64,000 bases of DNA from Candidatus Anstonellales archaeon. Its GTDB lineage: Archaea; Micrarchaeota; Micrarchaeia; Anstonellales; J096. Position 1 is the stretch's first letter, and the number at the start of each line of letters is the position of its first letter. Below the pieces are notes generated by a model. The model did no database searches. It saw only the letters and a program-made list of their open reading frames with translations, and was not told the DNA's origin. Where the stretch lies: assembly GCA_038896535.1 (NCBI GenBank), contig JAWACY010000002.1, positions 176,445 to 240,444 on the forward strand. Reading direction: 5' to 3'. The position numbers and the translations under genes are program-made. Positions 1 through 64,000 of this stretch are shown here, in pieces.

Positions 1-575
1 GTATAATTGCAATATCAGATACTATAAAAGAAAGCTCAAAACAAGCAATAAAAACATTAAAAGATATGGGCTACGATGTTTATATGATAACTGGCGACAA
101 TGAGAAAAGCGCTTATGCAATAGCAAAACAAGTTTATATAGATAAAAAGCATGTTTTAGCTCATGTTTTCCCTGATGATAAAGCAAATGAAGTAAAAAAA
201 TTACAAAAACATGGCATTGTTGCTTTTGTTGGAGATGGTATTAACGATGCAATAGCTCTAACACAAGCAGATGTTGGCATAGCAATAGGAAAAGGCACTG
301 ATATAGCAATAGAATCAGCAGGCATTGTTTTAGTAAGAGATGACTTAAACATCCTTATAAAAGCAATAAAATTGAGCAAATACACTTTATGGAAAATAAA
401 AACAAATCTGTTCTGGGCTTTTATTTATAATATTATTGCAATCCCAATTGCAGTCGGCTTATTTTATTATTCATATAATATTTTGTTAAACCCGTTAATA
501 GCTGGTATTGCAATGGCATTAAGCTCATTAAGTGTTGTTACAAATACATTGCTTATGAAAGGATTCAAGCCATAA
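1..575 (+). CDS. copA: P1B-type heavy-metal (Cu-type) transporting ATPase, C-terminal part (5' truncated by window)
   Basis: Frame open from base 3 (IAISDTIKE); MITGDN, VGDGINDA, AMALSSLSVV motifs. Confidence 0.85.
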   Translation, partial: IIAISDTIKESSKQAIKTLKDMGYDVYMITGDNEKSAYAIAKQVYIDKKHVLAHVFPDDKANEVKKLQKHGIVAFVGDGINDAIALTQADVGIAIGKGTDIAIESAGIVLVRDDLNILIKAIKLSKYTLWKIKTNLFWAFIYNIIAIPIAVGLFYYSYNILLNPLIAGIAMALSSLSVVTNTLLMKGFKP

Positions 576-635
576 AGAAAATGGAGCATTCAAATTTTAA
601 TTAAAAGCTTTAAATATGCTTGCCCAATTCTATTT

Positions 636-1055
636 ATGGGGCAATATGAATTCCTTGAGCATACTGCTGATATAAAAATAAGGGCAAAAGGGAAAAATTT
701 TGCTGATGCAATGGAAGGAGCATTTAAGGCAATTATCAGTATAATAAATGAAAAAAAAGAAAAAAGGGAAAAAGAAGAAAAATTAATAATAGAAGTAAGA
801 GAAAAATTCCTTGAAGATGTTGTTGTAAATGCTCTTGAAAAACTTATAACATATTCAGAAATAGAAAAAATAATGCCTTATGATGTAAAAGTAATATCAT
901 TTGATGAAATGAACAATTTTTATTCATTAAAAGCAATAGTTTTTGGCTATAAAGTCAATGAAATAGAAACGCCAATAAAGGCAGTAACATACCATCAGCT
1001 TGTTATTAAAGAAATTGAAAATGAAACAATAATAGAATTCATTATTGACATCTAG
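636..1055 (+). CDS. Archease (RtcB cofactor)
   Basis: YEFLEHTADI at N-terminus, IKAVTYH and C-terminal IIDI. Confidence 0.93.
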   Translation: MGQYEFLEHTADIKIRAKGKNFADAMEGAFKAIISIINEKKEKREKEEKLIIEVREKFLEDVVVNALEKLITYSEIEKIMPYDVKVISFDEMNNFYSLKAIVFGYKVNEIETPIKAVTYHQLVIKEIENETIIEFIIDI

Positions 1056-1056
1056 C

Positions 1057-1452
1057 TTATTTATGCCTGAATGAACTTTTTATATACTCCTTAAGAAGCT
1101 TTATTACATACGCATTTGGATTGCCTGTATGTGTTTTTCCATAATAGCCATCATAGCTATTTATTTCCTTTTCTTTTATTTCTCCACTGCTTTTCAATAA
1201 AAAGAGATATAAATTAAGGGATGCAATATTGCAAATTGCCTTTAAAATAAGCCTTGTACTTTCCATTGCCTTATTATCAAGTGCAGCAATAAGCAAAAAA
1301 TCATTTACCGCCATAATATTTCTCCAGATATGGCTAAAATGCCCTGTTTCAATATTCTTATTTTCAAAATGCTCAAATTGCTCTGCCTTCATTACTGCTT
1401 TTTTATTTGCCCTGCTTATTGAATTAATTACCAATTGTTTTAAAATGCCCAT
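1057..1452 (-). CDS. Hypothetical protein (ORF track extends to 1548; probable start MGILKQ at 1452)
   Basis: Fills the gap between archease and the DUF35 gene; no recognised motif. Confidence 0.5.
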   Translation of the reverse strand: MGILKQLVINSISRANKKAVMKAEQFEHFENKNIETGHFSHIWRNIMAVNDFLLIAALDNKAMESTRLILKAICNIASLNLYLFLLKSSGEIKEKEINSYDGYYGKTHTGNPNAYVIKLLKEYIKSSFRHK

Positions 1453-1560
1453 TAATATTAATATGAAAAAACGCTTTTTAAAACATTCATATTGAAGTAT
1501 TTTAGCAAAAGCCAAAAAACTAAAGGCAGTGTTTAAAAAAATAAACATTTTATTACATTC

Positions 1561-1956
1561 ATGAAGGAAAGCATACCTCTAAATTGGAGGAGGATCCCTT
1601 ATAGGTATAAGCTTGAAGGCACAAAATGCTTGAATTGCAATAGCCATTTTTTCCCGCCCAGAATTGTATGTCCAAAATGCAGAAGGCAGGGGAAGATAAC
1701 AACGCATAAATTCTCTGGTTATGGTAAAATATTAACTTTTACAAAAGTTTTTGTGCCTCCTGCAGGATTTGAGGAAATAGCCCCATATTATGTAGGCATA
1801 ATAAAATTAGATGAAGGCCCTTGCATAACTGCACAGATTGTTGATTCTGAGAATGTTGAGATAGGAAAAAGAGTCAAATTAGTATTTAGAAGGTTGCAGC
1901 AAGACGGAGAGCATGGACTTATACATTATGGATTTAAATTTACTGTATTTGAATAA
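1561..1956 (+). CDS. Zn-ribbon/OB-fold protein (DUF35 family)
   Basis: CLNC...FPPR.VCPKC zinc ribbon followed by OB-fold, ending YGFKF. Confidence 0.9.
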   Translation: MKESIPLNWRRIPYRYKLEGTKCLNCNSHFFPPRIVCPKCRRQGKITTHKFSGYGKILTFTKVFVPPAGFEEIAPYYVGIIKLDEGPCITAQIVDSENVEIGKRVKLVFRRLQQDGEHGLIHYGFKFTVFE

Positions 1957-2683
1957 GCCTGCTCTTGCCTTCTTCTGTTTGGATCATTGCATTATATATT
2001 AACCATTGCCCCCTATTCCTTAATCCTTTGCTTTCTGGTAATGAATACATAAATTCTCTGTTATTTGATATGACTTTTAACAACAACACCTTTGGTTTGT
2101 AAACAAAGCTTGAGAATACTGAAGTAAAGCTTTTGGTAGTTAAAGGCAATGAATACATAAGCTCTGCTTCAATGCCATTTCTTTCTATTTTATTTAAAAT
2201 ACTGCTTATAAAAGAAAATGCTTCACTCATACTTTTTACATATTGCCTAAATTGCCTTCTATTTTTATCAAATATCTTATCAAGAAATGCAATCATATAT
2301 AAAGAACCCAAAACGCTAGAGAATGCTTCTATTTGTGCTGCATGTGATAAGAAAACAGAAGATTGCCATGAAGGTTCCATCAAAGCATTAAATGCTTGTC
2401 TTGCTTTTTCATCATCAGAAATAAGCCTGAACTTGCCGTTTTTATCAGTAGTTATAGCCCCATAATATGATAGTATGTAAGCAATATGTGCTAATATTTT
2501 GCTGTTAAAATAAACTGTATTCTGCCTTACTTGCTTTCTTATGGCAATTTCCTTTTTGCGAAAATAATTGTTAAAAACCCTTTCCAAGCTGTTTTTTCTC
2601 CTTACACTAGAAAACATGAAGTATGGCAATCTTATAACCTCAACATTCCTGCTATATGCTTCATCACAATTTTTATTATTCAT
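1940..2683 (-). CDS. Hypothetical protein, translationally coupled to the RelA/SpoT-like gene
   Basis: 247-aa ORF with 4-nt ATGA overlap to 2680..3906. Confidence 0.6.
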   Translation of the reverse strand: MNNKNCDEAYSRNVEVIRLPYFMFSSVRRKNSLERVFNNYFRKKEIAIRKQVRQNTVYFNSKILAHIAYILSYYGAITTDKNGKFRLISDDEKARQAFNALMEPSWQSSVFLSHAAQIEAFSSVLGSLYMIAFLDKIFDKNRRQFRQYVKSMSEAFSFISSILNKIERNGIEAELMYSLPLTTKSFTSVFSSFVYKPKVLLLKVISNNREFMYSLPESKGLRNRGQWLIYNAMIQTEEGKSRLIQIQ

Positions 2684-3906
2684 TCTACCACCACTACAAA
2701 AGCATTGTTTTGTTTAATAACTTTTATATCTGGTTTTTCTGTTTTAATAACAGCATTTATACATTGCTCTATTATCATTTCTGATTTCGCATTGTCAAAA
2801 TAATGTAATAAAAATTCTCTTAAACAATTTCTTACTACCCTTTCATCTCTAAAACATCTTATTTCATGTCTTGCTCTTAAGCGCCTTCCCAAATCATTGA
2901 TTTTTATTTCTATATTAATATTCACTGTTCCTTTTTTTATCACTTCTAGATGCTGCATTAAATACTTTTGAATGCCATGTATTGTTTCTATGCTGTTTTC
3001 CAGTCTTCCATAATTTTCATGGGTATCAACTTGCAATTCAACTGGAATAAATAGGCTTTTTTCTTCGCTCAAAAATTTGCATATTATATGTAATCTATTA
3101 TAACCATTATCTTTTGGTTTAAGATAGTATTCCTTAATGCTATTATCTGTTGTAGCTGGATCTGTATCTATGAATAAGGCCGGATTTTTTTGTATATATT
3201 TTATTAAAGCATCTTCTAAAATACACATTTGCTTTTCCCTTTCTTTTTCCATAAAAACAAGCCTTATCCCAACAAGGTCATGTAATTCAAATATGTGGTT
3301 CTCATCAAGGCCATATTGGCTTAATTTTTCATAAACATCAAATGGAGCTTTAATCCTTAACTCATAAAAAGCTAAATCAAAATCTGCTTTTTGCTTTATG
3401 TATTTCGATATTTCCCCTATTGTTTCAATAAGCGGCTTTATTTTCTGTCTTAACATGATGCCATAATTTATGCGTCCATAATTAAAGCCATAGCTTGTAC
3501 GCAAAAATAAATTATTAATAAAGAATTTCGGTATTCTGTGCAGACCAAATGACTTTGCCATCCCTCTTATCGCTGTTGCTTCTTCTACAACATGATAGCA
3601 AGTATTAATATCATAACCAGCAACTTCGTAAAGAAATAATGCAAATGCATTTAATGCTTTTTCTTTATCCCTACTGAGCAAAACAAAAAATTTATCAATA
3701 AATGGATTGAGGCCATCCCAATAAGATTTAAATAATATATTTCTAAATTCTGCTGTTTTTTTATCAAGAGAAAGTGCTTTTACATCTTCATCATTTGCAT
3801 ATTCCAATTTTTCAATTACTTTATTTCTATACCTAAGTCTCCTATAAAATGATGATTTAGGTTTTATTTCCGGGTATCTGTAAAAAAATGTTTTTATATT
3901 GCCCAT
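2680..3906 (-). CDS. RelA/SpoT (RSH) nucleotide pyrophosphokinase-domain protein
   Basis: RIK...YEKL, DLVGIR, KPKDNGYNRLH, VELQ motifs in the order of the (p)ppGpp synthetase domain. Confidence 0.75.
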   Translation of the reverse strand: MGNIKTFFYRYPEIKPKSSFYRRLRYRNKVIEKLEYANDEDVKALSLDKKTAEFRNILFKSYWDGLNPFIDKFFVLLSRDKEKALNAFALFLYEVAGYDINTCYHVVEEATAIRGMAKSFGLHRIPKFFINNLFLRTSYGFNYGRINYGIMLRQKIKPLIETIGEISKYIKQKADFDLAFYELRIKAPFDVYEKLSQYGLDENHIFELHDLVGIRLVFMEKEREKQMCILEDALIKYIQKNPALFIDTDPATTDNSIKEYYLKPKDNGYNRLHIICKFLSEEKSLFIPVELQVDTHENYGRLENSIETIHGIQKYLMQHLEVIKKGTVNINIEIKINDLGRRLRARHEIRCFRDERVVRNCLREFLLHYFDNAKSEMIIEQCINAVIKTEKPDIKVIKQNNAFVVVVE

Positions 3907-3951
3907 ATTTTACATAATATGTATAAAAGTGTTTTTAAATATTATTGACTA

Positions 3952-4039
3952 TGGGGCCACGAGGATTTGAACCCCGACTTACAGGTTTCTCTTATTTTTA
4001 TCTGGAGCCTGCCGTGCTGCCAGATTACACCATGGCCCC
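3952..4039 (-). tRNA. tRNA-Trp(CCA) with 15-nt intron at position 37/38 (intron 3987..4001)
   Basis: Cloverleaf GGGGCCA/TGGCCCC, anticodon arm GCAGG-CT-CCA-G^A-CCTGT, T-loop TTCAAAT. Confidence 0.92.
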
Positions 4040-4091
4040 TTTATTTATATCCAGAAATAAATATTAAAAACAATATGCAGAAAAATTATAA

Positions 4092-4352
4092 ATGCTAAAG
4101 GTAATTTTCAAAGGTAATGTTCAAGGCGTTGGATTTCGTTATACTGCAAAATATTATGCAATGAAAATAAATGCAAATGGCTATGTAAAAAACTTGAATG
4201 ATGGCTCAGTTGAACTAATAACTGACAAGGAAGAACTTATAAACATGTTAAAAAATCATTATAAAGATAATATCACTGAAATAAAAATAGAAAAAATAGA
4301 GCGCATAAATGAAAAAACAAATATAAATGGCTTTTCCATTCTATTTGATTAA
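4092..4352 (+). CDS. acyP: Acylphosphatase
   Basis: [10 protein letters not shown] and [12 protein letters not shown] motifs. Confidence 0.93.
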
Positions 4353-4373
4353 CCCCTACCATAATCTTTATTC

Positions 4374-5522
4374 TTATTTCTCCGCCTGTTCTATTCTTAT
4401 TTCTAATACATCCGCCGGCCTTTCTTTTTTTTGCCCATCAATTCTTGCTTTCGGCTTGTCGTTTTGTGGGTCATATTCTATTATATTTGAGCTAATATCA
4501 AGGCCGTGCTGTTCAAACAAGCCCTCTAATATTTCTTTAACTCTATCTATCCTTCTATTGCCAACTTTTTTTTCATCTCTTCCCCTATGCAAGAAATAAA
4601 GCACTAACTTCTCTGTCTTTTTAAATTCCTCTACTGCTTTCTTGTAAGCATCAATATTTACCCCTGTCATTTTTAATTGAGTGATAGTCTGCTCGGATAA
4701 TAAAACTTCATCGGCAAATTTTTTCCTGCCTTCTGTAGTTGTTAAATCATATTGAGTTGTTGTTGCTTGAGGTGTTGTTGGTGGTGCTGTTGCTTGAGAG
4801 GGTGATGCTGGAGGAGGGCTGCTAGATGGTTCTTCTTCTCTATACCCTTTTGTTAATTGAGCCAATTTCCAAAGCCAATATAAAAAAGCCTTTTTATCTT
4901 GTTCATCATTAAATTTTAAGTCTAAAGCTGCCATGGGTCTTTCTAAAGAGGTCTTATCATCTTTATGAGCGTTATAAAAATCTTCAAACCCTTTACTTCT
5001 AGCGTCATCCAATAAAGAATTAAATCTATCTAATCCAGTTGCTGATGCTGTTGCTGTCTCGCTTGCTACACTTGCCCCAGTTCCTTGTGCGGCTGAACCA
5101 GTTCCTGTAGCTTCACTTTTAAACTCTGTAACACCAAACTCTAAGATTGCCTTCTTGGCTTTTTCACCAAACTTTCCATTAGTTATCTCTTCAACAAAAC
5201 CTCTAGAACCAATAACAGGATTGCTCTCATTTTGCATATATTCTTTTATCTTATCTTCTTTTACTCCTGCTTTAAGTAAAAAAGCCACCCATAACATTAA
5301 TAGCTCTTGTGCCTGGTCTGTTTTTAAGGGATTTCCATCTGCACCTTTTAATTGCTGCATGCGTGTTATATGGCTAGTAAACCATTGTTGATTTTGATGA
5401 GCTGTTATAAAATTATTTGCTGCATTGCCACCAAATCTCTCATTAAATGCAGTTCTAGCCTCTTCTTCAATGTTTTGCGTTTCCTGTTGTTGCTGTATCT
5501 GAGCTTGTTGGCTATTTGTCAT
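4374..5522 (-). CDS. Hypothetical low-complexity protein (Q-rich N-terminus, S/T/A and P/T linkers)
   Basis: 382-aa ORF; no recognised domain. Confidence 0.7.
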   Translation of the reverse strand: MTNSQQAQIQQQQETQNIEEEARTAFNERFGGNAANNFITAHQNQQWFTSHITRMQQLKGADGNPLKTDQAQELLMLWVAFLLKAGVKEDKIKEYMQNESNPVIGSRGFVEEITNGKFGEKAKKAILEFGVTEFKSEATGTGSAAQGTGASVASETATASATGLDRFNSLLDDARSKGFEDFYNAHKDDKTSLERPMAALDLKFNDEQDKKAFLYWLWKLAQLTKGYREEEPSSSPPPASPSQATAPPTTPQATTTQYDLTTTEGRKKFADEVLLSEQTITQLKMTGVNIDAYKKAVEEFKKTEKLVLYFLHRGRDEKKVGNRRIDRVKEILEGLFEQHGLDISSNIIEYDPQNDKPKARIDGQKKERPADVLEIRIEQAEK

Positions 5523-5570
5523 AAAAACATAATAACAAAAATATTTAAAAAAGCTCTTTTTTATTTTTTT

Positions 5571-6350
5571 ATGCAGGTTTATAATGATTTTGATTTAAGC
5601 AAGGCAATAAATGTTTTAATGAATAGGATGCCAAATCCTTATAATCTAATAACATTATCTTTAATCATAATACTGGCTATAAACATATTTTTTGGATTTG
5701 ATATAAATAAACTATTAAGCCCTTTAATTGCAGTTATAACAGCAGTTATTTTTGATTATTTAATTACAATGTTAAAAACAAAAAAAGGCCAGATAAAGCA
5801 AACTGCATTGATTACAGGGCTTATAGTTGGCTTCGTAGTAAATTATAACATGCCATTATACGCTTTTCTTTCTTCTGCACTTGCAATAATAATAAAGCAT
5901 ATAATAAGACATAATAATTCAAACATATTTAATCCAGCAGCTTCTGGTATGATAATAACTTTTTTAATCAATAGAAATGCTGAACTTTGGTGGGTATCTG
6001 CTCCAAACATATTAATACTTGCTCCTATGCTAATACTTGGCTTTCTTGTTTCATTAAGAATAATGAGATTATATGCTAGCTTATCTTACATAATAGGGGC
6101 AATCATTATAATAATTGCTTTTAGGGGCTTTGAAAATTTCAACATCTTTTATGTTCCAATGTTCGGACCATTTTTCATGATCACTGAACCAAAAACAAGC
6201 CCAATAAAAGCATGGCAACAAATAGTATTTGGCTTTGCAATAGCAATAGTTGATGCTATTTCAGGTTATTTAAACTTATTACAATCGACATTTCTGCTTG
6301 GACTTTTATTTGGAAATTTAATGAATGCATTCCTTTTTAGGCGACTTTGA
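5571..6350 (+). CDS. RnfD/NqrB-like integral membrane protein
   Basis: IFNPAA and FFMITEPKTSP motifs, many TM segments; start moved from 5352 to ATG 5571 to avoid overlapping the divergent gene. Confidence 0.75.
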   Translation: MQVYNDFDLSKAINVLMNRMPNPYNLITLSLIIILAINIFFGFDINKLLSPLIAVITAVIFDYLITMLKTKKGQIKQTALITGLIVGFVVNYNMPLYAFLSSALAIIIKHIIRHNNSNIFNPAASGMIITFLINRNAELWWVSAPNILILAPMLILGFLVSLRIMRLYASLSYIIGAIIIIIAFRGFENFNIFYVPMFGPFFMITEPKTSPIKAWQQIVFGFAIAIVDAISGYLNLLQSTFLLGLLFGNLMNAFLFRRL

Positions 6351-6352
6351 TG

Positions 6353-7582
6353 TTATTTAATAAAAGCATTTTTTATGTATGTCAAACCTTTAACACATGA
6401 AGCTGCTTTGTTTAATGCTTCTTCCGCTTTTTGTATGCTTTCATCTCTTGTCACAAGTGCAATACTCCTTGAAGGGCTTGAATAATAAACGCCGTTTTTC
6501 TCATTGAGGCCTTGAAAAAAATATCTTACTCCTAAAGCCCATATGCATTTTTCATTTATCTCTATCTTTACTGGCTTTTTCGCTCTTTCAGGATAACCTT
6601 TTGCAAACATAAATTTGCATACATTTGGCACTGTATTGAATCTTATTTCTTTTAACTCTTTATTTATTATATCAGCAAAAACGCTTGCTATCTCATCATA
6701 CATTAGTTGCAATATATTCAATGCTGCAGGGTCATTGAATGTTGAACTAAAACCAGTTAAAAATATCCCCTTTTCTGTCTTTATGAATTCTCCGCCTATG
6801 CTACCATTAAAAAATATAAAATTCTCATCAAAATATTTAACTACTTTCATTATCTGGTTTTTGCAATATTCTATATCATCCTTAGTCAAAAAATCTAATG
6901 CCTGTCCTGTTGTATAGCTAGCATAACCCTGACTTGAATAGCCATTATAAAATCTCAATACATAAACTGGTGGAGCAATACTTACTCTCTTTCCATCAGT
7001 AAAAGATAGCAAAACAAAATTTTTCCCATTTATCCTTGGCTCAATTATAACATTAGCATCTTTATTCTTTAATAATTTCCTGCAATAAGAAACTGCCTTT
7101 TTATCATTAGCTTTGAAAAATCTTGTGCCCCTACCCATTGTGTAGTAATTTGGCTTTATTGCAACCTCCATATTACTAAAATCATTAAGTATATTCTTTG
7201 CTTCTTCTATACTATTAGCCTTTTTGTATGGCACTGTCTTTATATCAAGCTTTGAGCATATTTCCTTTGCATAAACTTTATCTGATTCAATTTTTGATGC
7301 CTCAATGCCAGAACCTATAACACTTACATATTTTTCTAATTCATCAACAACACCAGCATTTATAAAAGTTCTTGAAAGCACAACAGCATAGCTTATTCTA
7401 TGTTTTTTAACAAAATCTGCTATCTGCTTTGGCTCTGGCTTTTTTTGTATCAAATATGAAATACTAAGCCTTCTTATTCCTGGATTGTCCCTTCTCATTA
7501 CAGCATAAAGCTCTGCACTTCTAGCTACTCTATCACTAACTGTATGCGAAACTGCATTATCGCCAATGACTAAAACGCGCAT
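6353..7582 (-). CDS. Phosphoribosylamine-glycine ligase (PurD)-like ATP-grasp protein, degenerate
   Basis: MRVLVIG start, NPGI, AGVVDEL, ASKIESDKVYAK, GYP motifs; the GxGGREH and GPNTGGMG signatures are altered. Confidence 0.65.
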   Translation of the reverse strand: MRVLVIGDNAVSHTVSDRVARSAELYAVMRRDNPGIRRLSISYLIQKKPEPKQIADFVKKHRISYAVVLSRTFINAGVVDELEKYVSVIGSGIEASKIESDKVYAKEICSKLDIKTVPYKKANSIEEAKNILNDFSNMEVAIKPNYYTMGRGTRFFKANDKKAVSYCRKLLKNKDANVIIEPRINGKNFVLLSFTDGKRVSIAPPVYVLRFYNGYSSQGYASYTTGQALDFLTKDDIEYCKNQIMKVVKYFDENFIFFNGSIGGEFIKTEKGIFLTGFSSTFNDPAALNILQLMYDEIASVFADIINKELKEIRFNTVPNVCKFMFAKGYPERAKKPVKIEINEKCIWALGVRYFFQGLNEKNGVYYSSPSRSIALVTRDESIQKAEEALNKAASCVKGLTYIKNAFIK

Positions 7583-7654
7583 AAAACATTTATTTAATTG
7601 TAATTTAAAAATATGACGCTCCAATTTTTTATTGCCCAACTCTAAAACTCTAAG

Positions 7655-8674
7655 CTATGGGGCCAAATTTTTTAGTGTTTCAAAATACTTCTCCAAAAGT
7701 TGATAAAGTTTGTAATTTGCTCTTGCATAACCGCCAGTCTTATAAGTAGTTTTATTATCAAGAAATAATAAAAGTGCATCATTCATATTTTGAAGGCTTT
7801 TATTGCCATTCTTTTTATTCTCATAATAATAAATAAACTCTTTCAATAATCGCTTAAATTCTGGCAGCCCTAAATTATGTAAAGAAGACACTAATATAGA
7901 TACAAATTTCTTTCTTTGCTCGACATTTGCGCTTTCCCAGAGTTTATTAAAAAATTTGTTTGAATTTAGATATTCTCCAATAGAGCCTAACTCATAATAG
8001 TTAAGTAATAAAGTTGCTTTTGCTTGGCAATGAAAACTTACACAGTCATAAAAATTTTTATTTAGATGCCCTTCGAATAAGTTTACTAAGCCATTATAAG
8101 TTGCTTCTCTCATTTGAAAAGCCCCAATGCTATTTGCTTTATCTAATGAAGGAAGAGCATTCCAGGGAAATGAAGAAAGAGCATAAAATATATTGAGCAT
8201 AGCTTCCTCATCATTAATAATTTGTTTTCCTACTATTTCGCCCATTGTCAAGCTTAATATAAACTTTATATCAAAGAACTTTTGTATTTCGCTTCTAATC
8301 TTAATAATATTTTTTATTTCCATTTCTTTTAGGCTTTCTATTACTTTTATATATTCAGGCAATCTTGGTGGGAAAACTAGCACATACTTACCATCCTTTA
8401 TAAAAAAAGGGTGAAGATTCCTATAGAAATATTTTGCACTTTTATACATAGCCATTTTTTCATTCCATAATCTTTCATTATGCATTATCCAATAAGTAAA
8501 TTTCTCGCCATTTTTATAATATAAGATAATTTTATCTTTATAAAGCTCCATATAGCTTACATTTGGCGTTATCCCCTTTATCCAAACTGGAAATTTTTTA
8601 ACGATTTTGTATTTTTCTCCGCTTGAAGGTTGATTTGTTTTCGTTTCTTTTTTCGGTTCTTTTAATGCATGCAT
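7655..8674 (-). CDS. Putative lysozyme-like / lytic transglycosylase-fold protein
   Basis: LTMGE (candidate catalytic Glu), SIGAFQM..AT, SLHNLG, GY motifs; start could be 8674 or 8695. Confidence 0.5.
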   Translation of the reverse strand: MHALKEPKKETKTNQPSSGEKYKIVKKFPVWIKGITPNVSYMELYKDKIILYYKNGEKFTYWIMHNERLWNEKMAMYKSAKYFYRNLHPFFIKDGKYVLVFPPRLPEYIKVIESLKEMEIKNIIKIRSEIQKFFDIKFILSLTMGEIVGKQIINDEEAMLNIFYALSSFPWNALPSLDKANSIGAFQMREATYNGLVNLFEGHLNKNFYDCVSFHCQAKATLLLNYYELGSIGEYLNSNKFFNKLWESANVEQRKKFVSILVSSLHNLGLPEFKRLLKEFIYYYENKKNGNKSLQNMNDALLLFLDNKTTYKTGGYARANYKLYQLLEKYFETLKNLAP

Positions 8675-8706
8675 AATATTTAAAATAGTTATCATATTAA
8701 AATTTT

Positions 8707-9288
8707 ATGCCTTTAAGCAAGACAGATAAGAAGTTTTTTGAAATCATAGCAATAAATGGCCTTATTGCTATTTTAAGCATTTTATTAATAATATTTACGC
8801 AAAAAGGAGAGGAAGGGCATTATCATATTCACATAGATTTCAAAGTTTTTTTAGATGGGCAAGAAGTAAATTTTTCAAAACCAGAGTATATGAGTGAAGA
8901 AGGAAAGGAATTAAGCAAAATTATACATTTACATGATATGAACGGAAATGTTTTGCACATACACTCTGAAAATGCTAAATTAGAAGATTTTTTTAAGAGC
9001 ATAAATATGACATTAACAGATAATTGCTTAATAACAAAAAACAAAAAATATTGCGGTTTAAAGCTCTATGTTAATAGAGGGGTTTTATTTTGGATTGAAC
9101 AGAATATAAGCACATATAAACCAAAAGATTTGGATAGGATATTAATAACTGACGGAAAAGGGAATATAGAAGAACAAAAAAATGCTGTTACAGATGAAGC
9201 GTGTATACCTTCAAACAGATGTTTTTGGAGGGGCGTAGCAAAAGAGGAAAGCAGTTGCTCATCAAATTCTGTCAGCTGTCCTGTATAG
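8707..9288 (+). CDS. Membrane-anchored His/Cys-rich protein, possibly metal-binding
   Basis: N-terminal TM; HIHIDFKV, IHLHD...LHIH; Cys-rich C-terminus. Confidence 0.65.
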   Translation: MPLSKTDKKFFEIIAINGLIAILSILLIIFTQKGEEGHYHIHIDFKVFLDGQEVNFSKPEYMSEEGKELSKIIHLHDMNGNVLHIHSENAKLEDFFKSINMTLTDNCLITKNKKYCGLKLYVNRGVLFWIEQNISTYKPKDLDRILITDGKGNIEEQKNAVTDEACIPSNRCFWRGVAKEESSCSSNSVSCPV

Positions 9289-9376
9289 CTTTCGCTCTAT
9301 TCAATCTTAATATTCAGATTTTTTAATAACGTGCTATTCTTTAACTCTTTATCCTTTCAGCTTGCTTTTTTATATA

Positions 9377-10912
9377 TTAAATAGACTTTAATTTATTCAT
9401 CACATAAACTATCTGCGGAACTTCTGAAGCAAGTTTCTCTATTTGTGCAATTATTATAAATACTTTTCCCATGCTGCCTTTGTATTCTTTCTCAAATCTC
9501 AATATAACATGCTTATAGTAATTATCTGCAAGCTTATAAAGATTGTCTCTTATTTGCTTTGCTTCTTCTTTGCTTGGCTTTTTCTTAATATTCCTTATCC
9601 ATGACATCAAAGTTTCCATTGATTCAATAATTATATACCTTTCAGTAGTATCCATATGGTAAAAATTCATTGAATCATTTATGTTTTTTAATCTTTTTGC
9701 CAGATCTTTCAGCAAAACTGAAAATTTCGATAAATAAGCAAGCATTTCTGCATGTTTTTTGTCTGTTTCCTTAATTGAAGTTTTCGCTATATAATATGAT
9801 ATCTCATCATAAATAAATTCAGAGTAAGCATGGTATTTATTAACAATTACCTCATTATTTTTTTGCTTTTCTGCCCCATCTCTTATCTCTTTTGCCATTT
9901 CCTCAATTGCATTCATATAATCAAGAAGTTGTGTCCTTATATTTTTTATTCTCCTATTTACATCCTTTTCTGCTTTTAAGTATTTTACTTCAAATATTGT
10001 TTGCTGTGGCAGTTCATTAATTTCTCTTAACTTCCTTTCAATATGTGAAGAGAAAAATGTCATTACAAAGGCAGCAAGGATATTCAATAACGTATGGGCA
10101 TTGGCAACAAACCTGCCAGGATCATTTGATATATTTGATACTATATCATAAAGCTGATTTATGAATAATATGCCTATTAAAACAACTATGACATTGAATA
10201 AAACATGGAATTGAGCTACTGTCTTCCCAAATTTATCTGAATGCCTTGAAGCAATTAAGGCAGTCGATACTGTACCAAGATTTCCTCCAAATATTACGAA
10301 AAATGAGTTATACAATGATATTAAGCCAGAAGAAGAAAGCAAAACAGCAATTGATGTTATTATCCCGCTTGATTGAACTATTATTGTAGCAACCAAACTA
10401 ATGATAAATAGCAATAAAGTATCTTTTGTTTCAAAGAATTGAGTTAAATCTGCATTTCTCTTTATTATATCCTGTGCATATTCCAAAGAAAATATAACAA
10501 GCCCAAACATAAATATAGCCCTTCCTAAAATTGAAAACCTTCTAAAAAAAGATATTAAAAATCCAATTATTATTAAAGTTGGGGCTATAAAGAACAATTT
10601 AAATGAAACTATCTGGGCAGTCATTGTAGAACCGATATTAGCACCTATTATTAAGGCAAAGGCCTGTCTTAAAGTAATGGCTGAAGATGCTGTTAATGAA
10701 ATTACAAGAACAGAAAAGGCACTGCTTGACTGTAAAATTGCAGTTATAATAAAGCCAGCTATTATATTTACCCAAAAATTCCTAAATTTTAATAATTTAT
10801 TTTTTACTTCTTCTTTAACAAAGATTTCTGTTTCCTTTGTTAGTGCTTTAATTGAATATATGAACAATGCTATTGCTGCCAAAAATGCAAGGCCTGCTTC
10901 TATTGTAATCAT
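9377..10912 (-). CDS. Na+/phosphate cotransporter family protein with PhoU-like C-terminus
   Basis: Duplicated QSSS/QSSG and GANIGST/GGNLGT motifs, ANAHTLLN. Confidence 0.88.
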   Translation of the reverse strand: MITIEAGLAFLAAIALFIYSIKALTKETEIFVKEEVKNKLLKFRNFWVNIIAGFIITAILQSSSAFSVLVISLTASSAITLRQAFALIIGANIGSTMTAQIVSFKLFFIAPTLIIIGFLISFFRRFSILGRAIFMFGLVIFSLEYAQDIIKRNADLTQFFETKDTLLLFIISLVATIIVQSSGIITSIAVLLSSSGLISLYNSFFVIFGGNLGTVSTALIASRHSDKFGKTVAQFHVLFNVIVVLIGILFINQLYDIVSNISNDPGRFVANAHTLLNILAAFVMTFFSSHIERKLREINELPQQTIFEVKYLKAEKDVNRRIKNIRTQLLDYMNAIEEMAKEIRDGAEKQKNNEVIVNKYHAYSEFIYDEISYYIAKTSIKETDKKHAEMLAYLSKFSVLLKDLAKRLKNINDSMNFYHMDTTERYIIIESMETLMSWIRNIKKKPSKEEAKQIRDNLYKLADNYYKHVILRFEKEYKGSMGKVFIIIAQIEKLASEVPQIVYVMNKLKSI

Positions 10913-10984
10913 AAAATGTTTTTTTTATTCCTGTTTTTAAAATTTTCTTTTAAAATTTTCTTATTTATATCAATAAGTAATGAA

Positions 10985-12946
10985 TCAATAATTAATATCA
11001 AGAGAATTTGCCATTCTCTTTATATGATTATTTTTAGATGCTCTTGCTTTGTTTATAATGAAACTTACCCTTGCCAAAATATCATAAAATCTTAATTTCT
11101 TCAAATTTTCTCTTGTTGTTTTATGAGTAAATTCAATAAAAATTTCAAACTTTTCTTTTGAAGCGTTTTCATCTCCGCAATCTTTTTCAATTTCATCCAA
11201 GCATTTCATAAGCACATGCTTAACAAGCATTCTTTTTTCCCTGTTATTTATATTTTCAGGGTCTATACAACTAAAAAATAACTTAAATGCTTTTATGAAA
11301 TTGTCCCTAATAGCATCATTAGGGAATTTCATATGTGCATATTTCTCCAATGCATAAATAGAAACATTAAATTTTTCATCTAATAAGATTGGCATTATAT
11401 ATGGGTATGTCATTTCATATCTGGAATCAATAAATGATGACATAATATTAAGAAGGTTCTTCACAGCTGGCTCATAAGTCTGCTTTTCTAAGTGAAAATC
11501 TTCATGCCCAACATTTTTAAACTTCCTTACAATATATCCTAACTGGTGTTTAAAAATAAATTTTAACAATTTTTCTCTCTCTTTCAAGCTATGCCAATAT
11601 GCAAAAAATAAAGTATGCCCAATAAGGTATCTGTATTCATTATATTCTGATGCAACAACAAAATGTTTAAGTGCTATTTCCCCTCTTATATTTTTTAACT
11701 CCTTTTTTAATATTTTATAAATAACTCTAAACAATGGACGTGCTTCTTGCCAATCTTGTTTTTCCTCAAAATTTAAACTTTGGCTTGGAATGTTTGATGC
11801 ATTATTAATGTTATTAATATTATTAACGTTATTAATGTTAAATATATCATAAATATGCGGGATAACAAAAACTAGCTTTTCACTTTGATTATTATTCTGA
11901 TTTGGTTGCACAGCTATTGGCAAGCCATATGGCCCATATTGTTCATCCCAAGCTTGGCTGCTATTTGGCTTGGATAAGAATTTATTTGCCATGCTTCTTA
12001 TTTCCTCATCATCAATAATGTCTATATAGAACTGCTTTAAAAATGCCATAAATTCATAATTATATAAAATTTTCTTTATTCCAAAATAAGACATCACGGC
12101 ATGAACATCAAAATATGTTTTTATCTTCTCCTTATGTTTATATATAAATGGTTTGTAATATGGAAAATTTCCAATGGCTTTAATTTGCACATTCTCATCA
12201 ATATTTTTTGCTGTTGCAAATGGACTAGCATAAAATGCATTTCTTGCATGATCAAAAAATGCGAGGGGCATGATTAAGGCATATTTTTCATTATTAAATT
12301 CTACATATGTTTTTAATAATGCCATATTTCTCAATTCACATAAAGCTCTGTTGAGCAGCATTTTTATTATGTGATTTCCTGGAATGTTATTAAGAATTTT
12401 TGCTTTTACAAGCAGCGCATCATAACCATTTATATAAGTCAGGTTTAATAAATCAAGCAAAAATGCTGGATTATATACAATGTCTTTTGCAACAAGGCAT
12501 GTTAAATTTTGTATATTGACAGCATTATCATTAAATAACATTGCTACATCAATGCCAGTTTTAGGCTCAATGATAAAATGGCTTGGTTTTAAGTTCTGTT
12601 CAAAATTATGGCTCTGGCCAAGGAATGACTTTATCAAAGCAATCTCTGCTTGCCTGTATTCAAATGCCCTTAAATGCTGCGCACTTCCATCAAATATTGA
12701 TGAAAGAATGATAGAAAAATACTTAGCCTGCCTTTCCTGGCTTCTATGGAATGATAAATATGGGTTGTAACATTTGCAATAATCAATAAAATCATTTATT
12801 GATAATGATTCAATGCTCAGAAATTTTTCTAGCAAAGGCCTTATTCTCTCATATTTTTTGTTTTTTATTGCTTCCTTTATTGCACTTGCACAAGCATTCT
12901 TATAATCTTTTTTCTCAAGCAATACCTTCCATTCCATTCCCGGCAT
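10985..12946 (-). CDS. Hypothetical protein (653 aa) with an Asn-rich tract
   Basis: Long ORF; NINNVNNINNINN low-complexity segment. Confidence 0.7.
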   Translation of the reverse strand: MPGMEWKVLLEKKDYKNACASAIKEAIKNKKYERIRPLLEKFLSIESLSINDFIDYCKCYNPYLSFHRSQERQAKYFSIILSSIFDGSAQHLRAFEYRQAEIALIKSFLGQSHNFEQNLKPSHFIIEPKTGIDVAMLFNDNAVNIQNLTCLVAKDIVYNPAFLLDLLNLTYINGYDALLVKAKILNNIPGNHIIKMLLNRALCELRNMALLKTYVEFNNEKYALIMPLAFFDHARNAFYASPFATAKNIDENVQIKAIGNFPYYKPFIYKHKEKIKTYFDVHAVMSYFGIKKILYNYEFMAFLKQFYIDIIDDEEIRSMANKFLSKPNSSQAWDEQYGPYGLPIAVQPNQNNNQSEKLVFVIPHIYDIFNINNVNNINNINNASNIPSQSLNFEEKQDWQEARPLFRVIYKILKKELKNIRGEIALKHFVVASEYNEYRYLIGHTLFFAYWHSLKEREKLLKFIFKHQLGYIVRKFKNVGHEDFHLEKQTYEPAVKNLLNIMSSFIDSRYEMTYPYIMPILLDEKFNVSIYALEKYAHMKFPNDAIRDNFIKAFKLFFSCIDPENINNREKRMLVKHVLMKCLDEIEKDCGDENASKEKFEIFIEFTHKTTRENLKKLRFYDILARVSFIINKARASKNNHIKRMANSLDINY

Positions 12947-12991
12947 TAATAGAATAATAGCAAAAACTTAAAAATTGTTATCTCTTGCTAT

Positions 12992-13882
12992 TTATTTAGA
13001 AAATGATTTCTTATAAACTTGAACAAGAGTCTCTACAATTTTTATTGCATTATCATCTCCTATTGCATTTCTTGTTTCTTCTGGAATCACGCTTAATGCT
13101 TTTTCATACAGCGAGCTAGTGTCTGCTTTCATGCTAAATTGTGAATTTTCGAGCTCAACATTTTTTATAACTCCGGATTCAGTGCTTGATGATATTTCAA
13201 CATGTGAACCTGCTTTTTTTGCCTTTAGAACTTCATAAGATCCTTCTTTTTCTACAATTTTTATATTATATGCTTCCAAATCAAGAAATACTTCCTCAAC
13301 ATGTTTTAACACCTTTCCAAGGTCTGCATTTTCAATTGTAACATTATAACCAAGTTCTGCTGATACAATTGCACTTATTACCTCTTTTAATGCTTCCCAG
13401 TTAAAATCTTTCTTGAATTCATCTCTTATCTTAAACATTTGCTGTCCCTTATCATCTTGCCCTTCATACTCAACAGCTATATTTAAAGCAAGCTTGTCTA
13501 TTGCTTCTTCAATAAGATGGACAAATGCCAGTATTTGGGCGTTTTCATTATTTTTATTATCGCCCAGCAATTTCTTTATTTCATCTTTTAGTAAATGCAT
13601 TTCTTCCTTTATTGATTCATAGTCCATATTTGCTAGCTCACCAGCATATTTTATTGTTTCCAATATTCTTCTGCTTATTTGTATTGTTGTTTTAGCCCCA
13701 GTCTCATCTGTTATTTCAAGCTCAACTTTTTCTTCATCACTCTCAACCAATCTTTCATTCAGCTCCTTTAACCTTTCTTCTTGCGCTTCTAATAAACTTT
13801 CTATTCTTTTCAGTGTTTTTCTTATATCTGGCTTTCTTATGTTTTGTTCTTGCTGTTTTTTTTCACCAAACTTCTTTACCAT
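12992..13882 (-). CDS. Hypothetical acidic coiled-coil protein, probably co-transcribed with the AAA ATPase
   Basis: GAGGGGGAG SD upstream; E/K-rich heptads. Confidence 0.75.
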   Translation of the reverse strand: MVKKFGEKKQQEQNIRKPDIRKTLKRIESLLEAQEERLKELNERLVESDEEKVELEITDETGAKTTIQISRRILETIKYAGELANMDYESIKEEMHLLKDEIKKLLGDNKNNENAQILAFVHLIEEAIDKLALNIAVEYEGQDDKGQQMFKIRDEFKKDFNWEALKEVISAIVSAELGYNVTIENADLGKVLKHVEEVFLDLEAYNIKIVEKEGSYEVLKAKKAGSHVEISSSTESGVIKNVELENSQFSMKADTSSLYEKALSVIPEETRNAIGDDNAIKIVETLVQVYKKSFSK

Positions 13883-13920
13883 ACTCCCCCTCTTAATAAT
13901 TAAGACTAATTTAATTAAAA

Positions 13921-16356
13921 TTAATTCGTTAATATTTCCCCGCTTCCTTTCTTACTGCTTTCATTCCCTTGTTTTGTTCCGCCTTTTATTCTTCTTATAA
14001 ATTCTCTTGCTTTTTCTTCTATATCATGCTTAAAATTACTGTTCTCAAGAGAAAATTCAGTGAGCCCTAAAACAAGCTTTTTCACTTCTTTATGTGATTT
14101 TAAATATCTATCAAGCCCATAACCGCCCATCAATGCACTAGATGTTCTCACATATTCATGGCCAAATCTTGCAGGATCTGCTAAATTTTCCGTTTTAACA
14201 AGCTCTGTTAGCTTTCTCAATATGTTATTATATTCGCCATAAAATTCCTTATACAATTCAATTTTTGTCAGCTTGCTGTTGTTCAATAACTCTATGAAAT
14301 CCCGCTCTCCTTTTATATGATCAGTGCTTTCACTCACAAACAGCATTAAACCATAATCTGTATTATCAATAATTATTTGTCCGCCATAAATTAAAATATG
14401 TCCTTTTGTCCTTGCCTCTCTTACCAGCTCATTAAATTTGGGCGTATGCTCCATATTAAAGGTGCCAGTTCCAAATAATGTCTCTATGTTTTTAATATAA
14501 ATAAGTAAATTCTCTGCTTCAATAAGCTTTTCTTTTACTTCTGATATGTTTTTTGGCGTTACAGAAACAATACCATGCAAAAGCTCTGCTCCATCTACTT
14601 TTACTCCTATATATGGGTCTTCCCTACTTTTATGTTCTATAACTTTCTTTAATGATAAATACTGCATTGATTCTAAAACCTTTGACGATATTAGTTCATC
14701 TCCAAAACCCATTACCCTGCCTTTTTTTTCATCCATTGATTTTTGCAAGTAATCTATTACATGGGATAATGCTGTGCTTGTTGGCAATGCCCTTGTCAAA
14801 ACATTATATATCATAACAACTGTATCTTCAACCAACCTTTCTTCATCTATTTCCCCAGTGCCTTTCCTTAATCTTGCATTAAATAGAGATTCAATAATTG
14901 AGAGTGTTAAGCTATCAATGTTTTCTTTCAATGCATCAAAAAATGCCCTTCTCATTGTTATCAATGCTGGCTCTTCTTCAATTTTATCTTTATTATAGAG
15001 TGCTTCAAGCAAGTCAAGCCTTCCAGACACTTCCATGAATCTGCCTAATCTGATGCTATCTTCATTAGCATTTTTTAATAATTTGTATATTTCTTCATTA
15101 TTTATATTTATAGGGCTGTCAAATTTATCTCCTACCCTTTTTTGTATAACCATTTCTTCAAGCATTCTTTTTATATCTGCTCCTGTCACAAATGGAATAG
15201 AAGCAAATGTTTGTATTGCTCCTTGCTTATCTTTAAATACTATAGCAGGGTCTTCAAAACGTTTTATTAGAGTTTCTGCAATCTTTATTCTTGCTTGCAT
15301 TGAAGGATAAGGCATATGCACTACTCTTAACCTACCAGACCTTGTTAAAGCTTCATCAATCATAACAGGCCTGTTAGTTATGCCAACAACTGCTATGCCA
15401 TTATTGAATGATGCCAATGAACTTGAATCTATCTGCTGCAAAAGCTGGTTTAAAGGAGCATTGCTCATTAAATCTCTTGAACCGACTGCATCTATTTCAT
15501 CTATAAATATTATTACAGGAACGCCAGGAACAATTTTATTAATCAGAGAGATAAGGTAATTCTCAGTTATCCCATCATTATTGCCTTTTTTTGCAAGTTC
15601 TTTATTTATATCTTCTTTTAAACTTGTTATAAGCCTGCTTTCTGTAGCTTCTGATGGCTGTATAATATTAAGAAAAGAATCCGTATCCTTTATATGATTT
15701 GCAATCAAATTGCTATCTAAATTAACATTTTCAGCTATCTTGCTTATTATATCAGCAACTTTTATATTTTCTTCAAGCATTTGGGTTATTATTGATGCCC
15801 TTCTGAATAATCTTGAAATAAAAAATGCTGATTCTATTACTGAAGGATCTGCTAAAGTTGATGCTGTTAAAGTTATCTGTTTAACTCCAGTAAGCCTTGA
15901 TAGCTCATTGACCAAATAGCTCTTACCAGTGCCTGGTGGTCCTTTTATTAATGTATGTGGTTTCACTTCTGGTGGGTAATATTGAGGAGCAATCATTGGT
16001 ATAAGCCTTAATATAATTTCATTCTTTATTCTGTTATCTATTGCATACCTGCCTTCAAACTTTTGTTCCAGCCATTCTACAAATGAATTATATTGCAATG
16101 CTTCTCTGATTGAGGCATTATACATTTTATAGTGTTTTTTTGCTTCTTCCTCAATTTTACTGTAATCAGCTTCATAATTGCCCCTTGGACTTTTTCCATC
16201 TTGTCCAATTACTGTCATCCCGCCCTCTGAATTTGCATTGTCTCCAAAATTAGGTTTATCTCCATTATTGCCCTCATTTCTATTGCCTTTATTCCAATTT
16301 CCTCTATCGCCATCTCCTTTTCTCCTATCATCATCCCCCAAATCCCATCTTGCCAT
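13921..16356 (-). CDS. AAA+ ATPase (classic CDC48/FtsH-type module) with large insertion
   Basis: Walker A GPPGTGKS, Walker B IFIDEID, SRH TNRPVMIDEALTRSGRL, TGADI. Confidence 0.85.
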   Translation of the reverse strand: MARWDLGDDDRRKGDGDRGNWNKGNRNEGNNGDKPNFGDNANSEGGMTVIGQDGKSPRGNYEADYSKIEEEAKKHYKMYNASIREALQYNSFVEWLEQKFEGRYAIDNRIKNEIILRLIPMIAPQYYPPEVKPHTLIKGPPGTGKSYLVNELSRLTGVKQITLTASTLADPSVIESAFFISRLFRRASIITQMLEENIKVADIISKIAENVNLDSNLIANHIKDTDSFLNIIQPSEATESRLITSLKEDINKELAKKGNNDGITENYLISLINKIVPGVPVIIFIDEIDAVGSRDLMSNAPLNQLLQQIDSSSLASFNNGIAVVGITNRPVMIDEALTRSGRLRVVHMPYPSMQARIKIAETLIKRFEDPAIVFKDKQGAIQTFASIPFVTGADIKRMLEEMVIQKRVGDKFDSPININNEEIYKLLKNANEDSIRLGRFMEVSGRLDLLEALYNKDKIEEEPALITMRRAFFDALKENIDSLTLSIIESLFNARLRKGTGEIDEERLVEDTVVMIYNVLTRALPTSTALSHVIDYLQKSMDEKKGRVMGFGDELISSKVLESMQYLSLKKVIEHKSREDPYIGVKVDGAELLHGIVSVTPKNISEVKEKLIEAENLLIYIKNIETLFGTGTFNMEHTPKFNELVREARTKGHILIYGGQIIIDNTDYGLMLFVSESTDHIKGERDFIELLNNSKLTKIELYKEFYGEYNNILRKLTELVKTENLADPARFGHEYVRTSSALMGGYGLDRYLKSHKEVKKLVLGLTEFSLENSNFKHDIEEKAREFIRRIKGGTKQGNESSKKGSGEILTN

Positions 16357-16696
16357 AAAACTAAATGCATAAGAAATATTTATAAATTTATACTTAATGA
16401 TAAATCGTTATAAATCATTATTATAATTAATGATAAATTATCGCTTGCTAAATCTTGCTTCTGCTAAACCAAACATAACAAACATAAATAACTCTTGCTT
16501 TATTTTATTTTTTATTTCAACCTTTTTATTAAGCTTTTTATTAAATTACAATAGAAATAGAAAAATTGGGGGACTGATTTCCCCATTCCCCAAAACCCTA
16601 TCAATTCGGCTTAAATAATTAATAAACCGTAAATTTTATAAACTTTTCTTTTATTATTTATGTTTTTTATTTATGTTATATAATTGATATTTTTTA

Positions 16697-17329
16697 CTAT
16701 ATTTCTATAAAATCTACTTCAACATCGTTTTTATTTACTCTTATTACGCCTGCTTTTCCTTCTTTTGCTGGGGGCAAGTTAATAAAATATGTATTTTCAT
16801 GCTTTTCTATGCCAACAACTTCATGAATATGACCAAACACATTTAACAAAGGCTTTTTTTCTTTTATTATTGATGATATGGAGATGCTACCATAACCTTT
16901 ATCCAAAATACCTTTCGGCGGACAATGAGTTATTAATATTGTATTATTATCAATATCGAGATTTTTCATCTGCCTCATTATTTCATCTTCCTCAAGTTCT
17001 CCTGGAGTCTCAAATGGCGTTATTGGTGAAAAACCAAAACCAGCTATTTTATAAGATTTAAAATTTACAACTTTATTATGTATGCTTAAACCAGCATCTC
17101 TATATTTCCGCTCAATTTCAAAACTCTCATTATTGCCAGGCACATAAAAACACGGCAGGCCTATTGATTTAACTACATTTATGACTTGATCAGCGAATAT
17201 ATAATATGAGCTTATATCTCCTGCCATTATGATAGCATCAAAACCAGAAAAATCAAATGATTTTATGTTCATCAATACATTTTCTCTATCATGCAGATCA
17301 GCAATTGCAAAAAATTTTATACTTGCCAT
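16697..17329 (-). CDS. Calcineurin-like metallophosphoesterase
   Basis: ADLH, AGDI, VPGNNE, THCPP, FGHIHE motifs. Confidence 0.9.
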   Translation of the reverse strand: MASIKFFAIADLHDRENVLMNIKSFDFSGFDAIIMAGDISSYYIFADQVINVVKSIGLPCFYVPGNNESFEIERKYRDAGLSIHNKVVNFKSYKIAGFGFSPITPFETPGELEEDEIMRQMKNLDIDNNTILITHCPPKGILDKGYGSISISSIIKEKKPLLNVFGHIHEVVGIEKHENTYFINLPPAKEGKAGVIRVNKNDVEVDFIEI

Positions 17330-17336
17330 ATTACCA

Positions 17337-17924
17337 TCAATTTTCTATCTTGTCAAATGCACCATTCTTATAAAGGGCAAATAAAACAATTGATATTGCT
17401 ATAATATTTATTTCCCATGTGTATTTTGAAAGTATCGTCAACATGCTTGCTGGCAATATAAAAACTGCGAGAGTTAAGCATGTTGGGCAGGTTGAAACAA
17501 GCAATGTTGAAATAAATGATAAAGATGATAATGGCATCATATGAAAAGTATTTTTAACTAATTTTCCATTATTTTTGGTCTCTTTATTATTGTCTTTTAC
17601 TTCAATACATATGGGGTTTTTCAATAAATAGAGTTGATATGAGAATGATAAGCCAAAAAGCAAAGATAAAGCAAATACAAATAAAAGTTGATAAATATTT
17701 AGTGTTGAAATCCAGAAACCAATGTTATCGATCAAGCCAAAAACTTGGAAATATGAATAAAAAAAGAAAAATGCAATGCTGAAAATTAAGAATGCTATAA
17801 AATAAAATGGGCTTGCTAAAATGCTTAATATCCTGTATTTCATATTCATATATTTAACATTATCACTCATATGATTATTACTTATTATTAATATTTTTAA
17901 ACTTTCCTCCATTATTTTTTCCAT
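17337..17924 (-). CDS. Membrane protein with CxxC motif
   Basis: About 4 TM segments; STCPTCL; true start may be downstream of 17924. Confidence 0.6.
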   Translation of the reverse strand: MEKIMEESLKILIISNNHMSDNVKYMNMKYRILSILASPFYFIAFLIFSIAFFFFYSYFQVFGLIDNIGFWISTLNIYQLLFVFALSLLFGLSFSYQLYLLKNPICIEVKDNNKETKNNGKLVKNTFHMMPLSSLSFISTLLVSTCPTCLTLAVFILPASMLTILSKYTWEINIIAISIVLFALYKNGAFDKIEN

Positions 17925-18210
17925 TTATCCAGGCAGCATAATCTTTTGAAGCATTTGCTTTGAAATATATAAATTCGGGCAATTCATAATTTGAAAGCCT
18001 TTTTACTTCCTTCTCTATTATTTTAACATTCTGGTTCTTTGCCTTTATTATGATCAAATACTCTTTTGATTTTTGCTTTTTGCCTTCCCATAAATAAAAA
18101 CTTTGCATGCTTATGATTTGTACGCATGAGGCAATATTTTTGCTTATCAATGCATTTGCTATGTTTTCTGCAACACTCTTTTTATCTGTTGTTGTGAAAG
18201 CAACAAGCAT
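17878..18210 (-). CDS. cutA: Divalent cation tolerance protein CutA
   Basis: ASCVQI, SFYLWEGK, YELPEFI, YAAWI. Confidence 0.9.
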   Translation of the reverse strand: MLVAFTTTDKKSVAENIANALISKNIASCVQIISMQSFYLWEGKKQKSKEYLIIIKAKNQNVKIIEKEVKRLSNYELPEFIYFKANASKDYAAWINGKNNGGKFKNINNK

Positions 18211-18257
18211 ATTAATTATTTAGCAATGTTTAAAAATAATTTATATACATTAATTAA

Positions 18258-18929
18258 ATGGAGATATTAAACAACGTGCTTGATAATGAAGCTTTATTGG
18301 GCAATTTAAAATTATCAATAAACGATGGCTTGTTATATCTGGGAAAAGGCAGTAAATTTTTTATAATAGCGCCATCAAGATTGGGGCTAAGGGAAATAAC
18401 AATTGATGCCAGAATACTTAAAATAAATGAAAAGCAAGCATATGTTTTTGATAAAACAAATAAAGCATTTGTTATAAGCCCAAAAGAAGAGCATGGTGAA
18501 TTAAAAATAGATATAAAGGAACTGACTTTGCCTTTTATTTTATCAAATCATTTTAGGGGATGCTCATATAATACAAATTTCCTTATCATAGACATAAAAA
18601 ATGGCTCTTATATTATGCTTGTTGGTAATAATATCATTAGCAGCAAAATATCTATATCAGATAAAGCAATGCCTTTCATGGTTAATGATGTAGGCGTAAT
18701 AATAGATAAAAAAGACATGCACGTTATAAAAAATGGCATCAGAAATGTTTTGGTATTAGCAAAAGCATTGAACACATCTTCATTAATGATAGATTATGAA
18801 AAAAGGAGAGGGGAAACAACAATATTCATATCTGATGGGACTTATGATGTTAAGATGGTAATAAGCGATAATGGAAATATAAAATATGGAGAAAGGGCCA
18901 ATATATTTTTCGAAAGCAAAAAAGAATAA
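18258..18929 (+). CDS. Hypothetical beta-rich protein
   Basis: 223-aa ORF downstream of a TTTATATA box. Confidence 0.6.
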   Translation: MEILNNVLDNEALLGNLKLSINDGLLYLGKGSKFFIIAPSRLGLREITIDARILKINEKQAYVFDKTNKAFVISPKEEHGELKIDIKELTLPFILSNHFRGCSYNTNFLIIDIKNGSYIMLVGNNIISSKISISDKAMPFMVNDVGVIIDKKDMHVIKNGIRNVLVLAKALNTSSLMIDYEKRRGETTIFISDGTYDVKMVISDNGNIKYGERANIFFESKKE

Positions 18930-18988
18930 AGCATGGATAATTGGAAAATTGGAAAAAAGAGATATAGAATATAAAAATAGTGGTTTAA

Positions 18989-19786
18989 ATGGCAGGTTAT
19001 AAATTGTTAAATTTTTTATCTTTGCCTAATTCATATCCATACAAATATGCATTAATATTCTTTCCATACGAGAAAAGCACTGGGTTTATGAAAGGCACTT
19101 CTAAATCATGGAAAGAAATCATAAAGCAGAGCCATAATATAGAAACATACGATTTTGAGCTTGGTACAAATGCTGTAGAAAAAGGCATATCTGCATTCTT
19201 AATAAGTAATAAGGATGATTTAAAAAATGTCATTGAAGAAACTAAAAAGCATAAAGCATTCAACATATTTATTGGAGGAGAGCATACTATAAGTTACTGG
19301 TCATCTAATTTTTTTCATTTCAATACATTTTTCTTATTCGATGCACATGCTGATTGTATGAATTTATATAAAGGCAAGAGCCTTACCCATGCAACATGGT
19401 TAAGAAGATTAATAGAAAAAAAACAAAAAAACATTGCTTTTTATATATCTGGATTGAGGATAGCAAGTAAAGAAGAACATTTATTCCTAAAAAGGCATAA
19501 TGTTAAAACAAGCAAGAGTTTTATAAAATTGCATAATAAGGATATTTACTTATCAATAGACCTTGATGCACTTGACATGTCAGCAATGCCTTGCTGCTCT
19601 AATCCAGAAGTTGCTGGTTTTTCATGGCACGAATTAATCAATAACATAGCATACTTAATTAAAAACAATAATGTTGTTGCTGTTGACATAGTTGAGCATA
19701 GGCCTATCAAAGGTTTAGAATTTTATAGCTATGCTGTTGGATGGTTAATATATAAAATCCTTTGCCTTAAAGAAAAATATGGCTAA
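18989..19786 (+). CDS. speB: Agmatinase (arginase/ureohydrolase family)
   Basis: GGEHTIS, DAHAD, HATW, SIDLDALD metal-binding motifs. Confidence 0.82.
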   Translation: MAGYKLLNFLSLPNSYPYKYALIFFPYEKSTGFMKGTSKSWKEIIKQSHNIETYDFELGTNAVEKGISAFLISNKDDLKNVIEETKKHKAFNIFIGGEHTISYWSSNFFHFNTFFLFDAHADCMNLYKGKSLTHATWLRRLIEKKQKNIAFYISGLRIASKEEHLFLKRHNVKTSKSFIKLHNKDIYLSIDLDALDMSAMPCCSNPEVAGFSWHELINNIAYLIKNNNVVAVDIVEHRPIKGLEFYSYAVGWLIYKILCLKEKYG

Positions 19787-20915
19787 TGTATTAATTGACA
19801 ATGTAAATGCTTTTAATGTTGAAGAAATTGACACGGGGGAAGTTAAAAAAAGAGAGGAAGATTCAATAAATAACGGAAGGATAAGTTATAATCCAAAACA
19901 ACTTGAGAAATGGTCTGGCATTTATGGCATAGTTGGCAATCATTCTGCTGTTCATATATGCAAGTATACAAAAGACAGCTTACATGGTAAAGGGGGATGC
20001 TATAAAAATAAGTTTTATGGCATTGACACCCATAAGTGTGCTGAGATGAGCCCAGCAGCTGCTTGGTGTCATGAAGCATGTGTATTCTGTTGGAGGCCAA
20101 TGGAGTGGTATTCAAGAATTAAAATGCCTGAAAACATGGTTGATAACCCAGAAGAGATAATAAATGAAACAGTAAGAGTAAGAAAAAGGCTTTTATCTGG
20201 TTTTGGCGGAGATAAAAATGTACAGAAGGAGCTTTTCAGAAATGTTTATGATTCGTTTCCTAGCCATTGGGCTATAAGCCTCAGCGGAGAGCCTACCATA
20301 TACCCTAAAATAGGACAGCTAATAAAAATATTAAAAAATACAGAAGGAGTAAAAAGTGTCTTTCTTGTGAGCAATGGGCAAGAGCCAGATGTATTATTAA
20401 AAATGAAAGAAGATAATGCATTGCCAACACAAATTTATATAAGCATAGATGCAAGCAATGAGGCACTCTTTAAAAAGATCAATAGAAGCTTATACAAAGA
20501 TGGCTGGCAGAGATTAATGACTACTATAAAAGAAGTGCTGCCAAAGCTACCAACAAGAAGAGTACTCAGATATACATTAATAAAAGGCATGAATGATATG
20601 GAATATTTAGATAAAGAATATGCTGAAATATATGAGAAAAGCAAAGCTGATTATATAGAAATCAAAGCTTACATGTTCCTAGGCCAGAGCAGACAGAGAT
20701 TAAATATCGAAAATATGCCAACATTTGAATATGTTAAATCTTATGCAGAAAGATTAGTAAAAATCATGCCAAATTACAAAATAATAAATGAAGAAAAAAG
20801 GGCCAGAATTGTATTATTGAAGAGGAATGACAGCCCATTCAACGACAGAATAAAAAACCCAGATGCATTAAAATCATTAAAAGAAAATGCAACATTGCCA
20901 AAAGAATGGGAATAA
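19779..20915 (+). CDS. taw1: 4-demethylwyosine synthase Taw1/TYW1 (radical SAM)
   Basis: HSAVHICKY, CYKNKFYGI.THKC, CHEACVFCWR, AISLSGEPTIYP. Confidence 0.93.
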   Translation: MANVLIDNVNAFNVEEIDTGEVKKREEDSINNGRISYNPKQLEKWSGIYGIVGNHSAVHICKYTKDSLHGKGGCYKNKFYGIDTHKCAEMSPAAAWCHEACVFCWRPMEWYSRIKMPENMVDNPEEIINETVRVRKRLLSGFGGDKNVQKELFRNVYDSFPSHWAISLSGEPTIYPKIGQLIKILKNTEGVKSVFLVSNGQEPDVLLKMKEDNALPTQIYISIDASNEALFKKINRSLYKDGWQRLMTTIKEVLPKLPTRRVLRYTLIKGMNDMEYLDKEYAEIYEKSKADYIEIKAYMFLGQSRQRLNIENMPTFEYVKSYAERLVKIMPNYKIINEEKRARIVLLKRNDSPFNDRIKNPDALKSLKENATLPKEWE

Positions 20916-20997
20916 CAAAATGCTTTTATATTTTATTTCTTTTATTCCACATTTACTCTCCTCACCTCAACAAAATAATAACAGCTGCTGGATATTT

Positions 20998-21448
20998 GTA
21001 AGAATAGCCATGTATAATCAAATTTGCCTTCTTACGAAGGGCTTAATAGGGGCTGGAAGTTTGTAAGAAGGCGTGTGTATAAGGGTTAGCGCCTTCTTAC
21101 AGGGGAGGATAATTGTAAGAAGGCATGTGTAATAGTCAATTTGCCTTCTTACGAAGGGCTTAATAGGGGCTGGAAGTTTGTAAGAAGGCGTGTGTATAAG
21201 GGTTAGCGCCTTCTTACCACAGGGAATAATAGCGGCTGGATAATTGTAAGAAGGCATGTGTAATAGGGTTAGTGCCTTCTTACCGGGAAGTTTGTAAGAA
21301 GGCGTGTGTAATAGGGTTAGTGCCTTCTTCAATAAGCGTATAATAGGGGCGGGATGTTTGTAAGAAGGCGTGTATATAAGGGTATTGCCTTCTTACAGGG
21401 GGGGAAGATTGTAAGAAGGCATGTTTATAAGGGTTAGCGCCTTCTTAC
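20998..21448 (-). repeat. Palindromic tandem array 1: 8 units of GTAAGAAGGC-N17/18-GCCTTCTTAC with 10-28 nt linkers
   Basis: Units at 20998 (degenerate), 21063, 21115, 21180, 21246, 21294, 21360, 21411; opposite orientation to arrays 2 and 3. Confidence 0.97.
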
Positions 21449-21466
21449 CACAAGAGTAAAGTAAAA

Positions 21467-21474
21467 TTTATATA
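21467..21474. promoter_or_regulatory. Probable bidirectional TATA box (PCNA on +, repeat array 1 on -)
   Basis: TTTATATA with purine-rich BRE-like flanks on both strands (AAAGTAAAA on +, AGAAGAA on -). Confidence 0.5.
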
Positions 21475-21505
21475 TTCTTCTATTAAAATTTATTTGGTGC
21501 TTATT

Positions 21506-22246
21506 ATGAAACTAACATATCCTTCTGCAAAGGGTTTTGCTAAGGCATTAGAAGTTGTATGGAATATAGTAGATGAAGGGACTTTTAAAGTATCAAAAGA
21601 GGGCCTAAGACTGCTTGCAATGGATCCCAGCCAGATATCAATGATCGTTTTTACAATGCCAAAAGAACTTTTTTCTGAATTTGATATTACAACAGAGACA
21701 AAAAATGTTGGGCTTGATTTGGCTTATACAAAAACAATACTAAAAACGGCAAGACAGCAAGAAACAATAACTCTGGAAGAAAAGGAAAAGAAGCTTGTAA
21801 TAACATTCAAAAGCCAGAAATCAAGAAGGCAGTTCGTTGTGCCATTGCTTGATCTTGGAGAGGGGCCAACAAAAGAGCCAAATATAGATTATAATAATTT
21901 TGTAATAATAAAAGCAAGCGCACTGGATGGCATAGTAAATGATGCATCCTTAGCAAGCCATTATGTAAAATTAGTAATAAGCAATGATGGCCTTGAAATG
22001 TATGCAAAAAGTGAAACAGGAGAAAGCAATGCAGTTTTTGAAAAAGGAGATGAATTAATTGATATAAAGGCAGAAAATGGGGCAAAGGCCTTATACCCAG
22101 TCAAATATCTGAATGATATAATAAAAAGTTTGCCAAAAGATTCTGAAGTAAAATTATATATAGAGACTGATAAACCATTAAAGTTGGAATCTAATGTAGA
22201 AGGAGCAAAAATAAGATATTATTTAGCTCCAGCAAGCGAGTCATAA
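21506..22246 (+). CDS. pcn: DNA polymerase sliding clamp PCNA
   Basis: LAMDPSQISM, KPLKL, RYYLAP; GGTG SD before ATG 21506. Confidence 0.95.
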   Translation: MKLTYPSAKGFAKALEVVWNIVDEGTFKVSKEGLRLLAMDPSQISMIVFTMPKELFSEFDITTETKNVGLDLAYTKTILKTARQQETITLEEKEKKLVITFKSQKSRRQFVVPLLDLGEGPTKEPNIDYNNFVIIKASALDGIVNDASLASHYVKLVISNDGLEMYAKSETGESNAVFEKGDELIDIKAENGAKALYPVKYLNDIIKSLPKDSEVKLYIETDKPLKLESNVEGAKIRYYLAPASES

Positions 22247-22291
22247 GAATTTTAAATTCTTTGTAATATTTAAATATAAAGGTGGTATTAG

Positions 22292-22693
22292 ATGGACCTA
22301 ACTAGAATAAGCCCTTATAAACACATATTAAAGACAGCAGAAATGCTTAAAGCAATGAGCTTAGAAAAGCCAAGCTTTGTTGATTTTGTTAAATCTGGGG
22401 CACATAAACAAAGGCCGCCAGAGCATGAGGACTTTTTTTATATTAGGGCTGCTGCAATATTAAGAAAAGCTGCGAAAATGCCTGTTGGCGTAAATAGATT
22501 GAGAAAGGCATTTGGAGGAAGGAAAACAGGAAGGGTTAAACCAGAGCATAAAAGAAAAGCTGGGGGAAAAATAATAAGAGCAGCATTACAAAATCTTGAA
22601 AAGCTTGGATTATTGAAAAAAACTGAAAAAGGCAGAGTTATAACGAACAAGGGCATGCAATTGCTTTCAAAAGCAGCAAAGGAAGCTAGATAA
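22292..22693 (+). CDS. rps19e: 30S ribosomal protein S19e (eS19)
   Basis: FVKSGAHKQRPP, YIRAAAILRK, IIRAALQNLE. Confidence 0.95.
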   Translation: MDLTRISPYKHILKTAEMLKAMSLEKPSFVDFVKSGAHKQRPPEHEDFFYIRAAAILRKAAKMPVGVNRLRKAFGGRKTGRVKPEHKRKAGGKIIRAALQNLEKLGLLKKTEKGRVITNKGMQLLSKAAKEAR

Positions 22694-22694
22694 A

Positions 22695-22952
22695 ATGACA
22701 AAAGAGGATGAAATGGAAAAAATTGCAAAAATAAAGGCAACTGCATTGCAGTTATTCGAGCCAGAGGCATATACGAGATTTATGACTGTTATGCAGTATA
22801 ACAGCGAAAAAGCAGTAAAGGCACTTGAATTATGTATGCAGTATTTCTACAAAAAACAAAGGAAAATAAATGATGAAGAATTAAAAAATATATTATTTTA
22901 TTTATCGCAAAATGAAAGGAAAGAGGGAAGCATACAAATAAAAAGAAAATGA
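22695..22952 (+). CDS. PDCD5/TFAR19-like DNA-binding protein
   Basis: EPEAYTR, KINDEELKNIL, IQIKRK; conserved position after eS19. Confidence 0.8.
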   Translation: MTKEDEMEKIAKIKATALQLFEPEAYTRFMTVMQYNSEKAVKALELCMQYFYKKQRKINDEELKNILFYLSQNERKEGSIQIKRK

Positions 22953-22991
22953 ATAAAAAAATAAATGATTATGATTTTATAGGGTGTGAAT

Positions 22992-23168
22992 ATGGCAAAA
23001 AATAACCTTGGAATAAAAATGAGACTTGCAAAAAAAACAAGGCAGAATAGGAGAGTGCCAGTATTTGCTTTTTTGAGAAGTAAAAGAAAAGTAAGGAATA
23101 ATCCAAAACAAAGGAATTGGAGGACAGATAAAATAGGCACTAGAAATTGGAGAAATAGAGGTAGATAA
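22992..23168 (+). CDS. rpl39e: 50S ribosomal protein L39e (eL39)
   Basis: RLAKKTRQNRRVPVF, RNWR. Confidence 0.93.
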   Translation: MAKNNLGIKMRLAKKTRQNRRVPVFAFLRSKRKVRNNPKQRNWRTDKIGTRNWRNRGR

Positions 23169-23169
23169 A

Positions 23170-23445
23170 ATGACAGATAAAAAAGATAAAGGTAAAGAAA
23201 ATGAAGAGATTGTTATGACAATAAATTTAAGGAGAGCGTATGAAAAGCCAAGGACAAAAAGGTTAAAAACTGCTGTAAAACTGTTGAGAGATGCAGTAAA
23301 AAGGTTTGCAAAAGTTAATGTTGTAAAAATATCAAACAGCATTAATCAGTTGTTCTTCAAAAAAAGCATAAAAAAGCCACCAAGAAAATTGAAAATAAAG
23401 GTAATAAAAGAAAAAGAGCAAGGAAGAGTTGAAAAAATAGAATGA
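23170..23445 (+). CDS. rpl31e: 50S ribosomal protein L31e (eL31)
   Basis: TINLRRA..KPRTKR, KPPRKLKIKV. Confidence 0.93.
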   Translation: MTDKKDKGKENEEIVMTINLRRAYEKPRTKRLKTAVKLLRDAVKRFAKVNVVKISNSINQLFFKKSIKKPPRKLKIKVIKEKEQGRVEKIE

Positions 23446-24104
23446 TAAAAAAAACTTCTTATTTTGGAAATCCACACATAGGGATTTTCTGCTTTTGTAA
23501 TGATAAGGTTGCTATATTGCCCTATAACAATAAGTTTTCAGCAATTATTAAAGAAGCGCTTGATGTTGAAATTATAGAAACAACAATATCACAAAGCCCA
23601 TTTATTGGTATTTATACTGCTGGCAATAATGATATATTGATAATGCCAGACATAATCTCAAGTTCTGAACTTACGAAAATAAAAAATGGCCTGGATGGAA
23701 TTGCTGATATTTATTTAATAAAAACAAACATGAATGCACTTGGCAATAATATTGTTGTAGGAAAAAAGGCAATACTTATAAATCCAAATCTCATGCCTTA
23801 TAAAGATAGCATAGAAGACATTTTTGGCATTGAGACAATAGCAATTGATATAGCAGGGTATAAAACAATTGGCTCCTTGCTTGTTACTAATGATAAAGGT
23901 TTTGTTGTCTCATACAAAGCAGGTTTAGAAGATTTGGCGCGTTTAGAAAAAATACTTGGAATAAGAGGAAAAAGAACAAGCATAAATTTAGGCCTTGCTT
24001 TTCCTAAATTGGGTATAATAGCAAATAAAAAAGGCATTGTATTTGGTGAATTAACAACTGGAATAGAAATAGCCAATGTAATTGAAGGGCTTGATGTTCA
24101 ATAA
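23442..24104 (+). CDS. eif6: Translation initiation factor 6 (aIF6)
   Basis: GNPHIGIF, ALGNNI, TNDKG, GELTTGIEI. Confidence 0.93.
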   Translation: MIKKTSYFGNPHIGIFCFCNDKVAILPYNNKFSAIIKEALDVEIIETTISQSPFIGIYTAGNNDILIMPDIISSSELTKIKNGLDGIADIYLIKTNMNALGNNIVVGKKAILINPNLMPYKDSIEDIFGIETIAIDIAGYKTIGSLLVTNDKGFVVSYKAGLEDLARLEKILGIRGKRTSINLGLAFPKLGIIANKKGIVFGELTTGIEIANVIEGLDVQ

Positions 24105-24119
24105 TATTTTGGTGGTATT

Positions 24120-24440
24120 ATGCAAGAAATAACATATGAAGATTTCTTGAAAATGAATCTTGTTGTTGGTAAAATAATAAAAGCAGAAAGATTGGGCAAT
24201 AAGATAATAAAGCTCGAAGTTGATATTGGCAATGAAATAAGAGTTATTGCTGCTGGCATTGCACATTATTACAAAGCTGATGAAATTATAGGAAAAAATG
24301 TCATTATTGTAGAAAACATGAGGCCAAAAACAATAATGGGCATAGAAAGCAAAGGCATGTTGCTTGCATGCATTGATGGAGATAATGCAGCATTAATAAC
24401 AACAGATAAAGAAGTTAAAGCAGGCACAAAAGTATCTTAA
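24120..24440 (+). CDS. Stand-alone tRNA-binding OB-fold protein (Trbp111/CsaA/MetRS C-terminal-like)
   Basis: ITYEDFLKMNLVVGKI, NMRPKTIMGIESKGMLLA. Confidence 0.9.
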   Translation: MQEITYEDFLKMNLVVGKIIKAERLGNKIIKLEVDIGNEIRVIAAGIAHYYKADEIIGKNVIIVENMRPKTIMGIESKGMLLACIDGDNAALITTDKEVKAGTKVS

Positions 24441-24502
24441 AAATGTGGATGGTTTAAATATTAAACCTACATATTTAAATTTTTAATCTGGGCTATTATG
24501 AT

Positions 24503-25963
24503 ATGGCTAAAAGTAATGATATAAATGAATATAACGAGAATATCGAAGAAAATATTGATAATATCAATAATGCGTTGGTAAGCAATAATTATAAATGGGG
24601 CTTTAAGGATGATGCTGAATACGAATACAAAGAAAATCTAAAATTGGGAGAGAGCCTCGTAAAGAATATAAGCAGAATAAAAAAAGAGCCAGATTGGATG
24701 CTTGAATTAAGATTAAAGGCAATTAAAGCATTTTTTCATTTAGAGCTGCCAAAATGGATGCATAATATAGATATTAATTATGATGATATAACATATTATG
24801 CAAAACCGAAAATAAACAGTAATGCAAAAGCTAGTTCATGGGATGATGTGCCTGGTTATATTAAAAATACATTTGAAAAACTTGGAATTCCAGAAGCTGA
24901 AAAGAAAGTGCTTGCTGGTGTAGCAGCACAATATGAAAGCGAAGTTGTATATGAAAAAGTAAGGAGTGATCTGGAAAAATATGGAGTAATATTTTGCAGC
25001 ATGGACAGGGCATTAAAAGAACATGAAAACATTGTAAAGGCATATTTTTCAAAACTTGTGCCGTTTTATGATAATAAGTTTGCTGCATTGAATACTGCAT
25101 TATGGAGTGGTGGGAGCTTTTTGTACATACCAGAAAACGTAAAAATTGAGCAGCCATTACAAGCATATTTCAGAATAAACATGCAGGGCATTGGCCAGTT
25201 TGAAAGAACATTGATAATAGTTGAAGAAGGAGGAGAAGCTCAATACATAGAAGGCTGTTCAGCGCCAGTATATAGCAAAGCATCTTTGCATGCTGCTGTT
25301 GTTGAAGTATTTGCAAAAAGGCATTCAAAAGTCAGATATACAACAGTGCAGAATTGGAGTAAAAATGTTTATAATTTAGTAACAAAGAGAAGCATTGCTT
25401 ATGAAAATGCATACATAGAATGGCTTGATGGGAATATAGGAAGCAAATTAACTGCTAAATATCCATGCATAATACTTGCTGAGCCAAATGCAAAAGGTAA
25501 AATCATAAGCATAGCATATGCTGGGCAGGGGCAAATAATAGATAATGGGGCAAAAATAATACATTTAGCAAAAAATACAAGCTCAAACGTTATAAGTAAA
25601 AGCATTTCAAGCAATGGGGGAAGGGCAAGCTATAGAGGGCTCGTTAAGGTAATAAAAGGGGCAAAAAAGAGCAAGGTTTCTGTTAATTGTGATGCATTAT
25701 TGCTTGATGAAAATAGCAAAACAGATACATATCCAAATATACATATAGCAGAAAAGGACATTTCAATAGCGCATGAAGCAAGGGTAGGAAAAATAAGTGA
25801 TGAGCAGCTTTTTTACTTAATGAGCAGGGGAATAGATAAAGAACAAGCAAGGACTTTAGTTGTTATGGGCTTTCTAGAAGAATTTACAAAAGAACTGCCT
25901 TTGGAATATGCAGTTGAATTAAACAGGCTCATAAGCCTTGAAATGGAAGGGAGCGTTGGCTAA
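24503..25963 (+). CDS. sufB: Fe-S cluster assembly protein SufB
   Basis: QFERTLI, YIEGCSAP, LHAAVVE, HEARVGKI..EQLFYLMSRG. Confidence 0.95.
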   Translation: MAKSNDINEYNENIEENIDNINNALVSNNYKWGFKDDAEYEYKENLKLGESLVKNISRIKKEPDWMLELRLKAIKAFFHLELPKWMHNIDINYDDITYYAKPKINSNAKASSWDDVPGYIKNTFEKLGIPEAEKKVLAGVAAQYESEVVYEKVRSDLEKYGVIFCSMDRALKEHENIVKAYFSKLVPFYDNKFAALNTALWSGGSFLYIPENVKIEQPLQAYFRINMQGIGQFERTLIIVEEGGEAQYIEGCSAPVYSKASLHAAVVEVFAKRHSKVRYTTVQNWSKNVYNLVTKRSIAYENAYIEWLDGNIGSKLTAKYPCIILAEPNAKGKIISIAYAGQGQIIDNGAKIIHLAKNTSSNVISKSISSNGGRASYRGLVKVIKGAKKSKVSVNCDALLLDENSKTDTYPNIHIAEKDISIAHEARVGKISDEQLFYLMSRGIDKEQARTLVVMGFLEEFTKELPLEYAVELNRLISLEMEGSVG

Positions 25964-26989
25964 ATGGAAGAAATGAAAATAGATGGCATGGAACAATATT
26001 TAAGAAAAAGCGCTTATTATGATGAGTATACAGCATTAAAAAGCACAGAATTTTATGAACTCATAAGAGCTTTCAATATAGAATTTTTAAAAAAGAAAAA
26101 TGAAATGAAAAACAAAAAAAACAAAATAAATGACAACATTGCCAATCATTTAAAAAGCGATGATAATTATGAGACACAATCTTTGATAGATGATTATTTG
26201 AATGCTTTAAATAAAGAAACAATGCAAATAGAAAAAACAAAAGCAAAAAATTTTGAAATAAATGAAAATAAAGGAGGGGCTTTGAGAAAAGAATATGTAA
26301 TAAAGCATGATGCAATATTAAACATTTTACATGATAAAAATTTTATTGGAACCGAGCATTTTTTTATATCAGATGGCATCAATGTTGAATTAAACATCAT
26401 TTATTATGCTGATTTTATTTATGCTTCCAGATTTTTCTATATTGGTAATGATGCAGATGTTAAAATAAATATTATGGGCATGAATAAGCATTTTATTGAG
26501 AACAGAACATTCATAAATTTTAATGGGATTAATGCAAATGCATTTGAGAATATTTCAATTTTATCATCAAATGGAAGCATAAGAACTTATACGCAATTAA
26601 ATCACAAAAAACAGCAAAACAAATCAGATAGTAAAGTGCACATAGCATTATTTAACAATGCCTCTTGCTCAATAGAAGGCATGATAAAAATATATGAAAA
26701 TGCATTCAATAGTGATGCATTTCTTGACCAAAAAGCACTCGTCTGCTCAGATAATGCAAAAGCTTTTAGCTATCCATCTCTTGAAATAGCAAACAATAAT
26801 GTGAGGGCAACTCATTCTTCATCAATAATGAGGGTTGAAGAAGAAGACCTCTTTTATCTTAGAACAAGGGGCTTAAACTACAAGCAAGCATATGCAGAAA
26901 TAGTAAAAAGCTTCCTTGGTTTTAATGATATTCTATTGGAGCGTTTAAACAAAAAAATTGATGAGAATATTTATTCACTTATAAGTTGA
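25964..26989 (+). CDS. sufD: Fe-S cluster assembly protein SufD-like
   Basis: PSLEI.NNNV.ATHSS, DLFYLRTRGL. Confidence 0.85.
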   Translation: MEEMKIDGMEQYLRKSAYYDEYTALKSTEFYELIRAFNIEFLKKKNEMKNKKNKINDNIANHLKSDDNYETQSLIDDYLNALNKETMQIEKTKAKNFEINENKGGALRKEYVIKHDAILNILHDKNFIGTEHFFISDGINVELNIIYYADFIYASRFFYIGNDADVKINIMGMNKHFIENRTFINFNGINANAFENISILSSNGSIRTYTQLNHKKQQNKSDSKVHIALFNNASCSIEGMIKIYENAFNSDAFLDQKALVCSDNAKAFSYPSLEIANNNVRATHSSSIMRVEEEDLFYLRTRGLNYKQAYAEIVKSFLGFNDILLERLNKKIDENIYSLIS

Positions 26990-27009
26990 TATAGCTTGAA
27001 GGTGATCAA

Positions 27010-27750
27010 ATGGCATTAGAAATAAAAAATTTACATGTATATGTTGAAGATAAGCATATAATAAAGGGCATAAATGCAAAATTTGATGATGGAAAGGTTA
27101 TTGCTATAATGGGGCCAAATGGTTCTGGAAAAACAAGTTTAGGCTATGCAATTGCCGGGCATCCCAGCTATGTTGCAAGTGGGGAAGTTATATACAATAG
27201 TAAAAATATTTTAGAGTTAAAGCCAGAAGAAAGGGCAAAAGAAGGCATATTTCTCAGCTTTCAAACGCCCCCTTTTCTTGAAGGCATAACAATACAGCAA
27301 CTTTTAAAGAAATCATTTATAGCAAGGTTTAACCTAGAAGAACAAAGCATGGAAACATATAGAAGGCTCAATGAAGAAATAAATAATGCTATTAATATAT
27401 TAGGGTTAAATAAAGATTTCATAAAAAGAGAAGTAAATAGAAATTTTTCTGGCGGGGAAAAGAAAAAAGCAGAAATGTTGCAAATGCTTATATTAAAACC
27501 AAACCTTGCATTGATAGATGAAATAGATTCTGGCTTGGATGTAGATTCACTAAGATTAGTCACAAATGCAATAAATAAACTTAGAGATAACAAAAGGATA
27601 TTTATTGTTATAACACATTATAACAGAATTCTGTCATATATAAAACCTGATGTTGTATTAATAATGAAAGATGGCATGATAAAAAAGCAAGGCGATGAAA
27701 GGCTGGCAAAAGAGATAGAAGAAATTGGTTATGCTGGATTAGATAATTGA
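27010..27750 (+). CDS. sufC: Fe-S cluster assembly ATPase SufC
   Basis: GPNGSGKT, AGHP.Y, FSGGEKKK, DEIDSGLD, ITHY. Confidence 0.95.
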   Translation: MALEIKNLHVYVEDKHIIKGINAKFDDGKVIAIMGPNGSGKTSLGYAIAGHPSYVASGEVIYNSKNILELKPEERAKEGIFLSFQTPPFLEGITIQQLLKKSFIARFNLEEQSMETYRRLNEEINNAINILGLNKDFIKREVNRNFSGGEKKKAEMLQMLILKPNLALIDEIDSGLDVDSLRLVTNAINKLRDNKRIFIVITHYNRILSYIKPDVVLIMKDGMIKKQGDERLAKEIEEIGYAGLDN

Positions 27751-27833
27751 ATTAGATAATTAGATTAGAAACTAGCTGACTTAATTTTAGCAGTTAAGTT
27801 AAGGTTTTAAACACTTATTTAAAATTTTATTTC

Positions 27834-29000
27834 ATGAGCAAGGCATTATATTTAAGAAAGGTCATAGAATCGGCAAATATATATAATAAAACATTCGAAA
27901 TAAATGAAAATGAAATATATGGCAGCTCTCCTCCTTCAATCTTTATAGGAAGCTATGGTTATCCATATGTTTATGCAGGGCCTTTGATATCAAAGCATGA
28001 AGAATGCAGTATTTTTGACACGCCAGAGCATTGGCTAAAAGAAAATCTTAAACAACATGACATAATAAAATTTAGATTAAGTCTTTTAAGAGGGAAGAAA
28101 AAAACAAGAGTAAGTGAAAATACAAAATTCATTGAAAATTTAAAAGAGTTAGCATTAGCTAATAAAGAGCCATATACAATAATGGAAATAAAGAACATGA
28201 GTAGCAATATTAATTTTAATAAAGAAATTGAGGAGCATGCACTATATGGCCCATCAGCAGAGATAAATAATTTTTATATTGATAATACTTATTGGAATCC
28301 AAAATTAGAGAAATTTTATTACGATAGAGATGCAGAAGCAAGCACAGCAGTAAAAGAGCTTTATTTAAATGGCGTGCCTTTTTCTTCAATAACAAAATGT
28401 TTTTCTGCTGGTTGCTTTGGGATAGAGAAAAACAGAAAACTCGTGCCAACAAGATGGGCAATAACTGCTGTTGATTCAATGCTTGGGAATATGCTGCTTA
28501 AGAATGTTAGACAATATGAGATAATTGACGAATATAGGATTTATAACTACAATGCTCTGTTCAATAGCTATTACATACTTCTTGTGCCATCTCATTGGAT
28601 TTATGAGTGGTTTGAAGCATTTTTACACATTTATGGAGACGAAGAGCTGATATTTAATGATGCTGAATTTCATAAAAAAACTGGCTATTCTTCAGTCGGG
28701 GGTTGTTTTTATACATGCAGGTTTGCTGTTTTAGAAGCATTGGAAAGAATGAAAATACAGGCTGGTTGTTTTGTTTTCAGAGAGGCTTATAAAGGGTATG
28801 TTCCTTTAGGTGTTTTTAATGTCAGGGAATGCGTAAGAGAAGCTATGAAAAAGCAGTATTTATCTTTTAATACAATGAACGAGGCACTTTCCTACCTAAA
28901 ATCAAAGTTGAAAATTCCAATGCAAAGATATCTGAAACAAAGCGTGCTATTAAATCATTATATAAGTAAAAGGCAGTTTGGGCTGAGTGCTTATCTTTAA
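27834..29000 (+). CDS. nreA: PCNA-interacting DNA repair protein Nre
   Basis: GSSPPSIFIG.YGYP, LVPTRWAITAVD, C-terminal PIP-like QFGLSAYL. Confidence 0.9.
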   Translation: MSKALYLRKVIESANIYNKTFEINENEIYGSSPPSIFIGSYGYPYVYAGPLISKHEECSIFDTPEHWLKENLKQHDIIKFRLSLLRGKKKTRVSENTKFIENLKELALANKEPYTIMEIKNMSSNINFNKEIEEHALYGPSAEINNFYIDNTYWNPKLEKFYYDRDAEASTAVKELYLNGVPFSSITKCFSAGCFGIEKNRKLVPTRWAITAVDSMLGNMLLKNVRQYEIIDEYRIYNYNALFNSYYILLVPSHWIYEWFEAFLHIYGDEELIFNDAEFHKKTGYSSVGGCFYTCRFAVLEALERMKIQAGCFVFREAYKGYVPLGVFNVRECVREAMKKQYLSFNTMNEALSYLKSKLKIPMQRYLKQSVLLNHYISKRQFGLSAYL

Positions 29001-29111
29001 TTCAGCACTTAATATCTTCATCATTCTATGCATATGCATAGTTCAGCGTTCTCGCCTTCATCACATTTTGTAAATTAATTAGAAGGCATTAAAAATGCAA
29101 TAGAAAGAAAT

Positions 29112-29843
29112 TTATCCAGGCAGTAATCTAAGCTCATCAAACTTCTTACCGCCTTTATTAATCTGTATAAGGACTGAGTTCACAAATTTAAACTCTATGT
29201 ATAGTTTTCCTTTTGCTGGTATTACAAATGACCCTGCTGGATAAACAACCATTAAATCATCATCAATATAAGATACAAATTGAATTTTTACATCTGTGCC
29301 AGGCTTTAACCTTATTTCATTATTAGATAGGCCATTATCTGTTATGTTTATTATTAAAACATCACTTGGCAGCTCCTTTTCTCTTTGTTTAACTTCAAAC
29401 ATTATTTCTTGACTCCAATAAGGCTTTGTTTTTATAAACCCATAAACTCTGGCATAATATGTGCCAGTTTCATTTACATTTATCTGCCTTGTCATTAATC
29501 CTGGCGCATTGATTTCAAAAGGTAAAGTTTGAAACTCATAATCATTAATACTAGATGGGAATACTACGCTGTTTTTGCCATAAACAATTATTAAAGGCAC
29601 AACAGTCGGGCTTGAAGCATAAACTTGTGCTGTTATGTTTATTGGCTCGTCTAAAAAGTACTCTTTCTTGTAATCAGTTATAATAATGTTATAAAACTCT
29701 TCTTCTTGTTTTTCTGGCAGTGTTTGGCTTTCATTTAATGATTCATTTTTCTGCTGTTGCTGTTGCTGCTGGCCAAAACAACCAAAAAGCATTAATAACA
29801 ATACCAGCAATAAAGAAATAGCAAAAATGTTGTATTTTTGCAT
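29112..29843 (-). CDS. Putative lipoprotein with poly-Q linker
   Basis: Hydrophobic signal ending LFGC, then Q8 tract and Ig-like beta-rich domains. Confidence 0.7.
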   Translation of the reverse strand: MQKYNIFAISLLLVLLLMLFGCFGQQQQQQQKNESLNESQTLPEKQEEEFYNIIITDYKKEYFLDEPINITAQVYASSPTVVPLIIVYGKNSVVFPSSINDYEFQTLPFEINAPGLMTRQINVNETGTYYARVYGFIKTKPYWSQEIMFEVKQREKELPSDVLIINITDNGLSNNEIRLKPGTDVKIQFVSYIDDDLMVVYPAGSFVIPAKGKLYIEFKFVNSVLIQINKGGKKFDELRLLPG

Positions 29844-29891
29844 AAAAAAAATAAGAGCAAATATTTAAAATATTTTGGTTTTTATTTTATT

Positions 29892-30497
29892 ATGGACTTT
29901 TTTAAGATTTATACAATATTCATTTTTATATTATTAATTTCTGCGTTTCTCACGCCATTTTTTGCTTTTTATGGATATAAAGGCATAGCATCATTCTTTT
30001 ATAATGCGTTTGCTCTTACATGCCATCAATACCCATATAGAAGCCTTGCCTTATTCCCATTAGATAATAGCATAAATAATTGCATAACAAAAGAAGGCTT
30101 ACCTGTTTTTACTATGTACACAAAAATATTTGCAAAGGACTACAATGGGCCTTTCTACTTCAATAGAAGTGAAATAGGCCTTATAAGGGCGGAGATATGC
30201 ACAAAAATAAAAGAAGAGACTGGAGATATATTGATAGGCTATAAATTTCCTGTATGCGCAAGGGATTTAGGCATTTTCATGGGTATGGCATTAACAACAT
30301 TGGCTTTTAGAAGAGGCGGGGAAAATAAAGATGAAATAAGAATGGCGTATATAATTTTGCTTATTATTCCACTTGCAATAGATGGCTCAGGCCAGTTTCT
30401 AGGATTTTGGGAAAGTACAAATGACATAAGGATCATTACTGGCTTATTATTTGGGGCAGGGATAACGCTTTTATTCGCAAAAACATTGAACTGGTAA
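29892..30497 (+). CDS. DUF2085-type membrane protein
   Basis: CHQ...RS, PVCARDLG, PLAIDG..Q, RIITGLLFG. Confidence 0.85.
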   Translation: MDFFKIYTIFIFILLISAFLTPFFAFYGYKGIASFFYNAFALTCHQYPYRSLALFPLDNSINNCITKEGLPVFTMYTKIFAKDYNGPFYFNRSEIGLIRAEICTKIKEETGDILIGYKFPVCARDLGIFMGMALTTLAFRRGGENKDEIRMAYIILLIIPLAIDGSGQFLGFWESTNDIRIITGLLFGAGITLLFAKTLNW

Positions 30498-30498
30498 T

Positions 30499-31524
30499 AT
30501 GGAAAAATTTTCATCTAGGCTTGCTTTATTGCTTGCCTTAATTGGATCTGCTGTTGGCTTAGGCAACATATGGAGGGTTTCCTATCTTTTCTCATTTTAT
30601 GGCTCTGCTTTTCTTATTTCTTATATTGTATTCGTTATAATAATTGGCTTGCCACTAGTTTATTTAGAATTAAAATTATCGGAGCGTTATAAAAAACCAG
30701 TAAAAGAACTTTATTCCATATTCGCAAAAAAGCATAAATTAAGCTTCTTCAAATATGTGTATTTAATGCCATTAATAACGCTTTTTGTCTTGTCAACATA
30801 TTATTCAATAGTGCTTGGACAAGTTTTGACTAATATTATAGACATACATATTGGTAGCTTATTCCTTGTTTGGGCCATAACTATTTATGCAGTATTAAAT
30901 GGTATAAAAGGCATAGAAAAAGTAAACAATGTATTTATGCTTCTTTTATTTATCTTACTTTTGTATTTATTAGCAAATGTAAAAACTTTGCCAAACCTGT
31001 TAGCATTTGAAACAAAAGATATTATAGAAAGCATAAAACAAGGCTTGGCACACGTTTTATTTTCACTTAGCGTTGGGACTGGCCTTCTCTATACTTATTC
31101 AATATATTCAAAAAAATCAAATACTTTTGAGAATGCATTTATTGTAAGCCTTTCTGATACTCTTGTTGCGATCATATCATTAATTGTTATATTTTCAATG
31201 GCCCCACAACCAGACATATTCGTTGCTTTTGAAGGAATAAAAAACAAGTTTTTTGAAATAGGCCAGCCATTTTTATCATATGTTTTTTTCCTAGCCCTAT
31301 TTTCTGCTGGCATAACATCGTTAATAGCACTTGCAAAATTTTTATATGATAATGGCAATATTTACACACTACTTACTGCATTTATATCTTCAGTAATTTT
31401 ATATTTTCTCCCTCCTGTTATAATACAATTTCTCGATTCAGTATTAGTAACAAGCCTTTTTTTGATTACATTGCCTATAACAGTCATTGTATTTTTAAGC
31501 CTTTTACGAGATAAAAAAAATTGA
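30499..31524 (+). CDS. Sodium:neurotransmitter symporter (NSS/LeuT-like) family transporter, shortened
   Basis: GSAVGLGNIWR, GIEK, FSLSVG, AGITS. Confidence 0.88.
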   Translation: MEKFSSRLALLLALIGSAVGLGNIWRVSYLFSFYGSAFLISYIVFVIIIGLPLVYLELKLSERYKKPVKELYSIFAKKHKLSFFKYVYLMPLITLFVLSTYYSIVLGQVLTNIIDIHIGSLFLVWAITIYAVLNGIKGIEKVNNVFMLLLFILLLYLLANVKTLPNLLAFETKDIIESIKQGLAHVLFSLSVGTGLLYTYSIYSKKSNTFENAFIVSLSDTLVAIISLIVIFSMAPQPDIFVAFEGIKNKFFEIGQPFLSYVFFLALFSAGITSLIALAKFLYDNGNIYTLLTAFISSVILYFLPPVIIQFLDSVLVTSLFLITLPITVIVFLSLLRDKKN

Positions 31525-31539
31525 TAATTTAAATACTTT

Positions 31540-32244
31540 CTATTCATACATGCTGTTTTCTTTATCATGTTTTGCTATTTCCTCTTCTGCTTTAATTACC
31601 TCCTGCTCTGAAAGCAAAAGCTCCCTTGTATCTATATTAAAAGAGTACATTTTCCCAATCGTTTTTAGCAATTTCTCTGTTGCTTTTGCATCAGACAAGC
31701 TTTGCTCCTGGTGTGCTATTAATGCATAAGTTGGAAAACCAGAGCTCTGTGCCTTTATATATAATAAAGATCCTGCCCCTGTTATTGCCCCTTCATCAAA
31801 TGCATTTATTTTCAAATTATGAAATTTTTCCTTTAAATAATCTTTACTTGCAATATAATAAATTCCCTTTTCCCCTTCAAGCGTCGATAATAAAATGCCT
31901 ATTTCAGAAACATTGAAGTCTTTTGCTAAATCCAATATTGCATCTGCTGTTTTATTTGTTGCTGATAATGGCAAGCCTATTTCAGATAGCACTACAATCA
32001 TATTTAACTTTTCATTTGCCATTATTCTAACTGGAGGCATTGCTATGCTATTATGTACAGATATAACAGGAGCAAATAAATCACTACTAAAATAACCTAT
32101 AATTTCAAAATTAAGTTTTTCAGTTAAATATAAGCCAGCAACTATTGGAACTAAACTTGGAGAAGGCATACAAACAATTAATGTCGGTTTTTTCAATTTA
32201 ATTTCTGTTGCTCTTTTAAAATATATAATATCAACTGATGCCAT
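31540..32244 (-). CDS. Proteasome assembly chaperone (PAC2 family)
   Basis: PTLI..PS.SLV, PPVRI, GAITGAGSLL, IDT.EL. Confidence 0.82.
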   Translation of the reverse strand: MASVDIIYFKRATEIKLKKPTLIVCMPSPSLVPIVAGLYLTEKLNFEIIGYFSSDLFAPVISVHNSIAMPPVRIMANEKLNMIVVLSEIGLPLSATNKTADAILDLAKDFNVSEIGILLSTLEGEKGIYYIASKDYLKEKFHNLKINAFDEGAITGAGSLLYIKAQSSGFPTYALIAHQEQSLSDAKATEKLLKTIGKMYSFNIDTRELLLSEQEVIKAEEEIAKHDKENSMYE

Positions 32245-32302
32245 ATGTTAATTCAATAATAAATATTTATAAGCCTTTCACTATAAAAATAAATACTAAA
32301 AT

Positions 32303-32401
32303 GGGCCAGTAGCTCAGCCTGGCGGAGCGACGGTCTTATAAGATCAGCTCTGCTACATCTAAGACAGCCGTAGGTCCTGGGTTCAAATCCCAGCTGGCCC
32401 A
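32303..32401 (+). tRNA. tRNA-Ile(TAT) with 25-nt BHB intron at 37/38 (intron 32341..32365)
   Basis: GGGCCAG/CTGGCCC acceptor stem, ACGGT-CT-TAT-A^A-GCCGT, BHB helix CTTA/TAAG with 3-nt bulges. Confidence 0.92.
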
Positions 32402-32403
32402 TA

Positions 32404-32639
32404 GTAAGAAGGCGCTAACCCTATTATGCACGCCTTCTTACAATCATCCCGTCCCTATTATTCCCTGTAGTAAGAAGGCACTAACCCTATTATGCGCGCC
32501 TTCTTACAATCATCCAACCACTTTTATTCCCTGTAGTAAGAAGGCAATGCCCTTATATATGCGCCTTCTTACAATCATCCCGTCCCTAATATACGCTTGT
32601 GGTAAGAAGGCGCTAACCCTATTACACACGCCTTCTTAC
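32404..32639 (+). repeat. Palindromic tandem array 2: 4 units, exact 66-bp period, starting 2 nt after tRNA-Ile
   Basis: GTAAGAAGGC arms at 32404, 32470, 32536, 32602; a degenerate linker follows to ~32667. Confidence 0.97.
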
Positions 32640-32889
32640 AAACTTCCAAACCCTATTATAGACTTTGGTTGGGGGGGTAATGGTAGTGGAAATGCTTCTT
32701 AATCTTAATCTTAATCATTTAATCTTTTTGATAGGAAAGGGCATGAGTGGAAAAGCCATAATGGCTTGATAAGAATCAAAAGGCACAATAATCAAATAAT
32801 CAAATAACAACACAATGGCATTAAATGGCATTAAATTAAGATCAATAGCATTAAATAGTATTAATATCAATAATAAAACACAATAATTT

Positions 32890-33756
32890 TTACATAAGCA
32901 TTGCAAAATCCTCATCTAGGTTTCTGTTAAATATATTGTTATTTTTTATCATTGGGCCCCTATCAAGTACTTTGAAATCTTCTAAGAAAGTTTTCCTTTG
33001 CTTCTGCCAGAATATGCCTACAGGAACTTTTTCAAAATTATTTGTGAAAGGCTCTAAGCAATAATGCAAAGCTTTTTGAAAATCTTGCCTGTCATTATCT
33101 TTTACATAATAAATGTGCTGCTTATACCATTCATAAGTATTCTGCTTATCCCATGTTATGCAGGGTTGGTAACATTCTATAAAAGCAAAACCTTTATGAT
33201 TAATGCCCTCTTTTATTACTTCCTTTAAATGCATAACATCTCCAGAATAAGTTGCTGCAACAAAACTTGCTCCTGCAATTAAGGCAGTTGCACAAGGCAT
33301 GAATTCATCTATTGTATTCCCTTTAAGATGTGTTTTGCTTTTCATACCTTTTTTTGTTGTTGGGCTGCTCTGGCCAGTTGTTAATGAGAAGTAATAATTA
33401 TTTTGCACTATGTATGTTATATCATTGTTCCTCCTGCACGAATGTAAGAAATGATTCCCTCCCTCTGAAAAGCCATCTCCATCTCCTCCTATAGCTACAA
33501 CAGTAAGTTCATGATTACTTAACTTTATTGCTTCTGCTGCTGGTAAAAGTCTGCCATGCAAGCCTTCAAAACCATATGCCCTTATATAATGTGGTATTTT
33601 ACTCCCGCAACCTATTCCAGATACTATGCATGTTTTATGGCTTTCTAAACCAAGCTCTACCAATGCCTGTTTTACAGCTGCTAATATACCAAAATCTCCA
33701 CATCCCAAGCACCATTGTGTCCTTTCTTTAACATTAAATTCTTCTAATTTGCTCAT
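32890..33756 (-). CDS. 2-oxoacid:ferredoxin oxidoreductase beta subunit
   Basis: WCLGCGD, SGIGC, LHGR, GGDGD...NN TPP-binding motif, GQSSPTT. Confidence 0.93.
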   Translation of the reverse strand: MSKLEEFNVKERTQWCLGCGDFGILAAVKQALVELGLESHKTCIVSGIGCGSKIPHYIRAYGFEGLHGRLLPAAEAIKLSNHELTVVAIGGDGDGFSEGGNHFLHSCRRNNDITYIVQNNYYFSLTTGQSSPTTKKGMKSKTHLKGNTIDEFMPCATALIAGASFVAATYSGDVMHLKEVIKEGINHKGFAFIECYQPCITWDKQNTYEWYKQHIYYVKDNDRQDFQKALHYCLEPFTNNFEKVPVGIFWQKQRKTFLEDFKVLDRGPMIKNNNIFNRNLDEDFAMLM

Positions 33757-35603
33757 ATTCCATACCTCCATGGAGTAAAGAACTCATATTTCTCTATTTC
33801 TTCATTCAATGCATAATAAGGCTTTGGTCCATTTTTCATTATATCCAAAACCACTGAAACGATCTGCTCTGGGAAAAACTGCCTGCCATTGTATTTTGAA
33901 ACAAGTGTATTAACCTTAACTCCTGTTTCCATCCTGAGCAGATGAGAGAAAATTCCGGTCTTGTTATTCTCAACCATTATAATATAGCTACCATCAAGCA
34001 TTGCCCTTATCTTTTGCTCATGCAATGGATAAAGCCACCTGAAATGGGCTATTGGGATTGATATATTATGCTCATATTTAAGCATTCTTTGTGCATCAAG
34101 TAAAATGTTTAAATGGCTCCCCCAGCAGGATAATAAATAATTATTGCCATTCTTTATCTGCATTTCTTTCATAAATTCTTTATTTGCTATTTTTCCATCA
34201 ATGTATATGTCTGGAAGCCAACTTTCATTTCTTAAGCCCTCCAGTTTCTTTGCCCTTTTATCAACTTGCATTGCTCTTTTCTTAAAATCTTCTGTAGTAA
34301 AGCTATCTTCATCATGCTCATAGCTTGTTGTTACATGCTGCCCGCCTTTTACTCCAGGAATAGGCCTTGGGCTTATCCCATCTTCTGTTATTTTATAGCG
34401 CAAAAACCTTTGGGTCGGAGCAATATTATCAATATCTTGCATTATAATTTTCCCTCTATCAATATTTACTTTATCCGGTTTTTTCATTGTGAAATGGCTC
34501 TCGCTTAAGAACTTATCTGATAAAATAAAAACAGCTGTCTGATATTTTTCTGCAATGTTAAATGCTTCTGCAGTATCATAATATGCCTGCTCAACAGTGC
34601 CAGGAGCAATAATTGCTCTTGGAAATTCTCCTTGCCCTGCGCCAAGCACTTGGATTAAATCTCCCTGCTCAGTCCATGTTGGCATGCCTGTAGATGGCCC
34701 TGTTCTCTGGCTTACTAAAAACACTACTGGTATCTCTGCCATGCCAAGCATGCTTACTGTTTCAGTCATTAATGCGAATCCACCGCCACTTGTTCCGCAC
34801 ATTGCTCTTAAACCAGCAAATGCTGCACCTGCTGCCATTTGTGCAACAGCAATCTCATCTTCTGCTTGCACTACTATAACATCATGCTTCTCTGCTTTTT
34901 CAGTTATAAAGGCAAGAGCACTTGAAGAAGGAGTCATAGGATAACCAGAATAAAAACCAAGCCCAGCAGCAAGAGCGCCCAAAATTATTGCTTCATTTCC
35001 ACTCAAATAAATATTTTCATTCTTTTTCTCAATAGGCATTATTTGCTTATCTGCCTTCGTATTCATTTTATTCATGTATTCATAAGCCATTCTTGCAACA
35101 TTTTGATTCATTTCTATTACTTCTTTTCCTTTTCTCTTGAACTCTTCCTCTATTGCAGAGAGTAAAAATTCTAAAGGATAAGAAATGCTTGCCAGTGTTG
35201 CTGATACAAAGGCTATGTTTTTCATAATGATTGGAGCGTTTGCTTCTTTTAATATTTGCAATGCAGGAAAAGCAATGCTTTTTGCATTTTTTATATCAAA
35301 TTCTTCTATATTAACAAGGGCTTTATCATATATAATGAGTGCGTTATCCTTTAACGCATCTTTATGAAAAAATATTGCATCTTTGCCAAGAGCAATCAAC
35401 ACATCAATATATATTCTTGGAGCTCTTACAGGGCTTTCATCTATTATCACTGAATAAGCATTATGCCCAGTTCTTATCAAAGAAGGATATTCAGGATAAC
35501 CATGAACATGATAGCCGCCTCTTAAAAAAAGCTTGCCAAGTGTACGGCCCATTGCAAATGCCCCTTCTCCTGCCATTGCACCTATCTTTATATGCATTGC
35601 CAT
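33753..35603 (-). CDS. 2-oxoacid:ferredoxin oxidoreductase alpha subunit (gamma-alpha fusion)
   Basis: SGNEA, GYPMTPSS, QAEDEIA, TSGGGF, QRTGPSTGMPT. Confidence 0.93.
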   Translation of the reverse strand: MAMHIKIGAMAGEGAFAMGRTLGKLFLRGGYHVHGYPEYPSLIRTGHNAYSVIIDESPVRAPRIYIDVLIALGKDAIFFHKDALKDNALIIYDKALVNIEEFDIKNAKSIAFPALQILKEANAPIIMKNIAFVSATLASISYPLEFLLSAIEEEFKRKGKEVIEMNQNVARMAYEYMNKMNTKADKQIMPIEKKNENIYLSGNEAIILGALAAGLGFYSGYPMTPSSSALAFITEKAEKHDVIVVQAEDEIAVAQMAAGAAFAGLRAMCGTSGGGFALMTETVSMLGMAEIPVVFLVSQRTGPSTGMPTWTEQGDLIQVLGAGQGEFPRAIIAPGTVEQAYYDTAEAFNIAEKYQTAVFILSDKFLSESHFTMKKPDKVNIDRGKIIMQDIDNIAPTQRFLRYKITEDGISPRPIPGVKGGQHVTTSYEHDEDSFTTEDFKKRAMQVDKRAKKLEGLRNESWLPDIYIDGKIANKEFMKEMQIKNGNNYLLSCWGSHLNILLDAQRMLKYEHNISIPIAHFRWLYPLHEQKIRAMLDGSYIIMVENNKTGIFSHLLRMETGVKVNTLVSKYNGRQFFPEQIVSVVLDIMKNGPKPYYALNEEIEKYEFFTPWRYGI

Positions 35604-35646
35604 ACAATCACATTGAAATTTAATATTCAATATATTTAAACCTTTC

Positions 35647-36624
35647 TCAAGCCCTTATGACGCTTGCCATGATTGACATCGTTATTGTCTTTGCAATATT
35701 TATTATTGATTTTATGCCAATACTATTTAAAGCATTTTTTAGGTTTCTTGCAAATAATAGCTCCAATAATATGAATATCTTAATTTTCTCTCTTTTTTCT
35801 TTCATTGAGATTTCTAACCTTTTTCTCATTATAGGAGGGAGTGAAGATATATGCTTATCTAATAATTTGTAATCCTTGCTCTCGGCAGCTTTTTTTGCCT
35901 CTTCTAAAACTTTTTCTATTTTCTCAATTTCATTCATAATGTCTTGCTTTCTTTTTATGGCCTCATCAATATTCTCAGGCTTTTCTGAAACATATTTGTC
36001 TATTGATTTTATCAGCTCTGAATATATGTCTTTTCCAAAAGCAGCTTTTTCTTTTTCCTTGTTTTTTATTATCTCCATTGTCTCTTTTTGTATCTCTTCT
36101 GGCTCTTTTTTTATTACAGGGTCTGCAATATATGCAAGTGCTTTGTCTGCATCTTTTAAGCTAAATGCCTCATCAACAATCTTTTGCTCTATGCTTGAAA
36201 ATGATATTTTTACATCTTCTTTTACTACCTCTGCTTTTTGTGTTAATGGATTATATGATATAAACGCATACTTGTCTGTTATTTCATGCTCTTTTAAAAC
36301 AAATTTTTCTTTTTCTTCCTTTTGCCCTATTTTGCCAGCATTTAATTCCTGATTTAAGTTATTCATAACAATTTTTTGTTCTACCTCTTTTTTCTTTTCC
36401 TCTCTTTTTTCTTCTCTAACCTCTTTCAACAACATAAAATTTTTGTCCTTTGGCGGCATATCTTTTTTTCCTTCTGGCAATTCCAGAGCAAGAAGCCATT
36501 TTGCAGCAAGAGCCACAACTACTAAGCCTGCTTCTATCACAAGCTCTTTATTGTTAGATTCAATAGCCCTTTTTGCCGTATCAATTTCCCTTTTAAATGT
36601 CTCTTCCTTAAAGGCTTCATGCAT
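35647..36624 (-). CDS. Hypothetical K/E-rich protein
   Basis: 325-aa ORF. Confidence 0.65.
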   Translation of the reverse strand: MHEAFKEETFKREIDTAKRAIESNNKELVIEAGLVVVALAAKWLLALELPEGKKDMPPKDKNFMLLKEVREEKREEKKKEVEQKIVMNNLNQELNAGKIGQKEEKEKFVLKEHEITDKYAFISYNPLTQKAEVVKEDVKISFSSIEQKIVDEAFSLKDADKALAYIADPVIKKEPEEIQKETMEIIKNKEKEKAAFGKDIYSELIKSIDKYVSEKPENIDEAIKRKQDIMNEIEKIEKVLEEAKKAAESKDYKLLDKHISSLPPIMRKRLEISMKEKREKIKIFILLELLFARNLKNALNSIGIKSIINIAKTITMSIMASVIRA

Positions 36625-36659
36625 GTTTATATTTATGCTTTGCTTTTTAAAACAATGTT

Positions 36660-36992
36660 TTACTTGCTTTTTTCAACATGTTTGTGCTTCTCAATTACAA
36701 ATGCAACATACATAACAAGTAAAATCCCTATTAAAGATGAGACTATTGCTATCAAGCGTGAGCCAAGGTTATGGGCAAGTATAAAAGCAAAAGAAGAAAA
36801 TCTTAAAGAAGAGAAAGGCATTTCAAAGACGTCCTGCTTAATATAAATCCAATAGAGCTCTAAAAGCATGAAAAATGGTATAAGCACTTCTAAAACTGGG
36901 TCTTCAATTGAGGCAAAGGAGGTAGAAGAAATAAAAAATGCATAAACTGCAAATGCAGATGATAAAAATAATAGCAATGCAGCACTTCTCAT
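36660..36992 (-). CDS. Small hypothetical membrane protein
   Basis: 110 aa, 3-4 hydrophobic segments. Confidence 0.55.
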   Translation of the reverse strand: MRSAALLLFLSSAFAVYAFFISSTSFASIEDPVLEVLIPFFMLLELYWIYIKQDVFEMPFSSLRFSSFAFILAHNLGSRLIAIVSSLIGILLVMYVAFVIEKHKHVEKSK

Positions 36993-37065
36993 GAACTAAA
37001 TATGTTAATATGATTTAAAAATTTATGCCCATCATAGCTGTAGCAATAATGATTCAAGAAAAGAT

Positions 37066-37692
37066 TCATTCAAATCTTGATTTTATATAATAAATAGTTG
37101 AGATAAGTGCCAATGAAGATAATGTTAGAGCATAAATGCCTATTTTTTTGACACTCTTATTATTTATCTTTAATTTTTTGTAAAACGTCCTCTCGCATTC
37201 TTTTATATTTGATAAATCTCTATAAATGTCTATAGCATAACCAACAAAAGGGCCATTTAGCCCTGAGACAATTGCTGCTATCACAGATGCAGTTAATATT
37301 TTTTTCATATCTAGTTCTTCATTTGCCATGTATTGTGATAAAGCGTATGTTGGGGGCATTGTAACAAGATTTAAAATACCCGCATAAATAAAATCATGAA
37401 AAGCTTGAATTTTCTCATTAGTTTTTTGATTTACTCTAAATATTTTTCTCCACATGTCCCTGCCTTTACTGAATATAGTGCCAAAACCAATAAATGTAAT
37501 AAATGTGCCTAAAATTCTTGAATTCAGAGATGTTTTTACTGATAAGTTAGATATAAAAACTTCAAAAAATGCAAAAACTGGGTTAGCTTCACTCACTATG
37601 GCTATATTGTCTATAAAATATTTTTTAATATCAAAAATCTTATTTGGCTTATCTTCTTGGACTTGTTTTATTGATTTTTCCATATTACTCAT
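37066..37692 (-). CDS. AlaE-like (L-alanine exporter family) membrane protein
   Basis: EVFISNLS...SLNSR, GRD, VGYAIDIYRDL resemble AlaE (EVFLSGMS..S..SR, YRD, YGYFLDYCRRL). Confidence 0.55.
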   Translation of the reverse strand: MSNMEKSIKQVQEDKPNKIFDIKKYFIDNIAIVSEANPVFAFFEVFISNLSVKTSLNSRILGTFITFIGFGTIFSKGRDMWRKIFRVNQKTNEKIQAFHDFIYAGILNLVTMPPTYALSQYMANEELDMKKILTASVIAAIVSGLNGPFVGYAIDIYRDLSNIKECERTFYKKLKINNKSVKKIGIYALTLSSLALISTIYYIKSRFE

Positions 37693-39335
37693 CTCTTATT
37701 GGCATTATCAGAATAAACCTGTTTTTCCACATCAAATTCAACATCTATAAAACCTTTATCCCTGTCAACTAATATTTTTGTTGATGCGCTTGGCCTTATT
37801 GGAGCATAGACATTTATTTTTAATGCTTTTGCCAGCGTTGAAGCGATATTCTTTTTATTCCTGCTTCCAGTTTCACAAGAAATGAGTATAGCATTTGCTC
37901 CTTTTCTGAATACATATGATAAATCGCTTATTTCATTTTTATCTGATATATCAAGCTCTTTTTCTTCTCCTTCTCCATCACCAAGCGTTATTGAATTCGC
38001 AGAGCCATGCCCAGCAATAATGAGTAGTTCTATTTTTCCATACTCTTCGAAAATATCCCTTAGTGCTTGATAAAATTCTTTTTCAGAGGACACTTCAATA
38101 ATAATAAGCCTAAAGTAATCTAAAAGGCTGTTGAGTGTTCTCCCTTCTCTATAAAAAGCTCCGTTATAATCACTTTTATTAAACACTGCTAATGCAATCG
38201 GCCTTTGCTTAAATTTATCCTTATCTGCAGCAAGCATTAAATGCAAGAGTACTTCTTTATCATATCTCAAAAAGTAATCTATATTAAATTTCTCATGCAA
38301 TCTCAATATTTCATCCAACCCCAATATATAAGAGGCGTATAAATAATCCAGCGTATATTCAGGCCTTATGCCATGTACTTCCATAAAATTTCTTATATTT
38401 ATGAATGCATGCCTTGAACTTAAATTAGATAAGGAATCAAAATAGTTGGCCCATGCATAAAAGCTCTGCACAACAATTATTGGATTGCTTGCTTTTTTAT
38501 CAGTTAACATTAAATAAAGGTCATCTATATTATCAATGTAAAAATTGCTGCGCTTAAAAAGCGTTGACAATGAATAGCGCATCTCATTTAGGGTTATATA
38601 ATCATCTTCATAATGCTTGAATAAAATCTCCACTATGTCTCTTATTTTACCTAATTTTTGGTCAAACATAAAAAAAAGAGAAAAATTATTATTATCAGTT
38701 AAACTCTTAAGCAAGTCAAGGAACATTATAAATCTATAATCTCCATCAAACTGCCTTTTAACTTCATAGAAAGTTTGAAATAGTTTATCTAAATAAGATA
38801 TATCATATTCTTTTCTCGATATTACATTATTAATAATTGGCAGCATGTACTTTAATTCATTTCCGTCAAATTGCAAAGCTGATTCCATATAATTAAGTTC
38901 TCTTTCTGTAAAGTTTGGTTTAAATATTATTAAACATGCCTCGCTTATAAGCTTTTCATTAACCTCCTTTTGCTTTGTTTTCATGCCCAATAACATTATA
39001 AATTTATTTATTCTATCTATCATTTCATTCTTTATTTCAGGTTTAATATTACAACTTTTATAATAATCAACATCGTGCGCATCATTTTCTTTATCAATTA
39101 TGCTAGCATCTTTTTTATTAATGATTGGCAATAATTTGAAATGCTTTGTATCGCTATATATATCAACAATTGGCTCTTTTTGTTTGTAATGATTGTGCGA
39201 CTCATCATTCTTCATATTACAATGTGTCATAAGAGCAATGCTAACAAAACCAGCATAAAAAGCATTTTTTAAATGCTTAATGCCCATTTTCCCAATCCCA
39301 ATATAAATCCCAGCTATATAATATAAAAATAACAT
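37689..39335 (-). CDS. Hypothetical exported protein with C-terminal caspase-like (clan CD) His-Cys domain
   Basis: LIIAGHGS...AILISCETG; N-terminal hydrophobic segment ending in Cys (start possibly 39287). Confidence 0.6.
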   Translation of the reverse strand: MLFLYYIAGIYIGIGKMGIKHLKNAFYAGFVSIALMTHCNMKNDESHNHYKQKEPIVDIYSDTKHFKLLPIINKKDASIIDKENDAHDVDYYKSCNIKPEIKNEMIDRINKFIMLLGMKTKQKEVNEKLISEACLIIFKPNFTERELNYMESALQFDGNELKYMLPIINNVISRKEYDISYLDKLFQTFYEVKRQFDGDYRFIMFLDLLKSLTDNNNFSLFFMFDQKLGKIRDIVEILFKHYEDDYITLNEMRYSLSTLFKRSNFYIDNIDDLYLMLTDKKASNPIIVVQSFYAWANYFDSLSNLSSRHAFINIRNFMEVHGIRPEYTLDYLYASYILGLDEILRLHEKFNIDYFLRYDKEVLLHLMLAADKDKFKQRPIALAVFNKSDYNGAFYREGRTLNSLLDYFRLIIIEVSSEKEFYQALRDIFEEYGKIELLIIAGHGSANSITLGDGEGEEKELDISDKNEISDLSYVFRKGANAILISCETGSRNKKNIASTLAKALKINVYAPIRPSASTKILVDRDKGFIDVEFDVEKQVYSDNANKR

Positions 39336-39449
39336 TTATATAAATGTATGCATTTTTTAATAATATTTTATAATCACTTCATGTTCTAATATATTTTAAC
39401 TAATATATTTTAATAATACGCTTAATATTGCACTTTTGAATAGATAAAA

Positions 39450-41093
39450 TCATTTAACAATGATTTCCATTAATGCTGCATAAGCAGGCCTTGATATTAG
39501 TGCTCCTAATATATAGCTTATTATTGTTACAACAGCAAAGCCAATTACTTCAACAATATGAGTAAAAAACAAAGGAAGAAAGACTAATATTGCAACAAGC
39601 ACATTGCTGCTTATTATAGAAAAGGCCTTTTTTATTGCTTCCTCTTTGTTTTTATGCTTTATTACCTCATCAGTTATTATTACCTGCGCATCTATGCTTA
39701 CTCCCATTGCTGCTATTAAACCAGCCATAGCGGCCATGTCAATAGAAAAAGAACCAATCGCTGCAACAAGTATTATGAGCTCAATGATAGTAATAACAAT
39801 TACTGGCAGTACAATGCTTAACTTCCTGTATCTTAATGCAACAAAAATTGATACAGCAATTATTGACAATGCAAGTGCATATATTGAATATGATAAAAAT
39901 TTCTCGCCTAAAAGTGCTGGTATTGTTTCTTTGCTGCCTATATATAGCTTAACTGGTAATGCTCCACCTTTTAATACTGATGATATGAACCTCTCTTGCT
40001 GTCTTGCAAAGATAGCCTTTTCATTCAACGTTAAATTTGTCGGGGCATTACCAGTTATTTGATAAGTCAAGGAAATAGTATTTCCAGAAGTAACGCTTGG
40101 GTTCAGTAAAGGAGCGCTCATTAAACCTGCTGCACCCCATCTTACTATTATTAAATTATTTCCAGCAACAGACAGCTCTGGATATAAATCTTTTTCATCA
40201 ACTATTTTAATATTCAAGCTTTTATTATCCGCAATTTTCTCTGCAATACGCTTTGATGTTATTATATTATCCCCAATAATTTTTGTTTCATTATCTTTGT
40301 AAAGCACAATATTAACATTCCCCCTCTCATCTTTTAATACATCTTCAATCAAAAATAAAATATCTGCTGGAGTTACATTTATCCCATTTGCAGAGAGCAT
40401 TTGAGCATTTGAAATGAGCCATGACTCATCTATTAATATTGTTGCATTGTACGGCTTGTCCAAAAACAAAAATAATGGCCTGTTTGCCTTTCCTCTTACT
40501 TTATTGCTAAATCTTTCCGCTGCTTCTCTTGTTATAGTGAATGAAACGCCCCAATCTGCCCCACCAAGAGATTGTGATGGCACATTGCTTATTGTGCCTG
40601 GAATAATGTCTCTTCCTTCTAAAACAATAATGCCATCAACAACAGCAATGAAAACACCCTGCGTTGTTATTGCTTCCTCTATCCTCTGTGCTTGCTCAGG
40701 ATTTGAAGATGGAATTTCTATAAAAAGCCTGTCATTGCCTATTGGTTTCACTATTACTTGCTCCAAACCAAGCGTTGATATCCTAGTTTTTAATTTTTCT
40801 GTTATCTCAGCCATAACCTCATTATCAACTGGAGAAGAGAGAAATACTGGTATTCTTGTTCCGCCATTAAAATCTAGCCCAAACTTTATGCCATTAAATA
40901 AAATAATTGTTGCAGAAATAACCAAAAGGCCAGCAAGCAATGCAATTTTTTCATTTAATGTCTTCGCATAACCAGCTATTGCTCCATAAATGAATATAGA
41001 AAATATCAAAACCAGGCCTGCTGTTTTTGGATATATAAGGCATAAAATAACAATTATAGCAGTCAAAATTGATATGCCTTTTAAAAAGTTCAT
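39450..41093 (-). CDS. secD: Protein translocase subunit SecD
   Basis: FGLDFNGG, VLKGGALPV, AGLIAAMGVSIDAQVIITDE. Confidence 0.92.
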   Translation of the reverse strand: MNFLKGISILTAIIVILCLIYPKTAGLVLIFSIFIYGAIAGYAKTLNEKIALLAGLLVISATIILFNGIKFGLDFNGGTRIPVFLSSPVDNEVMAEITEKLKTRISTLGLEQVIVKPIGNDRLFIEIPSSNPEQAQRIEEAITTQGVFIAVVDGIIVLEGRDIIPGTISNVPSQSLGGADWGVSFTITREAAERFSNKVRGKANRPLFLFLDKPYNATILIDESWLISNAQMLSANGINVTPADILFLIEDVLKDERGNVNIVLYKDNETKIIGDNIITSKRIAEKIADNKSLNIKIVDEKDLYPELSVAGNNLIIVRWGAAGLMSAPLLNPSVTSGNTISLTYQITGNAPTNLTLNEKAIFARQQERFISSVLKGGALPVKLYIGSKETIPALLGEKFLSYSIYALALSIIAVSIFVALRYRKLSIVLPVIVITIIELIILVAAIGSFSIDMAAMAGLIAAMGVSIDAQVIITDEVIKHKNKEEAIKKAFSIISSNVLVAILVFLPLFFTHIVEVIGFAVVTIISYILGALISRPAYAALMEIIVK

Positions 41094-42118
41094 GATTCTC
41101 CCTTCTTACTAAATTTTAAAAGCAACACAGCATTTATGCCCCATGTTGCAAATATATCCCCTATTAAACCAGCAATGACAACAGCGCCTATCTGGTAATA
41201 TGTTGCTATTCTAAGATATTGTCCTATAACAAATAAAATAATGAATGCTATTATGCCAGTTGTTGTCATTGTTAAGCCAGTTTTCATTGCTTCAAATGCC
41301 CTATCTTGCTTTTCTCCATCGCTTCTCTTTATTACCCTAGTTGTCAATAATATATCTGTATCAAGAGAGTAACCAACAAGCATGAGCAAAGCAGCAACGC
41401 TTGCTAGTGTTAATGGAATGCCCATTGTCGCCATAAAACCAAGTGCTATTATGATATCTGCAAATGCCCCTGATAATACTGCAAGAGAAGCAAATGGCTC
41501 TTTAAATATCCAAAAAACTGCTATTATTGCAAGTATTGCGGATATTGCCAATGTTGTTTTTACTTTTTCTAAAAATGCGCTTCCCAATGCCGGGCTTGTT
41601 GTTTGTATTGATACATCTTTAACAAATGGTGATATTGCTGCCCTTATTTTTTTCTCATAATCAGTTCTTTTTTCTTCTAATATTTTATCTGCATAGTCCT
41701 GTATTTCCGCTGGTGATAAATTTGAAATGTTTTTATTAACAAGCAGCTGCAAATTTTCTCTTGCCATTTCCAAAAATCTTTGGTCAGATGTTTTTGCATA
41801 TTCTTCAATATTCTTGTCAATGCCTGCCTTTACCTTTTCTGCTTCAAGAAGCTCGTTAGTAAATGGCACTTCGACTTCTAATTTATATACATTTTCTATT
41901 CTAAAAACAGAGACCTTTGCCTCAATGCCATTCTCAAGAAAAGATTTTTCAACATCTTCGGGGTTTATGTAATCTCTTATTTCAGCACTTAAAAATGACC
42001 CGCCCAAGAATTCCGTTCCAAGCTTTAATTTACTAATATTCAATAATGAGATAACAATCATCAATAATGCAATAGCAGTTAATATTAAGTAAAAATTTGT
42101 CCTATATATATTTACCAT
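41090..42118 (-). CDS. secF: Protein translocase subunit SecF
   Basis: LGTEFLGG, AALLMLVGYSLDTDILLTTR. Confidence 0.93.
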   Translation of the reverse strand: MVNIYRTNFYLILTAIALLMIVISLLNISKLKLGTEFLGGSFLSAEIRDYINPEDVEKSFLENGIEAKVSVFRIENVYKLEVEVPFTNELLEAEKVKAGIDKNIEEYAKTSDQRFLEMARENLQLLVNKNISNLSPAEIQDYADKILEEKRTDYEKKIRAAISPFVKDVSIQTTSPALGSAFLEKVKTTLAISAILAIIAVFWIFKEPFASLAVLSGAFADIIIALGFMATMGIPLTLASVAALLMLVGYSLDTDILLTTRVIKRSDGEKQDRAFEAMKTGLTMTTTGIIAFIILFVIGQYLRIATYYQIGAVVIAGLIGDIFATWGINAVLLLKFSKKGES

Positions 42119-42197
42119 TTAATCATTCTCCTCTCATATAATGTCATTCATATAATGTTATGTAATGCTATCTATTCAAACAAACATTTTAAATAAA

Positions 42198-42268
42198 TGC
42201 GGCCGCCGGGATTTGAACCCGGGTCTCCAGATTGGCAATCTGGTATCCTACCACTAGACTACGACCGC
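42198..42268 (-). tRNA. tRNA-Gly(GCC)
   Basis: GCGGTCG/CGGCCGC acceptor stem, CCAGA-TT-GCC-AA-TCTGG anticodon arm, TTCAAAT T-loop. Confidence 0.95.
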
Positions 42269-42364
42269 TTTTATGCCATTATTCTTTTATACCTATTATT
42301 TATAGCAAAAACTTAAAAAGCATATTTAAATTGAATTGGTAGTTGATTAAAGCATTAATTAAAG

Positions 42365-43171
42365 CTAAAGCTCATTGCCTAACCAAGCATGAAATAAAGA
42401 TGGGAATATCAATCCTTCAAGAGTTATATAATCATAATTTGTCTTTCCTTCTATCATCAATTTTATATCATACCTAGATGGAAAAACGATGTTAATGCCT
42501 TTCCCCTTTCCATGTAAAAGGCATTTTTCAAGTATCTTATAAAGCTCATCCACATGTTCAGGCATTAAATATTCCTTGCCTTTATCCATAATAATAACTG
42601 GATGGAATCTAAGCATATAAATTGGCTTTCTTTGAAAATAATCAATAAATAACATTATCTCATGATCTTTCGCATTAATACTTGTTAATACAACGTTTAT
42701 TATCACATTCCTTCCTTTACTTAGCAATTTTTCAATGTTAGAAAGCACAACATCTAAGCTAATGTTTGCATTTGTTATATGTTTATAAAGCTCATTATTC
42801 AAGCTTGGCAAATTAATCTGTATATATAATTTTTTATATACTCCATTATTTTCAAGCTCATGGTCATTTAAAAGATATGCTGGCATTTTTGTTAAATTTG
42901 TTGCAAGCACAATGTTTTCTTTATTTTTACATAACATTAGCATATCTCTTAGATCTGGATGCAAAATTGGCTCTCCTCCAGATATGCCAACTTTTCTATA
43001 ACCATCTATTCTTTGTTTGAATTTATCTATATCTAATCTTAAATTCTCATTAGGCACGTTACAAAATAGGCAACTTAGATTACACAACCTATTTATCTCA
43101 ACTATTATGCCAGCTTTTTTCCTTGCCCTTTTATTACTTGTTTCGATTGCTTGTGCATTTACTTCTTCCAT
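42365..43171 (-). CDS. Radical SAM protein
   Basis: CNLSCLFC, SGGEPILH, ATN. Confidence 0.85.
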   Translation of the reverse strand: MEEVNAQAIETSNKRARKKAGIIVEINRLCNLSCLFCNVPNENLRLDIDKFKQRIDGYRKVGISGGEPILHPDLRDMLMLCKNKENIVLATNLTKMPAYLLNDHELENNGVYKKLYIQINLPSLNNELYKHITNANISLDVVLSNIEKLLSKGRNVIINVVLTSINAKDHEIMLFIDYFQRKPIYMLRFHPVIIMDKGKEYLMPEHVDELYKILEKCLLHGKGKGINIVFPSRYDIKLMIEGKTNYDYITLEGLIFPSLFHAWLGNEL

Positions 43172-43364
43172 AATATAAAAAAATATCTAAAAGCATTTTT
43201 AAAAGAGTAGTAATTTATTTGCTTTGCTAAAAAGAATTAAAAATAAAAAGAATTAAATATCATAGACATATAATAGACATCATGAAAGGGCTAATAATAA
43301 AATAGTAATATTTTTAAATTGTTTGTTTTATGAATGATATCAGCCCTCCATTCCCCAATCCCTT

Positions 43365-43405
43365 GAGGTGAGGCTTTAAAGAAATGCTCTTCTTAGCCTC
43401 ACCTC
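43365..43405. other. GC-rich 11-bp inverted repeat in a long intergenic region
   Basis: GAGGTGAGGCT-19 nt-AGCCTCACCTC. Confidence 0.7.
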
Positions 43406-43672
43406 CTTATCTTCTTTGCTTTTTGTTTTTATGCTTCCATCTTGGTTTGTTTATGTTTTTATTTTATTTTGGCTTGCTTTGTATTGCTTTTTATGGCTTT
43501 GTATTGCTTTTTATGGCTTTTTATCAGCAGAAGCAAAAGAATTTTTAAATATTTTATTTAATTTCTTAAACATAATTTACATAATTTAAATGAGTCATAT
43601 AATTTAAATGGGTCGTTTAAAATGGGTCGTTTAAAATGCTTTATATAATTGTTTGGACATGATTGTTTGGAG

Positions 43673-44908
43673 ATGGTAAAAATGGTAGAATCAATAAATT
43701 TATATGCCCCATTATTTTCATTATTCTCATTGTTTGGCATTATTGGTAGTTTTGGGCAAAGCGCACTTTTATCAGAGTTAATTTTGCCAATTCCTGGAGG
43801 AAAGATAACGACTGCCTCATTAGTAGCATTATTAATATTTTTAATTCTTGACCTTATTATCTCGATATTTTTAAGTGCTATAACAAAAGTTGCTGAGAAA
43901 ACAAAAACAGATTTTGATGATGCAATAGTTAGGCTAATAAAGAAAAGAAAAGCTCTTTTGCTTGCTGTTTTATCTGTTTTCATAGCAGTACAGCTTTTCT
44001 ATGGAAATATAGAGATTTTCTCAAAAACAATATTTGATTGGTTTTTGGTATTCTTGATTATCTATGCTGGCCTGATCTTCTCAGAAATGGCTGATTTGTT
44101 ATTCTTTTTCTTTATTAAAAATATATCCACAAGCAAAGAGATAAGCCCAGAGGAAATTGCTCCATTAGCAAGGAAGGTATTGAAATTCATAATTATATTT
44201 ATATCAATTATAATAGCTCTTGGCCAGTTTGGAATAGAGATATCTCCATTAATAGCAGGTCTTGGCATAGGCGGCCTTGCTGTTGGTCTTGCATTGCAGG
44301 ATACGTTATCAAATTTCTTTTCTGGCATTCATATATTATCAGATAAGCCATTTAGAAAAGGGGATTATGTAATAATTGGCAATACTGATGGGTTTGTTGA
44401 AGAGATCGGCTGGAGGTCAACAAAAATACAAAAGTTCAATAAAAATTTAATTATAATAATACCAAATAAAACAATAACTGAAAGTGTAATAACAAATCTT
44501 GGTCAAGAAAACATTCCTTATGTGCATACAGTGAATTTCAGCGTTGGTTATGGTGTGAGCATAAACAAATTAAGAAAAATTTATAATGAAATAATAAAAA
44601 AACTTATAGAAGAAAATTTTGTGATTCACGATAAAAATAACAAACCAGAGCTCAGATTAACAAATTTTGGAGCTGATGGGCTTGAATTTACTGCTGTTTT
44701 TCCAGTTCCTCATTATACAAAAAGGTTTAACACACAATCAAGATTCCTTGAATTGTTATATAACAGATTAGCAGAGGAAAATATAGACATTCCATATCCA
44801 CAAAGAGTTATACACATAAAAGATATAAGTGAGATTATGAGATTACAAAATATGAAATTTGAGGGAAATATTGGAAAATTAAGAAAAGGAAGGACTGGGA
44901 AGAGATAA
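43673..44908 (+). CDS. mscS: Small-conductance mechanosensitive channel (MscS family)
   Basis: GLGIGGLAVGLALQDTLSNFFSG, PFRKGD, IGWRST, IPN, IPYPQR. Confidence 0.93.
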   Translation: MVKMVESINLYAPLFSLFSLFGIIGSFGQSALLSELILPIPGGKITTASLVALLIFLILDLIISIFLSAITKVAEKTKTDFDDAIVRLIKKRKALLLAVLSVFIAVQLFYGNIEIFSKTIFDWFLVFLIIYAGLIFSEMADLLFFFFIKNISTSKEISPEEIAPLARKVLKFIIIFISIIIALGQFGIEISPLIAGLGIGGLAVGLALQDTLSNFFSGIHILSDKPFRKGDYVIIGNTDGFVEEIGWRSTKIQKFNKNLIIIIPNKTITESVITNLGQENIPYVHTVNFSVGYGVSINKLRKIYNEIIKKLIEENFVIHDKNNKPELRLTNFGADGLEFTAVFPVPHYTKRFNTQSRFLELLYNRLAEENIDIPYPQRVIHIKDISEIMRLQNMKFEGNIGKLRKGRTGKR

Positions 44909-45013
44909 GTAAAGGAATGTAAGTAAAGAGTAAAGAAATGTAAGTAAAGAAAAAGAAAAGCAAGAAAAGGAAAAAATTTAAAAAGCCATTTTAAAGATAT
45001 TTTGGGTGAGCCA

Positions 45014-47353
45014 ATGAAATATGTAAAATGGTTCAAAGAGCTGTCAAAAAAGGATGTAGCAATTGCTGGTGGTAAAGGGGCTAATTTAGGAGAGATGATA
45101 AATGCCGGTTTTCCTGTGCCAGATGGTTTTGTAATAACTGCTGATGGTTATAGCTATTACATAGAGCAGAATGGCTTAACGAATATCATAATGGATATAT
45201 TAGCAGCAATAGATGTCAATGATAATAATATGCTGCAATCAGCATCTGAGAGAATACAGGATTTAATAATGTCAGGGGCAATACCAAAAGATTTAGAAGA
45301 GGAAATACTAAATGCTTATCATGAATTAAATAAAATGGAGGGCAGTGAGCAGTTTGTTGCTGTTAGAAGTTCAGCAACTGCAGAAGATCTGCCAGAAGCA
45401 AGTTTTGCTGGTCAGCAAAGGACATATTTAAATGTCAAAGGAGATTCTGCATTATTAGAGAGCGTAAAAGGAGCATGGGCATCACTTTTTGAAGCAAGGG
45501 CCATATTCTATAGAGAACAGCAGGGGTTTGAGCATGCAAAAGTTAAGCTTGCTGCAGTTGTGCAGAAGATGGTTAATAGTGAAAAAGCAGGGGTCATGTT
45601 TACAGTTGATCCAGTTTTGCAAGATGAAAACATTTTAAGTATTGAAGCTGCATATGGCCTTGGGGAGGTTGTTGTTTCTGGTAGTGTTACTCCAGATACA
45701 TATAGAGTAAATAAAAAAACCCTTGATATAGTTGAGAAAGATATAGCAAAACAAGAATGGATGTTAATAAGAGCAGAAAAAGAAAATAAAAGAGTTGATG
45801 TACAAGAGCCTATGAGAAAAATGCAAAAATTAAATGACGATGAAATAAAGGAGCTTGCAAAGATTGGTATAAAAATAGAAGAGCATTATAAATTCCCACA
45901 AGACATAGAATGGGCATATGAGAATAATAAATTTTACATAGTGCAATCTAGGCCAATAACAACATTAAAGAAAGGCAAGCAAACAAAAGCAGAAACAAAG
46001 GCAGAAGAGCAAATAAAAATTGAAGAAAAGAAAATACTTTTAAAGGGGCTTGCTGCATCCCCTGGCATTGGGGTCGGAAAAGTAAAAATAATAACTAAAA
46101 AAGAAGAACTTGGAAAAATACAGCAGGGCGATATACTCGTTACAAAGATGACTAATCCAGATTACGTGCCTGCAATGAAAAGGGCAAGCGCCATAGTTAC
46201 AGATGAGGGCGGGCTAACAAGCCATGCAGCAATAGTCAGCAGAGAGCTTGGAATACCAGCAATTGTTGGAACAGGAAATGCAACACAGGTATTGAAAGAG
46301 GGCATGGAAATAACAGTTGATGCAAAAACTGGTGTTGTTTATGAAGGCAGAGTGTTTGAAGCAGTGAAAAAGGAAAAAGAAGAAAAAGCAACTTTTGTTA
46401 GTGCTTACACACCATCAACAGCAACAAAAATTTATGTTAATTTAGCAGAGCCGGAGTTAGCACAAAAGATTGCTGAAATGCCTGTTGATGGAGTTGGCTT
46501 ATTAAGAGCTGAATTCATGATTGCTGGAATGGGCAAGCATCCAATGGTTTTTGTAAAGGAAAATAGACAGAATGAGTTTATAAATAAGCTTGCAGAAGGG
46601 CTGAGAACATTTGCTGCTGCATTCTACCCAAGGCCTGTTGTTTATAGAGCCACTGATTTCAAAACAAATGAATACAGAAATCTGGAGGGCGGCCAGGAAT
46701 TTGAACCGCATGAAGAAAATCCCATGATTGGTTTTAGAGGGGCAAGCAGGTATATAAAACAAGAAGAAGTATTTAGGATGGAGTTGAGAGCAATAAAAAA
46801 AGTCAGAGAAGAAGATGGGTTAAAGAATTTGTGGCTCATGATACCATTTGTCAGAAGAACAGGAGAGCTAAGAGCTATTAAACAGATCATGGAATCAGAA
46901 GGACTTTATAGAACAAAAGATTTTAAGCTCTGGATAATGGTTGAAGTGCCATCAACTGTTTTTAATATAGAGGAATTTATAAAAGAGGGCATTGATGGCG
47001 TAAGCATTGGAAGCAATGACCTAACACAGCTTATACTTGGCATTGATAGAGATAACGCAATCCTTGGTAGAGATTTTGATGAGAGAAATTCTGCTGTTTT
47101 AAAAGCAATAAAGCATGTAATAAAAGCAGCAAGAAAGCATGGCATTACATCAAGCTTGTGCGGACAAGCGCCGAGTGTTTATCCAGAATTTGCTGAAATA
47201 CTCGTTGAAGCTGGCATAACCAGCATTAGTGTAAATCCTGATGCAATAGAAAGGACAAGAAAAATCGTTGCAAGCGCAGAGAAAAAAGTTATGACGGAAA
47301 AATTAAGAATTTTAACAGAAAGAAATGCAGAAAAAGATAATAAGGGGATTTAA
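45014..47353 (+). CDS. ppsA: Phosphoenolpyruvate synthase
   Basis: GGKGANLGE, AVRSSATAED, GGLTSHAAIVSRE, GVGLLRAEF, SIGSNDLTQ. Confidence 0.96.
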   Translation: MKYVKWFKELSKKDVAIAGGKGANLGEMINAGFPVPDGFVITADGYSYYIEQNGLTNIIMDILAAIDVNDNNMLQSASERIQDLIMSGAIPKDLEEEILNAYHELNKMEGSEQFVAVRSSATAEDLPEASFAGQQRTYLNVKGDSALLESVKGAWASLFEARAIFYREQQGFEHAKVKLAAVVQKMVNSEKAGVMFTVDPVLQDENILSIEAAYGLGEVVVSGSVTPDTYRVNKKTLDIVEKDIAKQEWMLIRAEKENKRVDVQEPMRKMQKLNDDEIKELAKIGIKIEEHYKFPQDIEWAYENNKFYIVQSRPITTLKKGKQTKAETKAEEQIKIEEKKILLKGLAASPGIGVGKVKIITKKEELGKIQQGDILVTKMTNPDYVPAMKRASAIVTDEGGLTSHAAIVSRELGIPAIVGTGNATQVLKEGMEITVDAKTGVVYEGRVFEAVKKEKEEKATFVSAYTPSTATKIYVNLAEPELAQKIAEMPVDGVGLLRAEFMIAGMGKHPMVFVKENRQNEFINKLAEGLRTFAAAFYPRPVVYRATDFKTNEYRNLEGGQEFEPHEENPMIGFRGASRYIKQEEVFRMELRAIKKVREEDGLKNLWLMIPFVRRTGELRAIKQIMESEGLYRTKDFKLWIMVEVPSTVFNIEEFIKEGIDGVSIGSNDLTQLILGIDRDNAILGRDFDERNSAVLKAIKHVIKAARKHGITSSLCGQAPSVYPEFAEILVEAGITSISVNPDAIERTRKIVASAEKKVMTEKLRILTERNAEKDNKGI

Positions 47354-47504
47354 CTAACATAACTCTAAATTAACCAACATAATATAAAATAATATAAACT
47401 AACATAACATAAGGCTGATAATATAAGGCCGGGTTTGGCATGGTTTGGTTATTGCCGGTTTAGCTTGGCAAGTTAAGGAAAATGATAACAATGATTTTTC
47501 TGTT

Positions 47505-48218
47505 TTATTCTTCTGCTTTCTTATTCGTGTTTTCTTGTTTTTCTTGCCAGTAGTTTAATGGATTATTTATTTCCTTAAAAGTTAAATTAATGCCTATAAA
47601 GTCAGCTACTTCTTTTGCTAAATTCTCATAAAGTTGCTGTTCTGGTGTTTTCATGCTTTGAGCTTTTTTCATTTCTTCAAGCATATCCAAGCCATGTGCT
47701 TCGCTAGAAGATAATACATTTAATCCACCAATAGAAACATCAGTTGTTGATTTTCTAAAACTGCCTAAAGTTGCTGTGCCGACATAGATTTTATAATCCC
47801 CTCCATTTTTATCAAAGAAATGCAGTTCATAAATATAAGAAAAACCCCTGGTAATATTGCCATGCCTTCCACTCCTGCTTCCTTGTGAATAGCTAAGTAT
47901 TTTATATAGAACAAGCTCTTTTAAATCAGAAAATTTTATTTCTTTTATTACTTCTTTGTTTATTACGCTCTGTCTCATTATTTTTATTGTGCCAGTTGCC
48001 TTATCAATGATTATTATGCCAGATCTGCCATAAATAATTATGAGGATAGCAATAAATGATACAATTATGCCAACTAATTTGCCAGTTAATCCTTGGCCTT
48101 TATCAGATGAAAAAAATAAAAAGATCCCAATAGCTAATAAAAACATGCCTGCAGAGAAAATTAAGAGAGGGCTTCCTTCTTTTAAAGTGATTTTTGCCTG
48201 CTCTTTTGAAATTTCCAT
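47505..48218 (-). CDS. Hypothetical membrane protein (2 TM plus soluble domain)
   Basis: Two N-terminal TM helices. Confidence 0.65.
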   Translation of the reverse strand: MEISKEQAKITLKEGSPLLIFSAGMFLLAIGIFLFFSSDKGQGLTGKLVGIIVSFIAILIIIYGRSGIIIIDKATGTIKIMRQSVINKEVIKEIKFSDLKELVLYKILSYSQGSRSGRHGNITRGFSYIYELHFFDKNGGDYKIYVGTATLGSFRKSTTDVSIGGLNVLSSSEAHGLDMLEEMKKAQSMKTPEQQLYENLAKEVADFIGINLTFKEINNPLNYWQEKQENTNKKAEE

Positions 48219-48420
48219 AAAAACATGTAATGGTAAGATTTAAAAATTTATAAGGACTTTGCTAAATTCAATGAGCTTGAGCTTGCTGTTTTAGAAAAGT
48301 TATTGGCGCTCATTTTTAAGGACAAGTTTTGCATTAATATTTAAAAATACTTCTAATGAAATAAAATACCAGATTTAAATACTTTATTTGCAAAATGTTA
48401 ATTTTAAAATGGTTGATAAA

Positions 48421-48756
48421 ATGGCAGATAAAAATGATATTGAAAGCATTAATGAAAAAATAAAGCAAGCATTGGTCGAGGAGAGGTTATTGCCGAGGGG
48501 CATGAGATTAACAGGCGTTGTTGTTTCAACAAAAAGGAAAAAAACAATAACAATTGAAAGAGCATTAACAAAATTCCTGCAAAAATATAAAAGATGGGCA
48601 AGAATAAAAAGCAAAATAAATGCACATGTGCCAAAAGATATTGACATCAATAATGGGGACCTTGTTGAGATAGCACAAACAAGAAAGATCAGTAAAACAA
48701 AGTCTTGGGTCGTCACAAAAATTATTAAAAGGGCGGAGGAAGGTGAAAAATCATGA
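48421..48756 (+). CDS. rps17: 30S ribosomal protein S17 (uS17)
   Basis: GVVVS, KYKRW, AHVP, TRKISKTKSWVV; start 48409 or 48421. Confidence 0.93.
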   Translation: MADKNDIESINEKIKQALVEERLLPRGMRLTGVVVSTKRKKTITIERALTKFLQKYKRWARIKSKINAHVPKDIDINNGDLVEIAQTRKISKTKSWVVTKIIKRAEEGEKS

Positions 48757-49151
48757 AATCATTACAAGCAAGCATAACAAGGGCATTAACAACTGGTTCA
48801 TATTTAAAATGCAATGATAACAGCAAAGCAAAAGAGCTTAAAATTATAGGGCTTGTTGGTTTTAAAGGCACTAGGGGGAGGTATCCAAAAGCTGGTGTTG
48901 GAGATATGGTAATATGTTCAGTAACAAAGGGAGATATAAGTGTAAAGGGCACAGTAGTAAAAGCAGTTATAATAAGGCAAAGGAAAGAATATAGAAGAGC
49001 AAATGGTATGCGCATTGCTTTTGAAGACAATGCTGCTGTTCTTGTTAATGACGATGGCTTTCCTATAGGCACTGAAATAAAGGGCGTTATAGCAAAAGAA
49101 GTTGTAGAAAGGTTTCCAAAACTCGCTGCAATTGCTCCTGGCGTTATTTAA
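48753..49151 (+). CDS. rpl14: 50S ribosomal protein L14 (uL14)
   Basis: DNSKAK, AGVGD, FEDNAAV. Confidence 0.96.
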   Translation: MKSLQASITRALTTGSYLKCNDNSKAKELKIIGLVGFKGTRGRYPKAGVGDMVICSVTKGDISVKGTVVKAVIIRQRKEYRRANGMRIAFEDNAAVLVNDDGFPIGTEIKGVIAKEVVERFPKLAAIAPGVI

Positions 49152-49158
49152 CGGTGGT

Positions 49159-49476
49159 ATGATGAGAATGGCAAAAAAAAGGAAAGAAAGAAAAAAAATA
49201 TTTAGCATGCCTTTACATAAAAGAAGAAAACTTTTGCATGCACATTTAAGCAAAGAATTAAAACAGAAATATAAGAAAAGGGCATTAGCAATAAAGAAGG
49301 GTTATAAAGTGAAAATAATGAGGGGCGCTTTTAAAGGAAAAGAAGGCAATGTTATAAAGGTTTCATACAAAAAAGCAAGGATTTACATAGAAGGCATTAC
49401 AAAGCATGATGCAAGAGGAAAGGAAAAGCTTATTCCTATACATCCTTCAAATGTTATGATATTATCAATAAGTTAG
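49159..49476 (+). CDS. rpl24: 50S ribosomal protein L24 (uL24)
   Basis: LSKELKQKY, VKIMRG.FKG, PIHPSNVMI. Confidence 0.95.
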   Translation: MMRMAKKRKERKKIFSMPLHKRRKLLHAHLSKELKQKYKKRALAIKKGYKVKIMRGAFKGKEGNVIKVSYKKARIYIEGITKHDARGKEKLIPIHPSNVMILSIS

Positions 49477-49488
49477 TGGGCTGGTATT

Positions 49489-50190
49489 ATGGCAAAAAAA
49501 GGAAATAGAAGGCATTTAAAAAGAATTGCAACAAAGAAAAGGCTTGCAATAAAGGAGAAAAAGGCAAAGAAATTTATAATGAAGCCAATGCCTGGAAGGC
49601 ATAATAAAGATAGCACATGGTCATTATTATTTCTATTAAGGGATAAATTAGCAATTGCAAAGACAAAAAAGGAAGCTAAATACATATTGAATAAAGGCAT
49701 TGTAAAAGTTGATGGAAAGGTTATAAAAAAGCTTGATTATCCAATAGGGCTATTTGACATTATAAATATAAGTGGTGAAACTTATGTTATTGTGCTTGAT
49801 AAAAAAGGCAGGCTTGATGTGATAAAAGCAAAAATAGATCACAAGCCATTGAAAATAAAAAACAAGGTCAGCATTAAACCAGGCTTGTGGCAGTTAACAT
49901 TCCATGATGGCACAACAAAACTTGTAAAAGACAATAGCATAAAAGTTGGATACACTGTAATTTATGACCTCAATAAAAAAGAGATAAAGGAAATAAAAAG
50001 GCCAGAGCAGAATGCATTATGCTTAATAACAGATGGAAAACATGCAGGGCAAATAGCAAAGTTAGAAGACATAAAGGACATGCAAGGCAAGAAAGAGGCA
50101 ACATTAAAAATTGATAATGAGAAAATAATAACAAAGCTCAACTACCTTTTTTTCTTGCCAGACGAATGGCAGAAATTATTGAGTAAATAA
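49489..50190 (+). CDS. rps4e: 30S ribosomal protein S4e (eS4)
   Basis: HLKR, PGRH, VKVDGK, FHDG, GKHAG. Confidence 0.95.
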   Translation: MAKKGNRRHLKRIATKKRLAIKEKKAKKFIMKPMPGRHNKDSTWSLLFLLRDKLAIAKTKKEAKYILNKGIVKVDGKVIKKLDYPIGLFDIINISGETYVIVLDKKGRLDVIKAKIDHKPLKIKNKVSIKPGLWQLTFHDGTTKLVKDNSIKVGYTVIYDLNKKEIKEIKRPEQNALCLITDGKHAGQIAKLEDIKDMQGKKEATLKIDNEKIITKLNYLFFLPDEWQKLLSK

Positions 50191-50199
50191 CTATGGTGG

Positions 50200-50820
50200 A
50201 TGATAATAATGACAGCAGAAACAAAAATGCAAGCAAAGGAAAATGTTGATAAGCAAATTGGTAAGTCAGTTAATAAGCAGTTGGATAAGCCAGTTAAATC
50301 ATCTGAAAAAGCATATGAAAAACAATTTTCAGAACCTTTTATTGAGAAAGTAACGATAAATATAGGCGTTGGGGAGCAAAGCGAAAAGCTCGATGCTGCA
50401 GAAGAGCTTTTGAAAAGATTGACAGGAAGAAAACCTTTGAGGACAAAGGCAAAGAAAAGAGTGCCTGCATTTGGCATAAGGCCTGGGCTTAACATAGGAG
50501 TAAAGGTTACACTTAGAAAGAATGAAGCTGTGGAAATGTTGAAAAGGTTATTAAGTGCAAAAAAGCAACTGAAAGAATCAAACTTTGATAATAATGGGAA
50601 TTTTTCTTTTGGCATTGCTGAATACATAGATGTTCCTGGCCTTAAATATGACCCAAAAATAGGCATGTATGGATTTGATGTTTGCGTAACGCTTGCAAAA
50701 AAAGGCATAAGGGTCGCAAAAAGAAAACTTAAAAAAGCAAAAGTAGGGAAGAATCAGGCCATAACAAAGCAGGAAGCAATAGATTACATTAAAAAAATGT
50801 TCAACATTAATATATTATAA
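50200..50820 (+). CDS. rpl5: 50S ribosomal protein L5 (uL5)
   Basis: IEKVTINIGVG, FGIR, GNFSFGI.EYID, YDPKIGMYG. Confidence 0.96.
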   Translation: MIIMTAETKMQAKENVDKQIGKSVNKQLDKPVKSSEKAYEKQFSEPFIEKVTINIGVGEQSEKLDAAEELLKRLTGRKPLRTKAKKRVPAFGIRPGLNIGVKVTLRKNEAVEMLKRLLSAKKQLKESNFDNNGNFSFGIAEYIDVPGLKYDPKIGMYGFDVCVTLAKKGIRVAKRKLKKAKVGKNQAITKQEAIDYIKKMFNINIL

Positions 50821-50832
50821 TTGGTGATTTTT

Positions 50833-51015
50833 ATGGAAGAGAAAAAAATAGAAATTGAACATTTAAAGGCTTTAACATCAAAGAAAAGAAAAGGCATAAG
50901 AAAATGCAAGAGATGCTCAACAGCAAAAGGACTTATAAGAAAATATGGCATTTACTTATGCAGAAGATGTTTTAGAGAGCTTGGAGAGAGCATGGGATTC
51001 AGAAAATTAAGATGA
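50833..51015 (+). CDS. rps14: 30S ribosomal protein S14 (uS14, Zn-binding)
   Basis: CKRC...LIRKYGIYLCRRCFRE. Confidence 0.95.
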   Translation: MEEKKIEIEHLKALTSKKRKGIRKCKRCSTAKGLIRKYGIYLCRRCFRELGESMGFRKLR

Positions 51016-51031
51016 AAATTAAGGTGATGGC

Positions 51032-51418
51032 ATGGCAAAAGATATATTGGCTGAAAATATAAATAAAATAAAAATATATGATATGCTCAAAAAGGAAGAA
51101 TGTGTAATAAAATATTCAAAACTCATGCTTGGTATTTTAGAGCAGTTAAAGAAATATGGTTATATAGAAGATTACAGATATGAAGACAATAACAAGGGCG
51201 GGATAATCATTGTTAAGTTAAAAGGGAGAATAAATGATATAGGAGTTATAAAACCAAGAGCGCCTGTAAAAAGGCAGGCATGGTATGAAAAAGAAGCGCA
51301 ATATTTACCAGCTTATAATATTGGCCATCTTATAGTCTCAACGCCAAAAGGGATATTAACAAATATAGAGGCAAAAAGCCTTGGAATGGGCGGAAGATTG
51401 CTTTTGTATGTTTATTGA
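51032..51418 (+). CDS. rps8: 30S ribosomal protein S8 (uS8)
   Basis: GRIN.IGVIKPR, YLPA, IVSTPKG, GGRLL.YVY. Confidence 0.96.
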   Translation: MAKDILAENINKIKIYDMLKKEECVIKYSKLMLGILEQLKKYGYIEDYRYEDNNKGGIIIVKLKGRINDIGVIKPRAPVKRQAWYEKEAQYLPAYNIGHLIVSTPKGILTNIEAKSLGMGGRLLLYVY

Positions 51419-51426
51419 GGGTTAAA

Positions 51427-51927
51427 ATGAGATTAAAACATATATTAATACCAGAAAATGTTGAAGTAAAAGCAGATAAAAATGTTGTCCAAATAAAGGG
51501 GCCAAAAGGCAGTATAGAAAAAACATTTTCAAAAGATGTTGATATAAAAGTAAGTGGCACAAATATAGAAGTAAATGCAAGCAATAAGGCCTTGATAAAT
51601 ACAGTAAGAGCAATAATAAATAATATGATTGAGGGCGTCACAAAAGGATTTGAAAAAAAACTTGTTGTCAGATATGCACATTTTCCTGTTAAATTTGTCT
51701 TAAAAGGGAATACTTTATTAATAGAGAACTTTCTTGGTGAAAAAGAGCCAAGAAAAGCAAGAATTCCAAATGGTGTTGTAGTAAAACCATCGGGCCAATT
51801 TGTTATTTTGCAAAGCGTGGATAAAGAGGCTTTAGGCCAAGCAGCTGCAAACATAAAAACAGCTGTAAAAATAAGGCAAAAGGACATAAGAGTTTTTCAA
51901 GATGGCATATATGAAGCTTATGAGTAA
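51427..51927 (+). CDS. rpl6: 50S ribosomal protein L6 (uL6)
   Basis: GPKG, YAHFP, NFLGEK.PR, KDIRVFQDGIY. Confidence 0.95.
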   Translation: MRLKHILIPENVEVKADKNVVQIKGPKGSIEKTFSKDVDIKVSGTNIEVNASNKALINTVRAIINNMIEGVTKGFEKKLVVRYAHFPVKFVLKGNTLLIENFLGEKEPRKARIPNGVVVKPSGQFVILQSVDKEALGQAAANIKTAVKIRQKDIRVFQDGIYEAYE

Positions 51928-51967
51928 TATTATAAATAAATTAATGTAATGATCATGGTGGTAATAT

Positions 51968-52321
51968 ATGAATAAAAAAAGAAAAGGTTCATTCAATGTT
52001 CCAAATGCAACAGGGAAAAGAGCAAAAAAAAGAGTAAAGCAAAGATGGAGAAAGCCTAGGGGCATAGATAACAAAAAAAGGATCAGGAAAAAAGGCCATG
52101 GAGCAGTGCCAAAGATAGGATATAAAAATTCAAAGCATTTAAGACATTTGCATCCAAGTTATAAAAGAGAGGCACTTATTTCAAATGAAAAGGAGCTTGA
52201 TGCATTTAATCCAGATTTATATGCAATAAGAATAAGGCGCAGTGTCGGAAAAAGAAAAAGAGCAATTATTATAGAAAAGGCAGAGAAGCTTGGATTTTTG
52301 GTTCTAAACAAGGGGAGATAA
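51968..52321 (+). CDS. rpl32e: 50S ribosomal protein L32e (eL32)
   Basis: WRKPRGIDNK.R, PKIGY, HLHPS. Confidence 0.95.
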   Translation: MNKKRKGSFNVPNATGKRAKKRVKQRWRKPRGIDNKKRIRKKGHGAVPKIGYKNSKHLRHLHPSYKREALISNEKELDAFNPDLYAIRIRRSVGKRKRAIIIEKAEKLGFLVLNKGR

Positions 52322-52322
52322 A

Positions 52323-52796
52323 ATGAAAAACAAGCCAAAAAATAGAATAAAAAAACTTGCATCAAAAGTACTTAAAGTTGGCATGTATAGAATAAAGATA
52401 GCTGATAATAAAGAAGTTGAGAAAAAAGTTGCAACAAGGCAGGACATTAAAGACCTTTATAAGCAAGGCCTTATAAAAATAAAACAAATAAAGGGCCAGT
52501 TATCAAAAAATGTTAAGCAAAGATTAAGGAAAAAGCCAAGGAGAAAAGGCAAGGGAAGCAGAAAAGGGAGCAAAAATGCTAGATTTGATAGCAAAAAGAG
52601 CCATATGAAAAAAATCAGGACATTAAGAGCATATTTAAAACAACTTGTATTGAATGGAAATATAGAGAAAGCAATGAAAAGGCCGCTTTATTTAAAAATA
52701 AAAGGAAATCAGTTCAAGAGCAAAAGAGCATTTGAAACATACTTAAAAGATATGGGGCTGTTAAAAAAGCCATTAGAAGAAAAGAAAGAAAATTGA
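52323..52796 (+). CDS. rpl19e: 50S ribosomal protein L19e (eL19)
   Basis: LAS.VLKVG, TRQDI, GKGSRKG..NAR, LYLKIKGNQF. Confidence 0.95.
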   Translation: MKNKPKNRIKKLASKVLKVGMYRIKIADNKEVEKKVATRQDIKDLYKQGLIKIKQIKGQLSKNVKQRLRKKPRRKGKGSRKGSKNARFDSKKSHMKKIRTLRAYLKQLVLNGNIEKAMKRPLYLKIKGNQFKSKRAFETYLKDMGLLKKPLEEKKEN

Positions 52797-52807
52797 GGGG
52801 GAAATAA

Positions 52808-53299
52808 ATGGCAAAAGCAAAAACATCTTATAAAATGCAATTCAGAAGAAGGCTTGAGCAAAAGACAAATTACAAAAAAAGGCTTGCCTTGCTGAAATCT
52901 GGCAAAGCAAGGCTTGTAATAAGAAAAACAAACAGGCAAGTTATTGTTCAGCTCATATCATTCAAAGAAATTGGAGATATAACACATGTTTATGTTGGCA
53001 AAAAACAACTTGAAAAATATGGGTGGAAAATGAAAGCAAATGCGCCAAGTGCTTATTTAGCTGGCTACTTAGCAGGAAAGCTGGCATTAAAAGCTGGTAT
53101 TAAAAGTGCTGTTGTTGATATAGGAATGCATAGCCCGACAGAAGGGGCAATTGTTTTTTTTGCAGCAAAGGGGGCGAGAGATGCTGGGCTTGATATTCCT
53201 TTTGCTGCACAATTAGATGAGCAAAGAGAGAAAGGAAAGCACATAAATATGGAAGCAGAATTTGAACAAACAAAAAAGAAAATTGAGGGGATAGCATGA
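52808..53299 (+). CDS. rpl18: 50S ribosomal protein L18 (uL18)
   Basis: RRR..KTNYKKRLALL, RLVIRKTN, SAYLAG, GARDAGL. Confidence 0.95.
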   Translation: MAKAKTSYKMQFRRRLEQKTNYKKRLALLKSGKARLVIRKTNRQVIVQLISFKEIGDITHVYVGKKQLEKYGWKMKANAPSAYLAGYLAGKLALKAGIKSAVVDIGMHSPTEGAIVFFAAKGARDAGLDIPFAAQLDEQREKGKHINMEAEFEQTKKKIEGIA

Positions 53300-53910
53300 A
53301 TGAAAATGAAGAAATGAGCCAAATGCATATGCAAGAAGCAAAAACAAAGCTTGGAAGAGCAGTAAGAAATGGGGAAATAACAAACATAGATGAGATACTG
53401 ACAAAAAGAAAACCCATACTTGAAACATGGATTGTTGATGCTTTATTACCAGATTTAAAATCGCAGACAATAGAATTAAGAACAACACAAAGAGTGACTG
53501 ATTCAGGAAGAAAAATAAGTTATAGGGCAGTTGTCATTGTTGGGAGCGATAGAGGATATATAGGGCTCGGTTCAGGAAAAGCACAAGAGCCTGCATTAGC
53601 ACTTTCAAAGGCACTCGATAAGGCAAAAAGAAGCATAATAAAAGTAAACAAAGGTTGTGGTTCATGGGAATGCCAATGTGGCACAGAGCATAGTATACCA
53701 AAATTAGTTAGAGGAAAAGAAAGTTCAACATATATAGTATTAAAACCAGCACCAAAAGGTGTTGGTTTGGCAGTAAATGATACAATAAAAAACGCTCTAA
53801 GCATTGCTGGCATAAAAGATGTTTGGGGCAAAGCAAGAGGTGCAACAGGCAATGTTTATAACACATTGCTTGCAACAATCAAAGCACTTGATAAGCTAAA
53901 TGAATATTAG
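53296..53910 (+). CDS. rps5: 30S ribosomal protein S5 (uS5)
   Basis: QRVTDSGR, GCGSWECQC..EHSIP, PAPKGVGL. Confidence 0.96.
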   Translation: MNENEEMSQMHMQEAKTKLGRAVRNGEITNIDEILTKRKPILETWIVDALLPDLKSQTIELRTTQRVTDSGRKISYRAVVIVGSDRGYIGLGSGKAQEPALALSKALDKAKRSIIKVNKGCGSWECQCGTEHSIPKLVRGKESSTYIVLKPAPKGVGLAVNDTIKNALSIAGIKDVWGKARGATGNVYNTLLATIKALDKLNEY

Positions 53911-53918
53911 GTGGGAAT

Positions 53919-54338
53919 ATGCTCATATGCGCAATAAGGGTTAGAGGAATAAGAAACATAAAGCCAAAAATAAGGCATACATTGGAAATGCTTGGCTTAA
54001 ATAAAGTAAATAATGCAATAATAATAAAAGATAATGAGAGCTTGTTAAAAATGCTTGATGTTGCAAAAGATTACATAACATATGGGCCTTTGAATGAAGA
54101 AAATGCAATAAAGTTAATAGAAAAGGTCTATTTAAAATATAGAAAAAATGAAGCAAATGGCAGAGATGCAAAAACAATATTGCAAGAATTCTTAAATAGT
54201 AAAAATTATAGATTTCCATTCACTTTTAGATTACGCCCGCCAAGAAAAGGATATAAAAGCATAAAGAGGCCATTTTCTATGGGCGGGGCGTTAGGCAAAA
54301 GGGCTGAAATTGACAGCTTGGTTTCAAGAATGTTTTAA
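53919..54338 (+). CDS. rpl30: 50S ribosomal protein L30 (uL30)
   Basis: IRVRG, TLEMLGL, YITYG, FRLRPPRKG. Confidence 0.95.
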   Translation: MLICAIRVRGIRNIKPKIRHTLEMLGLNKVNNAIIIKDNESLLKMLDVAKDYITYGPLNEENAIKLIEKVYLKYRKNEANGRDAKTILQEFLNSKNYRFPFTFRLRPPRKGYKSIKRPFSMGGALGKRAEIDSLVSRMF

Positions 54339-54362
54339 AGTTGTTGTTTTAAAGGTGTTAAT

Positions 54363-54782
54363 ATGCCAAAAAGAAAGAAAAAAAAGACTGCATATTTAAG
54401 GGGCTTCAGAAGACATGGACATGGAAATATAAAAAATAGGAGGGGCTCTGGAAATAAAGGAGGAAAAGGCAATGCTGGATTGCATAAGCATAAATGGACT
54501 TATACAGTTAAATACGCAAAAGACCATTTTGGATCAAAGGGTTTTGTAAGGCAAAATAAAAAGCATATAAAAACAATAAATTTGTGGGAAATTGAAAACA
54601 TGGCAAAAAAAGGGCTATTGGAAATGAAAGATAAAGCATACATATTTGAATTTGATGGCAAAGTTCTTGGCACTGGTAATTTAAGCAATGCATACATAAT
54701 TAAAGCACTTGCTTTTTCTGAAAAAGCAAAACAAAGAATAGAAGAAGCTGGTGGAAAAGCATTAACAAAAAATGAGCAATGA
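54363..54782 (+). CDS. rpl15: 50S ribosomal protein L15 (uL15)
   Basis: RGSGNKGGKGNAG.HKHK, KVLGTG, IEEAGG. Confidence 0.96.
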   Translation: MPKRKKKKTAYLRGFRRHGHGNIKNRRGSGNKGGKGNAGLHKHKWTYTVKYAKDHFGSKGFVRQNKKHIKTINLWEIENMAKKGLLEMKDKAYIFEFDGKVLGTGNLSNAYIIKALAFSEKAKQRIEEAGGKALTKNEQ

Positions 54783-54807
54783 TGAAAAATAAGCAATAAT
54801 AAGAGGG

Positions 54808-56199
54808 ATGCTATTGTTTGAAGGAATTTTAACATTTTTTTATGAGATCTCAAAAAAACTTCCGCTGATCAAAAGCCCGGAAAGACAATTGTCATCAAAA
54901 GAAAAATTGCAGTGGGTCATTATTGTATTGGCCATTTATTATATATTATTTAATACTACTGCTATTGGATTAAAAGAGCATAGGGGGGAACAAGATTTTA
55001 TTCAGCTCATAACTGCTAGCAGGCAGGGAAGTTTGCTAGCTCTTGGAATAGGGCCAATAGTTATTGCTGGCATTGTTATCCAGCTTTTTGCTGGTGGTGG
55101 CCTATTAAATCTAGATTTTAATGATCCTAGCACAAGAAAAAAGGTTGCTGGTGCAACAACAACATTTGCAATATTAATAGCATTATTTGAAGCAGTAATT
55201 TATACAACAAATTATGCCAACATAGGCCTTTTCACAGTTAGTGTAAATAATTTGACAATGCTTGGGGTTGCATTACAACTTGCTCTTGGTGCAATTGCAT
55301 TAATATATTTGGATCAAATTATAAGTAAATACGGCATTGGCAGTGGAATAAGCATATTCATAGCAGCTGGTGTATCATATGGCATTATTTCTGGTTTTTC
55401 ATTCACTCTATTCAGTGAGAATGGCATTATAAATGCAGTTTCTCAAGGAGGAATAGAGGGTTTAACAAATGCTTTTGTTATGCTCCTGCCATTTATAAGC
55501 ACAATAATTATATTCTGGCTCATTGTAAAGGGTGAAAGTGCAAAAATAGTATTGCCATTAAGCATTCCAGGCATAAACAGGGCTCTTGAACTGCCTTTCT
55601 TCTTTGTCTCAAACCTGCCTGTTATATTTGCTTCTGCTTTACTTGTTTATATATTTTTAATATCAAATTCGCTTCTCTCAACGCCGATCAAAAATTCATA
55701 CGGCTGGGAGCATTATTTGGGCGGCATTCTATATATGGCAACACCGATAAGTGCTGGGGCGAATATTCCATCTTATATAGCATTTTTAACACAGGGAAAA
55801 ACGCCAGTTTATGGATTGCCAGAATGGTTACATGCAATAACATATGTTATAAGCTTATGCATTCTATCAATACTCTTTGGTAAATTCTGGGTAGAGATGA
55901 ACCCACAGCAAAATCCAGAGAATATAGCAAAAGCAATAATAAGTGCTGGCATACAGATAAGAGGACATAGAAGCGACCCAAGGCTCATAACATCAAGACT
56001 TAATGAGTACATATGGCCTTTAACAATTACAGGCTCATTAGCTGTTGCCCTTCTTGCTGGTTTTGGCGATTTATTAGCGGTTTATGGGACAGGAACAGGC
56101 ATTTTATTGACCGTTGGTATTCTTTATAAAATGGCTAATGAAGTGAAGGAAACATTAGATATACACTACCCAAGCATTTCAAAAATTATATTTAAATAG
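54808..56199 (+). CDS. secY: Protein translocase subunit SecY
   Basis: LGIGPIV.A, GIGSGISIFIA, SNLPVIF, GTGILLTVGI; follows uL15. Confidence 0.96.
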   Translation: MLLFEGILTFFYEISKKLPLIKSPERQLSSKEKLQWVIIVLAIYYILFNTTAIGLKEHRGEQDFIQLITASRQGSLLALGIGPIVIAGIVIQLFAGGGLLNLDFNDPSTRKKVAGATTTFAILIALFEAVIYTTNYANIGLFTVSVNNLTMLGVALQLALGAIALIYLDQIISKYGIGSGISIFIAAGVSYGIISGFSFTLFSENGIINAVSQGGIEGLTNAFVMLLPFISTIIIFWLIVKGESAKIVLPLSIPGINRALELPFFFVSNLPVIFASALLVYIFLISNSLLSTPIKNSYGWEHYLGGILYMATPISAGANIPSYIAFLTQGKTPVYGLPEWLHAITYVISLCILSILFGKFWVEMNPQQNPENIAKAIISAGIQIRGHRSDPRLITSRLNEYIWPLTITGSLAVALLAGFGDLLAVYGTGTGILLTVGILYKMANEVKETLDIHYPSISKIIFK

Positions 56200-56316
56200 C
56201 CCCGTTAAAACATCCGAAACATCCAATTATAAAAAAATTATAAAAATAAAGTTAGCATAAAAGCATTAGCCTAAAGGCATCATATTTTTAAATAGTTTTT
56301 TCATCTATTATTTATT

Positions 56317-57039
56317 ATGAAGGCTTCTATTGTAATCCCTGCTTATAATGAAGAAAAATACCTTCCTTTAGCGCTTGAAAGCATAATGAAGCAAACATAC
56401 CAAAATTTCGAAATTATTGTTGTTGATTGCTTCAGTGAAGATAAGACAGCAAAAATAGCAGAGGATTATGGGGCAAGGGTTTTACAATATTATAAGGGAA
56501 ATATAGGTGCAACAAGAAGAGCTGGTGCATTAGCAGCAACAGGACATTTTATTGTTAGCACTTCAGCTGATAATGTTCATGCAAATGACTGGCTTGAAGA
56601 GCTTATTAATCCATTAAAGCATGGCTATGATGCAACATATGGCCCGGTTTATTTCCTTGATATGAAGGCACATGAAAGAATAATGACAAACTTCTTTTTT
56701 GATTATGTTGTACATGCATTTTCATTATTAAAAATTCCATATGCAATAGCTGATAGCATGGCATTTGAAAAGAAGTTTTATTTCAAAATAGGCGGTTTCA
56801 ATCCATTAAAATCAAGCGAAGATACTGATATATTAAAACGCTCATTTAAATATGGAAAAGTATGCTACGTAAAAAAAGCAAAGGCATACACATTTCCAAG
56901 AAGAATAAGGGAATGGGGCTGGCTAAAGTATTTGCATTTCAATACAAAAAACTTTTTTTTGTACTATTTTACTGGAAAGCCTCATGAGCACTACAGCCTT
57001 TTATCAACGCAAATAAAAAAAATAAATGAAAGGCAATGA
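56317..57039 (+). CDS. Glycosyltransferase family 2
   Basis: SIVIPAYNEE, IIVVD.FSED.T, SED. Confidence 0.9.
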   Translation: MKASIVIPAYNEEKYLPLALESIMKQTYQNFEIIVVDCFSEDKTAKIAEDYGARVLQYYKGNIGATRRAGALAATGHFIVSTSADNVHANDWLEELINPLKHGYDATYGPVYFLDMKAHERIMTNFFFDYVVHAFSLLKIPYAIADSMAFEKKFYFKIGGFNPLKSSEDTDILKRSFKYGKVCYVKKAKAYTFPRRIREWGWLKYLHFNTKNFFLYYFTGKPHEHYSLLSTQIKKINERQ

Positions 57040-57724
57040 GAAAATGAAAAACAGCCAAAAAATAGAAGAATTTTTCACTATTTATGGAAATTATAACAGC
57101 ATTTTTATGCCCAATAAAAAATATGACAGAGAATGCTTTGAAAATGTTGTTTATACATTATACAATTACTCTGAAAATGCTTATGAGCTTTCTGGTATTG
57201 ATATGCAAGCATTAAAAAATGCAGTAAAACAAAGAGAACAAAAACTCATAAAACAGGACAACTTAATATCATTTTCAAAAAGTGCATACTTATATTACCG
57301 TCTTAAAGAAGAGAACATAAGCATTATAGATAAAAAAAATAATCCATGCAATGCAATTGAACTTAATAAGCAAGAGTTTGAAGGCATTGGTATAATAGCA
57401 GTTTATAATGATTGGGTAATGATAAAAAAACTTAGCAGCAATGCCATGCCTTATGAAGTTTCTGCAATGCTAAGTTATGCTATTGAAAGGTTTATTGAAA
57501 AATATTATTTAATAAAATATGGGCCGTTGAAAAAAGATTATAATGCAGTGAAAAATTTAGAGCAAGCATTAGAGCAATTAAAGCAATGCAAAACAGAGAA
57601 GGATAGGATAGAAAAAGCATTCTCTTTTAAAGGCTTTCGACCATTTCCTTTTTTGGATGGGCTGATAAAAGCTTATCCTGACTTAAAGGTAAAGAAGCCA
57701 AAAGGTAGAATAAGCAAAAAATAA
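57026..57724 (+). CDS. Hypothetical protein
   Basis: 232-aa ORF in an apparent operon between the GT2 and Nop5 genes. Confidence 0.65.
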   Translation: MKGNEKMKNSQKIEEFFTIYGNYNSIFMPNKKYDRECFENVVYTLYNYSENAYELSGIDMQALKNAVKQREQKLIKQDNLISFSKSAYLYYRLKEENISIIDKKNNPCNAIELNKQEFEGIGIIAVYNDWVMIKKLSSNAMPYEVSAMLSYAIERFIEKYYLIKYGPLKKDYNAVKNLEQALEQLKQCKTEKDRIEKAFSFKGFRPFPFLDGLIKAYPDLKVKKPKGRISKK

Positions 57725-57735
57725 ATGGTGGAAAT

Positions 57736-58434
57736 ATGAAAGAAAGGGCATTGAGAGAAAAGTTTATGCAAATAGCAAAACAAAAACTTGAAGAAAAAAG
57801 AAAAAGGAATGATCTTTATATAATACAATTAAATAGGACATTAGATGATTTATATGGAATAAAAAATAAGCTTGAAGAAAGGATTAATGAATGGGCTTAT
57901 ATATATGGCATTAAGGAGAAGGGCAAAAGGCTGGTAGAAAAAATAAAAGAGCTGAAACCTGATAAAGATTGGATAATGGAAAAAGAAAGAATAGAAGCAA
58001 TAAAAAATACAGCTGCTTTAATTGAAAAAGTAGAAGAAGAGATAGAGAATAAAGAGAATTTAATTGAAAAATGCACTGCTCAGATATTGCCAAATGCATA
58101 TGCCTTAATAGGAGGTAAGCTAGTTGCAAAATTCTTATCTCTTGCTGGAAGCATTGAGAAATTAGCCGAAATGCCAGCAAGTACTATACAAGTTTTAGGT
58201 GCAGAAAGGGCATTGTTTAAGCATTTAAGAGCAAAAACAAAACCGCCAAAACATGGTATATTGCTATTAAGTCATTACGTTAATAAATTACCAAAGCATA
58301 AAAGGGGAAAAATGGCGAGAGCTCTAGCTTCAAAATTGGCAATAGCATTCAAAGCAGATTTATCTGGGCATTTTATAGGAAAAGAACTTAAAGATGCTGT
58401 AGAAAAAAGGTTCAAAGAGCTGTCAAAAAAATAA
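57736..58434 (+). CDS. nop5: Nop5 (Nop56/58) Nop-domain protein, short N-terminus
   Basis: PASTIQVLGAERALF, PPKHG, RGKMARALASKLAIA. Confidence 0.88.
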   Translation: MKERALREKFMQIAKQKLEEKRKRNDLYIIQLNRTLDDLYGIKNKLEERINEWAYIYGIKEKGKRLVEKIKELKPDKDWIMEKERIEAIKNTAALIEKVEEEIENKENLIEKCTAQILPNAYALIGGKLVAKFLSLAGSIEKLAEMPASTIQVLGAERALFKHLRAKTKPPKHGILLLSHYVNKLPKHKRGKMARALASKLAIAFKADLSGHFIGKELKDAVEKRFKELSKK

Positions 58435-58620
58435 TTAAAAATAACAAAACATAACACTGCCATTTATCATCATCGCCATACTCATATATTTGCTCACCAT
58501 TATCTCATTATTTTCTTATTTAAATTTACAAAATCAATCCAAGCTATTAAAAGAACAATTAAAAAAACAGCAAAAACGAAAGATTTAAAAATGATTATGA
58601 CAAATCTTAAGAGTGGTAAA

Positions 58621-59262
58621 ATGAACATAAACCAAATGATTGATGAATGGGAGGGCGTCTTATTTAAACCAAAGGAAACATATAAGGAGCTGGCTAAAAG
58701 AGCCAATTTCAGAGATGGGCTTTACCATTTAGCTGCTTTGTGTGTTTTTTACTTTTTATTCATGTCTATTGCAATTATAGTGTTTGGCTCATTATTTGGA
58801 GCATTAGCTAAAAACCTTGGTATAATTGGAGGTTCTATTTTAGTTGCCTTGCTTTTAGGCGTTGTATCCGCCATAGCTATTTTTATCACAGCGCTAATAT
58901 ACAATGGCATTTTATTAGTAATGGCTAAAATTTTAGGAGGAAAAGGAAGTTTTGGTCAGCAGTTTCATATGATTTATGCTGGAGATACTCCTATGACCAT
59001 TATTACATCTATTGTTAGTGTTATAGCTACAATTATCAGCCCTATCCCATGTATTGGTCTTATTATTTACATTATTACGCTTTTAGCATTATGGATTTAT
59101 TCGTTGTATTTGAAAGTAATTGCTTTAAGAGAAACACACGGTTATTCAACATTTAGAGCAGTAGCTACACTAGTAATCCCAGTAATCATTATTTCAGCAA
59201 TATTGGTTATAGCTATTTTGATTTTTTTTGGCGCCTTCTTTTCTAGAATTAATGCATATTAA
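58621..59262 (+). CDS. Yip1-family membrane protein
   Basis: VLFKPKETY, KILGGKGSF, LRETHGYST.RA. Confidence 0.82.
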   Translation: MNINQMIDEWEGVLFKPKETYKELAKRANFRDGLYHLAALCVFYFLFMSIAIIVFGSLFGALAKNLGIIGGSILVALLLGVVSAIAIFITALIYNGILLVMAKILGGKGSFGQQFHMIYAGDTPMTIITSIVSVIATIISPIPCIGLIIYIITLLALWIYSLYLKVIALRETHGYSTFRAVATLVIPVIIISAILVIAILIFFGAFFSRINAY

Positions 59263-59606
59263 TATTTTCATTTTATATTTAGCTAAATTAGGCTATGTCA
59301 GTTAGATTTTGCTTATATACTCAATATTAACACAAGTCCATGCAGTAAACTATTATTAAAGCTGGTTATAGTTATTAATGCGCATTAATTTTTATGTGCT
59401 TTTTATTACTTGACTTTTTGTTTGTCTGATTTTGGCTGATTTTTGGATTGCCATTTTTTAGTAAAGAACTAAGAAAATATAAAAAATGAGTGCGTTAGAT
59501 GATATTATTATAAGAAAAACCTAAAACAATAAAACCGAATGTATAATTAAATGGCAATATGGCAATATATTTAGAGTTAGTTGATAATATTATTTCTATT
59601 ATAATT

Positions 59607-61193
59607 TCATATTATACCAATAGATATATCATCATTATAATCTGCACGTTTCATTGCATATTTTATTAATTCATCTTTTGTAATGTTCCCTTTTATTATC
59701 TCATTCAAGAAAATACCAAATAACCTTGTTTCTTCTGCTTCCCCTTCTGTTTTCAAGCCATGTTTTAAATGTTCATTTTCTTCCAACCAACCAAAGAATG
59801 CATCAGTCAATCCATCAGTATAGGCAATTATTTTTGGTTCACCACTTTCTTTTGGAGCTTTAAATAAGTAATATATTGGCGTGCTGCCAGTAATGATGCT
59901 CATATAATCTACTTCACTGAGATGTTTTAATTCTGCTTTATCAAGAGGCGGATGTGCAACTACATTTCCAAGAGGATGATCATGCTTTATAACGTCCAGT
60001 GGTTTCGGGCTTTTAACAAGTTCTGGATCATAAAATAAGGGTGATACAAAAACCTTGTCTTGCTTAGGATCATACCTAGCACAACCACCATCTCCATACC
60101 AAAGGTATAAAACATTCCAATTTCCCTCTTTATCTTTAAACTTTATTACTGCAGAAAAAACAGCAGCATGAATAACCTCATTCTTATAACCAAGTCTTTC
60201 AGCAGTTTTTCTTATTTCATTTAAAATGCTATTAGCTATATGATCAGCTTCTTTTCCTTTCAAATTACTTAATGAGCTTATATCTATATTTATATTAAGA
60301 TTTTCAAATATTTTTTTCCATGCTTCTGCCGCTTTTGTGCCTTTATTTCCTGCTCCAGAAACACCATCAATAGCAGCAACAAGCTTCCAATCTTTTTTAT
60401 CTATAATAGCAATTCTATCTTGGAGCTCATGTAAATTGCTTTTTATTTCTAACCTTAACCCATTGCCAACCTTTTCAAAAATACCGCTTTCTTTATTTTT
60501 CTCAGTCTTTTCTTCTTTAATTAATATATTACTAGTTTCTGCACTTCTAAATATTTCTGGTTTTTTTATAAGAGTTATTAATATATCTCTTATGCCTGCA
60601 AATGATGTTATTGCCCTATAAGCTTCTTCATTTCCTTCTTTTGGCGGATATCTTAATAATGCGTATATCCCATTTAACAAATCATCAGCCTTGACTTGCT
60701 CTATACCGCCTTCATTATTAACTCTAAATATCTCTTTATTTTTTAATATTTCCTCAAATGCATTATATGGGTCTTCTCCTTGGTTTAAATGTTCTTTTAA
60801 AGCATATATTAATTCTTTTGCTATCTCAACATTTGATTTTGCTTTTTCTGCTGGCATTCCTCTTTTTATTTCATAAAGCTCTTGAAGCTTCAAAAAAATT
60901 AATTCCCCATACTCATATTGCAAAAATTCAGCAGATGCACTTTCATTCCTCATGACCCTATTAAAAAGTTCTTTTAGCTCCTCCCCTTTTAATGATTCTG
61001 CAAGTTCTGCAAATGTTTTTGCTTTTTTTATCTTATCTGGATCAATATTTCCCTCTTTAACATCCCCTGTCTTTTTTCTTTCTCTTCTTTTAACAATAGT
61101 GTATCTTAAATCTCCCACTTCCTCTTTTAACTTTCTTACCCAGTCATTTATTTCTGACATAATATTACTTATATCATCTTGATTTATAAGCAT
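59607..61193 (-). CDS. PP2C/PPM-type phosphatase-domain protein with long N-terminal region
   Basis: QD, AIDGVSGAG, WYGDG, YTDGLTD, DDIS motifs. Confidence 0.72.
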   Translation of the reverse strand: MLINQDDISNIMSEINDWVRKLKEEVGDLRYTIVKRRERKKTGDVKEGNIDPDKIKKAKTFAELAESLKGEELKELFNRVMRNESASAEFLQYEYGELIFLKLQELYEIKRGMPAEKAKSNVEIAKELIYALKEHLNQGEDPYNAFEEILKNKEIFRVNNEGGIEQVKADDLLNGIYALLRYPPKEGNEEAYRAITSFAGIRDILITLIKKPEIFRSAETSNILIKEEKTEKNKESGIFEKVGNGLRLEIKSNLHELQDRIAIIDKKDWKLVAAIDGVSGAGNKGTKAAEAWKKIFENLNINIDISSLSNLKGKEADHIANSILNEIRKTAERLGYKNEVIHAAVFSAVIKFKDKEGNWNVLYLWYGDGGCARYDPKQDKVFVSPLFYDPELVKSPKPLDVIKHDHPLGNVVAHPPLDKAELKHLSEVDYMSIITGSTPIYYLFKAPKESGEPKIIAYTDGLTDAFFGWLEENEHLKHGLKTEGEAEETRLFGIFLNEIIKGNITKDELIKYAMKRADYNDDISIGII

Positions 61194-61263
61194 TACTATG
61201 CAAAGCAAAAAACAGAAAGATTTAATAAATGATGCTGGCATATGCTTTTACTTAGGTGAAATT

Positions 61264-61509
61264 ATGAGAGAAAGAAAAGGTGGAAGGCCCTCTTTTAGAA
61301 GGGACTTTGGGGCTAGTAATAAGCCCGTTAAAGAAGGAGATGTAGTAAAGGTAAAGGTTGAGAGTAAAGGCCAACAAGGCGACGGCGTTGCCAAAATACA
61401 AGGATATGTTATCTTTGTAAAAGGTGACGTCAAAGAAGGAGAAGAATATGAGGTTAAGATAACAAGCGTAGGGAGAAAGTTTGCAACAGCAGTTTTGGCG
61501 AGCTCTTAA
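61264..61509 (+). CDS. Single TRAM-domain RNA-binding protein
   Basis: KPVKEG, G.QGDGVAKIQGYVIFV, VKIT.V.RKFA; GGTGA SD. Confidence 0.92.
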   Translation: MRERKGGRPSFRRDFGASNKPVKEGDVVKVKVESKGQQGDGVAKIQGYVIFVKGDVKEGEEYEVKITSVGRKFATAVLASS

Positions 61510-61581
61510 ATTTTTGGTTTTGTTTATATTTTTTAAAATGTTTATTTCATTTTTTATTATAACATTTTTTATGGTGAGAGC

Positions 61582-61758
61582 ATGGGAAAAGCAAAATATG
61601 AGATATCTGGTTATATAAGAAAATTAAACAGGCCATTTAAGAAGGTTGTTGAAGCAGAAAGCGAAAAACATGCCAAAGAGCTTGTTCTATGCATTTTTGG
61701 TAGCAATAATGGATTAAAAAGGACTTTGATTGATATAAAGGAAGTAAAGAAATTATGA
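61582..61758 (+). CDS. rpl18a: 50S ribosomal protein L18a/LX (eL20); not in supplied ORF track (58 aa)
   Basis: Manual translation MGKAKYEISG...FKKVVEAESEKHAKELVLCIFGSNNGLKRTLIDIKEVKKL; GGTGA SD; directly before prefoldin alpha. Confidence 0.85.
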   Translation: MGKAKYEISGYIRKLNRPFKKVVEAESEKHAKELVLCIFGSNNGLKRTLIDIKEVKKL

Positions 61759-61767
61759 AGTGATAGC

Positions 61768-62154
61768 ATGGACAAAAAGAAAGAAGCAGAACTTGCTTAT
61801 AGGGCCTCTCTGCTTGATAGGAGTCTAAAACATTTAAGAAATGAACTCGAGAAAGTTGTTTTACTTTTAACTGAGCTTGAAAGAGCAAAGGCAACATTAA
61901 ATGTGAAGAAAAATAGTGACATCATTTTTCCTGTTGGCGGTGGTTTATTGGGCTATGCAATTTTGAAAGAAGACATTTACTTAGTACCAATTGGCTTTGG
62001 CTATTATTTGAAGATGGATAGAGAAAAGGCTTTAAAAAGGCTTGAAGAAAATATCGAGAGAACAAAAGAGTATTATGAGAAAATAAACGAGGAAGTCAAA
62101 AAAGCAGAAAAGGAATTAATAGACATAATGAGAGAAGCAAGGATGGAAGAATAA
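61768..62154 (+). CDS. pfdA: Prefoldin alpha subunit
   Basis: Coiled coil-hairpin (FPVGGG, LVPIGFGYY)-coiled coil. Confidence 0.88.
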   Translation: MDKKKEAELAYRASLLDRSLKHLRNELEKVVLLLTELERAKATLNVKKNSDIIFPVGGGLLGYAILKEDIYLVPIGFGYYLKMDREKALKRLEENIERTKEYYEKINEEVKKAEKELIDIMREARMEE

Positions 62155-62198
62155 ATGAAATATTAACAAAATATTAAACGTGTGATATGTGATTAATT

Positions 62199-63107
62199 AT
62201 GAGGATACTTATACAATTTCCAGAAGGATTAAAAAAATATGCTATCGAATTTGCTGAAAAATTAGAGCAAGAGGGAAATGAAGTTTACATAAGTGCATCT
62301 CCTTGTTATGGAGCTTGCGACCTAGCAATAGATGAGGCAAGGGCATTGAAAGTTGATAAAATAATACATGTTGGACATAACAAATTCATTAAAAAAGATA
62401 TAGACATAGAAGTTGAATACATTCCATTCAGCATCGATTTTCCCCTTGACATAGTTGAAAGAGAAACAAAAAAGCTTGTAAATATTGGTATAAAAAGCAT
62501 AGCACTTTTGACAACTGTTCAGCATATTCACCAAATAGAGAGAATGAAAGATATAATAGAGAAGAATGGGATTAAAGTCTATCTAAAGAAAGGTTATTGG
62601 GCAACAATGCCTGGCCAAGTACTTGGCTGTGATGCTATTGCAGCGAATATAAATGAGGCTGATGCAGTACTTTTTATTGGCGATGGCCTATTCCATCCAT
62701 TAGCTGTTAACAATGGAAAAAGAGTTTTTGCTTTGAATATTGGCGGATTGAATGAAATAACTCATATTATAAAAAACTTAGAAAAAAGAAGAAAGGCAAA
62801 TATTATTGCTGCATATAATGCAAAAAGCTTCGGTATTCTTGTTTCAACAAAAATAGGGCAATACAATATTGGACAAGCAAAATGGGCGCAAGAACAAATA
62901 AAGAAATTCAATAAAAAAGCAGCAATACTTGTTGCAAATGAGTTAAATCCTTCAAGCTTATATAATTTTATGTCTTTTGACTGCTATGTTAATACAGCCT
63001 GCCCTAGAATAGTTGATGATACTGAAGCTTATGGAAAACCAATAATAAATATGGAAATGCTTAAAATCGTAATTGATTTGTGGAATCAAAAAGCAGCTAA
63101 TTTATAG
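62199..63107 (+). CDS. dph2: Diphthamide biosynthesis enzyme Dph2
   Basis: QFPEGLK, CYGACDL, GQVLGC, ACPRI..DD. Confidence 0.95.
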   Translation: MRILIQFPEGLKKYAIEFAEKLEQEGNEVYISASPCYGACDLAIDEARALKVDKIIHVGHNKFIKKDIDIEVEYIPFSIDFPLDIVERETKKLVNIGIKSIALLTTVQHIHQIERMKDIIEKNGIKVYLKKGYWATMPGQVLGCDAIAANINEADAVLFIGDGLFHPLAVNNGKRVFALNIGGLNEITHIIKNLEKRRKANIIAAYNAKSFGILVSTKIGQYNIGQAKWAQEQIKKFNKKAAILVANELNPSSLYNFMSFDCYVNTACPRIVDDTEAYGKPIINMEMLKIVIDLWNQKAANL

Positions 63108-63117
63108 AGGAGCATGA

Positions 63118-63621
63118 ATGAAAAAATTATTAAAAAATATAGTGGCCATTTTAATTTTATTTTCTTTATTCATGTTACTTTTAATTTCTACATCAAAAAA
63201 TGTTTATGAATTTTCAATAGTTGACGGAGATACTGTAAAAAATAGCCATTCATATTTTAGGGCAATTTATATAGATACACCAGAATTAAAAGAACAAAAG
63301 GAATGGGTTAAGAATATAATAAATAATGAAAGCTGCTTATCGTATTATGGGAAAAAAGCAAAAGAATTTATTACGAGCAAAGCACAAGATTTTTATGTAT
63401 TTTATTCTGAATTTTTTAAAGATAGGTATGGCAGATTTCTTGCTGAATTCAATTATTATAATGGAACAAGCTTAGAGCTTGACATGGTTAGAAATGGGCT
63501 TGCTTTATGTTATTACAGAAACGCAGTTTTTTATTTACCAAAAACGTATGAATGTTTAAAAATTGAGCAGGTAGCAAAAAATAGAAACATTGGGCTTTGG
63601 TCTTGCATTAAGCAGGGGTAG
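63118..63621 (+). CDS. Thermonuclease (SNase-like) with N-terminal membrane anchor
   Basis: VDGDT, IDTPE, DRYGR.LA, MVRNGLA, GLWS. Confidence 0.9.
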   Translation: MKKLLKNIVAILILFSLFMLLLISTSKNVYEFSIVDGDTVKNSHSYFRAIYIDTPELKEQKEWVKNIINNESCLSYYGKKAKEFITSKAQDFYVFYSEFFKDRYGRFLAEFNYYNGTSLELDMVRNGLALCYYRNAVFYLPKTYECLKIEQVAKNRNIGLWSCIKQG

Positions 63622-63697
63622 CCAAGTCTGGTCAAAGGCGCTAGCTTCAGGGGCTAGTCCCTTAGTGGGTTCGTGGGTTCAAATCCCACCCCCTGCA
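63612..63697 (+). tRNA. tRNA-Leu(CAG)
   Basis: GCAGGGG/CCCCTGC acceptor stem, CTAGC-TT-CAG-GG-GCTAG, long variable arm, TTCAAAT. Confidence 0.95.
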
Positions 63698-63699
63698 TA

Positions 63700-64000
63700 G
63701 TAAGAAGGCAATGCCCTTATATATGCGCCTTCTTACAATCTTCCAACCACTTTTATTACCTGTGGTAAGAAGGCACTAACCCTATTATGCGCGCCTTCTT
63801 ACAATCATCCAACCACTTTTATTACCTGTGGTAAGAAGGCACTAACCCTATTATGCGCGCCTTCTTACAATCATCCAACCACTTTTATTACCTGTGGTAA
63901 GAAGGCACTAACCCTATTATGCGCGCCTTCTTACAATCATCCAACCACTTTTATTACCTGTGGTAAGAAGGCACTAACCCTATTATGCGCGCCTTCTTAC
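63700..64000 (+). repeat. Palindromic tandem array 3: at least 5 units (65-66 bp period), starting 2 nt after tRNA-Leu, running to the window end
   Basis: GTAAGAAGGC arms at 63700, 63765, 63831, 63897, 63963; units 2-5 identical. Confidence 0.97.

Follow-up and report, generated by a model that had tools for sequence, protein, structure and literature searches.

The 752-kb genome of the source archaeon (hereafter G000; 31-34% GC, 91% complete) carries a family of short intergenic hairpin repeats that stand in tandem arrays, mostly at the 3' ends of tRNA genes, and whose parts have been shuffled into a patchwork. That the genome is archaeal is evident from its tRNA introns and from its PCNA, Nop5, fibrillarin and RadA. 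On balance, we consider this family a probably selfish non-coding repeat, predicted to form triplexes, whose patchwork likely arises through host recombination together with local duplication; how a unit is inserted for the first time lies outside the reach of this explanation. The repeat itself, its anchoring to tRNA genes, the recombination signal, the pattern that follows a triplex code, the homologous cores in relatives and the absence of known mobilising genes are directly supported. The window referred to below is the whole stretch of 64,000 nucleotides that was analysed (G000:C2:176445-240444), and coordinates given without a contig name are positions within it. An initial annotation of this DNA had described an array behind a tRNA-Ile gene and its sharing of modules with two other arrays, numbered 1 and 3; the mirror-like third strand, the targeting of tRNA genes across the genome and the homologues in relatives were not part of it.

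The anchor of this array, tRNA-Ile(UAU) (32303..32401, plus strand; predicted by ARAGORN with introns and matched by Rfam RF00005 at 56.3 bits), contains a 25-nt intron in the anticodon loop at approximately 32341-32365. The UAU anticodon is rare in archaea, and an intron-bearing tRNA-Ile(UAU) occurs in most of the family (L195-L209). The array begins 2 nt past the tRNA discriminator and runs on the plus strand, with the arm pairs GTAAGAAGGC/GCCTTCTTAC starting at 32404, 32470, 32536 and 32602, an exact 66-bp period. The hairpin of unit 1 (32404..32441; 10-bp arms, fold z -5.6) is followed by linker 1 (32442..32469), the head of which (32443-32449) is the mirror of the purine tract in the stem. 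The hairpin of unit 2 (32470..32507) opens a tract of 59 nt (32470-32528) that is identical to array 3 and is the longest exact tract in common with any other array, and linker 2 (32508..32535) matches an array 3 linker except at two positions. In unit 3 (32536..32572) the loop is of a type found in four arrays, while linker 3 (32573..32601) joins a head like that of linker 1 to a 'GCTT'-type tail known from other arrays. The hairpin of unit 4 (32602..32639) is succeeded by a decayed terminal linker (32640..32667) similar to the linkers of array 1. Loops measure 18, 18, 17 and 18 nt and the linkers between units 28, 28 and 29 nt, and apart from the 59-nt tract the array is made up of mosaic pieces of at most 29 nt, each matching many arrays. 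The arms did not arise by chance, because 104 exact copies are present genome-wide compared with about 0.7 expected.

The initial description of this locus holds in its details: the four units, the exact period, the invariant arms and the quoted loops and linkers are all present, two loops recur in array 3 in reverse order, the linker said to be shared with array 3 is confirmed by a comparison of units, and so is the likeness of the linker tail to array 1 linkers. What does not generalise is the suggestion that a 29-nt linker compensates for a 17-nt loop and so preserves the period, since a 17-nt loop is combined with a 28-nt linker, for a period of 65 bp, in six of the eight units that have one; both 29-nt linkers come after the same loop (Fisher p 0.08). 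Genome-wide, 20 of 51 unit intervals are 66 bp, within a range of 46-71 bp.

In total, 68 parsed units in 16 intergenic arrays were found in G000, counting the end of contig C2 and the start of contig C4 as one array. Thirteen of the 16 lie 3' of tRNA genes (Leu 5/5, Ile 2/2, Arg 3/4, Thr 2/3 and Lys 1/2), all in the same direction, and 12 begin between -1 and +4 nt from the discriminator. Judged by the asymmetry of the loops, all units within an array are arranged head-to-tail, and decay affects 5/12 last units and 1/13 first units. There are 44 distinct loops among the 68 units, one of them present six times, and loop matches outside the arrays never exceed 14 nt. The bases that precede the arm vary (CATA, TGTA, TGTG, CCAG or CTTG), and the arm's own GTAA is paired within the stem. 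The neighbouring C1 arrays at 31.7, 42 and 64 kb (Leu, Arg and Arg) have in common a variant of the arm pair that contains a compensatory A-T base. At the RNA level, the units all fold into stable hairpins (z -4.8 to -5.6), and an Rfam search of the trailers returned matches to tRNAs only and none to the repeat. Array 3 (63700..64000, plus strand), anchored by tRNA-Leu(CAG) (63612..63697, plus strand; Rfam search), consists of near-homogeneous units and runs off the contig end; its continuation is probably the beginning of contig C4. No tRNA accompanies three arrays, array 1 and the array at C1:320 kb among them. The site of the latter is occupied in the congener G070 by tRNA-Ala(CGC) and an array on the same strand, next to the same adjoining gene; array 1 and the array at C1:166.8 kb are without any link to a tRNA. 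Array 1 (20990..21448, minus strand), which has seven full units and a decayed one, lies between a TYW1-like gene and the PCNA gene; its site is empty in the congener G049, and neither a tRNA nor an array was found at this site in the PCNA loci of 14 relatives.

The mosaic results from recombination. Among 21 distinct units of the main family with 28-nt linkers (of 24), the share of incompatible site pairs climbs from 16% at 1-3 nt through 36% to 70% at 9-20 nt and 80% beyond 20 nt, and the increase with distance (rho 0.43, permutation p 2e-4) was attained by none of 165 clonal simulations, run with and without block mutations and matched for informative sites, although some of these did reach 80% incompatibility. 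Distances between loops show no correlation with distances between linkers (Mantel rho -0.03 over the same 21 units), the distances of linker heads and tails are unrelated (rho -0.02) and those of the two loop halves only weakly linked (0.30), which indicates that switches also occur inside loops and linkers. In line with this, the three types of loop 5' half are all joined to the same set of 3' ends, and linker heads are joined to either type of tail. The nearest relative of a unit lies in another array for 31/51 units and in the same array for 20/51, so conversion and local duplication both act. The exchange of modules between distant arrays that had been proposed initially is therefore borne out, as is the expected incongruence between loops and linkers, but the arms are not the only places of exchange, and simple local duplication, put forward as the explanation that would compete with exchange, acts as well. 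How alike two arrays are bears no relation to tRNA isotype (Mantel p 0.13-0.22), and its relation to distance along the genome (p 0.017) depends on one subfamily of three arrays (p 0.28 without it). Where the Ile(UAU) trailer of G000 has the array, the orthologous trailer of G049 has another hairpin element, and those of G070 and G034 have nothing similar.

The linker head mirrors the AAGAAGG tract of the stem, and the variation within it follows a code for triplex formation. Columns that face a G are C in 49-51 of 51 internal units, and columns that face an A vary between A and T only. On the minus strand, 47/51 internal units fit all seven triads of the antiparallel purine code, 0/51 fully fit the pyrimidine code and 2.7% of shuffled linkers fit the purine code, counts that are not independent, as the 51 units reduce to five linker-head haplotypes. 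Of the last units, only 7/16 fit the purine triads. Linkers as short as 8 and 10 nt still keep the mirror head. All four units of the Ile(UAU) array carry a class I motif with loops of 3 and 19-20 nt: in unit 1 a class I purine-motif intrastrand triplex with seven triads and loops of 3 and 20 nt is predicted on the minus strand at 32406..32449, and like triplexes are predicted on the same strand in units 2-4 (32472-32515, 32538-32580 and 32604-32647). The motif was found in 12 of 43 tRNA trailers of G000 (0.1 expected), 7 of 16 in G009, a member of another genus (0.4), 5 of 33 in G070 (0.5) and 1 of 30 in G049 (0.1). Among the G009 hairpins, 29/39 have a mirror tail, eight have one interrupted by an insert and two have no tail. 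The mirror could nevertheless be inherited without being selected. Passages of Holder et al. (PMC4666352) describe purine-motif triplexes as absent in RNA, able to arrest polymerases and marking unstable loci in E. coli.

Arrays follow 13 of the 43 tRNA genes of G000, and the bearers are concentrated in five isotypes (p 5e-5) with alike 3' ends (p 1e-4): 13/24 tRNAs with GGGTTCAAATCCC have an array compared with 0/19 without it. In G070 the arrays cluster on other isotypes (Ala, Val, Ile and Pro; 8/33 tRNAs, p 0.005-0.007, for the 33 examined of 44 Rfam hits), and in G049 elements were seen by eye behind approximately 15 of 30 tRNAs. Spread guided by homology would fit these distributions, because array-bearing tRNAs cluster by the likeness of their 3' ends and the isotypes differ between species. 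A G049 trailer (L261) and a G009 trailer (L227) each close with the 3' end of another tRNA. The syntenic slot has been kept for 1/6 array-bearing tRNAs of G000 and 8/10 array-free ones (Fisher p 0.035), a small, hand-scored and post hoc tally that excludes five matches in opposite orientation as well as rows lacking a tRNA or a hit. Slots with different tRNAs in congeners are Lys-CTT/Arg-TCT (L183 vs L260), Thr-TGT/Ala-GGC (L189 vs L258) and Leu-TAA/Leu-CAA (L188 vs L021/L022).

In G000, the acceptor stem of tRNA-Arg(TCG) (G000:C1:42234-42310; L181, L306) contains a T-T mismatch, and the gene ends in the same bases as tRNA-Ile(UAU), a sequence confirmed by contigs of the runs X1 and X5; possibly, it was overwritten when the array arrived. 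A contig of X5 with a depth of 4.2 (L306:11487-11652) lacks one 71-nt unit of this array, which is either a variant or a collapse by the assembler and is not counted as evidence here. At Leu(TAA) (G000:C1:207430-207512; L188) there is a separate trailer module, in which a copy of a tRNA 3' end is cut off exactly where the array starts; this is the only locus in G000 with a duplicated, truncated T-arm, and similar modules are present at nine other loci (L021, L031, L032, L034, L035, L253, L255, L261 and L266).

The exact arm pattern was found in none of 150 other genomes of the order, and viral contigs gave 0 matches. The related genus represented by G009 retains the loop and linker cores and the plan of a hairpin plus mirror, with entirely different arms. 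Its tRNA-trailing mosaic arrays have G5/C5 arms, and in the one unit tested, comparison with 300 shuffles supports a match of the loop (p 0.017) and the linker (p 0.003) to those of G000, with non-significant reverse-complement controls. When a linker pattern was built from G000 and G009, a search of 176 genomes recovered these two alone, which is circular by design. In G070, two loop ends of 11 nt are identical to those of G000 and are in the opposite orientation, and the elements of G049 occur in both orientations. In four tRNA genes of G009 the T-loop contains insertions of 131, 247, 138 and 169 nt that are filled with units; each has 4/4 central-helix and 3/3 intron-helix pairs of a bulge-helix-bulge (BHB) motif, and their removal, by predicted splicing, would restore the tRNA. 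Two further unit-filled T-loop insertions in G009 were seen by eye; repeat-filled insertions with BHB geometry are located at L225, L229, L237, L242, L327 and L331. T-loop insertions consisting of a 49-51-nt hairpin are present in the Ala, Lys, Gly and Asp tRNAs of G009 (L234, L236, L243 and L244), and one of 55 nt in G061 (L208). A second G009 element, a hairpin of approximately 80 nt, is nested in the units at a fixed point past a C-run, singly or in tandem and in both orientations (L229, L230, L235, L327, L331 and L336).

With regard to genes that could move the repeat, no Y1 transposase was found in G000 at its 91% completeness, and the 19 genomes of the family gave one marginal, partial hit of 31 aa. 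Tyrosine integrases (PF00589, including XerA-like proteins) were found in 0/19 family genomes and in all 14 controls, GIY-YIG proteins in 0/19 family genomes including G000, and reverse transcriptase, NucS and MutS were not found in G000; among the matches listed, no gene family recurs beside the arrays. The recombinase RadA is present in G000 and in 4/4 genomes of the genus. Since the assembly is incomplete, a mobiliser may be missing from it. We hypothesize that the hairpins or triplexes fold in single-stranded DNA, where they would stall replication forks or invite breaks, and that RadA may repair such a break with any of the other arrays, or a tRNA gene whose 3' half is similar, as template. 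The patchwork would then come from template switching among arrays or from gene conversion over short tracts, heteroduplexes would resolve to patches of 8-60 nt where no recognisable mismatch repair acts, and arrays could spread among tRNAs with alike 3' ends, sometimes reshuffling their flanks. However, modules are often identical over no more than 10 nt, which is short for RadA, the elements of G049 seldom carry the motif, and the fairly constant insertion point past the discriminator looks enzyme-made.

This last feature is what would be expected if units were inserted singly by an enzyme specialised for the task, a single-strand nuclease or recombinase of RAYT/HUH-, Ssn- or casposase-like type that an unrecognised host gene or a virus provides and that reads the tRNA T-arm and the hairpin; the mosaic would then form as strands are transferred from one cut unit to another, a mechanism suggested for BIMEs. 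We regard this as a possible, though rather doubtful, alternative to host recombination. The narrow range of starting points at 12 arrays, the cores kept across genera while the arms turn over, as with a motif read by a protein, the two orientations in G049, the more frequent decay of terminal units and the arrays at non-tRNA sites all speak for such an enzyme, but none of the enzyme families searched for offers a candidate in G000, no recurrent gene adjoins the arrays among the matches listed and the switch points do not fall at a single fixed site. Unit-wise insertion as in bacterial BIMEs, suggested initially as another route to the arrays, lacks its enzyme, as G000 has no Y1/RAYT gene. Cas1 was rejected as a mobiliser, since its gene lies in a CRISPR locus that includes a separate array. 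This CRISPR-Cas locus (G000:C2:37561-47967; L172) appears type III-like by eye and comprises cas1, a likely cas2 and seven repeats with six spacers.

Other readings turn on RNA. If the arrays were co-transcribed with the tRNA and processed from its 3' end, they could serve as terminators, stabilisers or small RNAs, and conversion would merely homogenise them. The common direction of all 13 tRNA arrays in G000 and the stable RNA folds are in keeping with this, as is the account in parts of PMC8144298 that tRNA-linked repeats (TLRs) behind E. coli rRNA operons are transcribed and bind proteins. Such a role is nonetheless unlikely, given that congeners differ in the isotypes targeted, orthologous trailers are mostly empty, a homologous loop in G070 runs in the opposite direction, the repeat has no Rfam match and the variation of linker heads fits a triplex code on the strand opposite to the transcribed sense, a form described as absent in RNA in passages of PMC4666352. 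Alternatively, units might travel as RNA, as BHB introns that are excised, re-inserted in tRNA precursors and copied to DNA, with the 3' arrays as spill-over. The insertions that units fill in the T-loops of four G009 tRNA genes (131-247 nt, with the BHB geometry complete) recall the recurring related introns reported for tRNA genes of Thermoproteales in sections of PMC4090602, but the same sections favour intron gain at the DNA level, no reverse transcriptase was found in G000, its arrays lie outside the tRNA with no array-filled T-loop seen, and units occur in both orientations within the G009 introns, which makes this route very unlikely. The least probable reading, which we consider highly improbable, is that similar arrays were joined chimerically during assembly. 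Contigs of run X1 are identical to the window at 21403-32499 and 32618-33400; the middle of the Ile(UAU) array (32500-32617) is unbridged among the listed contigs, so that the order around unit 3 stands without independent confirmation, and array 3 breaks the assembly. Yet incompatibility already reaches 70% at 9-20 nt, within single 31-mers, X1 contigs also agree over the whole Leu(GAG) array, and the linkers of the Arg(CCT) array are the same in contigs of four runs. Among the contigs, as opposed to reads, of these four runs there is no clear variation of the arrays.

The repeat resembles BIMEs, BoxC/PIT repeats and TLRs and yet fails a defining test of each. With REP/BIME elements, as described in parts of PMC8266576 and PMC3733652, it shares extragenic palindromes of 20-50 nt, variable linkers, tandem mosaic clusters and a species-specific sequence, and it is likewise a short palindrome repeated outside genes. 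The conserved tetranucleotide at the hairpin foot (most often GTAG in these sources) is lacking in G000 units, as are the associated Y1/HUH transposase and the alternation of REP with inverted REP, the G000 units being head-to-tail; targeting of tRNAs and the mirror tail set the G000 repeat apart from the elements as portrayed there. The BoxC/PIT/TM triplex repeats of bacteria covered in passages of Holder et al. 2015 (PMC4666352) are dispersed hairpins with a mirror third strand under the purine-motif code, and the class I order (Hoogsteen, purine, pyrimidine) with seven triads is common to BoxC/PIT-type repeats and G000 units. Three stems of at least 6-7 nt under a triplex code of class I-IV are found in the great majority of internal G000 units, but the Watson-Crick loop of 17-20 nt exceeds the limits given there of 1-6 nt (ITxF) or 0-10 nt (Hoyne). 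The G000 repeat further differs from BoxC/PIT in forming tandem mosaic arrays at tRNA 3' ends, and in an archaeon, with folding that is predicted; the word 'tRNA' does not occur in the main text of that article. E. coli TLRs, in the portions of PMC8144298 that define them, are one to several repeats directly behind tRNA genes, each ending in an 18-19-bp copy of the upstream tRNA 3' end. Trailers in G009 and G049 carry TLR-like copies of tRNA 3' ends, whereas G000 repeats do not end in this way, apart from a loose resemblance of the linker to Leu ends, and G000 units, unlike TLRs, are common to several isotypes and shuffled. G000 linkers do score higher against the ends of array-bearing tRNAs (p 1e-4; 0.008 without Leu), a loose likeness that is confounded by C-richness.

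The transposed tRNA introns of Thermoproteales, reportedly treated by Fujishima et al. in 2010, are similar in that related non-coding sequence lies in unrelated tRNA genes, in G009 within BHB-bounded T-loop insertions. Their recurrence across tRNA genes is described in parts of PMC4090602 and of bioRxiv 10.64898/2026.10.13.758758; the G000 repeat, in contrast to these introns, stands in tandem arrays external to the tRNA, and three of its sites have no tRNA. In staphylococci, STAR elements form interspersed intergenic arrays that expand and contract and occupy different loci in related species, but their spacers, according to PMC3532100, are locus-specific and stable, whereas G000 variants are common to loci and shuffled. 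The arrays are not CRISPR arrays, as their loops recur and the CRISPR array and cas genes of this genome are located elsewhere with an unrelated repeat. Nor are they attL/attR sites or casposons, given the lack of tyrosine recombinases in 19 genomes and the CRISPR-linked Cas1. TIGR-Tas systems combine paired, variable DNA-targeting spacers with a neighbouring Tas gene that encodes a Nop domain. The single Nop protein of G000 was dismissed as a Tas candidate, because it matches Nop5, fibrillarin is present and no array adjoins its gene. This Nop5 homologue (window 57736-58434) is 232 aa long and without the N-terminal part of the solved Nop5, and fibrillarin is encoded elsewhere. The literature searched, which leaves supplements and subscription journals outside its coverage, contains no description of these arrays.

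More speculatively, the repeats might be protein-free, triplex-forming DNA parasites of archaeal tRNA genes, in which the conserved unit is a three-stranded fold and not a sequence, and which provoke their own copying at tRNA 3' halves, shift from 3' trailers to splice-neutral T-loop introns and back, and reshuffle tRNA genes around the chromosome. We put this forward tentatively; if true, archaeal tRNA introns, and genome rearrangements in tiny archaea without integrases and transposases, would have a concrete origin in such parasites. The route by which archaeal tRNA introns arrive is stated to be open in a part of bioRxiv 10.64898/2026.10.13.758758, and a route through this repeat is testable, because one repeat plan trails tRNAs in one genus and fills predicted T-loop introns in another. 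For ectopic conversion, and possibly for the relocation of tRNA genes, the arrays are also a compact natural system, in a genome of 0.75 Mb that lacks known mobile-element enzymes, and they supply biophysics with a candidate archaeal intrastrand-triplex repeat. In a scan of metagenomes, 80 of 121 stretches were examined, which were mostly lone, terminator-like hairpins. Seven AT-rich contigs of one data set (L051, L057, L059, L062, L066, L077 and L101) contain arrays with a 52-bp period and the same arms within a larger dispersed repeat, with no tRNA or clear genes, and these arrays are probably unrelated to the G000 repeat.

Follow-up and report, generated by a model that had tools for sequence, protein, structure and literature searches.

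Tandem palindromic repeats directly behind tRNA genes in a Candidatus Anstonellales archaeon

The right-hand end of the window—the whole 64,000-nt stretch of archaeal DNA analysed here—is occupied by a gene for tRNA-Leu(CAG) and, two nucleotides beyond its discriminator base, by a tandem array of hairpin-forming units that runs to the very last base (Table 1). A sequence-only reading of this DNA had placed the discriminator A at the end of the tRNA, followed by TA and then by the array, and ARAGORN, Rfam and the sequence itself agree with that description. The 66-nt tandem hairpin unit that it proposed is found again by Tandem Repeats Finder (period 66, 4.6 copies, 96% matches), and the pattern GTAAGAAGGC-N14-22-GCCTTCTTAC matches the window 15 times, compared with 0 matches in 100 dinucleotide shuffles. 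Units 2–5 of the tRNA-Leu(CAG) array are identical; unit 1 is 65 nt long, with a 17-nt loop. The repeat is richer in GC than its surroundings, as had also been noticed (0.42–0.43 for the array versus 0.22–0.32 for the flank), with a GC skew of −0.30 to −0.37, which makes it C-rich on the tRNA strand; and, as had been stated too, no run of Ts, here taken as five or more, separates the tRNA from the array. Contig C2 ends at base 64000 of the window, and contig C4 opens with the same 66-nt unit. The start of C4 overlaps the end of C2 by exactly 93 nt, and the array therefore continues past the window. Since it is cut by the contig end, and since its units are identical, its copy number is a lower bound: at least five.

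Table 1. Repeat arrays of the window and the tRNA genes next to them
Feature	Position	Strand	Basis or remark
Array without tRNA ('orphan'), 7 units and one decayed	about 21026..21448	−	Pattern match
tRNA-Ile(UAU) gene, with 25-nt intron	32302..32402	+	ARAGORN with introns; Rfam
Array of 4 non-identical units (hairpins 32404, 32470, 32536, 32602) and terminal linker	32404..32667	+	Pattern match
tRNA-Leu(CAG) gene, discriminator A at 63697	63612..63697	+	ARAGORN; Rfam RF00005, 56.4 bits
TA, 2-nt spacer from discriminator to first hairpin	63698..63699	+	TA spacer common to six tRNAs
Array of at least 5 hairpin units, continuing on contig C4	63700..64000	+	Pattern match; Tandem Repeats Finder; contig overlap
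Hairpins of the tRNA-Leu(CAG) array	63700-63736, 63765-63802, 63831-63868, 63897-63934, 63963-64000	+	Starts are 5 of the 15 pattern matches in the window

Two more arrays lie in the interior of the window. One stands behind the gene for tRNA-Ile(UAU), with the junction that the sequence-only reading had seen there as well: CCCA, then TA, then GTAAGAAGGC. Its four units span 32404–32639, and a decayed, G/T-rich arm follows the terminal linker. The other, which that reading had not mentioned, is inverted, has no tRNA, and begins some 45–60 nt from the start of a divergent PCNA-like gene. Both consist of differing units set in unique flanking DNA, and the arrays are not artefacts of assembly, a possibility that had been raised at the outset; and the tRNA-Ile(UAU)/array junction is covered, with zero differences, by independent Logan contigs of three sequencing runs. 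One of those three runs may be the sample of origin. Signs of length polymorphism in the orphan array were set aside: the joints in question (a skip of 111, in four runs, and go-backs of 52 and 113) are short-sided and possibly repeat artefacts.

The genome is that of a hot-spring archaeon, 751,790 bp in 5 contigs, with 31–34% GC and 91% complete. A census that allowed up to two mismatches per arm gave 70 hairpins, three of which (C1:52775, C1:271897 and C2:131051) were dropped as chance hits, being single and having foreign loops. The other 67 units occupy 17 loci when the contigs are taken singly and 16 arrays when the start of C4 is joined to the end of C2, and the 10-mer arm occurs 103 times in these arrays and once elsewhere in the genome. 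ARAGORN finds 43 tRNA genes, as does Rfam. Twelve of the 16 arrays start between −1 and +4 nt past a tRNA discriminator, all on the tRNA strand; for 12 or more to fall by chance into this 6-nt interval has a probability of about 1e-42, which becomes 1e-30 when the eligible DNA is taken to be a tenth of the genome. The tie to tRNA 3′ ends that had been drawn from the window thus extends to the whole genome, and the placement of the arrays relative to tRNAs is anything but random. The twelve tRNAs are Leu(GAG, CAA, UAG, CAG), Arg(UCG, CCU, UCU), Lys(CUU), Thr(CGU, UGU) and Ile(GAU, UAU), and the spacers between tRNA and array are TA (six times), TT (twice), and TAG, CTTG or CTGG in one case each; behind Arg(UCG) the arm reaches back over the discriminator. 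One further array, the thirteenth, is separated by 83 nt from the tRNA-Leu(UAA) in front of it, and the last part of the intervening DNA is a partial T-arm. In all, 12 or 13 of the 43 tRNA genes, about 30%, bear an array. Perfect hairpins lie no more than 8 nt from the gene end at 12 of 43 tRNAs, versus 10 of 683 ORFs of at least 100 aa.

The remaining three arrays have no tRNA. One lies 6 nt past a stop codon, one about 100 nt upstream of a Lon protease gene, and one beside the start of the PCNA gene; a search for hidden tRNAs upstream of them turned up flanks of coding or promoter DNA. The genes that adjoin the arrays are housekeeping genes. The arrays themselves do not look like coding sequence: one 66-nt frame is open, and it is broken by units of 65 and 47 nt, has no start codon, and belongs to arrays that abut tRNAs. 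Occurrences of the motif CCCTATTAT beyond the arrays are Ile-Ile-Gly codons read in antisense and carry no meaning.

Each unit is made up of a 37- or 38-nt hairpin (a 10-bp stem and a 17–18-nt loop) and a C-rich linker of 28 or 10 nt. In the long form the order is GTAAGAAGGC, the loop, GCCTTCTTAC and the 28-nt linker, and units follow one another head to tail. The arm reads either GTAAGAAGGC or ATAAGAAGGC. Fifty-seven of the 67 hairpins are fully paired, and at least 66 share the same, invariant inner 8 bp. Fifty close the stem with a G-C outer pair and 7 with an A-T pair, the latter limited to three neighbouring arrays on C1. This single compensatory change is slender evidence for pairing as such, to which the palindromes of related genomes, described below, add. 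Loops are far more varied—43 of the 67 are distinct—and belong to three types, of which every array is a mosaic; their last six bases vary mainly by transitions. The linkers (33 long, 12 short) form one family, the short ones corresponding to the first 10 nt of the long, and 24 linkers of 28 nt yield a clear consensus with most columns invariant. The combination of an invariant inner stem with such diverse loops suggests sequence-specific recognition by some factor. The linkers do not appear to be decayed tRNA 3′ ends, for their local alignments to the last 34 nt of all tRNAs score about the same as those of shuffles (P 0.15–0.28). Nor do the units resemble C/D-box or H/ACA RNAs or type III antitoxin arrays, to judge from the sequence: neither boxes nor a toxin gene next to an array could be made out.

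The arrays grow in place. Identical two-unit blocks are duplicated behind tRNA-Thr(CGU) and tRNA-Leu(CAA), Tandem Repeats Finder reports additional periods of 114 and 117, and it is from these repetitions of one- and two-unit blocks within arrays that we draw the conclusion. Arrays comprise from 1 to 7 or more units. They also decay, and they do so at the far end: defects in the arms affect 1 of 14 units in first position, 5 of 32 in the middle, and 8 of 14 in last position (Fisher P 0.013), and the G/T-rich remnant of an arm lies behind the last linker in many arrays. Of the two origins that the sequence-only reading had offered, insertion at tRNA ends or amplification there, the block duplications bear out amplification; for insertion, neither an enzyme nor a target signal was found.

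Just five tRNA isotypes are involved. All five tRNA-Leu genes have an array (P 0.0013), and their last 22 nt are identical; Arg(CCU) and Arg(UCU), both array-bearing, likewise have identical 3′ ends. This pattern fits passage of arrays between isoacceptors by recombination through the 3′ half of the tRNA. Such recombination cannot account, however, for arrays at acceptor stems that differ, as those of Leu, Arg/Lys, Thr and Ile do. We looked for a rule of targeting by microhomology between the ends of tRNAs and linkers and found none: the best anchored identity is 3.9/8 for tRNAs with arrays versus 3.4–3.75/8 for those without. When the last 22 nt of a tRNA are compared with its own array, exact matches reach 4–8 nt at most (mean 5.2), and the corresponding figures are 5.4 for other arrays and 5.1 for array-less tRNAs; the sole longer match, of 10 nt, joins the tRNA-Leu end to the linkers of other arrays. 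An exact junction and an intact proximal unit are better suited by directed addition, or by selection on the first hairpin, than by neutral slippage.

Archaeal RNA polymerase stops at oligo-T. Behind tRNAs without arrays, runs of four to six Ts lie at +1 to +10. The common, GTAAG-type arrays contain no run of five or more Ts, and the first T5 comes 15–386 nt past the array. The arrays are therefore expected to be transcribed as long 3′ trailers, and it is likely that they are co-transcribed with the tRNAs in front of them. The genome encodes a homologue of RNase Z (C3:39534–40397, 303 aa, E 8.7e-80, slightly below the equivalog cut-off), and RNA from the tRNA-Ile region is computed to fold as a cloverleaf followed by hairpins, with a z-score of −5.65.

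The genome was searched for enzymes that might act on such repeats. The Y1 transposase family (PF01797) has no match at E<=0.01 in this 91%-complete genome, and Pfam detects no tyrosine integrase (PF00589), reverse transcriptase (PF00078) or TnpB zinc ribbon (PF07282) in it. A novel enzyme would escape searches of this kind, and part of the genome is missing. There is a type III CRISPR-Cas locus at C2:37.5–48 kb, with Cas10 (including an HD domain), RAMPs, Cas6, Cas1 and Cas2, and beside cas1 a genuine CRISPR array whose 37-nt repeat, separated by unique spacers, is unlike the hairpin unit. The earlier remark that no cas gene is present thus holds for the window and fails for the genome. There is also a single Nop-domain gene (C2:234384–234860, a 241-aa frame), with no array adjoining; it is probably the housekeeping Nop5. 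Of the protein partners that had been suggested, Y1 and reverse transcriptase are not detected, Cas6 belongs to the type III locus, and the Nop gene adjoins no array. TIGR-Tas systems combine a tandem array that has variable dual spacers with a neighbouring gene for a Nop-domain Tas protein; here the lone Nop gene is not beside an array, and the units lack variable spacers. Rfam, which the sequence-only reading had proposed to search, has no family for the arrays: RtT (RF00391) is absent at the gathering score from the window, and at E<=1 from positions 32250–32720.

The repeat appears to be confined to this one genome. It is absent from 60 relatives, and among 401 genomes sampled from the phylum it occurs in one, the source genome itself, and in none of the 400 others. 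No viral contig among those searched carries it. In 185,579 species representatives there is no array, just 13 single chance hairpins in unrelated bacteria. The pattern used to scan metagenomes was too loose, and returned at least 118 single chance hairpins; one metagenome contains an unrelated element, of 52-nt period, with the same arms.

Three congeneric genomes, nonetheless, have palindromes of their own in the same place. Different from ours, and perfect, these lie at +1 to +3 behind tRNAs—at 5 of 43, 9 of 44 and 9 of 30 tRNAs, respectively—with stems of 9–13 bp and loops of 3–4 nt, and often stand in tandem groups of two to five. Each of these genomes uses several arm sequences, every one of them self-complementary, and since a T-run (T4–T6) on one arm is matched by an A-run on the other, the palindromes read as oligo-T on both strands. 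The hairpin pattern of G001/G002 matches 13 times, and all 13 matches lie within 200 nt behind a tRNA. Which tRNAs bear palindromes varies by species; tRNAs for Ala, Val, Gly, Ile, Thr and Leu are among those recognized in the congeners, two of which have a plain T-rich flank at the orthologous tRNA-Leu(GAG). A related unit had seemed visible by eye in G002. An nhmmer profile of 49 of our units gave a best E of 0.4 against the arrays of the congeners, which does not support that relationship. In a sister genus of the same family, 0 of 24 tRNAs have such a hairpin (400 kb examined). Unrelated palindromes at the same place lead us to conclude that position and architecture are shared across the genus, and that the sequence turns over faster than species form.

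Repeats behind tRNA genes are not new. Those of Escherichia coli, the tRNA-linked repeats or TLRs, have been known since 1978 and are still without explanation. PMC8144298 describes them (178-bp repeats at tyrT/tyrV; rrA/rrB/rrF) as non-coding elements downstream of tRNA or rRNA genes and in the same transcription unit, with one to five per locus, several loci in one genome, and a function that is largely obscure; in each repeat the 3′-terminal 18–19 bp duplicate the 3′ end of the gene upstream, and this is their hallmark. Measured against that account, our arrays are alike in being non-coding repeats directly behind tRNA genes, with no run of five or more Ts between. They differ in that the archaeal units have no 18–19-bp copy of the tRNA 3′ end, and in that one family of units serves five tRNA isotypes and does not match RtT in Rfam.

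Bacterial REP and BIME elements, which RAYT (Y1/HUH) transposases mobilize, offer a second comparison. As characterized in PMC3733652, they are extragenic palindromes of 20–40 bp marked by a GTAG or CGTC tag and are often transcribed as RNA hairpins; these and REPINs share with our units a short palindrome, a conserved stem, a variable loop, restriction to a species, and clustering behind genes. The differences are several. The archaeal arm starts with GTAAG and lacks both tags; a RAYT/Y1 gene was looked for and not found; all units of an array point the same way, head to tail, whereas REP and BIME elements alternate in orientation; 13 of the 16 arrays keep to tRNA 3′ ends instead of being scattered over extragenic DNA; and the host is an archaeon. 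A third comparison is with Methanopyrus kandleri. Behind roughly half of its tRNA genes, at a distance of about 10 bp, lies a palindrome, CGTTA-N9-TAACG, which the authors guessed to be a signal for 3′ maturation (PMC5217627). That, too, is a lineage-specific palindrome behind a subset of tRNAs in a thermophilic archaeon, but it is single and short and of other sequence, where ours form arrays of 66-nt units. A search of one library of open-access papers yielded no account of such arrays in DPANN archaea.

The arrays, then, are a lineage-specific variant of tRNA-linked or REP-like repeats. The reading that we prefer, and that we believe and doubt in about equal measure, is that they are species-specific, tRNA-linked palindromic repeats, transcribed with the tRNA as trailers, amplified in place, decaying distally, and spread by recombination among similar tRNAs. 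The arrays would have taken the place of the oligo-T terminator that usually follows directly on a tRNA, and would for this reason be transcribed with it, as a structured 3′ trailer of 100–400 nt that RNase Z would cut off after the discriminator. Slippage or unequal recombination at the palindromes might expand and contract them; recombination through common tRNA 3′ halves might carry them between isoacceptor genes; and rare jumps to other isotypes would have to take a separate route. It is more likely that the arrays are a tolerated, self-perpetuating by-product than that they are an essential RNA, but they may retain an insulating or terminating role of the kind suggested by the T-run palindromes of the relatives. 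Three arrays without tRNAs count against the preferred reading. It also supplies neither a way of targeting the 3′ ends of unrelated tRNAs nor a reason for the invariant stem, and because these two things go unexplained, directed insertion and a functional RNA stay in play.

The first of these would make the repeat an active, non-autonomous mobile element: an enzyme encoded in the genome, carried by a virus or plasmid, or belonging to the host would recognize the tRNA end or its terminator and insert a hairpin and linker just behind the discriminator, pushing older units outward. Much about the arrays has this look. The junction is exact behind tRNAs whose acceptor stems are unrelated; units are strictly head to tail, the proximal intact and the distal decayed; all arrays mix the three loop types; the invariant arms suggest a sequence-specific partner; and species-specific sequences at a target position common to the genus recall the pairing of REP with RAYT. 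The enzyme, however, is not to be seen: Pfam finds no Y1/HUH transposase, tyrosine integrase, reverse transcriptase or TnpB in the genome, the neighbours of the arrays are housekeeping genes, and the repeat is on none of the viral contigs searched. Some REP families do exist without a RAYT. Duplication of blocks in place, moreover, already accounts for part of the growth, and the loops have diverged too far for a recent burst. Nor do the arrays resemble att remnants, which would leave a tRNA fragment at array ends; none is present, and there is no PF00589 protein, the one exception being the partial T-arm between tRNA-Leu(UAA) and its array. All told, we consider active mobility unlikely.

A functional RNA is the second. 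The tRNA would serve as promoter and processing signal, and RNase Z would free a multi-hairpin RNA, or hairpins one at a time, to act in trans, as a sponge or scaffold, for example, for an RNA-binding protein. A precedent comes from murine gammaherpesvirus 68, in whose tRNA-pre-miRNA transcripts hairpins behind a tRNA-like gene are released by tRNase Z. As a model for processing of the arrays it may be apt by analogy, but it is viral, relies on eukaryotic Pol III and Dicer, and is unrelated in sequence. No terminator stands between tRNA and array, an RNase Z is encoded, the hairpins are stable with invariant stems, the single-stranded parts are C-rich and G-poor, and a TATA-like box precedes the first hairpin of the minus-strand orphan array by about 20 nt. 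We nevertheless think such a role improbable. The repeat is missing from the congeners, whose T-run palindromes would end transcription within the first hairpin; copy number is loose and distal units decay; and there is neither a match in Rfam, nor compensatory variation in the inner stem, nor a candidate partner among the proteins considered.

Alternatively, the palindromes might act at the level of DNA. They would be terminators or insulators that work in both directions, or sites bound by protein, and would protect the heavily transcribed tRNA genes and the genes around them in a compact genome, the arrays being redundant copies of the signal. The palindromes of the three congeners, oligo-T on both strands, are what one would expect of such signals, and so is the M. 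kandleri palindrome behind about half of its tRNA genes, as described in PMC5217627. The next gene behind is convergent at 9 of 12 array-bearing tRNAs and at 13 of 30 array-less ones, a trend that points the same way but is not significant (P 0.09). Our hairpin, however, has no T-run, oligo-T being what stops archaeal RNA polymerase; the repeat serves a minority of the tRNAs; and one copy would suffice. We rate a signal of this sort as quite improbable.

Equally speculative, in our judgement, is a reading that joins several of these threads, in which the tRNA 3′ end behaves much as a CRISPR leader does. An unrecognised activity would add units one by one, exactly behind the discriminator of chosen tRNA genes, and the arrays would be polar, with their youngest units at the tRNA and decay at the other end; the hairpin RNAs that RNase Z frees would have a role of their own; and each species would have its own pair of repeat and enzyme. 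That the arrays are themselves CRISPR-like, or the decayed remains of CRISPR, so that the hairpin would be the repeat and the 28-nt linker the spacer, is scarcely credible: they are head-to-tail, regularly spaced palindromic repeats with an intact unit on the leader side (here the tRNA end) and a decayed one at the terminus, in a genome that encodes Cas1, Cas2, Cas6 and a type III effector, but their linkers are one conserved family rather than unique spacers, the hairpin is unrelated to the repeat of the genome's own CRISPR array, and of the 16 loci 13 are behind tRNAs and none is beside cas genes. Cas1-family integration next to a leader belongs to the same comparison, and casposons insert at tRNA gene ends.

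Whatever their origin, these are tRNA-linked repeats at an extreme: in a streamlined genome of 0.75 Mb they are placed to the nucleotide behind about 30% of the tRNA genes. With a different palindrome at the same place in each congener, they form a compact natural system in which to ask how, with no recombinase known, repeats locate the 3′ ends of tRNA genes that are unrelated to one another, whether archaeal pre-tRNAs carry long structured trailers, and whether stable RNAs come from such trailers. They have a practical side as well. The arrays break short-read assemblies at tRNA genes, and the Logan contigs stop at them in just this way; and they create spurious ORFs, which here run to 80–166 aa.

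tRNA-Leu(UAA) is separated from its hairpin array (head-to-tail hairpin units with C-rich linkers) by an 83-nt stretch with a partial T-arm at its end (…GGGTTCAAAT); recombination or integration may have left this stretch behind. In G003, a genome of the same genus, the flanks of tRNA-Thr (L185, L179) hold tandem units of ~105 nt. At the end of each unit the T-arm and acceptor 3' strand of tRNA-Thr are repeated, and these tRNA-derived copies are followed by the T-run palindromes that are G003's own. Such units show a classical pattern, like that of tRNA-linked repeats (TLR) or integration-site remnants (att), adjoining the hairpin family. The 83-nt stretch resembles pieces found behind tRNA-Thr in G003.

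tRNA-Leu(CAG), at window 63612-63697, and tRNA-Leu(GAG), at G000:C1:31923-32008, are 98% identical, which suggests a recent duplication accompanied by a change of anticodon. Despite this identity, the two arrays differ in arm subfamily, which is GTAAG behind tRNA-Leu(CAG) and ATAAG behind tRNA-Leu(GAG). Contig C2, on which the window lies, ends inside a hairpin array with a 93-nt overlap to the start of C4; the end of C1 and start of C3, and the end of C3 and start of C5, judged by eye, overlap too. Because contig ends have sequence in common, the assembly can probably be joined there.

The 10-nt arms also occur, among the matches listed, in a repeated element of metagenome Ga0123342 (L008, L018, L030, L037, L068, L115). 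It has a 52-nt period, alternating orientation and loops unlike those of our hairpin, and no tRNA lies near it at these six loci; it is unrelated to the hairpin repeat.

Features of the studied genome (G000) and their positions
Feature	Position	Strand
83-nt stretch, tRNA-Leu(UAA) to array	G000:C1:207430-207512	
Type III CRISPR-Cas locus, complete-looking (outside window)	G000:C2:37500-48000	
ORF through array	window 21018-21332	-
ORF through array	G000:C1:320084-320326	-
ORF through array	G000:C1:166428-166928	-
Nop-domain gene	window 57940-58416	+

The CRISPR-Cas locus encodes Cas10 with an HD domain, three RAMP proteins, Cas2, Cas1, a MarR-like regulator and Cas6, and its array (G000:C2:43228-43702) has at least seven copies of a 37-nt repeat. 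The Nop-domain gene, the only one in the genome, is a short open frame (241 aa), and its match to the Pfam model takes in just the model's C-terminal two thirds. Stop codons are scarce in the hairpin unit, so ORFs of 80-166 aa traverse arrays, and gene callers may annotate these as repeat proteins.
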